Shown: positions 1 through 64,000 of the stretch, piece after piece
Layout of the letters: each line of letters begins with the position of its first letter
How positions within the stretch are numbered: the stretch's first letter is position 1
DNA from: Octopus vulgaris
Taxonomy: Eukaryota
Assembly: GCA_951406725.2 (NCBI GenBank)
Contig: OX597816.1
Location: 154,752,001 to 154,816,000, forward strand
Reading direction: 5' to 3'
DNA length: 64,000 nt
Translations under genes and position numbers: made by a program
Notes under the pieces: generated by a model
The model's input: only the letters and a program-made list of their open reading frames with translations
What the model was told of the DNA's origin: nothing
The model's database searches: none

Positions 1-224
1 ATATATACATACATATATATATATATATATACATAGACATATATGATCATGTAAATTTATGTGTATGCATGTATGTACGCATGTATGTATATATTCATGT
101 ATTTACACACACGCATATATATCCTTATATCTATGTATATATACACATATTTAGGTGTGTATGTCTATATTTATATATGCATACATACATAATACATACA
201 TACATATATATATATATGTATATG

Positions 225-350
225 ATCTTGTATGTAAGTGCATTTTTCTCTAAAACATGGTACGACTCTATAACACTGTTTCTCTCTCTCCCCCCTCTCC
301 TACATTTCTCAGCCTTTCACACTTTGCACTCCACTTTGACTCGTCTCTTT

Positions 351-382
<32 letters not shown>

Positions 383-945
383 TCTTCTCCTCCTCCTTTG
401 TTCCTTGTTCCCTTTTTCTCTCTTCCTCTGTCCCTCTTTTCTCCCCTCTCTTCTCCTCACACGTGACTAACTTTGGACTGCTGTCCTGCCTTTTCGTGGT
501 CAATGGCCGTCTAGGCTAGACACATTTCTTTCTCTCTTCGCCTCAAGGCATTTTTTCAATGCGCCAGCTCAAGTTCACCCGTCCTGTCGAAAAGACGCAT
601 GTCTGTAACGTCCTGCTTTTGTTATTATTAGTATCATTATTGTTTTTACGTATTTTCGTATTCTTATTCGTGTTATCATTATTATTTTTACGTATTTTTG
701 TATTTTTATTTGTTCCCGTCCTTGTTTTGTATACATTCGAGGCTTTCTTCCAAGGAATCTAATGCGCTTGGCTTAGATTTTCCTTTGGGGCTGGCCAGGT
801 CGGAGCAATCTCAAGATTAATCAGCCGAAATTGCAAAGATGATCCGGTTCTTGACTGATGATCGAAGGCTTCGAATGTCCCATCCGTTTTTTTGTATCGT
901 CTTCTAAATGTTTTGCGTTCTTGTCCCAGTTTGTGTTTTTTTACA
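225..945 (+). mobile_element. Non-autonomous (TA)n-flanked repeat, family A copy 1 (CT-rich leader, CACGTGAC, structured 3' RNA module)
   Basis: Homologous to 25345-25995 (-) and 47760-48020 (+); no coding capacity; bounded by TA/CA microsatellites. Confidence 0.7.
734..877 (+). ncRNA. Candidate rearranged hammerhead ribozyme (family A)
   Basis: gcaaTC|tcaaga (805-816), cagccGAAAttgc (822-834), tcttgaCTGATGA (849-861); stems I and III pair perfectly but the strand order is reversed. Confidence 0.65.
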
Positions 946-950
946 TATAC

Positions 951-980
<30 letters not shown>

Positions 981-981
<1 letters not shown>

Positions 982-1480
982 CTAGCAGTATCGCCCGGCG
1001 TTGCTCGGGTTTGTAAGGGAAATAACTATATAAGCATTTTTAGAGAGTTACTTCCCTTATAGATGCCAATTCGGGCTTTCTTAGCCATTTCTGTTTTGGT
1101 GTCTTCAAGCCATGAAGTCGTTGTTCTAAAAGAACGCTGGTCTCCTTGACAACGCATTACGACGTTGATTTCTTTACACTCCCTTCCCCACAGCTTCACG
1201 AGGGAGGGAAGGAGGAGAAGCAAACAGGTGCAGCTGTGAGCGTGGACGCCAACTCTGCCGCCATCGACACACGAAAAATTATGCATTAAAATGGAACAAA
1301 AATGATGTTAAATTATTTTTAAAATCGTAGACTCATCGTTGACGCGCGCTAATACTCAGACGGGCTCGATATGAATCACGACTATAAGATACCCGAATTT
1401 GGTTAAACTGCACCGCAAAATGTGGGAGGAGTTAGGAATCTAAATCGAAGGGGACAGACACTCACACAACTAGAGTTTTA
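981..1480 (-). mobile_element. Non-autonomous Helitron-like element, tandem copy 1
   Basis: Minus-strand 3' end has hairpin cccgagcaacgccggg followed by CTAG; 5' end TATAAAACTC; near-identical to the next unit. Confidence 0.7.
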
Positions 1481-1487
1481 TATATAT

Positions 1488-1983
1488 ACTAGCAGTATCG
1501 CCCGGCGTTGCTCGGGTTTGTAAGGGAAATAACTATATAAGCATTTTTAGAGAGTTACTTCCCTTATAAATTCGGGCTTTCTTAGCCATTTTTGTTTTGG
1601 TGTCTTCAAGCCATGAAGTCGTTGTTCTAATAGAACGCTGGTTTCCTTCACAACGCATTACGACGTTGAATTCTTTACACTCCCTTCCCCACAGCTTCAC
1701 GAGGGAGGGAAGGGGGAGAAGCAAACAGGTGCAGCTGTGAGCGTGGACGCCAACTCCGCCGCCATCGACACACGATGCATTTTATGCATTAAAATGGAAT
1801 AAAAAATGACGTTAAATTATTTTTAAAATCGTAGACTCATCGTTGACGCGCGCTAATACTCAGACGGGCTCGATATGAATCACGACTATAAGATACCCGA
1901 ATTTGGTTAAACTGCACCGCAAAATGTGGGAGGAGTTAGGAATCTAAATCGAAGGGGACAGACACTCACACAACTAGAGTTTA
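1488..1983 (-). mobile_element. Non-autonomous Helitron-like element, tandem copy 2
   Basis: Head-to-tail repeat of 981-1480 with small indels. Confidence 0.7.
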
Positions 1984-1987
1984 TATA

Positions 1988-2033
<46 letters not shown>

Positions 2034-2039
2034 TATACT

Positions 2040-2251
2040 TTTTTACTGCCCACAAGGGGGGCAAAGATAGAGGGGATAAAGGGATTAAGTCGATTACATC
2101 GACCCTAGTGTGAAACTGGTACTTTATTTTATCGACCCCGAAAGGATGAAAGACAAAGTCGATCTCGGCGGAATTTGAACTCAGAACGTAACGACAGACG
2201 AAATACCGCTAAGCATTTCGCCCGGCGCGCTAACGTTTCTGCCAGCTCGCC
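2040..2251 (-). mobile_element. tRNA-derived SINE, family 1
   Basis: Head ggcgagctggcagaa...gagttcaaattcc (A/B-box-like) and core ctttg(c/t)ctttcatcctttcggggtcgat; many copies in the window. Confidence 0.85.
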
Positions 2252-2455
2252 TGTATACATACATACATACATACATACATACATACATACATACATACAT
2301 ACATACATACATACATACATGTATGTATGTATGTATGTATGTATGTATGTATGTATGTATGTATGTATGTATGTATGTATGCATGTATGTATGTATGCAT
2401 GTATTTATGTTTGTATGTATATATATATATATATATATACATGCATATATACATA

Positions 2456-2502
<47 letters not shown>

Positions 2503-2504
<2 letters not shown>

Positions 2505-3838
2505 CAATCGCAAGACCTCAGCACAAGTTCCATCCTTTCCAGGTGCCCTACCAAGATTCAATTTACTTATTGATGTCATTACCTCATCTATTGAGGACGT
2601 GGAATTTAAGGAGCCAATGATGGGTCTTTGTTGCATAGTATCAATCACTGTTTCATCCACAACTGTCTCATGGTTTAGGAGCTCAGAGAAGTGTTCAATC
2701 GAGCGGCCTGTGATTTCTGTTGATTTAGTAAATAGAGTTGAAGACTCCTTGGAAAGCAAAGGAGCTGATGCGGAGCTCTTAAGCCCATAAACTTGGTTCA
2801 TACGATGCTAAAGCTTCTTGCTGTCATTTGCATCAGCAGCAGCCTGAACATCACGAGCAAGATCCTCCCACCAAGTGTTTTGCATCTTCCTAAGAGATCA
2901 CTGCAGTAGTGATTTTACACTGCTTTAGTGGGCAAGTGCTAGATTTCGCTGCACAGCTGAAAGTCCTCTGTGCAACAATACATTGTGGGCATGGCGCTTT
3001 ACAGCAAATAACCGTTGAACTTCAGCATCATTTTCATCAAATCAGTCTCTGTGTCAGGTAGTAGCATATCCTAGTGTTTCAGGAGCAAATTGAAGAACCT
3101 GGTCTCGAGAATCTTCCCATGCTACAATATTTTCAATGTTGGACAAGCGAGTCCGAAGCTCTTTCCTCAACACAGAATCATATATCTTGTGGAAATTCAT
3201 ACACCGAGGAATGCCTACTGGCCCTCTTCTCTCTTTCACTCTAATCATCCGGAACTTTGCTCGCACCAGTCTGTTGTCTGACCAGCATTCCAGCCCATGA
3301 AAGGACTTGCTATTACTTGCAGATGAAATTATTCAGCAAGTGCCAAACGTTAGACCTTGGATGCTTCCACGTTGTTGTGTGATCACCTTTGTCATTAATA
3401 TGAATGCCTGCAATATAAAGTCCATGTTCATCGCAAAGCTCCAGCAGCATGAGACCATTGCTATTCATTTTCCCTACACCAAAACGTCCTAGATAGTTCC
3501 ATGTTTGCCACCCAGCATTGAAATCCCTCCGTAGAACGACTTTATCAGAATTGGGGATTTTCTTAAGTATAGCTCTCAGCTGGGTATAAAAAATACTTTT
3601 ATCTTCATCACAACTTGTCAAAGTAGGTGCATAGGTACTTATTAGAGTAGCAAGCCACCCATCTTTCAGGTGCAATCGTAGTCATTTGACATTCATTTAT
3701 AGGAAAAGGAAGCCCTCCAACTTCTTGAGGATAATAGATCGAACTGCAAAGCCAACACCAGCCTCTCTGCGCTCCTCCTCCTGCCTCCCCTTCCAAAAAA
3801 TGGTGTATCCACCTCCCACTTCCTCAAGCTGACCATTA
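2503..3838 (-). mobile_element. Decayed RTE-type LINE fragment (APE endonuclease to the start of RT)
   Basis: Motifs TLISTYAPTL, DFNA, GRFGVGKMNSNGLMLLELC, TTWKHPRSNVWHLL and GRAPGKDG; multiple stops and frameshifts. Confidence 0.85.
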
Positions 3839-4230
3839 ACTTTTTGCTTGTCCGGTATTTCTCGGACGAATTTTTCTAGGTGTAGACTGAATTTTATGAG
3901 GTATTTTTTCTTAAATTTCTTTCGGAATTATGTTAAATAAAGCAGGAACAGTTGAGATAAGAAAAGTGGGTCGTAATGTTGTTACGTGTTGTGAGAGCGA
4001 TTTTTGTAGGGGTCGTAAAGCTCTGCGGTCAAACCTTGTATAACTTGTGAACTTGATACTAGCATCATTCCGACAGGGTTAATGGAATATTTTTAACATT
4101 GTACAAATCAAGTAGCGACTACAGTGGCTTTGGAGAAAATAACATTTGAGTTTTTCTTTTGCATTTCTCTATCTCAATATTTACTTCATTACTCCAGGTG
4201 TGTCATGACTTAATTTTGTTGTGATCGCGC

Positions 4231-4268
<38 letters not shown>

Positions 4269-4859
4269 ACACACACAAGTATATGTATGTGTTTGTGTGT
4301 GTGTTAGTGTGCGCGAGTATAACTGATTGGTATTGTGATGCGGTGCGCTTGTACCTTAATGAATTTGAACGAAATCAAATGAAAATTGATTTTCACAAGA
4401 AACTCGGTGATGAGTGCAGATAACGTTTGGAATGTAACAACAGGAAATACAAAAATGCTCTTGCTTTACATTGACGACTCTCGCCTTCTGTATGTACAAT
4501 CTATATGCACTGTATATATTATATATAGATTTTCTTTTAAGCTACACACTGTAAAACAGTTTTTGCTTTTCTCTGATAATGCCTTTTTCATATTTCCCAC
4601 TACTACACATGCACCCATCGAGTAGAAAATAAGAAGTAAGTAGTGTGATACAGAAAAGCAAAAACCGTTTCAAAGTGTACAACGTTAAAGTGAAGCGGTA
4701 AAACAAGAGGTATTTTTAACTGTTTGATGCTATTTCGAGAATTAAGTGAAGTGGAACGAGAAAATACTTTCAGCAAAGAGCATAAACTGAAGTCATAACG
4801 TAACTGTTGTACATACACATCCACACTCACCCACACACGTACATATATATATATATATT

Positions 4860-5082
4860 TCTTTACTACCCACAAGGGGCTAACACAGAGGGGACAAACA
4901 AGGACAGACAAACGGATTAAGTCGATTACATCGACTCCAGTGTGTAACTGGTACTTAATTTATCGACCCCGAAAGGATGAGAGGCAAAGTCGACCTCGGC
5001 GGAATTTGAACTCAGAACGTAACGGCAGACGAAATACGGCTACGCATTTCGCCCGGCGTGCTACCGTTTCTGCCAGCTCGCC

Positions 5083-5086
<4 letters not shown>
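4860..5086 (-). mobile_element. tRNA-derived SINE, family 1
   Basis: Same head and core as 2040-2251. Confidence 0.85.
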
Positions 5087-5122
<36 letters not shown>

Positions 5123-5280
5123 CACCTTAATATATATATATATATATACATATATTTTCACACACACACACATATGCAGTTAATAAAAAAAAACCCGAAG
5201 AAAAAACACAAGAAAAAACAACACGGGGACGTGGTATATACAAAGTATTAGTAGACGCTCAGGGAAGGAAAGAAAGATAG

Positions 5281-5314
5281 TTTTACGTTTCGAGCAAAGC
5301 TCTTCTTCAGAAAA
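5281..5314 (-). ncRNA. Minimal type I hammerhead ribozyme motif in a repeat (about 5170-5560; relative at about 61035-61290)
   Basis: Minus strand tttt-CTGAAGA-a-gagc-ttt-gctc-GAAA-cg-TA-aaa; palindromic ACGT stem III. Confidence 0.7.
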
Positions 5315-5654
5315 AGGAAACAGAGGAAAGTCTAAGAGAAAGGAAGACGGAGGAAAAAAAAATTGCCAACGATCCACATGAAGTTGCATTTTGAAATGAC
5401 CAGGAGGGAATGGGTGAAGAAAAAACTTTCTAAGACAGGAGAGTGTAAGAGAAGGAGGTATCCGTGTGTATGTGTGGGTATGTGCGTGTGCGCAAGTGTG
5501 TGTGTGTGTGTTTGTGTGTGTAATAGCATGTGTGTATGTGTATGTGTAATAGCATGTGTGTTTGTGTGTGGTGTTGGCCGTTTATATATGTATGTGTGAG
5601 TGAACTTTGTTCCTGTTAATGTTGTAGGAAGAATTCAGCAGCATGGTAACAGAA

Positions 5655-6070
5655 CGGCGAGCTGGCAGAACAGTTAGCACGCCGGACGAAATGCTTAGCG
5701 GTATTTCGTCTGCCGTTACGGTCTGAGTTCAAATTCCGCCGAGGTCGACTTTGCCTTTCATCCTTTCGGGGTTGATTAAATAAGTATCAGTTACGCACTG
5801 GGGTCAATATAATCGGCTTAATCCGTTTGTCTGTCCTTGTTTGTCCTCTCTGTGTTTAGCCCCTTGTGGGTAGTAAAGAAATAGGTATTTCGTCTGCCGC
5901 TACGTTCTGAGTTCAAATTCCGCCGAGGTCGACTTTGCCTTTCATCCTATCGGGGTCGATAAATTAAGTACCAGTTACGCACTGGAGTCGATGTAATCAA
6001 CATAACCCGTGTGTCTGTCCTTCTTTGTCCCCTCTGCGTTTAACCCCTTGTGGGTAGTAAAGAAATAGGT
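5655..6070 (+). mobile_element. SINE family 1 with a tandem duplication of its 3' ~185 bp
   Basis: Unit ggtatttcgtctgccg...tagtaaagaaata occurs twice (about 5700-5885 and 5885-6070). Confidence 0.8.
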
Positions 6071-6189
6071 AACAGAAGTGGTTGTCTTTTGTATAGTTGT
6101 AGGTTTCTTCACATGTGTGTGGAGGAAAGGTCCGTAGAAAGGTGTATGGCTGGCAGTTTGAAGTACGTCTATGTACAAACATACATATA

Positions 6190-6380
6190 TATATGTATGT
6201 AGGCATGTACCCAAGTTTGTATGTTTACTGTATATGTATGTATAGGTTTTTAGGCATGTGTATGTATAAGTAAATATATATTTTAATGGTGTCAGTTCAT
6301 TGTAAGTAAATATTTTTTATTACAAACGGACATAGATTTAAATTTATTTTACCATTAATTAGTTTACCCTGAGTATACAG

Positions 6381-6452
<72 letters not shown>

Positions 6453-7977
6453 TAATGTATATATAAGTATCTACGCACATATATACACACATATAATGCG
6501 TCTCCGTGTGTATTTCTAAATGTACAACTTAGTTGTTGCAAGCTAGAAAAGGAAAGAAGAAAAGAAAGAGAAAATCAGAAAATAATAAGTGGTGGGAGAA
6601 CGAAAAAAGACAGAGAGAAAATAGAAAAACAGATAAATAGATAGATAAACTTAGGAAGAATCTTATTACATTTTTCCAAAGAATGGTCTTACGGATAACA
6701 ATAGAAAGTAACCTTAATAATGTGTATTTTTTAGATATTAGATTAGATTTGGTCTTACGGATAACAATAGAAAATAACCTTAATAATGTGTATTTTTTAG
6801 ATATTAGATTAGATTTGTAATTAGATAAATTTAAATCCTACAGCGTTTCAAAATGCCGCTCCGTATTATAATAATGCATGAAGATCAAGTATAGCCAAAC
6901 TACTTCTAGCAATAATAGAACACGTAGGACTAGAACTAGGAAAGTTTTGTGGTTTAATCCGGCATTTAACATTGCCGTAAAAACAAATATAGGTAGGTAA
7001 TTCTTAAAACTAGTTTCTAAACATTTTCAAACTAGCCATAATTTCTATAGAAGTTTTAATAGGAGCACGCTGAAGGTTAGCTATTCTTGTTGTAAAATCT
7101 TGGCCTCTTTAATTAATCAACACCAGACGAAAATCATTAGAAGCAACAACAGTGCCGAATTTAACCAGAAGAATTGCAATTTCAAAGATCAGGGTTGCTG
7201 TCCGTTAGGAGGAAAATGTCTTGAGAAAGGAACAGTTTATAGAGCTAAAGTATATATAGATAGCTCACAAGAATACAGAACATACACAAGAGCATCGGAA
7301 AATTCCTTCAAGACTAGGTTTTATTTCCACTGAAATTCTTTTCGATATCCCGATAACAGGACAGCGAAAACATGTCTGGCAGTTGAAGGAAAATGATGCC
7401 CTTCCTTTCAATATCAGCTGGGCAATTTTGAAGAAAGCAGCACCATATAAACATGGAGCATATAGACGACCAGTGAGATGCAATCTGAGTCTCACTGAGA
7501 AACTTTTCGTCCTGTTCCAGCATAAATATGTACCGAACCAAAGACGAGAGCTTTCAAATTCCTGCAGGCACTTTATGATGGTTAAAATGTCAACTGAAAA
7601 AATACCGTATGGGTAATTTTTCGACTTTTGCATTTGAATTTAGCTTTTACACCTAAAATATCGACATATTACAATGCTGGTACATAATTCGCCTTCATAT
7701 TTTACATTCGACTTTCAAGAAAGGCTTCGACTGTTTTGCAAATATAAATTAAAATTTTGCCAGGTTAAATTTTTACTCATTTTTGCTCATTTTCATATTT
7801 AAATGTAAAAATTTAAATTTATATTTTAAAAAATTTATATTTTTAAAATTTATATTGCACTTTATATGATATAATTTATTTATAATTTTCCTATTTTAAT
7901 ATTCAATACACCAAACAGTTTTTAATATATTTGTATGTGTATATACATTATGGTGTATATATGTATCTCGATGTGGA

Positions 7978-8056
<79 letters not shown>

Positions 8057-8216
8057 ATTTGTATATTTGTATGCGTGTCTATATGTGTTTTACCTATTGA
8101 ATATATGTATGTATTTATGTAGATATGCAAGTCTGTTTTATATGCGCGTTTGCAAGCTTTCAGAAGTATCTAACATTTCTTAGATACTGTTTGGGAATGA
8201 CAACTTCCAAATCTTT

Positions 8217-8261
<45 letters not shown>

Positions 8262-8427
8262 GTCTATCTGTTTTTCTCTTTCTCTTTCTATTTTATCTAT
8301 CTCTTTTTTCTTTCTCCCACTACTTATTTTCTGATTTTCTTTTCCTTTTTTTATACCTTCTTTCCTTTTCTAAATTGCACCAACTAAATTGTACATTTAG
8401 AAATGCGCACGGTGGCGCATTATGTGC

Positions 8428-8485
<58 letters not shown>

Positions 8486-9075
8486 GTAGATACCTGTATG
8501 TACATTAATATATACATATTTTGCTTGTATTGTATGTATATGTATGTAGGCATGCACCAACGTTTGTATGTTTATTGTATGTATGTATAAGTTTTTTTTG
8601 GAATGGGTATATATAAGTAAATGTATATGTATTGTAATGATGTCAGTTCATTGTAAGTGAATATTTTTTTTATTATATACAGACATAAATTTAAATATTT
8701 TAATGATGTTAGTCCTTTGAAAGTGAATATTTTTATTATAAACGGACATAAATTTGAATTTATTTTACCATTAATTAATTTACACTGAGTATACAGATTT
8801 TTTCCTTCTAACAAAGTGTAGTTTTGATTTAAGGTTTTCTTCGATTTTAAATAATATGATTTTAAATCATAATTCAAATTTTTAATTTCATATATCCGCT
8901 TATTGAAAAGGCCGTTAGTTGAAAGGACCAATGAAATAAAACAATTTTCAGATGTATATCTATCAATGTAATTGTATATTTATACTTGTAACCTAATTTT
9001 TGTTCCATTCTCATCCTACACTATCCGACAAACGGGAGCTTTTGTGATGTCTTTGCAGCTTTACTAATAAAGCAT
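6190..9075 (+). mobile_element. Older 5'-truncated Penelope-like element with pLTR-like repeats
   Basis: Decayed GIY-YIG region; about 6455-6660 is inverted relative to 8270-8510; about 6190-6390 is a direct repeat of 8540-8800; (TA)n at the junctions. Confidence 0.7.
6945..7616 (+). pseudogene. PLE C-terminal linker and GIY-YIG endonuclease, disrupted
   Basis: WFNPAFN..VKTNIG, KVSYSC, CPLGGKCL, VYRAKV, FKTRFY.H; paralogous to ORF 36260-36937; stops and a frameshift. Confidence 0.85.
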
Positions 9076-9088
9076 ATATATATATATG

Positions 9089-9130
<42 letters not shown>

Positions 9131-9135
<5 letters not shown>

Positions 9136-9390
9136 ACCGACCAGACCATCAGATGTTGCTACACATCGCTGGTCACAATGCATTCGCATTGTTTTAGCCT
9201 TCGGACGTCGCCACCCCATTGGCTAAGCGAGCAGGCCAACAGAAGAGTGAGAGAAAGAGTGGTGAAAGAGCCTCGTGGAGCTTTTAAGTGTTTTCGCTCA
9301 ATAAAACACACAACGCCTGGTCTGGGAATCGAAACCGCGATCCTACGACTGCGAGTCCGCTGCCCTAATCACTGGGCCATTGCGCCTCCA
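9131..9390 (-). mobile_element. tRNA-derived SINE, family 3
   Basis: Minus strand ggaggcgcaatggcccagtgattagggcagcggactcgcagtcgtaggatcgcggtttcgattccc, a tRNA-like head with A and B boxes. Confidence 0.7.
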
Positions 9391-9405
9391 CACACACACA
9401 CACAC

Positions 9406-9487
<82 letters not shown>

Positions 9488-12097
9488 GTATGCATGCATA
9501 TACATATATTTTCGTATATATATGTGTATATCTATCTGCTTGCCTGTCTGTCTGTCTGTCTATCTTTCTGTCTCCCCCTCTCTCTCTTTCTGTCTATCTA
9601 TCTAGCCATCATGCACAGCGTTCTATAATGAATACCTCTATCTCTTTTTCGTTTCCAACTACTCACACACACACGCACACAGCTTCATTTTGTAAAAGTA
9701 TATCTAGTTAATTAGTACAATTTGGAACTGGAAAATTTCCAATTTTGTACTTTTGTTAAAAAGAAATTAGTGATTTAAAAATTCTACTGCTCGAAATGTA
9801 AACCAAAAAAGTATAAAATTATGTTTGTTCCGTTTGATGTTGCATATTTTCAGATTCGTTAATTATCTTTGATTAGTTTTCCTGTGATTTAGCTTTTAAG
9901 GTCTTAGAATAAATTAGTAATGTGTGATGTAATAGAATTCATAATTTACTTTTGAAAATAATGTGCTGTCAGGTATATGAGGTAGAGTGTCGTTTCTTTA
10001 GGGTTACCTTCCACTTCACCTATGTTCAGCCTTGATTGAACATTTCAACTGTGTCCATCACGTCTTACTGTAGTTTAAAAATTAGATAATTCAATGTGCT
10101 CTTCTTTTTTAAACTAGTGAAGCGGGATTTGAAGGAGGTTGGCAGTTACTTTTAGCAAGTCAAGTGATAATATAAAGATTTCTTTTTATGACTCTTGTTC
10201 GCGCCTCTTGTGCTTTTTTATTATTATCTCTTAGCTGAAGTTTGGTGGGTGGGGGAGGCATTGTCTATTACCTTTTCCGAGACCTCCGAGACTGGTGGTA
10301 GTAGAGAAATAAGTATCCCCAAGCCAGAGACTTGGTCAAAATGCTTGCAACAGAGTGAATATTATTACAGACACCAATAGACAAGTGGTGAACTTAAAGA
10401 GGGCCAACTAGGTCACAGTGAAGTTTGAACTCAGAATGCAAAGAATCGGAACCTATACTACAAGGCATGCCGTCTAACGCTCTACCGACTCTGCCAAATT
10501 TGCTGCTTATGTATGTGTGTGTGTGTGTGTGTGTGCGTGCGTGCGCGCGCGACAGAAATAGGGAACAGAAAGAGAGAAAGATAGAGTGAGAATGAAAGAG
10601 AAAACGAGGGAGAAAGAGAGAGGGAAAGAGAGAGAGAGTGAAAGAGAGAGGGAGTGAGAGAAGTCAGAGAATAATCGCTTGGATCTGCAGGCCAGGGGCT
10701 TATTTTCAGTTTCTGTAGTGTCAATCGGTTTGCGATAGAAATCTTTGCCGTCCATGGACAACAGTATGCTTATCTTATTGTCTGTTCATAATCGTGCGCT
10801 TTTGCACCGGAGGAAATGAACGCAGCATTTGAAGCCAAAGAAATATTAATTCAAAATTATCACGAGGTTGTTGTTTAGCTGCAGGTGAATCATGATCGAG
10901 CAAACGTATGATTTAAACTATTCCACTTTAAAGTATCTGCCACTCCGTCTACTTAGAGATATGTTCGACTCATTATCTGTATTCTTAAGACGTTTGGCGC
11001 AATTTGAGAGGGATCTGACTGTTGCTTCTAAAAGAACGACTAACCACATGTATGTTTTTTTACGTTGGTTCGTGATGTTTCTGTTGTGTTTGTTTCCATA
11101 TCAGTTCTAGTCGTGTATGTCTGTTATAAAAAGCATTTCAGCTGAGGTCATCCCATCGTTTCGGGGCATCTAGGTATACATTACCCAACGGTTTCTTTAT
11201 TGAAGACCATACGGTTTGATATGTGGGTTATTTGGCTGCTAAAAACTATTTAAACTTAGACTCAGACTTTGAGAACTAAGTGCTTCGGTCAAGGTGCTGT
11301 GCCGATGAAAGAACACGATCTACAAAGCTTTCACGTAACAACTAATTTATTGATCTCAGTTACCTAGCCATAACGCTTACCTACTCAAAATCTTCAATAT
11401 TAATGGGTTATTTGGTTATTAAATGAAGATTCTATCTTATAATCTTAAAAGTAATGATTTCTAACATCGTCAAAAGACCGCAATTTATCGAAGAAAGTAT
11501 AATCGATTAAATCAATTCCTTTCCTTAATTGCTACTTATTTTATTGATCCTAGAATAATTATTGGTAAGTTCGGTGTACATCTGATTTGAATCCACAACG
11601 TAATAAGCTTAATTCTTAGCTAGTTATTGAATTGGTTATTTAAAGCCGCTGTTTCGAAAAGGTGGCGAGTAGATATTATTAACGCTTGAAAGATTAAAAG
11701 GAGACGGCTCACCAAGTTATACTGTAATGAAGTTGAAAATGTCCTTAATGCATTCTAGTGTCCCAAAGGTTGCCACTAGTAATTGGAAGAAATGGAATAG
11801 AGTGACGCTGTCCAGCTGTGTATATTAGGAATCCCTAAATGAGAAATTGGTGCGCAGTCCAGTCTGGGGTAAGTAGAGTACGTTAAAGACGATAGATGTT
11901 AAACTAGCTAATACCCTCATTTTTATACTAAGTCCACGACTGGCCCAGGTTCTTGAGGGTGAGGGAGCAGAAATATAGAGCAAATTGACAAAGACAAAAA
12001 TGTAAATAAGAAATCCGAATGAGGAAGTATATGAGTAGGATCCATCATATTGGTGGAAAATTCACCGACAGGAACTGAGAATAATACTTGACAATTA

Positions 12098-12145
<48 letters not shown>

Positions 12146-12275
12146 TATGTATATATATATATATGTGTATATATATATATATACATATATATCGTTTGTA
12201 GAAATACATAAATCCGGAGATCCGAAGAAGTACACTTTAAGATGCAGAGCAGTTAATATGGGGGAGGCCGGTTTA

Positions 12276-12338
12276 TGGGGTTACCCTGGGTTTCTCGCTT
12301 ATAAGGGATTTAGCCTTAAGGCGTGTCTTCAGACCCCA
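12276..12338 (-). ncRNA. Type I hammerhead ribozyme
   Basis: tggggt-CTGAAGA-cacgc...gcga-GAAA-ccc-a-ggg-TA-acccca; perfect 6-bp stem I, GUA cleavage site, next to (TA)n. Confidence 0.85.
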
Positions 12339-12570
12339 AACACTGCTGGCTTAAGACCTCTTCAAAGTATGGAGGGGGAAATGCCTCGCTATAAAGGTAA
12401 ACACTAGGTGATTATCTCCTTTGCTATTGGCCATCGAACACACAAACACACATATATTTCTCGAACTTGTCAAAATTCTATTTGACAAATTCGAGAACCA
12501 AACGAAAGCGCTAATAATAATGAATGAATAAAAAGAATTTTATCCAAAATTCTGGCAACCTTTTTTCTGA

Positions 12571-12604
<34 letters not shown>

Positions 12605-12867
12605 CTGGTTTTTTTTTTACCTTAAAACTGGAATACACTAATATCCTCGATTGGAGGTTTCCCTCGCTTTTACATCTCTCTGACTTCTTTTCTGATGACG
12701 GTATACTTAGATTATGGAATCTTTACTCAATGTGATAATCCACACGATAGACTATTTTTCTATCTAAATTAAAATGTTATTTCAAGTGACGCCAAAAAGT
12801 TTGCCTTTTCATTTTTACTTTACCTACATACACAGACACATAAATACATACATACATACATGCATGC

Positions 12868-12945
<78 letters not shown>

Positions 12946-13018
12946 ATGTATATATGTATATATATATATATGTGTGTATATATATATGTCTTTTCATGTT
13001 ATAATAAAATATATATAT

Positions 13019-13180
13019 AGGCGCAGGAGTGGCTGTGTGGTAAGAAGCTTGCTTCCCAACCACATGCTTCCGGGTTCAGTCCCACTGCGTGACACCTTTG
13101 GCAAGTGCATTCTTCTATAGCTTTGGACCGACCAAAGCCTTTGAGTGGATTTGGTAGAAGGAAACTTAAAGAAGCCCGTC

Positions 13181-13182
<2 letters not shown>
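13019..13182 (+). mobile_element. tRNA-derived SINE, family 2 (5' half)
   Basis: ggcgcaggagtggctgtgtggtaagaagcttgcttcccaaccac...gggttcagtccc; repeated many times in the window. Confidence 0.85.
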
Positions 13183-13227
<45 letters not shown>

Positions 13228-13237
13228 CAAGCATACA

Positions 13238-13268
<31 letters not shown>

Positions 13269-13274
13269 GCATAT

Positions 13275-13620
13275 ATGGGTACAGGATGTCACCAACAGTA
13301 AACAACATGAAATACGAAAATAAATGCGTTCAATATGCAAACAACGAGAGAAACAATTGGAAAACGGGACAAGTAGCATAGAGAACGACTCTTCATCAGT
13401 TGTTGGCTGTCTATCTACTCCTCATTTCGAACATTAAGTGCCAATATGAGTCTTCGAACACAGTTGCCCCCATAAGTACCAAAATAAAATTTGGAATTTA
13501 TGGAAGGTCAAAGTTGGGAACAAATACAGGACAGTGGAGACATACAAGGAAACCGAACGAAAACAATCATGGAGGGTCGTTAGACCAGGACGAGGGTAAA
13601 ATAGCGAACTCTGGAGAAAT
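13275..13620 (-). mobile_element. Non-autonomous repeat, family B copy 1
   Basis: Homologous to 21560-21735 and, more distantly, to 59590-60180. Confidence 0.7.
13387..13509 (-). ncRNA. Candidate rearranged hammerhead ribozyme (family B)
   Basis: Minus strand gacctt-ccataa..ttatgg-gggca-actgt..ctcaTA|ttg..tgttcGAAAtgag..acag..caaCTGATGA-agagtc; stem I partly degenerate in this copy. Confidence 0.6.
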
Positions 13621-13810
13621 ATTTTCTTTGAAAAGAGAAAAGAATGGAGAGAGAGAGATAGGATAGTCCAATCCTTAGGACAGTCCTGAAAGAAAAGAAA
13701 GTTACTCCATTGCTTTGGCCGATGTTTTGGAAGACTACCGGTCTAAGATTCTTGTTGAGTGCAATCCCACCCCATACCATGATTCTCTTTCCTCCCCAAC
13801 ACAGTCATCG
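13620..13810 (-). mobile_element. Tc1-like transposase fragment
   Basis: MVWGGIA...PVVFQ resembles the Tc1 catalytic-domain VMVWG motif. Confidence 0.45.
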
Positions 13811-14532
13811 GCATGACGGTCACCCCTTCTTCTTCAAACCTTAGCTCTACCATCTGCCATATATATATATATATATATCCCTCTGGGCATGGTTTTGTTC
13901 TATCTTGTTTCTTAAGTGCTTTTTGCTATGAATTCCATTCTGTCTGAGTTTTGGATGTGCAAATTGTCAGTTCGTCCCCGTCTCCCTATGCCAGCAGACA
14001 CCTTTTAGATGGAATTTATAGCTGGCTTGTGCCATTTTTTCCCGTATTTATTTCTGCGGTTTTTCTTTTTAACTCTAAACTCTGTTTTATCAGTCTTTTG
14101 TTGGTTCTTTTACCTATTCTGCTGTTTTGGGAGGTGGTGTCGGGGCTGCTTTTATTATAAGCTTTCATTTTCATTCTTTTTACAGTTATTTCATCTCTGT
14201 GAACTTAAATATCCTCGTTGATGGTTGTCTTGTTTTTGCTTTCCTTACAATGGAACTGTTTTCTGTACCAGATGTTTCACATGAGAATTCATCAACTTGA
14301 GAATTCACTAATTTGAGAATTCGCCAACTTCTTATTTGCATCACAGTCAGGCAAACCCGTTGCTTTTCATGTCCGATGCAATTAGGTTGTTGGGTGAATC
14401 CTTTTCGACTACCACTCAAGTTCTGAGAAACAGTTCTATCTCGGTAACCTTCCAGTTTCTCGAGGACATTTTCACTGCACTACTTACCTTCTTCTTTGTG
14501 GTGAGTGGCTCTATGTATGATTTCTTCGTGGG

Positions 14533-14607
<75 letters not shown>

Positions 14608-15253
14608 GGAATGATGGGGACATGAGAGGATAGATGGTTTGATAAGTTGAGAGAGGGAGGGGAGTAAGTATTCGGAGAGAGGAGAGCAAGTAGAAGGTGA
14701 GAGAGGAGAGCAAATGGAGGCTAAGAAAGGAGTACAAATGAATATATGAGGTGAGAGAAAGTAAGTGAGGTGAAGAAGCTGAGAGGAAAGAGCTGATGGA
14801 AGACATAGAGGGGAGAGCAATTGGAGAAGCAGGGAGGAAGTTTGATGAGGGTAAATTGAGGAGAGTAGAGATTTAGTGAATATTTGAGAGGATAGGGAGG
14901 GAAGAGGTTGGTTGGGAGTAGAGTGTGTGAAGAGGAGAGCGAGTAGGTAGAGGGAAGAAGAGGTGAAGAGATACTCGAAGTACAAAGCAATCCTATTAGA
15001 ACAGAAATGGAAGGATAAATACATTCCCATATGCGTATACACACATATATTTATATATACAGTAGGTTGGGAGAGGGAGGAAAGAGAGACGAAGCGAGGT
15101 ACTTGAAGTACAGAAACCATCCTTGTAGAGATGGAAGGATATGTATATTTTTATATGTGTATGCACACATACAAATAATTCTGTGCATACACAACACATA
15201 CATATACACACATATATACAGAGACAAAGAGAGCAAAGGAAAAGGATACAGAG

Positions 15254-15296
<43 letters not shown>

Positions 15297-16350
15297 TGGA
15301 AGGAGAAAATGAAAGGTATTTTATATGTGTATTAATTGATTTGTTGTTATAGAAATATCTTCGTGGAAGATATTTCTTCGAACCGGAATCGTAGAGAACT
15401 GAAAATTATATATATATATTTCAACACAAGCATTGCTGTTTATATAAGACGTTTGGTTCCCAACCACATGGTTCCGGGTTCAATCCCAATGTGCAAGTGT
15501 CTTCTACTATAGCCTCGGACCGACCAAACATTTGTGAGTGGAGTTAGTAGACAGAAATTGAAAGAAACCTATCAAATATAAATATATATATATAAATATA
15601 TATTCTTGTTCCATTTTCTGTATTCTTTATATATAAATATATATATATTCTGATGTATGTATGTATGTATGTTTGTATGTATGTATGTATGTATGTATGT
15701 ATGTATGTATGTATGTATGTATGTATGTATGTATGTATGTATGTATGTATGTACGTACGTATGTGTGTGTGTGTATGTATACGTATATGTATATGCACAT
15801 GTATGTAGGCAAATGGATATGAATTGTCATGTCGGAATGTAAATTACCAGAGTACTTCGGTGCCAGAACAGCGAAAATCAATACCTCCACCGCCAACAAC
15901 AATAGCAATAATTACGTTTCTGGAATATACGGTGCAGTACAGCTAGATATATATGAAATGCATGCTTCAGAGTTACCACCAAAATCCGCTACATATAAGA
16001 AAGTCAGAAAAATCGATTGTCTATCTGAAATTGAACAAAATTTCTTAAAATTAAGATGGAGGTTAGGACAATACAACTACAACAACAACACAAATATACG
16101 AAACCAAAACAACAACAATAACAATAGCGATGTTGATGACCACAACAATAGTGGCAATAGCAATAACAACAATGAGAACCACAACATAGTAAATCCATGG
16201 GATTTCAATCGGGGGAATTAGGAGGTGAGAAATTGGGGCTGGTAAAATCACAGAAATTCTTTGACAGTTACTACCAACTTTCTCTGGAGGTATGGCAAGG
16301 AGCCAAATCCTGCTGTCACAGATATGACCTTCCAGCAGCAACCTCTTTTA

Positions 16351-16559
<209 letters not shown>

Positions 16560-17334
16560 CTAATTGACTTTGGTAAGAACGCTGTCCACACTTTCACCAA
16601 TTTCTAATCAAGGCTGAGATCTATATGTGTTGCTGAAGAGTTAAGTAATGTAGACGAGTGAGTATCTAAGGCACTAGCGGAAAGCATGAATATTATAGAA
16701 TCACTCTTCCCTTTCACAAATTTAGCGAAAAACTCGTGACTTATGTACAGTACAGTCAACCACCACTCGTGAATGGCTTGTACGTTCTACTGTACTGTTG
16801 CTAGTTATTTTAGGTGTCTGTGTTACCACTAGTAGACATAAACGTTCACTTGGCTCTTTCATCAATAACCTAGCGTAATATCCAGGAGGTAACAAGTGGA
16901 GGGAAGAAGGGAGGTAGTGAGAGAGAAAGAAAGATAAAGAGAGAAAGAGAGGGAGAGAAAGAGAGAGAGAGAAAGATAGAAGGAGAAAGAGCGGGAGAGA
17001 GACTTGTACTCGGCTGATACTATTTTACCGTTGAATCCACTAAAACAACATGAAATGAAGCGCCTTGGTCAGAGACAACACGCCGTCCGGTCCAGGACTC
17101 GGGCCCAAGGCATTATGTTCGTAAGCTCAACAATTTAACCGCTTAAGAAATAAATATTTCATTAAACTAAAGCAATATTCCAGACGACCAGAGTGGCACA
17201 AGTGGAATTCCGATCGAAATAGTTTGAACCGGAATCGAAACTAGTTTTTATTTATCTCTGGTTCTACGATGTCCAGTTCTTATTCTTATCAATTCTATTC
17301 TAGCAGACAATAGGTTTCAAACGATGATCTAATT

Positions 17335-19160
17335 GAGGGGTCACCAAACTTCTTTTTAGTGCGGGCCAGATAACATAGAATGACGAGCGCGGGCCGCATA
17401 TCCATTTTGTTCAATACATACAGTGAATACACAAAAAAATAGACACCAACATATTTATTTGCCAAAAAGTTATCAAAGGAGGCGGCGTTAGCAATAAGAT
17501 AGTTATATCCCACCTAGTGCGCACATATCCAAATCTCACAAACTAAGAAACAAAAAGGTTGGCGAGATTTTTTGAACTGGTGTTTAGCTTTTAAGACATC
17601 ATCAATATTTGCTTTGGAATTGCTGTATCCAATCAAGAGAATTGCTTTCAAATGTTCATCAGTCAACCTCTTTCAATGTGCTGACTTCAAATACTTCAGT
17701 TTTGAAAATGTTTGCTCACAAAAAGTTGTTCCAAACACTGATGCTATCACTGAGGAAAATTTCTTCAACTTTAAAAACTCATCATCAGGTGAGCAGCGAT
17801 AAGATTCTACAAGCTTTCCTTCTCTGTTCTTCTCTTTCAACAAGTCATTTACTTGCAAGTAAATGAGCGCAAAATTGTAGTTTGACTGGTACGTCATCAA
17901 GGTTACAATCAAACAGAAGAATGTCACTCTCATTTCTATCGAGATCTGAAAATCATTTAAGTCACGAATAATCATCGAAAACTCGAGGTTGACATTTGCG
18001 ATTCCAGCGCGAAACTCGTTGAAACACTGAAAATGAGAGAAGTATCCTGTTCCAGTTGTGCTTCAAACAACGATAGCTTTCTCTGAAATCCTTTGATGAT
18101 TCTGTAGAGATCACAGATAAGGCTATCCTTTCCCTGGAGTTTCAAGTTCAGTTAATTCATGTGGGATGTGATGTCAACCAAAAATGACAACTTTGATAGT
18201 CATGTAGGATCTGACAGAAGTGGATCAGCTCTATCCTTCTCGGCGAGAAAAAGATCTGTTTCTCTTCGGAGCTTATAAAAATGAAACAGGACTTTACCGC
18301 AGCTCAGCCACTTCACTGATGTGAGATAAGGCAAGTCACAGAATTCAGAATCAATTTCTTCAAGAAAAGTCTGGAACTGGCGAATGAAGTTCACTGCAGA
18401 AATGACTGGTTTCAGTACGTAACAAATATCTACGCCTTTCCCTCAGAGTGCTTGCTGATATATAATGCAATGTATAAACAGAGCGCCCGGGAGTTGATCT
18501 AACTTAGTCCTGATCTGCCACACCAGACCCTTCCTCACTCCAGCCATGTTTTTCCTCCATCAACTGTAACACATCGAAGCTGATTCCACTGAAGATTATA
18601 GCCTAACAAAGTTTTCTGCATTCTCGTGAAAATGTCTTCTCCAGTTGTTTTTCCATGCATGCTGAAAGTCCAAATTAACACCATGATCTGAAAGTCCAAA
18701 TTAACACCATGAATGGACATGAGAAGTTGCGACATACTCGAGACTTCAGTAGACTCATGCAGCGCAAAAAATACCACAAGAAGTTCCTAGCTTTCTCGCG
18801 TATCTGTAGCATTATGTTCCCTCCAAGTTTTTCTGTTCTCCGCACAACTGGACTTGCTGAAAGGCTGATACATCCAAATAAATCAGCTTTCTCAGGACAC
18901 AAGTCATTTGCTGCTTCCGTCATACACTCTTTGAAGAAGTTGCCGTCAGCAAACGGTTTTCTATTGTACGAGTGACAGATTCGTTTTCAGCAAACGTTCT
19001 CGTGAAAAGAATGTTTAAACACGGCAGTGCAAGTTAAAACACAATCGCTACAGGAATGAACTCTTAATGCAGGTACTTACTCAAAAGGTACAGTGCAGCA
19101 GCGGGGCCAGTTGAGCTGACCTCGTTAGATAACCTAATGTTAGATAACCTAATGCCCCTG
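17335..19160 (-). mobile_element. Decayed hAT (Charlie/SPIN-like, GTF2IRD2-type) DNA transposon
   Basis: Fragments ALHESTEVSSMSQL, MHGKTTGEDIF, VTVDGG, DLPYLTSVKWLSCGKVL and SVFGTTFCEQTFSKLKYLKS; Charlie-like terminus aggggtcaccaaact..gcgggcc at about 17335; far end approximate. Confidence 0.8.
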
Positions 19161-21559
19161 GACAACACAAATAGCAACCAAATCTCCTCCAAATCGCGCT
19201 ACCGCATTCATTCCTAATCGCTGTGCTACAGACGAAGTTTGCACAGCGATTAGGAATATTTAGTGCATCGCAAAACATACTGAAATTATATTAAAAAATG
19301 TGAAAATTCGAAATAAAATTCCGAATATGAAGTCTCGTAATTATATTTCATTTACTGAATAAAAAATATAGCATTTAATAATTTTCTTTTGGCTAAAATA
19401 TTAAAAAAAATATATATATTTGCTCTAAACTATATCATAAGCTGAAAAAGTTTGTGAAAAAATTTGTACTACAGTTTAAAAAGGAAGGGGAAGAGGCATA
19501 TATAGTGAGGATAATGAAGTCTTTGATACACTTCATTTAAAACAAAGACAGGCTCACAACTTGAACACTATCGGTCATAAAGTTGCTTGATCAAGGCAGA
19601 TTAGAGAGTAAACGATATCACCACTTTGGTATTAAAGTTTGTTTTCATTTCACTAGAGGATGTAAAATGAATGTAATTTTTCAGAATTAAACAACGGTTG
19701 ATTCGGTTAATTTTGTTGTATATTATTAAAGTTGTTGCTGTTTAACCCCAGGGCATCTCTAAGCAACAGACCCATGATCAAAGTGTTCAGAACAGGTATC
19801 CAACAAAATACTATCCATTATATTCTAGCTTTTATCTCGGATTGTAAGGCATAATTTGCAAGAAATTTACCTGCTATTCCTTGTAGTTGAGTAACCTCAG
19901 AGCAATTTCTTCGTTGTGCATGGATTTATCATTTTTGTATAAAATCTAAGTAGGAATGTCTTAAGGAACCAAGCTAATATCCGTGCACTCAGCATCCTCA
20001 CCCTAGTTGCAATTCTTAGTTACAGACATTTCACTTGTGACTTTACAGACAAGGCACGAAGACCGCACCGTTTCCAGTTTAGAGAGAGAGAGAGGGAGAG
20101 AGAGATAGGTTTGTAGGTATCTGAGTCGGCAGAGGCAAACTATCAACTGAAGATTTTGTGTGTCGTGTTGTTATCGGTGCTGTATTTTGTCCACATCTAA
20201 CACGCTCAGCTATCAACAGCTGCCCAGTGTACGTAGCTATACAGAGGTATCAGTGTGACTGTACAACTTGCAACTATTATCAACATGAGTACTATATAAT
20301 GGTAAGAACAAAATATCAATGTGGAAATGATATTGATCTACTCACTCATACTTCGAGAAATTACTTCAACCGGCTTCAGGTCACCGTGATTCGAACAAAG
20401 CACTTCATTTTGCATGCATTAGTTAAACACATAGGAAAATGTGTTGGGCTGCCGCCATGTCACGCTCTGCAATCTGAAATCGTGTCTGCAAGTCAAGAAG
20501 GCATTACATGTAACGGATGTCAACAGTCTCATATAACCAAATAGATGGATTTAGACATCATTTGATGTAAAATATATTTTTTACTAAAACACAAGGGAAC
20601 TGATGTATAAGGGCAGAAAAAATAGTAATTGGTTTGTTAATAGATTTCTCACAAATATCAGTGGTGCAAGCGAGGTAAATTGGATACAGGATTATAACAC
20701 GGTTTGCAACATCGGTAAGTATGTGAGATGAAAAAATAAATTTTTTGATATTTATTCTCCAGAAATATTTATCAATAGAAGAGATTTCTACTGTTATTTT
20801 TCTAGAATATTTTGAATACATAATTTAGCTGCTACGAGTTACAGAATCAGACGAGAATGTAAAAGTATAACGAAACGTCCACTGCAGAGTTGAACTAAAG
20901 GTCAAATGGTAAACATGTTTTAGACAACAAACTATACTTAATGTGCTTAAGAAAACTTCACCGCTGCAGTATTCGTCTTGAGAGTTAAAAGACACAGATG
21001 TGGATCAGTAGGAAGAAAACCGGTGTCAAAGTGAAAGCATTATTTTGGCTTTGGCATAGAGCGACGGATACCTTCAAAACCTGTCGATTGCAACTTTGCC
21101 TTTGCTCTTTCTGGATCAATAAAATAAGGTGCCAATGAAGTACTGGTGTCGATATAATCGATCGTTCCCCACCTGCAAATGTTTGGTTTTATGCTTACAC
21201 AAGAAATTGTTACTTTGGTTTTGGCAAAGGGCGAGGGATTTCTTCAAATCAGGCCATATTATTTTGCTTTTCATTCTTCTAAGGTCGATGAAAGAAGCTC
21301 TTATTATTGATAACTTAGACCCAACTGCAAAATGTGTGATTTTGTGTCAAAGCTAGAAACCAAACCTACAAGTGATTGCAAAGGTGAACATAGGTGAACT
21401 TACATGAATTTTATTGACAAAAAGTAAAAGTCGAGAAAAGACTGGGAGAATGCAAATAAATATTTGTAAGATAAGCACAAGGGATACCATAATAGATTAT
21501 ATCGTTCCCCAGTACTGAACGGTAAAGAATATCAGAATACACATACACACACACAGTAC

Positions 21560-21735
21560 ACAACATGAAATACGAAAACAAATGAGTTCAATACGCAAAC
21601 AACGAGAGAAACAAATAGAAAACAGGACAAGTAACACAAAGAACGATCCTGTTGTCGGCTGTCCATCTACTCATTTCGAGCAATGAACGACAATATGAGA
21701 CTTCGAAGACAGTTGCTCCCATAAATACCAAAATA
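21560..21735 (-). mobile_element. Family B copy 2; rearranged-HHR module with the CUGAUGA core deleted
   Basis: Helices gagcaa/ttgctc, ctgtc/gacag, ctca/tgag and ttgtcg/cgacaa are all perfect; TGATGA is missing. Confidence 0.65.
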
Positions 21736-22263
21736 TTTTTTGCGACGTTAAGCCGAAATTAATACGTAGTAGGACCATGGTAGTCAACGGTAGTTTGTAC
21801 ATATTTTTTACGACATTTCTTTTACGTTACTCTCAAGTTATTAAGCTCTAATTTTTACTTTGTAAATTTTAAATTTTATCATTCGTATCATTTGTAAATT
21901 TTCGTTTTGCATTTTGTCATTCGTACTTGTGTATGTCCACTTTTATCTATAGCTTTTTATTCGAATATATTTATTTGTCATTGCTTTCATTATTATATCA
22001 TCACAAGTATATATTTTATTCCTACGTATTGTTAATTTTATATGAATGTTTAGAGACATAAGTTACGTGAGAATTTAGTTTTTGTAAATTTTTTATTTTT
22101 TTATCTTTCATTTTTTATTTTCTATTTTTTATTTTTTTTATTTTATTTGAATTAAATTATGGCTTGCACAGTAAGGTCCGGTGAATCTATTTACACATAC
22201 GCATACTTATCTGTTAAAATTAAAATATAGTATTTTGTATCGAACTATGATAAAGTTCTTTAG

Positions 22264-22361
22264 AGGTCTGATGATTGGGGTTATATTTTAAGAAAGGTTC
22301 CTGTAAAACACTACGTGCTTAAGGAACCGTAAAAGAACCTCAAGAAACACGTGTAGCGTAG
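22264..22361 (+). ncRNA. Type I hammerhead upstream of a PLE ORF
   Basis: CTGATGA(22268)-ttggggtt..ggttcc..ggaacc..aacctcaa-GAAA-cacgtg-TA; long stem II, palindromic stem III, weak stem I. Confidence 0.65.
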
Positions 22362-22566
22362 GAATGAGTAGTAAGTATTAAATTAAAATTCTTTTATATG
22401 GTGTGATGATGGGGACTACTATCTCTAAATGACATTTATATTTCCTCATTGAGAATAATTTGAACCCCTGTGATCCCGGAGTTTTTATTCCCTAATAAAT
22501 AAAATAAAATAATTTAATGTAATGGTTTAACTTTATTGTTTAGCTTGAAAATTAAACAATTAAGTA

Positions 22567-23445
22567 TGGCATATACAGGTAAGATAATACCCCTGGAGTG
22601 GAATTCATCACTGAAAGACATACCTATCCCACCAAAAAAAAAAAAAAGAATTCAAGATTAAACTGATTAATAATATAAAGAATTTCATAAATAGACGTAA
22701 ATGGAAAGCACACTCCTATAATAATGAAAATACTATAGGCATAAATAATACAGACAATAATAAATTTATTAGGAATAAATTTAAATCTAGGAAAGAGCCA
22801 CCGTACAATAAAGAAATGCAAAACTTGGAAGACAAAATTTGGGAAATAGTAAAAAATCTAGAATTTTATAAATACCCGAACATGCATAATAATTACCTTA
22901 AAAACTTAGCTATTAAGATAAAAGAACTGAGAAATACAGAAGGAATCTTTGTACAATCTAACAAAACTAGAAACCTATATAAATTAGATATAGAAACATA
23001 TGATAGTTTACTAGAGAAAGAAATCAATAAAAAATATAAAATAGTTCAAAATAATACTTTAGAGAAAATAAATAAGTGTTATAAAGAAATTATGACGAAT
23101 TATGAACTAGATAAAAAGACAGAACTCTATGTGCCATTGGATAACGTTAAAAGACCATTAAGATAATTTCTATGCAGACCCTAAAGTCCGACTGATATGT
23201 CCATGTAAATTAGACCTAGGGAAATTGAATAAATTAATATTAGACAAATATATGAATAAATTAAATAATTTAGGTCACCTAAAATTATGGGGTAGTACAA
23301 TGGAAACTTTACAATGGTTTAAAAATATTAAAAATAGTAATGAATATAAGTTTATACAAATAGATATTGATAATTATTATGCATCCATAAATGAAATAGT
23401 GTTGAATAAGGCCTTGATATATGCCAAAAATAGAATAGGAATTGT
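22567..23445 (+). pseudogene. Penelope-like element ORF, N-terminus and first RT motifs, disrupted and 3'-truncated
   Basis: SLKDIPIP N-terminal motif, QSNKTRNLYKL, NFYADPKVRLICP and FIQIDIDNYYASI (RT motif A-like). Confidence 0.75.
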
Positions 23446-24607
23446 AAAGAGTGTAATTGGGTGTCTCCGGTTCTCGCAGTATCAGAATTTTTCAGTGCTG
23501 CTTTCTGCAGTTATTAGGGATAAAATTTTGAGCCGATACATCTGCTTTCCACATTCAAAGGGTTAAATGTCAAGGTATACCTGAGAGGTGGAATGCTCAG
23601 TCACCATCATATTGATTATGATTTCATGACCAGGAATACAATTATTGGACAACCAATACAATTATTGGACAACTGACGGCTAATCGTCGATGCCGAATGG
23701 GAATCCAACTAATAGCTTGCATCCGTCTCCCTTCCCTCCGCTGTTTATCGTTACTCGCTCAAACATACACATAGATGTAAGATGTTTGTGTGTTGTGTAT
23801 ATATATATATATGTGTGTGTATGTATGCATGTGTGTGTGTGTGTATGCACACGCGTGTGTAATTATATCCTTTCCGGGTACTCATCGGCTACATCATAAA
23901 GACGTTTTCATTATAGATAATTGTTTATCCTATAAGGAAATGACTTTTTCGATGTCTTCCAAGGAAATGACTTTTTCGATGTCTTCCAAGTGCAAACTTA
24001 TGCCTAATTGCGGCAGCAGCTATTAATAACAGCCTGGAGCAAAATTTATCCTGCAAACTATTTTTACTGTATTCTTTTTCACAGGAAACTTTAGTAAACA
24101 ATTAAATTGATTAAATTCATTGAAATATTAATTGGTACCTAAATATCTGTATATATCCTATACTAAATGCAATTTCTTTCCCATTTTATACGAAAATAAG
24201 AATATTACAAGGAAAGAATTTGGAGGAGATTTCGTTCGTTCACTCACTCATTCATTCATTCATTCATTCATTCATTCATTCATTCATTCATTCATTCATT
24301 CATTCATTTATTCATTCATTCACACATACATGTGAAGAACCCCATATTTCCGGTTAGAATTTCCCTTCTAAAAGAAGGAAGGTAAATTTGTGTAATAAAA
24401 TGTCTGAAGAGTAGTTGATTTCTGGTCGAATCAACGTTTGTTGTACTATTGGAGTTCTGAATGATTCACTGAAAGTCGGTCCAGTGCTGTGCAACACCTT
24501 ATCCACTCAAAGCAAATTCACACATAGGAATTTCTTGGATTCTAGCAACATTTGCATGAACTTACTGAGTTTAGGAAGTGGTTTTACTCGCTCACGAGTT
24601 GACTTCC

Positions 24608-24659
<52 letters not shown>

Positions 24660-24661
<2 letters not shown>

Positions 24662-25200
24662 TGTGTGAGAGACTTGGTATGTGAAAGCACTTGGTTGGAT
24701 GTATAAAAACAAAATAAAATGAAAAAACTACAGAAGAATTGTATTATATGGTTAAAAAATATATTAAAATCGTCATGTTAGGAATATATATATATATATA
24801 GATGTGTGAGAGACTTGGTATGTGAAAGCACTTGGTTGGATGTATAAAAACAAAATAAAATGAAAAAACTACAGAAGAATTGTATTATATGGTTAAAAAA
24901 TATATTAAAATCGTCATGTTAGGAAAATGTTATAAAAATCTTTTGTATAGTGACATTTTTTGGGAGAAATAACCGGTTTCTCATTTTCTTTTCAAATTTC
25001 TCTACTGTTGTTTTGTCATCTATTCACAACAATAACGGTAAAGAAATCTGAAGAATTTGAAAAGAAAATGCGAGACCAGTTATTTCTCCAAAAAAGATGT
25101 CACTATACACAAAATTTTATATCATTTTATCATTTTTCTAACATGACAATTTAAATATATTTTTTAACCATATAATACAAATCTCGTGTAGTTTTTTCAC
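24660..25200. mobile_element. (TA)n-flanked fold-back element with a degenerate HHR (25042-25087) and a duplicated left end
   Basis: About 24862-25000 is inverted to 25053-25198; 24660-24783 is repeated at 24800-24923; agaaat-CTGAAGA..GA(G/A)A-cc(a/g)g-TT-atttct. Confidence 0.7.
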
Positions 25201-25266
25201 TCTAATTTGTTATATACATACATACACACACACATACATACATACATACATACATACATACATACA

Positions 25267-25300
<34 letters not shown>

Positions 25301-25313
25301 CATACACACATAC

Positions 25314-25344
<31 letters not shown>

Positions 25345-25351
<7 letters not shown>

Positions 25352-25885
25352 TAAGGTATGTAGAAAAATACAACATGGACAAGAACGTATAACTCTTAGA
25401 AGACGATACAATAAACACGGACAGGACATTCGAAACCCTCAGTCTTCAGTCAAGAACCGGATCATCGTAGTAATTTCGGCTGATTAATCTTGAGATTACT
25501 AGATCACGGCCAGCCCTCCAAGAAAAACTAAGCAACGAGCATTAGAAAAACTAAGCTGGGAGCGTAGATTTCCTGGAAGAAGGATCGAATGCATACGGAC
25601 ACCAGGACAGCAAAAGGGACGAATATAAAAAAAACAAAAAAATAATGGAATACAGAAACATGAAATACAGAAGCATTAACGGTGAAAACAACAACAAGTG
25701 TCTTACGACTGATAACAAGCAAACAAATTTTTTCTCTGGCGCAAGGAAAGGAGCCTTATCGGCGATGCCTATAGCGGCGGACGAAAAACAACGATGTTAA
25801 CACGACGCTGGTCAGAAGCTGAAAGGCAGATTTCGGCCAGCAGTCACGTGACAGAGGAGAGAGAAAAGAAAAGAAAGAGAAGCAG

Positions 25886-25927
<42 letters not shown>

Positions 25928-25995
25928 GGACAAACGCAACAAAGAGAGAGAAGAGAGAGAAAGAAGGAATCAGAGAGGAGGAGGGATGGGTGTCA
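25345..25995 (-). mobile_element. Family A copy 2, with rearranged-HHR module at 25427-25591
   Basis: tagtaaTC|tcaaga..cagccGAAAttacta..tcttgaCTGAAGA; stem III shows compensatory change relative to copy 1. Confidence 0.7.
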
Positions 25996-26234
25996 TATAT
26001 ATATATATATATATATATGTGACCCCTTCCGTCATGAATGCCCATGGGATTACACAGAAAGTTCCCATCCGAGTTACAAGTCTGGGCAAGGTATTTATAG
26101 AAGACAAGCAGTCGCCCATGCATACCAGCCTCCCCTCTCCACACACCCGATGTTATCCAAGGGAAAAGCAAAGGCCGATATATACACACATTTGTGTGTA
26201 TGTATGTGTGTATTGTATGCATGTATAAATATAT

Positions 26235-26800
26235 ACAAGGGGGTGTCTAGAAAAAGATGTAAGGTGAGCATAACGTTTTTATTAACTGACAGGCAATTAC
26301 ATTTTAAATATTGATGTAATAACTCTTCCTCTATATATTCACAAGCGATGGATCTGCGACATCGCTGAACCCAATTCACTGTGCTCTGTTGCAGACACTT
26401 CTTCACAACCACTTTCTGATACACATTTGTGCTATCAAAAATCTTTGTCAGTAGAAGTCAGAGGGTGTACCGGATTGTACTGTGGATAGCAGTGGACGTC
26501 ACTGACCAGTCCAACTTCACAAGTGACTGATTTGTCGCCAAAGATGTAGTGTAGTCACACATATTCATGGTTAACGTGGATCATTTTCGGATTCTTGTTC
26601 GGTCTTTTCTTCCTTATGGCTACTGTAATTTTTTTTAGAGTCCCAATACTCTGATGGCTCTCCACAGTACAGTTTCGTTCCAGAAAATGAAGGATGCATT
26701 TATTATCCACCTCCAAGCAAAGTAGTCGCATAAGACTGCATAATGATTGGCAAGTATAGGAAAAAAATAATTGCATAAGGAATAAAAAAAAAACTTTCAG
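26235..26800 (-). mobile_element. Highly decayed Tc1/mariner-like remnant
   Basis: TA-flanked caagggggtgtc terminus and weak DDD-like fragments. Confidence 0.3.
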
Positions 26801-27714
26801 ACACCGGCCTCACGAAAAAATCCCACCAAAACCGAAGAAGCGTTAGCTAGTGTTAGCATATTTAATGTAAGGAGCATTAAAATGCTAATTATAAGCAGAA
26901 GTAATTATGCTGTGATGAAAAATAGTATTACTGCATGATAAATACAATAGATACTGTTTGGTGCTTTGCGCCTATATTACAAGACAATGTTATTATCTTT
27001 ATTCTGGGATATTACAGTGACAACTAGAAGCACACGAGCTATGATCTTGCCATCCATCGATAAAAAGGGGCGAGGATACCTTGGGAAAGATTGGCCTCGT
27101 CAAACTTCTTGAAAACAGTGTCTTTAGTGATGTTCATACGACCCAACTGTTTAAGGGAACTACCATGGCGATGAATATGGGACACGCAAATTCAACGGCT
27201 TCAGTGAAATTTCAGTTGGCTTTTTAAATCAAATATTTCGTTAACTCTTTCAGAAAATGCACGGATTTCATAACTTCGATTAGTTCCCCATTTTCTCCTT
27301 AAACATGAATAAAATCAATTTATCATTTAAATGTATATATATTTTTAACTCTTATATTAAATAAGTTGAATGTGGATTGAAGGAAATCTGGAATTAGATT
27401 CCTCGTTAAATTAACAGGAAGTATTTATAGTTTATTTGATATATTTAGCTTTCAAACTATCAAATGACACACCATCACACGTCCTCAAGGAATATTCATC
27501 TGTAAACGATAAAACCCATAAAATAAAACCCGTTAGTTACTATTTAAAAGCGGAAGTAAGTATCTTCTTGAATACCAGAAACTGTAACTATTTATTTAAT
27601 GTGTAAACAGATCCTCATTTAGAGTTCATTAATGTGATAAAATAGGATTGCGGATGGGCTAGTGGGTTGAGTGGTGCGGTACTAAATTGCAAAATGGAGT
27701 ATCTAGCAGTTTAG

Positions 27715-27886
27715 GAGGATGGGTTAAGTTGATTACATCGACCCCAGTACTTATTTATTTATCGACCTCGAAAGGACGAAAGGCAAAGTGGACCTCGGCG
27801 GAATTTGAATTCATAACGTAAAGACGGACGAAATGCCGCTAAGCATTTTCCCCCGGTGTCCTAATGATTTTGCCAGTTCGCCGCCT
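27715..27886 (-). mobile_element. SINE family 1
   Basis: Diverged copy of 2040-2251. Confidence 0.75.
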
Positions 27887-27888
27887 TT

Positions 27889-27987
<99 letters not shown>

Positions 27988-30024
27988 TATTCTACTATAT
28001 TAAAAGTGGAAAGTCAGGATAATCTGGACCTGACTGTATTGTCTGATAAAAAAAGAGAAAGGGCGGGATAGTCACGGCTGGAATGCATATGATCATATGT
28101 CGTCTCAGTCAAAGCTGACCTGGGTTAAACAGCATCGACAACAGCACTAAGGGGAAGGTCACAGTTAATTGCTGAAGTAAAATCCACCCCCACGCAGTTA
28201 CTGACAATGCACAACAATAATTTCTATTTTAAAACAAATAAGTACATCTACAATAAGTCAGACAACTACTGCTATCACATCCTAACAACATCACACTATG
28301 GCTGCACTACACTCAAGAGACAAGATGGTCATGGCTGGTACGCTTCGATCAGACTTGATTTCGGTCTAACGTCAATACTATTGCATACTATATTACGTCA
28401 CACGCCAGTACTTACGTTATTTCAAACCACACCGTACTACAACAGGCTTTTTTATTCATTGCAGCCAATGCGAGAAAAAGAAAGGAAGCATCGACATCGT
28501 AGTTCGAGCTACTAGAGACCTAATCTCCGTCAAAACATATTTTACTGTCTTAAATAATTAAGTATACGTTGAACAATATAGTAAAACAAATATATAGACT
28601 TGTTGATCACTGATGAAGTTCGACCAACACTAAACAATAATACTTCACTACAAACTACAATACACTATTCACTACATTGAACCTCAAACTCGAAGCCTTT
28701 GACTTTTCTATACATATTTATTCCATTAAACCATCAACAGCAAAAACGAACGTGACATGATGTTATAAATAGTGGGTATTCTCTCTTTTGGTATAAACAA
28801 TCGATAAAAGCTTATTCGTTTTATCATTGCTTCAGGGGAAAGAAATTTATATTTTGATGGTTTTTCACACCATACGATTCATAAGAATTTCTCAGAAATA
28901 CATGAAATAAACATATTTTGAGAGATTTTTTCAGTTTGAAACAAAAGGTCATTGGGTTTTTTTTATTTTAAAATGCGATGTTAATTGTCAGTGGAAATTG
29001 AATGAAGCATTAGAAAAACGAATCAAAATTACTTTCTTTTATCAAGGGATTATATTTCGACATTATGTTGTGAAATTGAGGGTTTTCTTTTTTAAAAGTT
29101 AAAAAATGAATTTCATATTATTGGTTCAGACATTGTAGTATGGTTCAGACGTTCGATCACAACCACACAGTTCCAAGTTCGAACCTACAGTTCTACAGGC
29201 ACGTGTCTTTATTCTAATGAGCCTCTAGTTGACGTTATCTTGTGTGTATGTGTGTGTGCGTGTGTGTGTGTGTATGTATGTGTGTGTGCGTGTGTGTGTA
29301 AATAAGTGCTGCAGTCGATACAGCCGGTCGAAATTCCCGCAGGTCATATGCCATCATATCTACAGTCCAATGACTGATGTCAATAAAATGAAAGAATCTC
29401 ACCACTTTATTAATTGACAAATGACTTCTGAGACCATGTGTTGAAACAGGAGCAGTTTCAGCCATTAAAAAAGAAATCACATGCAAACAGTTAAGCTCAT
29501 ATTACATTAACCTTTTGAGGTTTCGAAATTTTCGTCGCACTTCTGCGACCTGATCAATCCCACAGTTCTACTGCAACTTAAAATAAACGAATGCGCTTCC
29601 TTATATAACTTTGCACATTGAAATCGAGTAGATTACACCGGAAATGAGACTTGAAAGTAGCACACTCACTTGACCTTGATCCAAGATCGTCTTCACTGGA
29701 AGAATTTAAGAAAATTAACTATCCAGGAAATTTATAGAATTAAAATACTCGTTTTCAGACATAAGTAGCCTGATCAGTGAAGAAACATAACTCCTCAGCA
29801 GCATTGCAGTTCAGTCCCTTACATCACTATCAATTAAAAGATAAAGTGTGCGTCACACATTAGCAACGACATTACAAAACCAGGTTATTGGCTATACATA
29901 CATACATACATACATACATACATACATACATACATGTGTGTGTGTGCGTATGTATGTATATATAGATGCACATATATATATATATGTGCATATATATGTT
30001 CATATATATATATACGCACAGATA

Positions 30025-30830
30025 TTCGCGTTGTGCCAATTTCGGACATTCGCTAACGATGTGCCATACCGTTTCACCCCTCTCACACATTCTGCATTTG
30101 TTGTTATCGGTAGTGTTGTCTATTCTGCACTTCATATAATTGGTCCTGAACGCTTGTTCTTGAGCTGCGCATGTGAGTGCTTCTGTCTCTATCTTCAGGT
30201 CACTCCACCTCAGACGTAGCCACTGGTCCTATGTATCTATTATCGTGTTCACATCTCTTGCAAACTGATCGTACATTTTCTTTTCCTTCCATGCTTTTTC
30301 TTTCTTTTTGCTCATTTCTTGCTTAAATTTTTCTTTAGTTACACAAATTTCAGTTTTGATGACGCCGGCCTTCTTTGTGTGTTTTAACGGTGGATCCACA
30401 GCATTTTTTGTATACCACCCTAGGCTGTTTTCCTCTGCTTCGATACAGTCCTGGCAACTGGTCAAGCCTCTCTCACCCTTTCTTCTGGACAAATACTGCC
30501 TATCGGTGTCACGCTTAGGGCGGAAGGCTGCATGTACTATCAACATTTTTCTGGTATTGGTATCCATTTTCTTAATTTTTCTCTTTTGCTATTTTATAAT
30601 TCTCGCTCCATACCGAAGTTATGCTATCGCCCACGTATTAACTGCTTGGATCATATTCCATCCAGTCAGTTTTGAGCGCCTCACCAACCTCAGTCTTCGG
30701 AAACACACCATCCTCTGTTGCTCTTTCATTTCCGATTCCATTATCTCATTGGCCACTATTACACCAAGGTATTTGTATTCTTCCGTTTCAATTTGCTTAA
30801 TCAAGTCTCTATTCGGGAATAATTCTATAC
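30025..30830 (-). mobile_element. Old R4/Dong-type LINE fragment (RT C-terminus to CCHC finger)
   Basis: YKYLGV, IQAVNTWA, RQYLSRRKGERGL and [25 protein letters not shown]; next to (TTA)n. Confidence 0.8.
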
Positions 30831-30848
30831 TATTATTACTCTATACTA

Positions 30849-30891
<43 letters not shown>

Positions 30892-30966
30892 TAGTTTTAT
30901 TTTTATAGCGTGCTTTCACTTCACTGGATATGTGCTGTGGTTTGCTGTGATGCTCTTATGGTTACT

Positions 30967-31024
<58 letters not shown>

Positions 31025-31115
31025 CATTATTATTATTATTATTATTATCATTATTATTATTATTATTATTATTTTTGGCCCTTGTGGCTAATAGAAGATC
31101 ATTATTATTATTATT

Positions 31116-31545
31116 TAAGGCAGAGAGCTGGCAGAATTGTTAGCGCACTGGGTAAAATGCTTACCGGTATTTCGTCCACCATTACGTTCTAAGTTCAAAT
31201 GCCGCTGAGGTCGACTTTGCCTTTCATCTTTTCATGGATAAATACCAGTTGATTACCGGGTCGATGTAATCGTTTTATCTCCCCTTCCGAACTTTCTGGC
31301 CTCGTGCCAAAATTTGAAATCTTAAGGCGGCAAGCTGGCAGAATCGTTAGCATGCCTGGCGAAATGCTTAATGTTATTTCGCCCGTCGCAAAGTTGGGTT
31401 CAAACTCCGCTGAGGTCGGCTTGTTTGTCATCCTTTTGGGGTCGAGAAATTAAGTATCAGTTGCGTACTGGGGTCGATCTATTCGACTGGTCCCCTGCCT
31501 CAAAATTTCAGGCCTTCTGCTTATAGTAGAAAGGATTATTATTAT
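31116..31545 (+). mobile_element. Two tandem SINE family 1-related copies
   Basis: aaggc..gagctggcagaat heads at about 31116 and 31323, each with the shared core. Confidence 0.75.
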
Positions 31546-31561
31546 CATTTTTTTTACTTCC

Positions 31562-31655
<94 letters not shown>

Positions 31656-31659
31656 TATA

Positions 31660-32245
31660 CGAGGAATGACCACAAGATGGACATCCAATATGCTAAATGT
31701 AGACCCTATATGGTCTGACCACTAAGAAAAAATTGTTCTCAAGAAAATTCGACAAACGCCAGAACGTAAGTGAGCAAGACAAATGAAAAGACATAAAATA
31801 TAATGATTAGTCACATTCCGGCTTTGGCGCGCCAAAACGAAGACATTTGAAATATACCCCCAAATATAATTGACAGAACTGTATGCATATTCTCTTTCGT
31901 GTGGACGTCTCGCGTATAGTTCTGACGGTCGCACTGATGAATTGCGGACATTCACGTATACAAATATGTAAATGGTAACAATGAAATCTGGTATGTGACT
32001 AATTATTATATTTTGTATCTTTTCATTTGTCTTACGTTCTGGCGTTCGCCAAATTTTCTTGAGAATAATTTTTTCTTAGTGGTCAGACCATATAGGGTCT
32101 ACATTTAGCATATTGGATGTCCACCTAGTGGGCATCCCTCTTATATGTATGTAAATATAACTTTTCTGAACCTTCAGATTTTTTCAATATGCTAGGTCTC
32201 TGGTTTAAATTGATATTAATCAAATTAATATCAAATTTTTACAAT
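31660..32245. mobile_element. (TA)n-flanked fold-back element with a type I HHR
   Basis: 31661-31820 is inverted to 31990-32142, plus a ~100-bp tail; HHR at 31928-31999: gtcgca-CTGATGA-attg..caat-GAAA-tctgg-TA-tgtgac. Confidence 0.8.
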
Positions 32246-32251
32246 ATATAT

Positions 32252-32304
<53 letters not shown>

Positions 32305-32307
<3 letters not shown>

Positions 32308-32851
32308 TACAAAGATGTAAATATATGGCACAAATGTTGTGCCATATATTTACTTCTTTGTATATTTTTCCCTCACGGTCTATTCTTTACTGGAAAGCAA
32401 TACTCTAGTATTGCATTACTAATTTATTGAAACTTCTTAACCGTTCTCGTGCTGTTAGCGTTTCGGCGTTTCAGTCGAGTGTAATGGCATTACTGTGGTA
32501 ACATCTGAAAGGTTGTCGTGGTATATGTTTGGCTGATGAAGATAGATCAAGTTTATGGGTGGCAGACATATCTTGAAAAATCTGAAACCTGCGCAGGTCC
32601 CACATTATCCTTTTCCAGGTATTTCATCTTTCAGATGTTCTCCCTGGAGGTAAGACAATTTTTTCTAGTTTGTTGCACACGCGCATTTTTGCTAGTACAT
32701 ACGCGGTGAAGCTATACATTAGCGTCGTATTATTACGTTCGCTATTTCCAGTAAATATCGGTACTTCGTTGTGCCATATATTTACTTCTTTGTATATTTT
32801 CCCCTTACGGGCTATTCTTTACTGGAAAGCAATACTCTAGTAGTACATTAC

Positions 32852-32858
<7 letters not shown>
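32305..32858. mobile_element. (TA)n-flanked element with a short inverted end and ~88-bp direct repeats (pLTR-like)
   Basis: Hairpin at 32306-32364; 32338-32424 is repeated at 32769-32856. Confidence 0.65.
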
Positions 32859-32937
<79 letters not shown>

Positions 32938-33074
32938 TATATATATATATAATTAAACAGGATTCAAATAATATATATATATATATATGTGTGGTGAGGC
33001 AAATCATTGCTAAACCCTTGATTACTTAGTTTTTATATTTTACATTTTTATATTTTATATTTATATATATATAT

Positions 33075-33136
<62 letters not shown>

Positions 33137-33322
33137 GTATATATATATCTCTTTACCCGTAATTGGATACAATCTCACCCAACAAAAACTCACTACTTGA
33201 ATGAACTCATATGTAATGGTGACTTAAAGTATGGATTCAAATAATCCTATCAGGTAGGATGTTCTATTGATTTAGAGTATGGCCTGGACCAATCATTCTC
33301 GAAACATATCTAAGTTTATCTA

Positions 33323-33360
<38 letters not shown>

Positions 33361-33373
33361 TATATATATATAT

Positions 33374-33767
33374 AGGCTGTGTGGTAAGTAGCTTGTTTAC
33401 CAACCACACGATTCCGGGTTCAGTCCCACTGCATGGCACCTTGGGCAAGTGTCTTCTACTATAGCCTCAGGCCGACCAAAGCCTTGTGAGTGGATTTGGT
33501 AGGCGGAAACTGAAAGAAGCTCGTCGTATATATGTATATATATATATGCATGTGTGTGTTTGTGTGTCTGTGTTTGTCCCCCTAGCATTGCTTGACAACC
33601 GATGCTTGTGTGTTTATGTCCCCGTTACTTAGCGGTTCGGCAAAAGAGACCGATAAAATAAGTATTGGGCTAGCAAAAGAATATGTCCCGGGGTCGAGTT
33701 GCTCGATTAAAGGCGGTGCTCCAGCATGGCCGCAGTCAAATGACTGAAACAAGTAAAAGAGTCAAAG

Positions 33768-33770
<3 letters not shown>
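33374..33770 (+). mobile_element. SINE family 2, near full length
   Basis: tRNA head, internal (TA)/(TG) tract and 3' end gactgaaacaagtaaaag. Confidence 0.85.
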
Positions 33771-33831
<61 letters not shown>

Positions 33832-33835
<4 letters not shown>

Positions 33836-34365
33836 AAATTAACAGAATGAGATAAAAATCTATTTCAGAACATTTATAAAGATGTCTTACAGCTGTTTCC
33901 GGGATATTTTAGATATCCCTTCATCGGAGACGGTGCGAGAGAATGGTTAGGCAATAGTTATTCTAGAGAAGACATAAAATAGAGAGTGGAGGAATGAAAA
34001 TAGACGTGAGATATGCAGGGATATTGTATATGCAGTTCCATTATTTAAGTAGAATCAAGTAGAATGGAATGCATATAAGTTTTCTGTACTTTATGTGTAA
34101 GTTCCAGGAAACTTAAACGTATACCATTTTGCTTAAATAATGGAACTGCATATACAATATCCCTGCATATCTCACGTCTGTTTTCATATCTCCACTTCAC
34201 TCTCTATTTCATATCTTTAGAATCACTATTGCTTAACTATTTTCTCGCACCGTCTCCGATGAAGAGATATATAAAATATCTCGGAAGCAGCTGTAAGACC
34301 TTCTCTTTATAAATGTTCTGAAATCTTTCACAGCCTTGGATTTTTATCTCATTCTGTTAATTTTT
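33832..34365. mobile_element. (TA)n-flanked fold-back element with an HHR in each arm
   Basis: Arms of about 220 bp; HHRs at 33884-33931 (-) and 34252-34299 (+): gtct-CCGATGA-stem II-GAA(A/G)-cagctg-TA-agac. Confidence 0.8.
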
Positions 34366-34583
34366 TTTTATATATATGCATGCTAATACATGACCTACGT
34401 TGGACTCCTCGTTCGCATAATCACCGAACCTGGAGCTTAACTATAGTCTGTCCATAGCACTTACTCAGCATTACCTGACACCTTTGGGTCTTCTTGACAC
34501 CATTAACTCTTATAACCTACACATATACATACATACATACATACATACATACATACATACATACATACATACATACATACATA

Positions 34584-34643
<60 letters not shown>

Positions 34644-34654
34644 TATGTAAATGT

Positions 34655-34983
<329 letters not shown>

Positions 34984-34999
34984 TATATATATATATATA

Positions 35000-35064
<65 letters not shown>

Positions 35065-35152
35065 ATAACAATAAATTAAACAAAGTGGAAAAAAAGTACT
35101 AAATATTGGTAATAATATGCTTTATTTTAAGCAGCAGAAAATTCAACAAAAT

Positions 35153-35190
35153 CTGTTACTCTGAGTTTCTCGTTGCCGTTCATCAGACAG
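35153..35190 (-). ncRNA. Minimal type I hammerhead in the PLE 3' pLTR
   Basis: ctgt-CTGATGA-acg-gcaa-cga-GAAA-ctc-a-gag-TA-acag, sense to the ORF. Confidence 0.8.
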
Positions 35191-36259
35191 TTTTGCTAGA
35201 ATGGAACTGATATATCAATTCAATCTATACTCTTACAAACGCTACACCTTTAAAAAGAAATGGACTTGTTTGATTGGCCCTTTAGAAAAAACGGTCAATC
35301 TTCGAGCGATAAACAAAAAGGTCAAAAATATATGTATATATATATAAAAAACTTATAAAAATTATAAAAATTATAAAATCCGAGGAAAAAACCTATTGAC
35401 GTTAATGAAGACAGTGCAAATTAGTGCATAGAAATTAAACCTGTTATAAATACTGCAATACATATTTATATTAAAATCTACATATATATATATCAACATA
35501 CACAAAAGGATGCGCGTAAACGCCATACATACATATACAGACGTATGAATATAAATCTAAATATACACATAAAAGCATGTGTACATATATTCACGCAAAC
35601 CGTCTCGCACGCAAGCTAAAATTCATCTATGTAGCAATTCTCATATACTGAGCAAGGAGGGGGAACGAAAGAAAGGGAAAGAGAGAAAAAGGAACGAAGG
35701 AGGGGTGGGGAAAAAAACGAAATAAGAAAAAAATTATGTATACAAGTAGTGTAACGATGTTATTGGCATCTATAGAGACTAGTATACATACACAAGTTTG
35801 AATGGATACATATACATACCGTCGTGTATATGTGTGCTTAAGCACAAACATACTTTCACTTACACATACACAGATACGCATGCTTACAAATACATATGCT
35901 TTGCTATACACATACTTATATAAACATTCTAATTTTGACAACATTGCTTTTTTTAAAAAACATTGCTTTTAAAAATGGGTGCATTAATAAAAATATATAC
36001 GAAAGACATATAAAATAAAATATAACATCCTATTTTGGGTCATTTATAAATAATCAAGGTAATATAAATAATCAAGGTAATCCTATGCAATACAATAACA
36101 TGAAAACAAAGTTTGTAGGTTTTTCCTAATATATATGTAGAAACATAAGACTTTGATATACGGATTAAGATCCGCATAGCTTTGAAACAAAATCAAAATC
36201 CATCGTAGCGCTCAAGGGTCAAAATCAAAATCAAAAGTCAAAAATACAAAATATATACT

Positions 36260-36937
36260 CTATCCATATGGTATATTTATATTCGACATTTTAAATTTAG
36301 CCGCGTGCCTACATAAGTTCATTAACTCACTTCTTTGATTCAAAGAATTATTGTCTTTGAATAAGATGTACATTTTTTCTAATAGACAAAGTCTGCACTT
36401 GAAATTATTTTTGTAAGCTCCATGCCTGTATGGTGCCGCCCTGTCCAGAATGCTCCATGTCACGTTGAAAGGTGGGGCTTCCTTTTCTTTTAGTTCCCAG
36501 ACATATTTTGCTAGGCTGGTTTTCTTCCTATTCTCTGGGTATTTAAATGAATTTTTATGAGAATAAAATCTTGTTTTAAATGAATTTTCTGAAGCCCATG
36601 TGTATGTCTTGTATTCCGATGAGCCTTCCACTTGCACCTTGGCTCTATAAACTACTCCTTTCACTAGACATTTCCCTTCTAACGGACAGGAGCTTTCGTT
36701 TTTGAAATTACATTTCTTAATGGGCTCGGCACCATGTCTAATCTCAATTAGCTTCCTATTATGTTGGCTAATGTAAGAGGCGAAATTTCTGCAACAAGAA
36801 TAGCTAACCTTCAGGGTTCTTCTATTAAATATTCTGTAGAATTTATGACCCTGCTTAAAATGCTTAGAGATTAATCTCAAAAATTCCTTACCTATATTAG
36901 TCTTTACGGCCAAATTGAAAGCCGGGTTGAACCACAA
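36260..36937 (-). CDS. PLE C-terminal region with GIY-YIG endonuclease (5'-truncated, open frame)
   Basis: WFNPAFN..VKTNIGKEFL..KHF..IFNR..KVSYSC; CPLEGKCL; VVYRAKV..TYTWASENSFKTRFYSH; C..CLLEK; LNQRSEL..CRH. Confidence 0.85.
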   Translation of the reverse strand: MWFNPAFNLAVKTNIGKEFLRLISKHFKQGHKFYRIFNRRTLKVSYSCCRNFASYISQHNRKLIEIRHGAEPIKKCNFKNESSCPLEGKCLVKGVVYRAKVQVEGSSEYKTYTWASENSFKTRFYSHKNSFKYPENRKKTSLAKYVWELKEKEAPPFNVTWSILDRAAPYRHGAYKNNFKCRLCLLEKMYILFKDNNSLNQRSELMNLCRHAAKFKMSNINIPYG

Positions 36938-37963
36938 AACTTTCCTGGTCCTAGTTCTTCGTGCAGCATTATTATGATCCGTATTATTATAATCCGTATA
37001 GCAAAGTCTTATGTTTCTACATATATATTAGGAAAAACCTACAAACTTTGTTTTCATGTTATTGTATTGCATAGGATTACCTTGATTATTTATATTACCT
37101 TGATTATTTATAAATGACCCAAAATAGGATGTTATATTTTATTTTATATGTCTTTCGTATATATTTTTATTAATGCACCCATTTTTAAAAGCAATGTTTT
37201 TTAAAAAAAGCAATGTTGTCAAAATTAGAATGTTTATATAAGTATGTGTATAGCAAAGCATATGTATTTGTAAGCATGCGTATCTGTGTATGTGTAAGTG
37301 AGAGTATGTTTGTGCTTAAGCACACATATACACGACGGTATGTATATGTATCCATTCAAACTTGTGTATGTATACTGGTCTCTATAGATGCCAATAACAT
37401 CGTTACACTACTTGTATACATAATTTTTTTCTTATTTCGTTTTTTTCCCCACCCCTCCTTCGTTCCTTTTTCTCTCTTTCCCTTTCTTTCGTTCCCCCTC
37501 CTTGCTCAGTATATGAGAATTGCTACATAGATGAATTTTAGCTTGCGTGCGAGACGGTTTGCGTGAATATATGTACACATGCTTTTATGTGTATATTTAG
37601 ATTTATATTCATACGTCTGTATATGTATGTATGGCGTTTACGCGCATCCTTTTGTGTATGTTGATATATATATGTAGATTTTAATATAAATATGTATTGC
37701 AGTATTTATAACAGGTTTAATTTCTATGCACTAATTTGCACTGTCTTCATTAACGTCAATAGGTTTTTTTCCTCGGATTTTATAATTTTTATAATTTTTA
37801 TAAGTTTTTATATATATACATATATTTTTGACCTTTTTGTTTATCGCTCGAAGATTGACCGTTTTTTCTAAAGGGCCAATCAAACAAGTCCATTTCTTTT
37901 TAAAGGTGTAGCGTTTGTAAGAGTATAGATTGAATTGATATATCAGTTCCATTCTAGCAAAAA

Positions 37964-38001
37964 CTGTCTGATGAACGGCAACGAGAAACTCAGAGTAACA
38001 G
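37964..38001 (+). ncRNA. Minimal type I hammerhead in the inverted pLTR
   Basis: Mirror copy of 35153-35190. Confidence 0.8.
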
Positions 38002-38104
38002 ATTTTGTTGAATTTTCTGCTGCTTAAAATAAAGCATATTACTCTACCACTGGTATTTGAGTACTCTTTTTTTCCACCTTGTTTCACATTTATGTGCTTA
38101 CTCC

Positions 38105-38185
<81 letters not shown>

Positions 38186-39266
38186 CGTTGGTGTCTCTGC
38201 AGTTAAGTGTGGTATGAGAGACTGATATTAAATAAATGATGAGCTATCAAAAATGTAAGAATAGTATAACTGACAATATGAATTTCGTTTGTGAATTGTC
38301 TGTTAATGTTAAACCGTATTGACAGAAGAGGTGACACAGCTAGGTGGGCAGTTACACTGGCAGACAGAATGAGACAGAAAGATGGATGGATAGAAGGAAA
38401 AGCAAATTAAATTAAGTTACAAATATCGATAGAGTGTACTTCATTGCAGGGTAATTTGTTATTCTTGTCTTGATTTATGATAATGTTCTTTCTGAAACTT
38501 TCCCTTTGCTGTGAATGTGCGCAAAAATTTCCTTGTGTGCAAATTTTTTCTTTTTCTTTATTTTTGCTAAGTATGTACGCATCTATGTAAGTAACTGTTT
38601 TCGATTTCTACCACCTTCTCCACCCACTATTCCTGGGAGGGTCCTCAGAAACCTTTTCTATACGGTCCAGCTGAAGCAACTGCCATTAGATTTTCCGGCT
38701 GGATTATCAAGCTTCAACTTAGGTTGTAGACATTATCCAACCGTTCCATTTTTAGACTGACCCTGAGTCTCTTGCCGGTCCACTCGCCTTGAAGAACCTG
38801 TTTTGCGATTTTTTCCTGTGACGTTCTAATCACATATGCATAGTGTCAGAACTGTGACCTCTTAATGCGTAGAAGTAGCGGCTCGACATGGAAAGACTTT
38901 CTGATCTCCGGGCTACGCAACATGTCGAGTAACGTTATTCTGAGAGGCCCTTCCAAGGAACCCCATTTCGGCAACTTCGCGATTGTAATCTTTCGGTCAT
39001 TACCCAGCATTCGCCATCATTGATGAGGATAGGCAGGGAAACTGATTTGCAGATTGCGAGTTTGACTTTTTTTTACCAAACTCTCCAGCTTCCGTCTCGA
39101 AAGAGAACGTCCTTAACCTCGGTTGGCCGATCCTCCCACCTGCTATTCGTTCTATCCTCAGGTGTGAGCTCTCCAACTTGAAAGATTGGCGAACAGACTG
39201 AATGCGATCGACGCCCACACCCAGCACTGTTTCTGTTAAAGAACTGCTTCGCCATGCCGAAGCTAC

Positions 39267-39465
39267 TCTTTTACTTGTTTCAGTCATTTGACTGTGGCCA
39301 TGCTAGAGCACCGCCTTTAGTCGAGCAAATCAACCCAGGACTTATTCTCTGTAAGCCTAGTACTTATTCTATCGGTCTCTCTTACCAAACCGCTAGGTTA
39401 CGGGTACGTAAACACACAAACGTCGGTTGCCAAGCGATGTTGGGGGACAACACAGACACACAAAC

Positions 39466-39539
<74 letters not shown>

Positions 39540-39716
39540 CTATACATATATACGACGGGCTTCTTTCCGTTTCCGTCTACCAAATTCACTCACAAGGCTT
39601 TGGTCGGCCCAAGGCTATAGTAGAAGACACTTGCCCAAGGTGCCACGCAGTGGAACTGAACCCGGAACTATTTGGTTCGTAAGCAAATTACTTACCATAC
39701 AGCCACTCATACGCCT
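39267..39716 (-). mobile_element. SINE family 2, full length
   Basis: Reverse complement of the 33374-33770 type. Confidence 0.85.
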
Positions 39717-39719
39717 GTA

Positions 39720-40830
39720 CACCTTCCGCAGTGCTCCTTACTACAGCCACTTATCACTGATCTCGGCGCCTGTATCCAACGGTGGCCACGTATCTCTCTT
39801 CACTGATCTCGACGCCTGTATCCAGGATCGTATGTTGACATCGACGACCCTGGATGGCAACAGACCTCCCCCCACTCATCAAATAATGCAGCCTCGGTCT
39901 TCGATCTCCTATCTCACTGGCTCTGCTAACCTTGCTCTCGTCAGTGACCTTTTGCTGTGTCCTCAGTAGCAGAGTTCTTCACAACACACTTGAACCGTCT
40001 GTGATTGGGGAAAGCGAGGCGGCCTATGCAACATAAAGCCAGTTTGCTCTGCGCTATGGTAATGCTCCCCCTTTTCCCCTCTGTGTACGCCCAGTCCTCT
40101 GAAAAGAAATGGGATTCCACCCAGTGTAACATGATCGCAGAGGAGTTAGTGTGCCAACTTGATCAATACCATCTGATATGTTTCCACTCAGCCTCTGACC
40201 TCACAGCGGAGCTTGGTTCAGTGCCACATCATCACTCGCAACTGGTACTCAGGCATTTCCCTGAGGTTCAGAATCCAGAACTGTGAACCTCATGAATGCC
40301 GCTGCAGAACCCCTGTGGAAGTTTTCGGCCTCCACGCTATGCTCCATGCATAACAAAATCATAAAGCATGACCTAGCCGCTGCAGACTTCCCTTCCCATC
40401 TTGAGACAGCGGGGTTACATTGAAAGGACGGTAAAAGGCCGGACTGTATGACAAACTTTCCATTCCGTCACAGCAGCCCCTTCATCTGGGATGCCACATG
40501 CTGTGATAACTTTTCCAGCGGCAGCTTGGTGCAGTCAACTATCAGCTCAGGATTCACTGCTCGTCAGGCTGAGAAAAGCAAACTGTCAAGGAATCGGTCA
40601 CTCTCCGACAGGTTTATGGTTGAGTCCGTGGCAGTGGAGACCTCCGGCGTTCTTGGCACCCGGATCATGTCGCTGCTTACCATCGCTATTGAGGCGGAGA
40701 TGGCTGTTCGCAAGTGCGGCCCCCGCGAGTCAGAGTGGCTGTTTCAGCGCATCTCCCTCGCCACCCACCTGCAAAACGTCTTTTCCATTTTGTCTGCTCG
40801 GGCCATGAGAAATGTTTCTTAATAAAGACA
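39720..40830 (+). mobile_element. Decayed CRE-like (restriction-like endonuclease) non-LTR retrotransposon, 3' part
   Basis: DGKRPD, IWDATCCD, VAVETSG and WLFQRISLA, followed by aataaa; may extend upstream of the SINE to about 38600. Confidence 0.7.
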
Positions 40831-41242
40831 TATAAATAAGCATAAGAAACCAAAACAATAAAAGAAACCAAAACCAAAAAACAATGGATAAAAGTGTCAC
40901 AAGAAGATAAACAATCACCATCTCTTGTATATGTCACAGTTCCACTTTAAAGAAAACCAGTGACATATCATATGCTGAACATCCTGTCAGTTTACAAACT
41001 TAATTTATTTTAGTTATATAGTATCACGACCACCGTCTTTACTCTTTGAAGCCATTAAGAGAAGGTATTGAATTAGGAAATTGACTTGCTTCCAGACCAG
41101 ACATACATATATGCATAAACGTACATTTATTTAATACTATCCTTTCAGGGTCGAGAAAATAAGTACCATTTGAGCACTGGGGGTCGATCTAATCGACACA
41201 GTCACTTCTTCGATATTTCTGGCCTTGTATCAGTTTGAAACA

Positions 41243-41331
<89 letters not shown>

Positions 41332-41336
41332 GTCTA

Positions 41337-41390
<54 letters not shown>

Positions 41391-41479
41391 AACCTCGGAT
41401 GTTCAGACTAAATCTGACAGTTATATAAAAGAAAAAGAAAACAAAACATCCCATCTACAAATAAAAGCATTCTAAAAGT

Positions 41480-42120
41480 TTCAAAATATTTCAACTAGAT
41501 TTTGGCTGGCAGATAATAGTTTACTGAAAGTAACCGCCCTTAGCTTTTACCGCGGCTTCAAAATGACTCCGAAACTTGGCGCATGCGTTCCTCATTGTGT
41601 CCCTGGAAAGATTTAACCCCTTCTTGACTTGGGTCACCAGTTCGGCTTTGGTCTTGCAAGCAGAGCAGTTGGTGTCTTTCGCAATCATGCTCCACACGTA
41701 ATAATCCATGGGACTACAATCGGAAAAATCAATAGGCCACAAATTGGGGCTGATGAAGCCATGGAAATTCTCAATCACTTCTGATTCTCTCCGGAGAAAA
41801 TTAGAAGAGAATAACAAGTATGCTGTTTCACACCGAGTATCAAAATGCCGACATTATGACTGCCGTTCGATTTTCGGCGAGCACTATAAACGCTGTAAGA
41901 CGTGACAAGGACGTCATGAAAGCAGTTTTTCCAAAATTGTGATGGTCTTTGCGTATGTATCCAATGAGGGTGATGTCATGCCGCTCCACATCTTTGAACA
42001 GGGGCTTAGGCTCAATTCAAACGGCCATATAGAGTTACTGGAGACAGTGGTCCATCTACAGTTGGAAATGGTCGCTGCTGGAAGACTATATGTATAGCAG
42101 TAGGATTCGGCTCTTTGCCA
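41480..42120. mobile_element. Tc1/mariner-superfamily transposase remnants in opposite orientations
   Basis: Minus strand: WPIDFSDCSPMDYYVWS..KGGYF; plus strand: VMVFAYVSNEGDVMPLHIFEQGLRLN..DSALCH. Confidence 0.7.
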
Positions 42121-42535
42121 CAGATAGAAAAATTAAGGCAATAGGCCAGATATAGTTGTCACAGATCAGCAAGAAAAATGCTTTCTAATCGATATATTAA
42201 TACCAACTGATAATAATGTTTCTCTAAAATAAACGGAGACACTTTCAAAATACAAAGACCTGGAAATAGAGGTAACACGAGTGTGGAGTCTAGAAACAGA
42301 AACAATTCATATCATAGTAGACGAATTAGGTATAAAAATCATTCAGACAAATACCTAACAAAAACACCAGGACTAACAAGTATATGTAACATACAGAAAA
42401 TAACACTACTAGGCACAGCACACATCTTACATAAACAATTTCAATACAGTAAAAATACACAACAAACCACAGCACATACCCAAAGCACACAGAGCTGCGC
42501 TCGGTAGTGCAGTGAAAGCATGTGATGCAAAGAAG
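42121..42535 (+). mobile_element. 3' fragment of the R4/Dong-type LINE
   Basis: Diverged copy of about 45265-45700; followed by (CTA)n. Confidence 0.85.
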
Positions 42536-42602
<67 letters not shown>

Positions 42603-42749
42603 ATACTGCTACTCCTACTCCCCCACCTCCTCCTCCGTCTCCTCCTCCTCCTCCTCCTCCTCCTCCTCCTCCTCCTCCTCCTCCTCCGTCTCCTCCTCCT
42701 CCTCCTCCTCCGTCTCCTCCTCCTCCTCCTCCTCCTCCTCCTCCTCCTC

Positions 42750-42800
<51 letters not shown>

Positions 42801-42815
42801 ATAATAATAATAATA
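42536..42815. repeat. Compound trinucleotide microsatellite (CTA/CTG/CCT/TAA)
   Basis: Direct inspection. Confidence 0.95.
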
Positions 42816-43180
42816 AGAGCACTCCGAGAGCGCAAACCTCCGACGTGTTTTCAACGATTAGCCGGAGATGATTTTTAAACTAAGAATATCTGAAATAAAT
42901 TCGACTGCTCTCACAAACGAGAATACTAAAAATTAACCCGCCCGCTCTCAAAAATTAAGTAACCCCCCCCCCAAAAAAAACCCGGAAAAATAATCCAGAG
43001 TCCTTGTCCGGTACCCAAACGATTCCAAAATCTAATCAGTTCGTGCCAGTCAAGAGGCCAAAAATCCTGAAAGTTTCATTCGAATCAACCCAGCGGTTCT
43101 CGAGATATCTTCTCAACGGACAAACAAACAAGCAAACGCGACTGAAAACAATACCGCCGCCTTCGCTAAGGCGGAGGTAA
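42816..43180 (-). mobile_element. HINE/DINE-1-like non-autonomous Helentron
   Basis: Minus strand acctccgcc..ggcggcggt subterminal inverted repeat, (gttt)n, then ggaggt and a terminal hairpin gcgctctcggagtgc; T-rich target. Confidence 0.65.
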
Positions 43181-43203
43181 TAATAATAATAATAATAATA
43201 ATG

Positions 43204-43250
<47 letters not shown>

Positions 43251-45711
43251 GTATCAAAATAACAAACTCGGCATCTGAACAACTTTGGACCCCCATAACA
43301 ACTGAAGAGGTCACCCAGGCACTGCAAAAACTAAGCAACTGGAAGGCACCTGGGCATGACAAGATCCCCAACTTCTGGTTGAAATATCTAACAGGAATGC
43401 ACAAAAAGCTGGCTGAAAACTTTAACAGCATACTAGCAGAGCCAGAGACAATGCCTGAATGGCTCACGAAGGGGAAAACTATCTTAATTCCCAAATCAAA
43501 TGAAACAGCAAAACCAGAAAACTACAGACCAATAACCTGCCTCCCTACTATGTTCAAGGCATTTACTGCAGTGATATCGCAAAGGCTGAACAAGCACCTG
43601 GACGAAAACAAACTGTTCCCAGAAGAGCAGAAAGGATGCCGCAAAGGCTCATATGGCTGTAAAGATCAACTAATGATTAATAAAGCCATAACTGAAAACA
43701 GCCACAGAAAGAAGAAAGGCCTCAGTATGGCCTGGATTGACTACAAAAAGGCGTTTGATAGCATCCCCCACACATGGATCCTCGAAACACTAGCCATTAA
43801 CAAAGTAGCACCAACAATCATAAAATTCATAGAGCACTCTATGAATAAATAGCAAACAGTCCTACACCTCCAAACAAAAGAGGGACTCATGAAAACCAAA
43901 GACATCCCCATTAGAAGAGGAATATTCCAGGGAGACACGCTCTCTCCACTCCTTTTCTGCTTGGCACTGTCACCTCTATCTGATATGCTAAATAGAACTG
44001 GATGCGGATATAAATGTTACGGCAAAACGATCAGCCACCTTTTATATATGGATGACCTAAAACTATACGCTGCAAATGACAAACAGCTGGAAACACTATT
44101 AAAGACAGTTCATGGATTTACCAAAGAAATAGATATGAAATTTGGATTAGAAAAATGCGCCAAAGTAACCATGAAAAGAGGAAAACTAGTTAAGAGTAAC
44201 AACATCACACTAGATAAAACCAATGAAATAAAAGAATTAGACCAAAGCCAAACTTACAAATACTTAGGAATCCATGAACTAAATAAGACACAACACACAC
44301 AAATGAAAGAGAAAATAAAAAAAGAATATTATAGACGAGTTAGATCAATACTAAAAACAGAGCTCAATGCTAAAAACAAGATAATAGGTATCAACACTTT
44401 AGCTGTCCCAGTTATAAGTTACAGCTACAATATCCTTAACTGGACACGAAATGAACTGTCCAAAATAGATAGGAAAACAAGAAAAATACTGACAGGATCT
44501 AGGATGCATCACCCAAAATCTGATATAGAAAGACTATATATACAACGTATAGAAGGTGGTAGAGGCCTTATACAGCTGGAAAACTACTATAAAATAACCA
44601 CCATAGGACTGCAAAAATACCTACTTCAGAAGGAAGGAAAACTGATCCAGATAGCAGCAAAACACGAGCAAAACAAAAAACTGTTCTCAGTATTTAAGGA
44701 AGCTGACAAATACAAACAAGAAATCATACCACCTAATAAACACGAAGAAGAAGAAGAAGATGACGAAGAAACAACAAAAGCTATAAAACAAATGAAATCC
44801 AAACTAAAAATAGAACAGCAACGAACCATGATAAAACGATGGCAAGAAAAGCCCCTTCATGGTAAATACTGGACTAAACTAAACGCAAAAGAAATAGACA
44901 AAGAAAAATCCCAGCAATGGTTGAGAAGCTCAGGACTCAAAGCAGAAACAAAGAGATTTTTAATTGCAGCACAAGACCAAAGCCTCCCCACCAGAAATTA
45001 CCAAAAACATGTAATGAAAAAAATATTACAAGTAACTGCAGAATATGTGGAGATGGACAAGAAACAATAAATCATATTATCTCTAGCTGCCCAGTCCTGG
45101 CTAAGAAGGAATATATTCACAGACATGACAGAGTTGGAACCTACATACATTGGAAGCTATGCCAACATTATGGAATAACAACAGCAAAAAGATGGTATAG
45201 GCACACACCAGAAAAGGTCACAGAAAACGAGAAAGCAACCATACTCTGGGATATGCCGATACACACAGATAGAGAAATTAAGGCCAACACACCAGATATA
45301 GTTGTCAGAGATCATGAAGAAAAAAATGCTTTCTAATTGATGTATCAATACCGGCAGATGACAACGTGTCTCTAAAAGAAATGGAGAAACTCTCAAAATA
45401 CAAAGACCTGGAAATAGAGGTAACTAGAATGTGGAATCTGAAAACAGAAACAATTCCTATCATAATAGGTGCATTAGGCATGATAAAAAAATATTCAGAC
45501 AAATACATAACAAAAACACCAGGACTTACAAACACATATAACATACAGAAAATTGCACTACTAGGCACTGCACACATCCTACGCAGAACACTTTCCATAC
45601 AATAACCATCAGAGCATCACAACAAATCACAGCACTCTGTGCCAGATTCCAAGGCACACAGAGCTGCGCTCGGTAGTGAAGTGAAAGCACGCTATAAAAA
45701 TAAAACTACTG
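43251..45711 (+). mobile_element. 5'-truncated R4/Dong-type LINE (RT, CCHC finger, restriction-like endonuclease) in (TAA)n
   Basis: NYRPITCL, WIDYKKAFDSIPH, GIFQGDTLSP, LYMDDLKL, CRICG..ETINHIISSC, PDIVV and KLSKYKDL; one stop and two frameshifts; (TAA)n on both sides. Confidence 0.92.
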
Positions 45712-45729
45712 AATAATAATAATAATAAT

Positions 45730-45802
<73 letters not shown>

Positions 45803-46675
45803 TATAAGTGATTTTAAATTCTCAAACGCAGGATAATGCTAATGATATAGCCTGAACAAGATAAGCTACCCCTATTTTGCAGAAAAAGTGTTGGCAGCCG
45901 TTTCATAGCCGGCCGACTCATCGTTGAGGTTGACTTTGCCTTTCATCCCCTCGGGGTAGCTAAAATAAGTACCGGCTGAGCACTGGGATCGATGTTATCG
46001 ACTTACACGCTACCCTGTAAATGCAGGCTTTGTGCCAAAATTTGAAACCAATGTCTATTGTTGTTATTATTGTTCTTCTTGCTGCAGAAATTGTTCTTGT
46101 TATTGCTGTTGTTGTTTAACCCGAAGATAGGCCAGAGGTGTCTCTATCGTTCCGTCCCGTCCCCTTTCCCCAGTGCGACGCTGACACACCGTATTTTCCT
46201 AATGCATCCCTGGTATCTAATTTCGCGGAGATTTGGCTACTATTTGATTGGATCATATATATTTTATTGAATTCTACGCATTTCAGCGAATTCTGAATGC
46301 TGAAAGGCAAAGCGAGAATTGAAATGAGAACGTAAATAGCCGAAACCAAGTGTCATACTCAGATACATACAAACGCACGGGCACATTTATATTAATCCGC
46401 TTAATATCCCTTATGATATATTAAAATATTTATACATACTTTGTTCACTGCATGGGTATCAGCAGTTTATTCCTCCTTTGTATAAATACCCAAATGAAAA
46501 TTGCTTTGAAATGACTATTTGGCAGCGTGCTAAAGTATGTTCGGCAGCGCGCTAAATTTGACTTCATACCAATAAATGTTAGGTAACAGAGACTGCCCAG
46601 CCACGACAAACTCCTCATCAATAAATGAACGTGATTTATATGAAACTTACGAATCCTTTGATATGAAGCACATTA

Positions 46676-46762
46676 ATACTAGTACGTAAGTATTCCCAAT
46701 ACTTACGTACTAATATAATTTTGTACGCATGGCACAAACAAACACGTTGAAAGATATATACT

Positions 46763-46839
<77 letters not shown>

Positions 46840-46902
46840 GTATGTATATATATATATGTATGTATATATATATATGTATGTATATATATATATGTATGTA
46901 TA

Positions 46903-46934
<32 letters not shown>

Positions 46935-46990
46935 CTTCCAACATGTATGTGCCATGCGTACAAAATTATATTAGTACGTAAGTACTCAGG
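46676..46990. repeat. Inverted repeat around a (TA)/(TATG) tract, with an extra terminal hairpin
   Basis: tacttacgtactaatataattttgtacgcatggcaca pairs with tgtgccatgcgtacaaaattatattagtacgtaagta. Confidence 0.8.
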
Positions 46991-47298
46991 ATACTTTTTT
47001 TATCTATAATGTAAGATAATTTGTCGGAAATTACATAAATGTATGTGTGTGTGTGTGTGTATGTGTGCGCGTGTGTGCAGGAGTGCGAGAGAGTTGGGGA
47101 AAGATACTGTGAATGCCACATAGAAAAAGTAAAATAAAGACACCATGCAAAACTTCTTGGTGGTGACCATTTGCTTTGCCAATGGTACTTGAAGATAAAG
47201 ACATTATTCTAAATGCACACAGACGCACATGAACACACAAGCACATACATATATATATACGTATGCATACATGTATATTAATAGATTTATAATTATAC

Positions 47299-47361
<63 letters not shown>

Positions 47362-47759
47362 TGTGTGTGTGTGCGTGTGTGCGTGTGTATACATATGTAT
47401 GTATGTGTGTGTATTTATGATTGCATGTATGTATATGTGTTGTTTGGATAAGTGTGTATTCTATATTATTCAACCATCTATCGATATATAGATCTATTTA
47501 TAGTGCGTTTTCCTTCTACAACATAATTTCCCACTGACAATTTGAGTCCCAATTTTTCCAGTCGAGATGCATTTCTCTTGTCTAATTCGCATCGGTGCGC
47601 ACACCCATGTGCACTCCCCCCCCACACACATGCACGCACGGATATTTATATATTTTATGATATATTCTCTCATATTCTACATAAAAAATTGTGCTCAATA
47701 CTCACGTTGTAATATATGTATTATATATTATATAAACATGCTATAATGAATATAAGTGT

Positions 47760-48015
47760 GTGTGTTTGTGTACATTCGATGCTTTCTACCAAGGAATCTA
47801 ATGCTCTTAGCTTAGTTTTTCCTTGGGGCTGGCCAGATTGGAGCAATCTCAAGATTTATCAGCCGAAATTGCGAGGATGATCTGGTTTTTGACCGAGGAT
47901 AGAAAGCTTCGAATGACCCGTCCTTGTTTTTTTGTATCTTCTATCTGGATGTTTTGTTGTCCCTTTTTGTATCACCTAGTTGTCCGGATGTTTTGCGTTC
48001 TTGTCCCATTTTGTA

Positions 48016-48020
<5 letters not shown>
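47760..48020 (+). mobile_element. Family A copy 3, with rearranged-HHR module at 47773-47915 (core CCGAGGA)
   Basis: Homologous to 734-945; closing helix gctttcta/tagaaagc. Confidence 0.7.
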
Positions 48021-48059
<39 letters not shown>

Positions 48060-48064
<5 letters not shown>

Positions 48065-48860
48065 ACAAGATAAGGGCAAAAGAAAAATTCTAATGCCAAA
48101 TATGCCGAAACAAAAATTGTCAATAACCATTATAATTTATGTGTCCCGAAACAAACCGATAGAAATTTCTAAAAAATTCGTTATTACCGTATTGGTCCAA
48201 TTTCAGAGTTAATTCATAAGAATTTTCTCCTCTTCAGCGGCAAATACGCGAGATATAAGTGAAATACTCACTCGTACCCATGGAAAAAGCAAGCACTAAG
48301 TCCTGAGCAGACCTAAGTACCCCAAGTATATCCAAAATAGAAAATCTTCGGTACATCTCGAGACACGTGTGATTCGAACTAGAAACTTTCACAGAATGAG
48401 AGAATCCGGAAGTGAACACTATTCAATTTATAATTCTGTGAAAGTTTCTAGTTCGAATCACACGTGTTTCGAGATGTGCCGAAGATTTTCTATTTTGGAT
48501 ATATTTGGGGTACTTAGGTCTGCTCAGGACTTAGTGCTTGCTTTTTCCATGGGTACGAGTAAGTATTTCTCTTATATCTCGCGTATTTGCCGCTGAAGAG
48601 GAGAAAATTCTTATGAATTAACTCTGAAATTGGACCAATACGGTAATAACGAATTTTTTAGAAATTTCTGTCGGTTTGTTTCGGGACACATAAATTATAA
48701 TGGTTATTGACAATTTTTGTTTCGGCATATTTGGCATTAGAATTTTTCTTTTGCCCTTATCGTGTAAATTATTTATAAATTTAACCTTTAAAGGTATTTT
48801 TTGATATGCTGGCCATTGATGAAATTTTTTTCCCGAAAAAATTTTATCCTACATTATATA
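48060..48860. mobile_element. Near-perfect ~335-bp fold-back element with a type I HHR in each arm and a ~90-bp tail
   Basis: 48060-48395 is inverted to 48432-48772; HHRs at 48185-48242 (-) and 48588-48645 (+): tgccg-CTGAAGA-ggag..ctct-GAAA-ttgg-a-ccaa-TA-cggta. Confidence 0.85.
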
Positions 48861-49353
48861 TATATATATATGATGATGCAAGGAAAATAGGGACGAAAAA
48901 CATCCAATCTTTCAATGGCTACACAGTTAAACACCCAATTTTGCAGAGAGAAAAAACTTTACTTTATGGGTATATATCTAATTATAAAAATGACTAGAAA
49001 ATGGAGATGTATAGCAATTGGCAATTCAAAAATTAAAATTTTAAATTTATGAGCATAATAGTATATTATATTATATTCTTATAATAATATAATAAAATAA
49101 TCACGTGCAAGTATTTCAATTCTTTTAAATATAGTATTTTAAATAGATTATTTTGCTATTTACCAATACATAAATAGCGTAATTGTTATAAAAAACATAT
49201 TTTTATATGAAAGAATGAAAGGGATACTTCTTATTTAGCCACGGCCTTTTTATAATGGTTTTTTGTTTAGAAATTTTTGTTCCTGATATATATAAAACTA
49301 ATACGCTAAGATATATATTGATTAGAATACTTTGCTGATAAAAGGAAGTGCAT

Positions 49354-49862
49354 AATTTACTGACAGAAGTAACTTCAAAATTTCACTTAAATCCGTACAC
49401 TTAATTAATTTCTCTAAAAATTTCTTATCTACTTTTGCAACGGTTTTGTGCTTTTCTGTTCTTAACGACTATTTTTTGGTTCCTTCGATACTGGTTCTTT
49501 GGTTCACTGACAAATTTCGCTTCAATCCGTACATTTCCTTATTTTCTGTTAAAATTTCTTATCTATTTTCTGTCCATCGTATTAAGAAATATAATTTCCG
49601 TTACCCAATTATTTTCATTGATTACTATCTTCTGCGCCCGTGTATTTCTGTATACGTGTATAACCATACCTCCTTGAAGTAAAATGTCAAATTTGTCTAC
49701 AATATCGAGGTCATTATGCAGATGACAGCAGTTCATTATGCAAATGACACTAGTGTTTCCAATGGAGCAATTTACTGACAGAAGTAACTTCAAATTTCAC
49801 TATAATCCGTACACTTAATTAATTTCCCTAAAAATTTCTTATTTACTTCTACAACAGTTTTG
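49354..49862. repeat. ~90-bp direct repeats about 415 bp apart
   Basis: aatttactgacagaagtaacttcaaa..tacacttaattaatttc at about 49355 and 49769. Confidence 0.75.
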
Positions 49863-50419
49863 GAACTGAGTGCACACACTGTAAAGCAAGGAAGCATCCT
49901 GAAGAGACACCTGCATTATGTTGCAGTGGCCGAAAGGTTAATCTCCCTGCAATCCCCCAACCTCCAGAACCATTGAATAAACTGTTGTCATCAACTGACC
50001 CAGATTCCAAGCACTTCTAAAACAAAATTAGGCAATACAACGCTGCACTACAGATGACATCATTTGGGGCCACAAGAGCCAGGATTCCTGCAAACTTTCA
50101 AGATCCAAGGTAAGATTTATCATCGGATTAGTTCTCTACTATCTCTATCAAATGAATTACAAAAATCGGCCTTTCATTGTTTATTTGTACCTCATTTTTG
50201 GTTACGAAATAAGCTAGATAAAACGTGCTTTTGAATTACGTGTATTTACTTTATATACATATATGAGTTGAAAAGTTTTTTTTAACATTTCACTTAACGT
50301 CTATGTACCATGCTGGTATGGGTTGGAGAATTATTAAAGTAGGAACTCGGTATCTAAACTACTAGTAGCTGAGACCTGCGCAATTTAGACGGCGTTTTTA
50401 AATGTCATTTTTCTCTTTA

Positions 50420-50449
50420 ACCCGGGCAACGCCAGGTATTTCTGCTAGT
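50420..50449 (+). mobile_element. Helitron-like 3' terminus (5' end not located)
   Basis: cccgggcaacgccagg..ctgCTAGt, matching the terminus of 981-1480. Confidence 0.55.
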
Positions 50450-50973
50450 ATTTTAATATATCAGAAAAATACATTTAACGGATTAGAGATCAATATAAAT
50501 AAGATATGCCTGTGTATAGGTGTGTATCTGAGTGTGGCATTTAGCTACGGCTATTTGCGTTCTCAGTTCAAATCTGGCTTTGCATTTCAACATTCAGTAT
50601 TCGTTGAAATCAGTAAAATTCAAAAAGGTATATAATATAATCCAATCAAAGAACTTTCCGCATAGGTGCTCCACCTACTGAATATAATAGCAAAATCCAG
50701 GAACACATTAGGAAAATGTGACACTGTTGGCACTGCACCAGGAAAAAAAAGACGGTATGGAAGCGGGAGCGGGACCGTTAGTGATAGATTGCTTCTCACA
50801 GATTAATCGTGGAGTTAAACAACATCAGAAATAACAACAGCAGCAGCAGCAACAGCAGCAGCAGCAGTAGCAATAACGGAGGCAACAATGAGTATTGAGG
50901 TCGACGTATCGACTATTCATCTACCCCTCAGTCCTTTGACTGAGACAAACAAAATAATACGCACGGACCATAC

Positions 50974-51040
<67 letters not shown>

Positions 51041-51042
<2 letters not shown>

Positions 51043-51510
51043 GAGCAAAACGTCCCCCGTCCAGTGAACGGTGCTAAGTTGTCAAATATTTAAACCAAAT
51101 TTTCTCAAAACAACTTGTCCGACCATCCCATAGGCCTCCCCTTTGAGTAACACTGATTTAACCTAAATTTGAGACAACAGCAAAAGAAGAAATAAAGATA
51201 TACTTTTTTTCTATTCCAAAGAAAAATGATTTTATTCATACAAATATGCAACCGAAGAGTTTAAAGTACCAGTAATGATAAGGCTGTTGACTAGGAATAC
51301 ATCGCAACAGCTGATGTACTTGCGCGTACAAATTCACGTTCCCACGGCTTTATCGATCGCATTCTCACCTGGAATCGATTTTTGTAATTTTTTCAAGACT
51401 TATACACGCCCTGATACTGTCCGTATCTACATATCAAATTTGAGCGCAGTCGGATGGAGGATGCCCGAGATCCTAGAAGACACACACACACACAGAGACA
51501 GACAGAACGG

Positions 51511-51516
<6 letters not shown>
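51041..51516 (-). mobile_element. Non-autonomous Helitron-like element in (TA)n
   Basis: Minus-strand 5' TATAAAATCC..tgtctgt; subterminal hairpin ccgt..acgg and a CTCGT end. Confidence 0.5.
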
Positions 51517-51572
<56 letters not shown>

Positions 51573-51578
51573 AATAAT

Positions 51579-52530
51579 AGGCGCAGGCGTGGCTGTGTGG
51601 TAAGAAGCTTGCTTCCAAACCACATGGTTCCAGGCTTAGTACTTCTGCATGACATCTGCTAAAGGTGGTCTTCTACTATAGCCTCGGGGCGACGAACGCC
51701 TTATGAGACCTGGTAGACGGAAACTGAAAGAAACCCGTCCTTTATGTATATAAATGTATGTGTGTGTATATGTGTGTGTGTGCTCTTATCAGTGATTCTC
51801 TCTCCAATGCCCAGTCTCTTTTACAATCTCTTGAACAAGCCTCAAATTGTGTAGGTCTTTACCTCAATGAGGCCAAAACTGAATACATAAACAAGTGCCT
51901 GTCCAACAGTGATTGCATCATCCATACTCTCAACAGTGCGCCTTTAAATATGGTTTCTGATTATAAATATCTTGGGTCATACATATCATCATCTGGAAAA
52001 GACTTTCTAACTAGAAAGGGTATGGCCTGGTCAGCCTGTAATGACATGCATAAGATCTGGTCATCAAATCTAAGTAGAGATTTCAAACTTGAAATATTCA
52101 AAGCCAGAGTTGAACCAATTCTACTATATGGCTCAGAAACCTGGACGTTATCAAAGAAGCTTGAGAGGCGGTTGAATGGAACCTACACTCGCCTCCTTAT
52201 GAGAGCTCAAAACCTCTCGTGGAAGCGCCATCCAACCAAAATGCAAATATATGGGAAACTACCACCTGTGTCATCTCTTGTGAAAGGTAGGAGAGTCCAG
52301 TTTGCTGGACATTGTTGTAGAGCTGAAAAAGAAGTAATTTCTACTCTTCTCCTCTGGAAGCCATCTACTCGCAATACCAGAGGGCGCACACTCTCCTACC
52401 CTGATGTAATCTCCAGGGATACAGGCATCCAGCAACAGGACCTCCGTAATGCTATGATGGACCGTGAAGTCTGGCGTAACATAGTAAATTCCATTGTCTC
52501 GACCACGGTCGAACAATGATGATGATGATG

Positions 52531-52561
<31 letters not shown>

Positions 52562-52783
52562 TTGTATCTATGTTTGTCCGCCACCACAGCTTGACAACCG
52601 GTGTTGGTGTGTTGAAGTCCTCGTAACTTAGAGGTTCAGCAACAGAGACGGATAGAATAAGTACCAAAGTATTATAAAACAAATAGAAGTAACTGGGGGT
52701 GGGGTGGGGTCGATCCATTCGACTAAAATCCTTCAAGGCGTTGCCCCAGCATGGTTGCATGACTAAAACAAGTAAAAGTATAA

Positions 52784-52785
<2 letters not shown>
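51579..52785 (+). mobile_element. SINE family 2 split by an RTE-type LINE insertion
   Basis: 5' half at 51579-51745 and 3' half at 52530-52785. Confidence 0.8.
51780..52530 (+). mobile_element. 5'-truncated RTE-type LINE 3' end (open RT C-terminus, (GAT)n tail)
   Basis: GLYLNEAKTEYI, YKYLGSYI, LLYGSETWTL, RVQFAGHC and MMDREVWR; gatgatgatg tail. Confidence 0.85.
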
Positions 52786-52842
<57 letters not shown>

Positions 52843-52843
<1 letters not shown>

Positions 52844-52949
52844 TGTAGTTACATGAGCATATCGAGTAAAAACACTGTTGTATTTTATACGATATGCACA
52901 TGTAACTACACACACACACACACACACACACATACTCATTCACGCACAA

Positions 52950-52989
<40 letters not shown>

Positions 52990-53098
52990 TTGTGCGTGAA
53001 TGAGTATGTGTGTGTGTGTGTGTGCGTGTGTGTAGTTACATGTGCATATCGTATAAAATACAACAGTGTTTTTACTCGATATGCTCATGTAACTACAA
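52843..53098. repeat. Near-perfect ~255-bp palindrome centred on (TA)n
   Basis: ttgtagttacatgagcatatcgagtaaaaac... mirrored almost exactly. Confidence 0.9.
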
Positions 53099-53130
53099 CT
53101 ACAACAATAACAGCAGCAACAACAACAACA

Positions 53131-53178
<48 letters not shown>

Positions 53179-53185
53179 GATGCTG

Positions 53186-53257
<72 letters not shown>

Positions 53258-53602
53258 TATGTTTGAGTCAAAATGGTTGTCTTGTATTATAGTGTTTTCA
53301 TATTTAGATATCAATAATGTTGACATCCTGCGTAAGACACACACCCACGCGCGCGCACACACACACACACATACATATTCCTATATATACATATACAAAC
53401 AATCACTTAGTATGCGGATAGAAACGCTCGCTCTCTTCAGAGAATTTACGTAGTAGAGGCAGAGAGCACTCTAAATAAATCTATATATCGAACGATCAGT
53501 GGATAATATATGATACATTGACACACACACACACACAACACCCACATGTATTCATAATACATTACTCATTATTTTACAACAGTACATATATATATATATA
53601 TA

Positions 53603-53797
53603 TATTATATAAAAGGGCTTAGTAAAATAAATTACTTTGCCGCATACTGAACTCATTAGTATGCGGCAAAGTAATTTATTTTACTAAGCCATTTTATATA
53701 ATGTAATAATTTGAATTCGCCTTAAATGGTCCCTTTGCATATTGAACACTTGGTGAAATTGATTAATAATTAATTAATTTTACCCTCAATTGTTGAA

Positions 53798-53800
<3 letters not shown>
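53603..53800. repeat. (TA)n-flanked ~45-bp-arm hairpin with a 3' tail
   Basis: ggcttagtaaaataaattactttgccgcatact pairs with agtatgcggcaaagtaatttattttactaagcc. Confidence 0.75.
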
Positions 53801-53829
<29 letters not shown>

Positions 53830-53985
53830 GTAGGTTCCGGGTTGAGTCGGGGTTAACCACAGTTAATAAGGTACTCAATACATAGCAGAGTAAATTAATT
53901 TATTTTATAGACTAGAACTGTTTCATTCAGATTTGAATGAAACAGTTCTAGTCCTGTAGAAGCTCCTTCTATAAAATAAATATAT
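53830..53985. repeat. (TA)n-flanked short hairpin element
   Basis: actagaactgtttcattca-gatt-tgaatgaaacagttctagt, extended by ttattttatag/ctataaaataa. Confidence 0.7.
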
Positions 53986-54397
53986 ATTTATATATATATA
54001 TATAGACGGTGGGGGATACTTTAAAGTTCTTGGCTTTATGTAAAAGAAAATACAGGAGGATTAGTTATATATGATTTTATTCAATATGTTCCCCTATCAG
54101 ATTCACAAATTTATTGCAAATCGGAAAGTTGGACCTCCAACCAGGCCCTTTGCGACATCCTTAAAGCCAGGGATTTTCAGCTACCCTTCGTGTATATTTT
54201 TTTGTTCTTTTACTTGTTTCAGTCATTTGACTGCAGCCATGCTGGAACATCGCCTTATGTCGAACAGATCGACCCCAGGACTTATTCTTTGCAAGCCTAG
54301 TACTTATTCTGTCGGTTCCTTTTGCCGAATCGCTAAGTTACGGGGACGTAAACACATCAACATGGTGGAGGGGCAAACACAAACGCACACACGCACG

Positions 54398-54467
<70 letters not shown>

Positions 54468-54502
54468 TATATATAAATATATATATATATATATACACAC
54501 AA

Positions 54503-54546
<44 letters not shown>

Positions 54547-54752
54547 AACACTAAACGCGCATACACAAGGTATGTGGCGCTGTTAGTTCATGGGTCGGCT
54601 GTGGTTTTTAGACGTAAGAGAATATATCTCTTACGCCTAAAAACCGCACCCGACCCACGAACTAATGACGCACATACCTTGTGCATGTGTGTTCGATTTT
54701 GTTTATATACCTCGAGCTGCTTCTCATTCATAAGTCATACACACACAGACAG

Positions 54753-54825
<73 letters not shown>

Positions 54826-54837
54826 CATTAGGTTATC

Positions 54838-54886
<49 letters not shown>

Positions 54887-54894
54887 CATATACA

Positions 54895-56159
54895 TTGGGT
54901 CATTCCATAAATAATGTGGTGTTTTCAATTGCATGACCTAAAAGTCGTAGTGGGACGGGATAAACTACCTGCATCAGCTGGCTATAAATGCAGGTAGTAA
55001 TTTTACCTTGAACTTATTCTTAGTGCAAATTTTGAAGATTGTAGTTCGATTTTAACACTTATTTTATCAAAGCTGTCTTGCAAGTGACAAAGGAGCATAT
55101 CCGGCATATTTTGCTTTATGAGTTCTATAAAGGCAACAACGCAACGAAAAGTGCGAGGAATAGAAATGCAGTATATGGGGATTAGACAATAAGCGTAAGC
55201 CAGTGTCAACGGTGGTTCCAGAAATTTCCAGCTAGAAACTGCAGCTTAGAAGACGAGCCTCGTCCTGGAAGGTCTGTAAAGCTCGACGAGGACATCCTGC
55301 AGACCCTGGTGGATCAAAATCCCATCGTAACTGTTGAGGAGCTAGCGGAGAATCTTGGATTTGTCCTTCAACCATTCACTGACACCTGCGTGCTATCGGA
55401 AAAGTCAGCAAATTAGGTCAATGGGTTCCTCATAAACTTTCGAAGTCTAATCGCAGTGAGTGAATGCATATTCTTTGCTGTCACTTCTCATGAATGAAAC
55501 TTTTTTCGGACTAAATAGTGACTGGTGACTACAAATGGGTTCTCTATAAAAATGTCAAGCGCTGAAGACAGTGGGTAAGGAAAGGAGGAACACCCGCACC
55601 ACAGGCTTAAGAAGGTCTTTACCCACTTAAGGTGTTGGTGGGATATGAAATGTTTAGTCCTCTTTGAACTTTTAAACCTAAATCAAACGATAACAAAGTA
55701 GATCCACTGCGAACAGCTTGAGCGGCTTATGTCAGCGCTAGAAGAAAAACGACCATTTTTGCTTTCAAGACGAAAGCGGTTCTTCTATCAGGTAATGCTC
55801 GGCCACATACAGCCAGGATGACATTCCAAAGGCTGGAGCAATTTGAATGGGAAACGATGCCCCATCCACCACATTCGCCGGACATTGCCCCATCTGATTA
55901 TCATTTATTCCGCAGTCTTCAAAATCATTTGGACAGAAAAAATATGAATTCTGCAGACGAGGTCAGAATAGTACTGGAGGAGTATTTTTCGTCACGAACA
56001 AGTAAATTTTAGAAGAGAGGCCTTACAAGTCTACCAGCTATATGGAAGAGCATTGTGGAAAATGAAGTAGAGTATATTTTTAGATTAAAAAAGAAGTTTG
56101 TTTATCTTAGTTTTGAAAAATAAAAGTATAAAAAACGCATTATTTATCGGATGACCCAA
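54895..56159 (+). mobile_element. Full-length decayed mariner (DD34D-type) transposon
   Basis: TIRs ttgggtcattccataaataatg / cattatttatcggatgacccaa; TA-rich flanks; WVPHKL, VTGD and HPPHSPDIAPSDYHLFRSL; many stops. Confidence 0.9.
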
Positions 56160-56684
56160 TACATATATCTTTTATCTTATACTAATTTCTGTCATGACCG
56201 CAGTCATGCTGGGGCACCGCCTTGAGAAATTTTAAACGAACGAATCGACCTCAGTTCTTATTTTCTTTTCAAGCCTGATACTTATTCTATCGGTCTATTC
56301 TTGTAGAACTTCTATTTTACGGGGATATAAACGCACCAACACCGGTTGTCAACCGGCGGTGGGGGACAAACGCAGACACAAAGACACACACACACACAGC
56401 ATGTTATAGACATGCTTCTTACACCATTTTGCACTTAGTCATAGCGATTTAGCTAACATCTGCCTAACTCCAGGTATGCGGTATTGACAAGTCACAGAAA
56501 TGACGAAACATCGATGTCAATCGTTCTTGTAATAGGACCTGGTGCAAGTTATCTCGTTTGTCTATGACTTCCATGTGTTTTAATATCAGGCGAATTGATA
56601 AGAAGATATTCCGCACGTCCATAATCGCAGACTGCCCACTAGCAAGACACATATCTTCTGTATGTGTTTCCGATATTGTTTACT

Positions 56685-58138
56685 TTTTACTCTTTTACTC
56701 TTTTACACGTTTCAGTCATTTGACTGCGACCATGCTGGAGTACAGACTTTAGTCGAAGCAATCGGCCCCAGGACCTATTCTTTGTAAGCCTAGTACTTAT
56801 TCTATCGGTCTCTTTTGCCGAACCACTAAGTTTTGGGGATATAAACACACCAACATCAGTTGTCAAGCGATGATAGGGGGACAAACACAGACACAAAGAC
56901 ACGTAAACATAGTGTTGTGGTTCAAATTAAGGACAGTTAATTGCGACCTACTTTGGGGATAAACCGATTGTTCTGTCGGATTCACGAAGGAGTAATGAGC
57001 TTTTAGGGGACCTTTGGCCTTGTGCCGGTCAGGGAAAGTTCGTTGTAAACACCCCTTAAAAATAAGCAGTTCAGTTTGTGAGAGTCAGTCGGCATTTGGA
57101 ATTCAAGGCAAGCAGTTGGCAGTTTGGATTTAGCAGTGGCAGTTCTGCTGGTGACAGTGTACCGAAAAAGGAAGACAGTCATGAGAGATGACAGGCGATA
57201 CAGTGAGAGAAATGTTGAGGGGCTGAGGAAGAGATATACAGAGGATTAAGCAGCTAATAGAGATGGACTACAATGTGAGGCATTGGCTGATGTAACGGTA
57301 TGTGTTAATTGTATATTTTGGTATGTGAAGAAAAAGAAGGAAAAAGAATCGATGTATTGAAATGTAAAAGAAATGAACATTGTTTATGTTGTTGATGGTT
57401 ATAAAGAAAAGGCTAAAGAGAACTGTGTAAAGACATTGTGTACAGAGTCGTTGAAAAGAAAGGCTCTGTTGTAGTCTGAAAAGAATTTAATGAACATTGA
57501 ACGTATATGTGTTAATTGTCCTCTGAACTGTAACGTTAATGTGATTTGAAACAGAACTGTTGTCTCCGGATGTATATTGCATCAATCTGAACAGTTATTT
57601 GACCCGAATGCTGTTATTATATTGTATCTGCATGTTTAAATGCTTTGATGTGTTGTTTCTTGCATGTATTTCCTCTTTGATGTACCTGATATATCTGATG
57701 TATCTTTAAATGTACTTGATGTTGTAATAGTCATATAAACTAGTAGGTTAAATGTAAGCCAATTGCCTTCCGCTGTGTTTCTTTGTGTCTCTCTCTGTGT
57801 CTCTTCCTGCTGCCGTTGTTGTTGTTGTCTCTCTCTCTTCACCGATCGATCGAGCCTGGTCAATCGTCGTCGCTCGACTTGTTGGAATCCCGGGTTCGAG
57901 TTCGAGCGACGGCAGGTGGGATTCCGTAGCAGCTTTCGGAGGTCCCGTAACAATATATACATATACATATACACTGGGCGGCCTTCTTTCAGTTTCCGTC
58001 TACCAAATCCACTCACAAGGCTTTCGTCGACCCGAGGCTATAGTAGAAAACACTTGCCGATGGTGCCACTCAGTGGGACTGAGCCCGGAACCATGTGGTT
58101 GGGAAGCAAGCTTCTTACCACGCAGCCACGCCTGCTCC
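56685..58138 (-). mobile_element. SINE family 2 split by an LTR-like insertion
   Basis: 3' half at 56685-56905 and 5' half at 57975-58138. Confidence 0.75.
56913..57952. mobile_element. Probable solo LTR (about 1.04 kb)
   Basis: TGTTGTGG...CCGTAACA termini (imperfect inverted TG..CA); non-coding; interrupts a SINE; TSD not clean. Confidence 0.55.
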
Positions 58139-58158
58139 TATAATACATACATACATAC

Positions 58159-58293
<135 letters not shown>

Positions 58294-58744
58294 ACGGAAT
58301 TCCATTCAATATCCGTCTACCAAATTCACTCATAAGTCTTTGGTCGGCCTGAGGCTATAGTAGAAGACGCTTGCTAAAGGTGTCAGGTAGTGGGAGTGAA
58401 CCCGGAACCATGTTGCTGGGAGGCAAACATCTTACCACACAGTCACGCATGCATATATGTACGCAGCTTTTATCCTTTACTTGCTTCAGTCATTAGACTG
58501 TGACCATGCTGGAGCACCGCCTTGAAGAACTTTAGTCGAATGAATCGATCCCATTACATTTGGTTTCAAATACTGGTACTTATTCTATCGGTTTCTATGC
58601 CGAACCGCTACGTTACGGGACGTAAACACATCAACATCGATTGTCAAGCGATATATTATAAAAATTTTTTTTGATAAGGTTCGTTATTTCAAGAACCGAA
58701 ACATGTTAAATTAAAATTTATCTAATATAGCGGCATTTTCAAAC

Positions 58745-58758
58745 TTCATTTTTTACAA

Positions 58759-58806
<48 letters not shown>

Positions 58807-59551
58807 TAAATATGGGCAAAAGAAAAAAGTTCTATGCCAATATGCTGAAAAATAGACTTTAGATCGTCTAACCACATAAAATATTTTTCACTATAAATAC
58901 ACAGCGTGTTGAAACGAGGAGAGCAAGCTAGCAAAAAATGTTTAAATTCGTTATTCCCGAATCGGACCGTTTTCTGGATTTATCCAAAAGGATTCTTCCT
59001 TCGTCAGCGAGAAACACGATAAGAATAAATGGAATACTTACATATTCCCACGGAAAAAGCAGATGTAAAGTTATGGGTACATTTAAGTACCTCAAAACAG
59101 AAATCCTGTGTCAAGCCTCAGCACACGTTTAGACGGTCAGGAAACTCACGTAAAGTGGTTAGAAGTCCCGAAGTGAATGGAAATAAATTTACTTCTAATA
59201 TAAGGATAAAATTTTTCAAACAATTTTTATCAGTGGCCAGCATATTAAAATACCTTTTAAGGTGAAAAATATAAACAATTATATATAAGGGCGATTTTTA
59301 TGCCAATATGCTCAAAAATAGACTTTAGATCATCTAACCACATACAATATTTTGCACCTTAAAAGGTATTTTAATATTCTGGCCACTTATAAAATGTGGT
59401 TAGACAATCTAAAGTATCTCTTTCAGCATATTGGCATAGAAAATCTTTTTCTTTTGCCCGTATTTACAATTGTTTATAATTTCCACATCAAAAGGTATTT
59501 TAATATGTCGGCCACTGATAAAATAAAAAGAAAAAAATCTTTGTAATCGAA

Positions 59552-59552
<1 letters not shown>
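58745..59552 (-). mobile_element. Diverged relative of the 48-kb fold-back family, with an HHR (58954-59013), a tandem partial pLTR and an inverted end
   Basis: ttctcg-CTGACGA-agga..tcca-GAAA-acgg-t-ccga-TT-cgggaa; tail homologous to 48772-48860; 59230-59350 is inverted to 59390-59525. Confidence 0.7.
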
Positions 59553-59589
<37 letters not shown>

Positions 59590-59591
<2 letters not shown>

Positions 59592-60180
59592 AGTTTTGTC
59601 TTGATAATTACGATGCGCACTCTTCTTTACTATCTCTTCTCTGTCTATCTCTCTCCCTCTCTTGTTCTTCATCTTTTCTGGTTTTCTCTCCCACCCTTCC
59701 TTATTCTTCTCTCTCTTTCAACGTTCCCTCTCTCTCACTCCTCCTACTCGACTCTCTCGTCGCTGACACGTGACGAGAAGGAATCCATCTTTCTGACTAC
59801 TACCTTCGCTAAGACTAAACGGGCTTATACTGTCTCTTCACAAGTTCGTTTCCTTAAACGTTGGCTTAACAACCCCCATCGTTTGTTTTTTTATTGTTTT
59901 TACTATTTTGTTCTCACTGTCCTGTTCTTGTTACCATTTTCACCCTCCGCAAAAAATCGTAAATTTTATTTAATTTGCTTTGCGGGAAAGACTGTTTCAA
60001 TTGAAGTTGCGTCTTGTCTTCGCCTTCGACGCGTGGAGTAGTTGAAACAGGAATAACTGAATAACTCGTTTCTCTGTTTTTTTTTCGTTGTCCGAAAAAA
60101 AGTTCGTTTTTATGTTTTTGTTTCTCATTGTGTTCAACATTTTCTTGATGACCTGTACCCATATATGCATGTATATATAC
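59590..60180 (+). mobile_element. Family B copy 3 (diverged); rearranged-HHR scaffold at 59941-60065 with core deletions
   Basis: ccgcaaa/tttgcgg, gaaag/ccttc, ctgtttcaat/agttgaaacag and gcgTC/GAcgc; CT-rich leader and CACGTGAC. Confidence 0.6.
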
Positions 60181-60305
60181 ATATATATGTAGGTATGTAC
60201 ATATATGTATGTATATATTTATATATCATTTATATTTTATATACTTTGATAGGTTTCGGCCATTATTGGCCCAGGCCATGTCTAACTTAATAGCACCACC
60301 TGGTG

Positions 60306-60342
<37 letters not shown>

Positions 60343-60345
<3 letters not shown>

Positions 60346-60890
60346 GGTAAATCATAATAATAGTATTTTAAAAGCTTAAAGCTTTTTGCGATCACTGCGC
60401 AATGACTAAAGAAAATAGTCTAGTAAAGGGGAATATAAACCATCCACAGAGAAAAATAAGGTTTTCTAGTACGCATGGGATTCGAACCTACATCCCTTTG
60501 TCTACGCGACTAAGAGAGTAACCGATTACACCAGCAAACTCACCTGCTTCGTATTGTAAAATTTAAAATCACATGAAAATTTGTTTAAAAAACAACTACG
60601 AACTAATATAGTTCTTAAATTTGACAAGCAAAAGCAGGTTAGTTCGCTAGTGTAATAGGCAACACACTTAGTCACGTAAACAAAGGGATGTTGATGCGAG
60701 ACCCACGCGTACGGGAAAACCTACTTTATTTGTCGAAGGCTTATATGCCCCATTACTAGACTATTTTCCGTAGTCAATGCGCGGTGATCGCTATAAACTT
60801 TAAGCTTATAAAATGCCATCATTACTATTTACAGAATTGTAAAACTCGACACTGCTTAACAAAACCATTCGCAGTGAAAGCACACTAAAG
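60343..60890. mobile_element. Old (TA)n-flanked fold-back element with a tRNA-like segment in each arm
   Basis: 60343-60570 is inverted to 60610-60837; minus strand tggtgtaatcgg..gtcgcgtagac..ggttcgaatccc (A and B boxes). Confidence 0.7.
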
Positions 60891-60896
60891 TTTGTT

Positions 60897-61036
<140 letters not shown>

Positions 61037-61123
61037 GGGAGAATTCACGAAAGAATCAGAAGACGAAGACAGGTGGTGTAGAAAACAAACATGTATTAGT
61101 ATAACGCTCGGGATGTGAAAAAG

Positions 61124-61161
61124 TCTTTGACGTTTCGAGCCTACGCTCTTCCACAGAAAGA
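61124..61161 (-). ncRNA. Minimal hammerhead-like motif with variant core CUGUGGA
   Basis: tcttt-CTGTGGA-a-gagc-gtag-gctc-GAAA-cg-TC-aaaga; same family as 5281-5314. Confidence 0.5.
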
Positions 61162-61435
61162 GACACAGACAGAAACAAGGAGATAAAAAAAGGAGAGAAA
61201 ACAAAGAGAGGAAAAAGGAGCGAAAAAAGGAGAGAAAAAATGTGTGTAGTGGCTACCGATCTATTATGGCGAATGTGTGTATATATATATATATCGAATG
61301 TATAATCCCTAATCATTAGTTCGATAGCAGAATATATATTTTGTGGGACAAACCATTATGGATTAAATATCTTTTACTTACTCTCTGATTTATCTTTCAG
61401 TACTCTATTCTTACTTAGTGTCAGCTTGAACACCA

Positions 61436-61558
<123 letters not shown>

Positions 61559-62214
61559 TACCATATATTTATGTAATTTATGTATATGTATATATACATA
61601 CACACATATATACATATACGTATGTATGTATGCATAAATATCTACATACACACATATCTATGTCTGTATATCTCTGTGAGTGCCAATCTATCTGTGTGTG
61701 TGTGTGTGTGCGCGCGCGCGTGCGTGAGTACGTACATGCAAATGTGGGCTTATTAAATTGATAATAGATAATTTATAAACAATTAGATATTGAATGTAGA
61801 CATGTTCGCCAGAGAGAAAACAATGCAGCAGAAAGCGACGAAAGAAGAAGGGGAAACAGAGATAGAGTTAAGGAGATAAACGGATATATTAAAGCAGAAA
61901 AGTTGGATGGATAGGATAAGAGGGAGATTGAAAAAAAAAAAAGAAAAGAGACAAAAAGGAATGATAAACACCTGACTGACGGAATGAGCGAGTGAAGAAA
62001 TCTAAGAATGAAGAAGGGTGAAAAATTGCAAACTAGCAGGAAATATATGAAGGAGGGAAGGAGTAAATGTAGCTGCTGGAGGCAGACGAATCAATTGTAA
62101 AGGTGGTGGTGGTGTTAATTCCGTATTTCTGTTTCTTCTTAGTTTCTGTTTTTGACAGAAAAATTAGGGAGAAACAATGATAGGAATACGGAAGTATTGT
62201 GTGACTTGGAGATA

Positions 62215-62363
62215 AATTGATGGATGGATAGATAAATAGTTAGCTAGTTTAATTAGATAGACAGGCGGTTTGTTAGATAGATAGATAAATTGATAGATAG
62301 ATATATAGATAGTTAGCTAGCTAGTTAGATAGACAGATGGTTTGTGAGATAGATAGATAAATT

Positions 62364-62396
<33 letters not shown>

Positions 62397-62583
62397 TTAG
62401 CAAGTTAGATAGACAGATGGTTTGTTAGATAGATAGATAAATTGATTGATAGATAGATAGATAGTTAGCTAGCTAATTAGATAGACAGATGGTTTGTTAG
62501 ATAGATAGATAAATTGATTGATAGATAAATAGATAGTTAGCTAGCTAGTTAGATAGACATATGGTTTGTTAGATAGATAAATT

Positions 62584-62644
<61 letters not shown>

Positions 62645-62877
62645 GTTTCTTTATTGGCCACACAGGGCTGCACACAGATGGGACAAGTTACAAGGTAGAG
62701 CTTTTCTTTTGGGGGATGAAAAAAACAAAACAACAAAAGAAGCAAAAAAAAAGAGGTGGCGTAGGTTTTCGATCAAGAGGGATCGTAAAAGGGGAAAAAA
62801 AGAACAAAAAAAAGAAAAAAAAAGAAAAAAAAAGATAGATAGATAAACAGATGGTTTGTTAGATAGATAGATAAATT

Positions 62878-62959
<82 letters not shown>

Positions 62960-63225
62960 CAGATAAATTGATAAATGGATAGTTAGTTACATTGCTAGTT
63001 GGATAGATAGATGGATAAATAGACAGATAGATAGATAGACAGATAGATAGACAGATAACTTTCTTTTATTAGCCACACAGGGCTGAATACAGAGGGGACA
63101 AATACAGATAGATAGACAGACAGATAGATAAATAGATAGATAGATAGACAGATAAATGAATAGATTGACAGATAAACTGATAGATAGTTAGACAGACTGC
63201 AGGATAGAGAGATAGATATAAGAAT

Positions 63226-63230
<5 letters not shown>
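62215..63230. repeat. (GATA)n-based compound satellite with higher-order units and short SINE-tail-like fragments
   Basis: Repeated agatagttagctag..agacagatggtttgttagatag units. Confidence 0.9.
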
Positions 63231-63308
<78 letters not shown>

Positions 63309-63590
63309 AGGATATACGGATGGATAGATTTAGAAAGAGTGGTTAAGTAAAATTAAGTTAAAAACGGGGCGCAGTACGAGAAAGTACGAAAAATATCGAA
63401 AGATGAACAGGAGGGTGGATTTAGAAAAAATATATTAATAGAAAGTAAGTTAAAGACTGCGAAAGACAAATCGAAAGAAAAAAAGGGGTTCATATTAGAT
63501 AGAAATGTATCAGTTACCTAGTGATATTTAGATCGGGAAAATGTGTGTGTGTGTGAGTGAGAGAGAGAGAGAAAGGAGAGAGAGAGAAAG

Positions 63591-63641
<51 letters not shown>

Positions 63642-63804
63642 AGTGGGTAAACAAGAGGAGGCAGCAAATACTTCATTATATAAATCTGTGAAAATTCTGT
63701 TGGAATAAAAGGTGGTGGTGGTGGTAACGCTGAAATAGATAGGGTGGTGATTAGATGAAAATGAATGGGATGACGAAAAGAGATCAACAGAGATAGATAG
63801 ATAA

Positions 63805-63870
<66 letters not shown>

Positions 63871-64000
63871 TGATAGGGAGATAAAGTGAGTAAAAGATGA
63901 AGTGGGAGAAGGATAAATAAATAGATAAATAGATCGATAGATAAATAGAGATAGATGGATGTGATAGATAGAGTGAGAGAAAGGTATGTAGTGTGTTAGT

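Follow-up and report, generated by a model that had tools for sequence, protein, structure and literature searches.

A hammerhead-like fold with a predicted split core in octopus repeats and in the 3' UTR of a LINE family

A family of non-coding repeats in the Octopus vulgaris genome, family B, carries a hammerhead-like RNA fold whose core is predicted to be interrupted, between A9 and G10.1, by two helices, P1 and P2. As we model it, the fold is very probably pseudoknotted, with P1 stacked on P2 outside the core, and to judge from sequence comparison it is a real, compensated RNA structure. Taken as a whole, the findings are best explained by a split-core self-cleaving ribozyme that would process retroelement RNA, an explanation we hold with rather more confidence than doubt; that cleavage would follow the NUH triplet is likely.

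The copy that drew attention to the fold lies on the minus strand of the window, the whole 64,000-nucleotide stretch analysed (contig OX597816.1, positions 154,752,001 to 154,816,000). Its features are as follows.

13269..13701, minus strand: family B repeat copy, 5'-truncated (unit positions 252-683 of 683), ending in (TA)/(TATG) microsatellite
13504..13509, minus strand: P1 5' strand, with one change that gives a C.A mismatch here
13470..13503, minus strand: P2 hairpin, 6 bp, adjoining P1 and stem II with zero spacer
13465..13469, minus strand: stem II 5' strand, G10.1 first, moved upstream of the cleavage block
13459..13463, minus strand: P3 5' strand, counterpart of the stem I-II interaction helix of type SGC (PMC10085705)
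13439..13450, minus strand: block S, consisting of the stem III 3' strand, the AUA triplet and the stem I 5' strand
13421..13433, minus strand: block G, consisting of the stem II 3' strand, GAAA and the stem III 5' strand
13407..13411, minus strand: P3 3' strand
13393..13405, minus strand: stem I 3' strand and CUGAUGA (block C minus its stem II strand)
13387..13392, minus strand: P1 3' strand; the same strand is stem II in the rival canonical type-SGC fold

A sequence-only reading had named the P1, P2, stem and core strands of this copy, and on the minus strand all of them can be found between 13509 and 13387; in plus-strand numbering the AUA triplet ends at 13445, as it had claimed, and the cut predicted by analogy would fall between 13445 and 13444, after AUA. 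The copy itself is a decayed, damaged member of its family: it is 93.3% identical to the family B consensus, its stem I has three pairs compared with the 6 bp of the consensus (in which the core is intact), stem II contains two G.U pairs, P3 carries one change in addition to the mismatch in P1, and neither the strand-order descriptor nor the parser described below matched it. We also note that a fragment at 13702-13830 (-) with a VMVWGGI-type motif, which we take to be Tc1/mariner-like transposase, adjoins the truncated 5' end.

The family B unit is 683 nt long, non-coding and flanked by (TA)n, and is one of three non-coding units (683 nt for B, and 672 and 707 nt) found as tandem or monomeric copies in families A-C. 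A search of the 2.8 Gb genome (227 contigs) gave 5,795 first-look candidates for family B, of which 40 were scored, at 87-90% identity with the window copy excluded, and 3,278 candidates for family C; five B sites in 850 kb outside the window extrapolate, roughly, to some 16,000 copies. Family B occurs mostly as monomers and partial tandems in (TA)n, and the 3' end of another unit lies upstream of 5 of the 12 B copies that reach the unit start, with corresponding counts of 3/9 for C and 11/18 for A. The ordered core CUGANGA/GAAA/NUH is retained in 16 of 29 other family B copies. Non-CpG divergence among B copies is 0.048 inside the motif and 0.051 in the flanks, and since genomic copies thus diverge equally inside and outside the motif, selection would act on the source elements.

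Several further features of these units were seen along the way. In the B and C consensuses, the interval between P3 and stem III (window 13451-13456 and 13415-13420) has a conserved GAA opposite AGUA, an arrangement that presumably resembles a loop E or sarcin-ricin motif; CGAAG and GAGTAG were both found in 22/29 family B copies. The family B consensus also contains, 72 nt upstream of P1, a longer (9 bp) second partner for the P1 3' strand that could compete with P1. GTAAGT splice-donor-like sites occur near the start of the B and C units, a feature also of PLE terminal repeats, and in two other repeat families of the window a splice donor immediately precedes CUGANGA; the sites seen include window 48540-48560 (+) and ~59040 (-).

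Five more copies of these families lie in the window, where a general repeat search was dominated by microsatellites.

21553..21735, minus strand: second family B copy, 5'-truncated, with TGATGA deleted
59588..60168, plus strand: family C copy, homologous to B, with GAAA and CUGANGA both damaged
223..946, plus strand: family A copy that shares the fold and has its core intact
25358..25546, minus strand: A-group (A2) copy with an intact core
47765..47970, plus strand: family A 3' fragment

The sequence at 21645-21735 had been described as a B copy with perfect helices that has lost TGATGA, and stems I-III as well as P3 are indeed intact there, the copy being 5'-truncated inside P2. The sequence at 59941-60065 had likewise been assigned to family B with different paired sequences; its named P2, P3 and stem III strands are present and both core motifs are damaged, but it belongs to the separate family C, and because C aligns to B at 73% it is not 'unalignable'. 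Families A and B gave zero blastn matches to each other. The larger claim, that a topology kept across unalignable sequence is the strongest evidence of selection in the window, is supported with two corrections: the third copy comes from another, alignable family, and selection is placed on source elements and not on genomic copies. Near-perfect long inverted repeats with CUGANGA in each arm were also observed at window positions 35191-37962 (684 nt, 100%) and 48047-48783 (351 nt, 97%).

Consensuses built from 30 copies each of A, B and C all have an intact hammerhead core (CUGANGA, GAAA, NUH) and follow one order: P1, P2 hairpin, stem II 5' strand, P3, III-NUH-I, II-GAAA-III, P3', I-CUGANGA and P1'. 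That B shares the strand order of A, as had been proposed, is borne out by the P1-P2-II upstream arrangement carried by both consensuses, and the sequences of stem II differ throughout (GAGCA/UGCUC in B, GAAGG/CCUUC in C and GGCUG/CAGCC in A). The block order, S (cleavage), G (GAAA), C (CUGANGA), is non-circular, and a stem I-II interaction helix is present. Hammerhead stems I, II and III flank the core with covariation in the family set; types I-III are circular permutations with a three-way junction and no pseudoknot, and the S-G-C order places the fold outside them. Rfam gave no ribozyme match on 13300-13600, nor on four loci at gathering score, and over the whole window by E-value only microsatellite-driven matches appeared among the 150 of 264 matches listed.

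One structural descriptor of the strand order, written without P1 or P2, retrieves further families well above shuffled sequence, so passing a check that the sequence-only reading had proposed: there were 10 matches in 1,114,000 bases (2 of them in the window), compared with 5 in 20 shuffles pooled, or 0-1 in each. The families uncovered in this way are D, E, G, A2, F and H, together with a Naiad-like end. Twelve families from the octopus genome and metagenome contigs parse to an identical strand order (A3 and L302, like the window copy, did not parse, and L308 was omitted from the count as a near-duplicate). Watson-Crick pairs across the twelve amount to 59/60 in stem II, 35/36 in stem III, 60/60 in stem I, 43/48 in P1 and 48/55 in P2, compared with a pairing of 0.24-0.48 when strands are swapped across families, percentages that are partly circular because stems I-III were required by the search and registers were optimised; G10.1-C11.1 is kept in 12/12.

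The placement of P1 and P2 next to stem II was not demanded by the descriptor, and we regard the shuffle test of it as less circular. Of 500 shuffles, the observed P1+P2 score was reached by 0 for B, L301 and L307, 1 for E, 3 for L306 and for L308, 5 for D and for F, 8 for C and 21 for A; P1+P2 was not above chance in A2 (416/500) or L309 (44/500), and the upstream stem II strand on its own was weak compared with shuffles (5-394/500). P1 is wholly different between hosts (CCCU/AGGG, GGGG/CCCC, UGGAGA/UCUCCA and GUGAGGAA/UUCCUCAC). Family G (L197; C11 block 14369 and 15022), a 653-nt tandem, has no P2, and its split fold is closed by P1 only. A small conserved hairpin, UCCG..CGGAG, lies downstream of CUGANGA in the group with RLE proteins (L301, L302, L304-L306, L308, L309 and family F) and is absent from A, B and C; it is a candidate protein-binding signal.

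Family F (2,490 candidates in the genome search, the best 40 at 99-100% identity) places the fold in a protein-coding element. The element is 3,738 nt long with a single ORF of ~1,110 aa in the layout ZnF-RT-RLE, intact ORFs occur, and the 3' UTR carries the fold 117 nt before the end. The ORF matches RVT_1 (Pfam) at E 5.7e-19, its best PDB matches are R2 proteins, narrowly before L1, and a C-terminal PD-(D/E)xK nuclease (RLE) and zinc motifs can be read by eye. By these features family F is a young RLE-clade (R2-group) LINE, which we assume to carry the HERO clade label. Nine metagenome loci have ORFs homologous to that of family F; a single assembly supplied five of them and one contig stops too soon, and the motif was seen by eye in eight, two of them with a damaged GAAA, while 5 of the 6 loci put through the parser pass. 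Boxes A and B resembling those of tRNAs were noticed by eye in the part of the LINE 3' UTR that precedes the ribozyme, at L303:1230-1322 and L307:1650-1730; ARAGORN found no tRNA in L301-309.

The likely hosts of the non-coding families are approached through their target and layout. Naiad_Ovul targets (TA)n and is annotated 'HHR_half_core' in PMC8557442, and the published 3' ends of Naiad_Ovul and Naiad_Obim given there have the same strand order when read by eye, with GACAC/GUGUC as stem II, a P2, and a P1 that is short at 3 pairs. An old family related to Naiad ends, with the fold, was found in the octopus genome, and zero blastn matches link it to family B. No ORF was linked to any A-E copy in the sampled DNA, and low-stringency tblastn with one PLE query gave no Naiad ORF there, so that the mobiliser of B is inferred from target and layout only. 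We give an even chance to the idea that a Penelope-like element with a (TA)n target, probably a Naiad, mobilises family B in trans. Two PLE groups were considered as parents of B and rejected: one with a C-terminal endonuclease (L271-300), which has a minimal classic-order hammerhead, and another (L319-332), in which the hammerhead is a variant of classic order and which is not similar to A-E. Both groups, L271-L300 and L319-L332, are abundant young PLE families (19,626 and 11,507 candidates) with deviant cores, UUGAAAA, and CCGAAGA with UGAAA.

The fold sits near the 3' end of the element. In the mechanism that we favour, read-through transcripts would be cut by the ribozyme to unit-length RNAs, each unit-length RNA would be circularised by ligation, and the retroelement enzyme, primed internally at the AU-rich junction, could reverse transcribe past one round. 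The parts most specific to this scheme, in which RtcB or another host ligase closes the circle and priming starts internally at the (AU)n junction, stand in our judgment slightly above an even chance. A circular template for more-than-unit copies has been proposed for PLEs (PMC4209133), and circular RNAs have been demonstrated for animal type I retrozymes (PMC7229834).

Family F offers the clearest view of such copies. Among 24 long loci (two overlap one site and one is without F), all seven sites that reach unit position 1 run into a second unit, and 6/7 cross the upstream cut site while 0 stop there, leaving no defined 5' end. Copies that span the upstream cut site require templates intact across it. 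Minor alleles are common to both units at L315 (11/11 of those of the upstream unit) and at L316 (4/6), and the second units with their shared rare alleles argue against independent second insertions; as the other five pairs share 0-1 minor alleles, this argument rests on L315 and L316. These more-than-unit copies fit a cleaved and re-ligated circular template. Among unselected copies of the non-coding families, 5' ends within 2 nt of the cut site show no clear peak (B 2/13, A 0/18, C 0/9). One record of a sequence run (run X1, record 1) is a 1,283-nt contig with overlapping ends that spans the cut site and the unit junction (compared with L221:4700-5400), which suggests an internally deleted family F derivative of ~1.25 kb; it could be a circle or a tandem, from a run guessed to be RNA, and therefore carries little weight.

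The main rival to the circle accepts the fold and supposes that cleavage is slow, regulated or serves just to trim a promoter-bearing 5' end, with an uncleaved multimer transcribed from tandem source copies as the template. [quoted passage not shown] However, two conserved ribozymes would have to remain uncut on one 4-6 kb RNA, and all seven unit-length F copies exceed one unit, none with a defined 5' end.

A second alternative concerns the split itself. In 9 of the 13 parsed sequences (A, A2, G, F, L301 and L306-L309) none of the bases that follow CUGANGA pairs with the 3' strand of stem II, whether 0 or 1 inserted base is allowed, and in B, C, D and E a canonical stem II can be formed if an A bulges out (4 pairs, two being wobbles). 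The active fold of families B-E might be an ordinary type SGC, in which the bulged A follows A9 and a stem II rich in G.U pairs comes immediately downstream, and with P1 and the upstream strand forming an alternative, possibly inhibitory, conformation; we think this improbable. Each of the 11 copies that have letters at this place makes 4/4 pairs in its stem II, one two-sided change being seen among them, and PLE hammerheads conserve a base between positions 9 and 10.1 (PMC4209133). Among 13 natural B, C and E copies this downstream stem II is 100% paired, again with one two-sided change, compared with 93.1% for P1, P2 and upstream stem II, in which 5 pairs have changed on both sides and slid registers give 38-54%. 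Against the canonical arrangement, two of its four pairs are wobbles, the upstream strand makes five Watson-Crick pairs with three two-sided changes, and the downstream stem II has no pairs at all in the nine sequences above. These collective observations make the split well supported across the class, whereas for B it is no more than the preferred option. The split fold would work like a type-SGC hammerhead, yet given block C it would be premature to class it as SGC. That the motif is instead a conserved RNA signal without catalysis, for example one bound by a protein, or that it arose in repeats by chance, is very improbable, for although Rfam gave no ribozyme match and genomic copies decay neutrally, CUGANGA, GAAA, NUH and G10.1-C11.1 stay constant across unalignable hosts while every helix changes, and the descriptor found 10 matches against 0-1 per shuffle.

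The closest known relative of the split-core fold is the type-SGC hammerhead (HRIMA-1 and variants; Eckert et al. 2023, PMC10085705), which is known only from metatranscriptomes, outside the genomes of known organisms. The two are alike in the order S, G, C, in a full core with a short stem I-II link, and in an extra helix that joins the far ends of stems I and II. They differ in that the stem II 5' strand lies upstream in the split fold, where P1, with or without P2, closes the A9/G10.1 break, and in that the hosts are animal retroelements; Eckert et al. also assume CUGAnGA to be inseparable from its stem II strand. Animal non-LTR retrozymes (Cervera and de la Pena 2020, PMC7229834; Li et al. 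2026, 10.64898/2026.07.22.740005) are, like family B, tandem or monomeric non-coding repeats, a few hundred bases long, that bear hammerheads, and an origin in PLE terminal repeats has been proposed for them. They are defined by type I hammerheads, unlike the octopus families, and their circles are demonstrated, whereas ours are predicted. Naiad elements (Craig et al. 2021, PMC8557442) share with family B the (TA)n target and the strand order at their ends, and that paper reports them to be without canonical hammerheads; family B, by contrast, has no blastn similarity to the Naiad-end family and no ORF, so that Naiad parentage is a candidate. R2-group LINEs with HDV-like 5' ribozymes (PMC6765202 and PMC7650587) resemble family F in combining RLE proteins with a self-cleaving motif, predicted in F, and family F differs from them in having a hammerhead, in the 3' UTR, and copies of more than one unit.

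Our literature search, with thin coverage of subscription journals and supplementary variant alignments, returned no paper on this topology or on a hammerhead in HERO elements, and within it the term 'type-SGC' occurred only in the original paper. The split fold would be missed by all three descriptor types of the cited surveys. The broadest reading would make it a seventh natural hammerhead architecture, its core opened at A9/G10.1 into a four- or five-helix junction and serving, throughout animals, as a common processing ribozyme of Naiad PLEs, HERO-like LINEs and the non-autonomous satellites of both, with the LINEs moving via circular RNA and having no fixed 5' end; we place this slightly short of an even chance. 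If true, it would break the assumption under the six-permutation hammerhead scheme, move non-circular permutations from environmental RNA to tens of thousands of animal genome copies, and explain the 'half-core' Naiads described as lacking ribozymes. Family F, as a young LINE with intact ORFs and best copies 99-100% identical, would provide a direct system for the origin of PLE-like partial tandems. We also observed, in the L111-L115 block at ~27,500-27,750 (+), a hammerhead-like sequence in type II order whose stem III contains a long insertion; it follows a PLE fragment at a distance of ~1 kb downstream.
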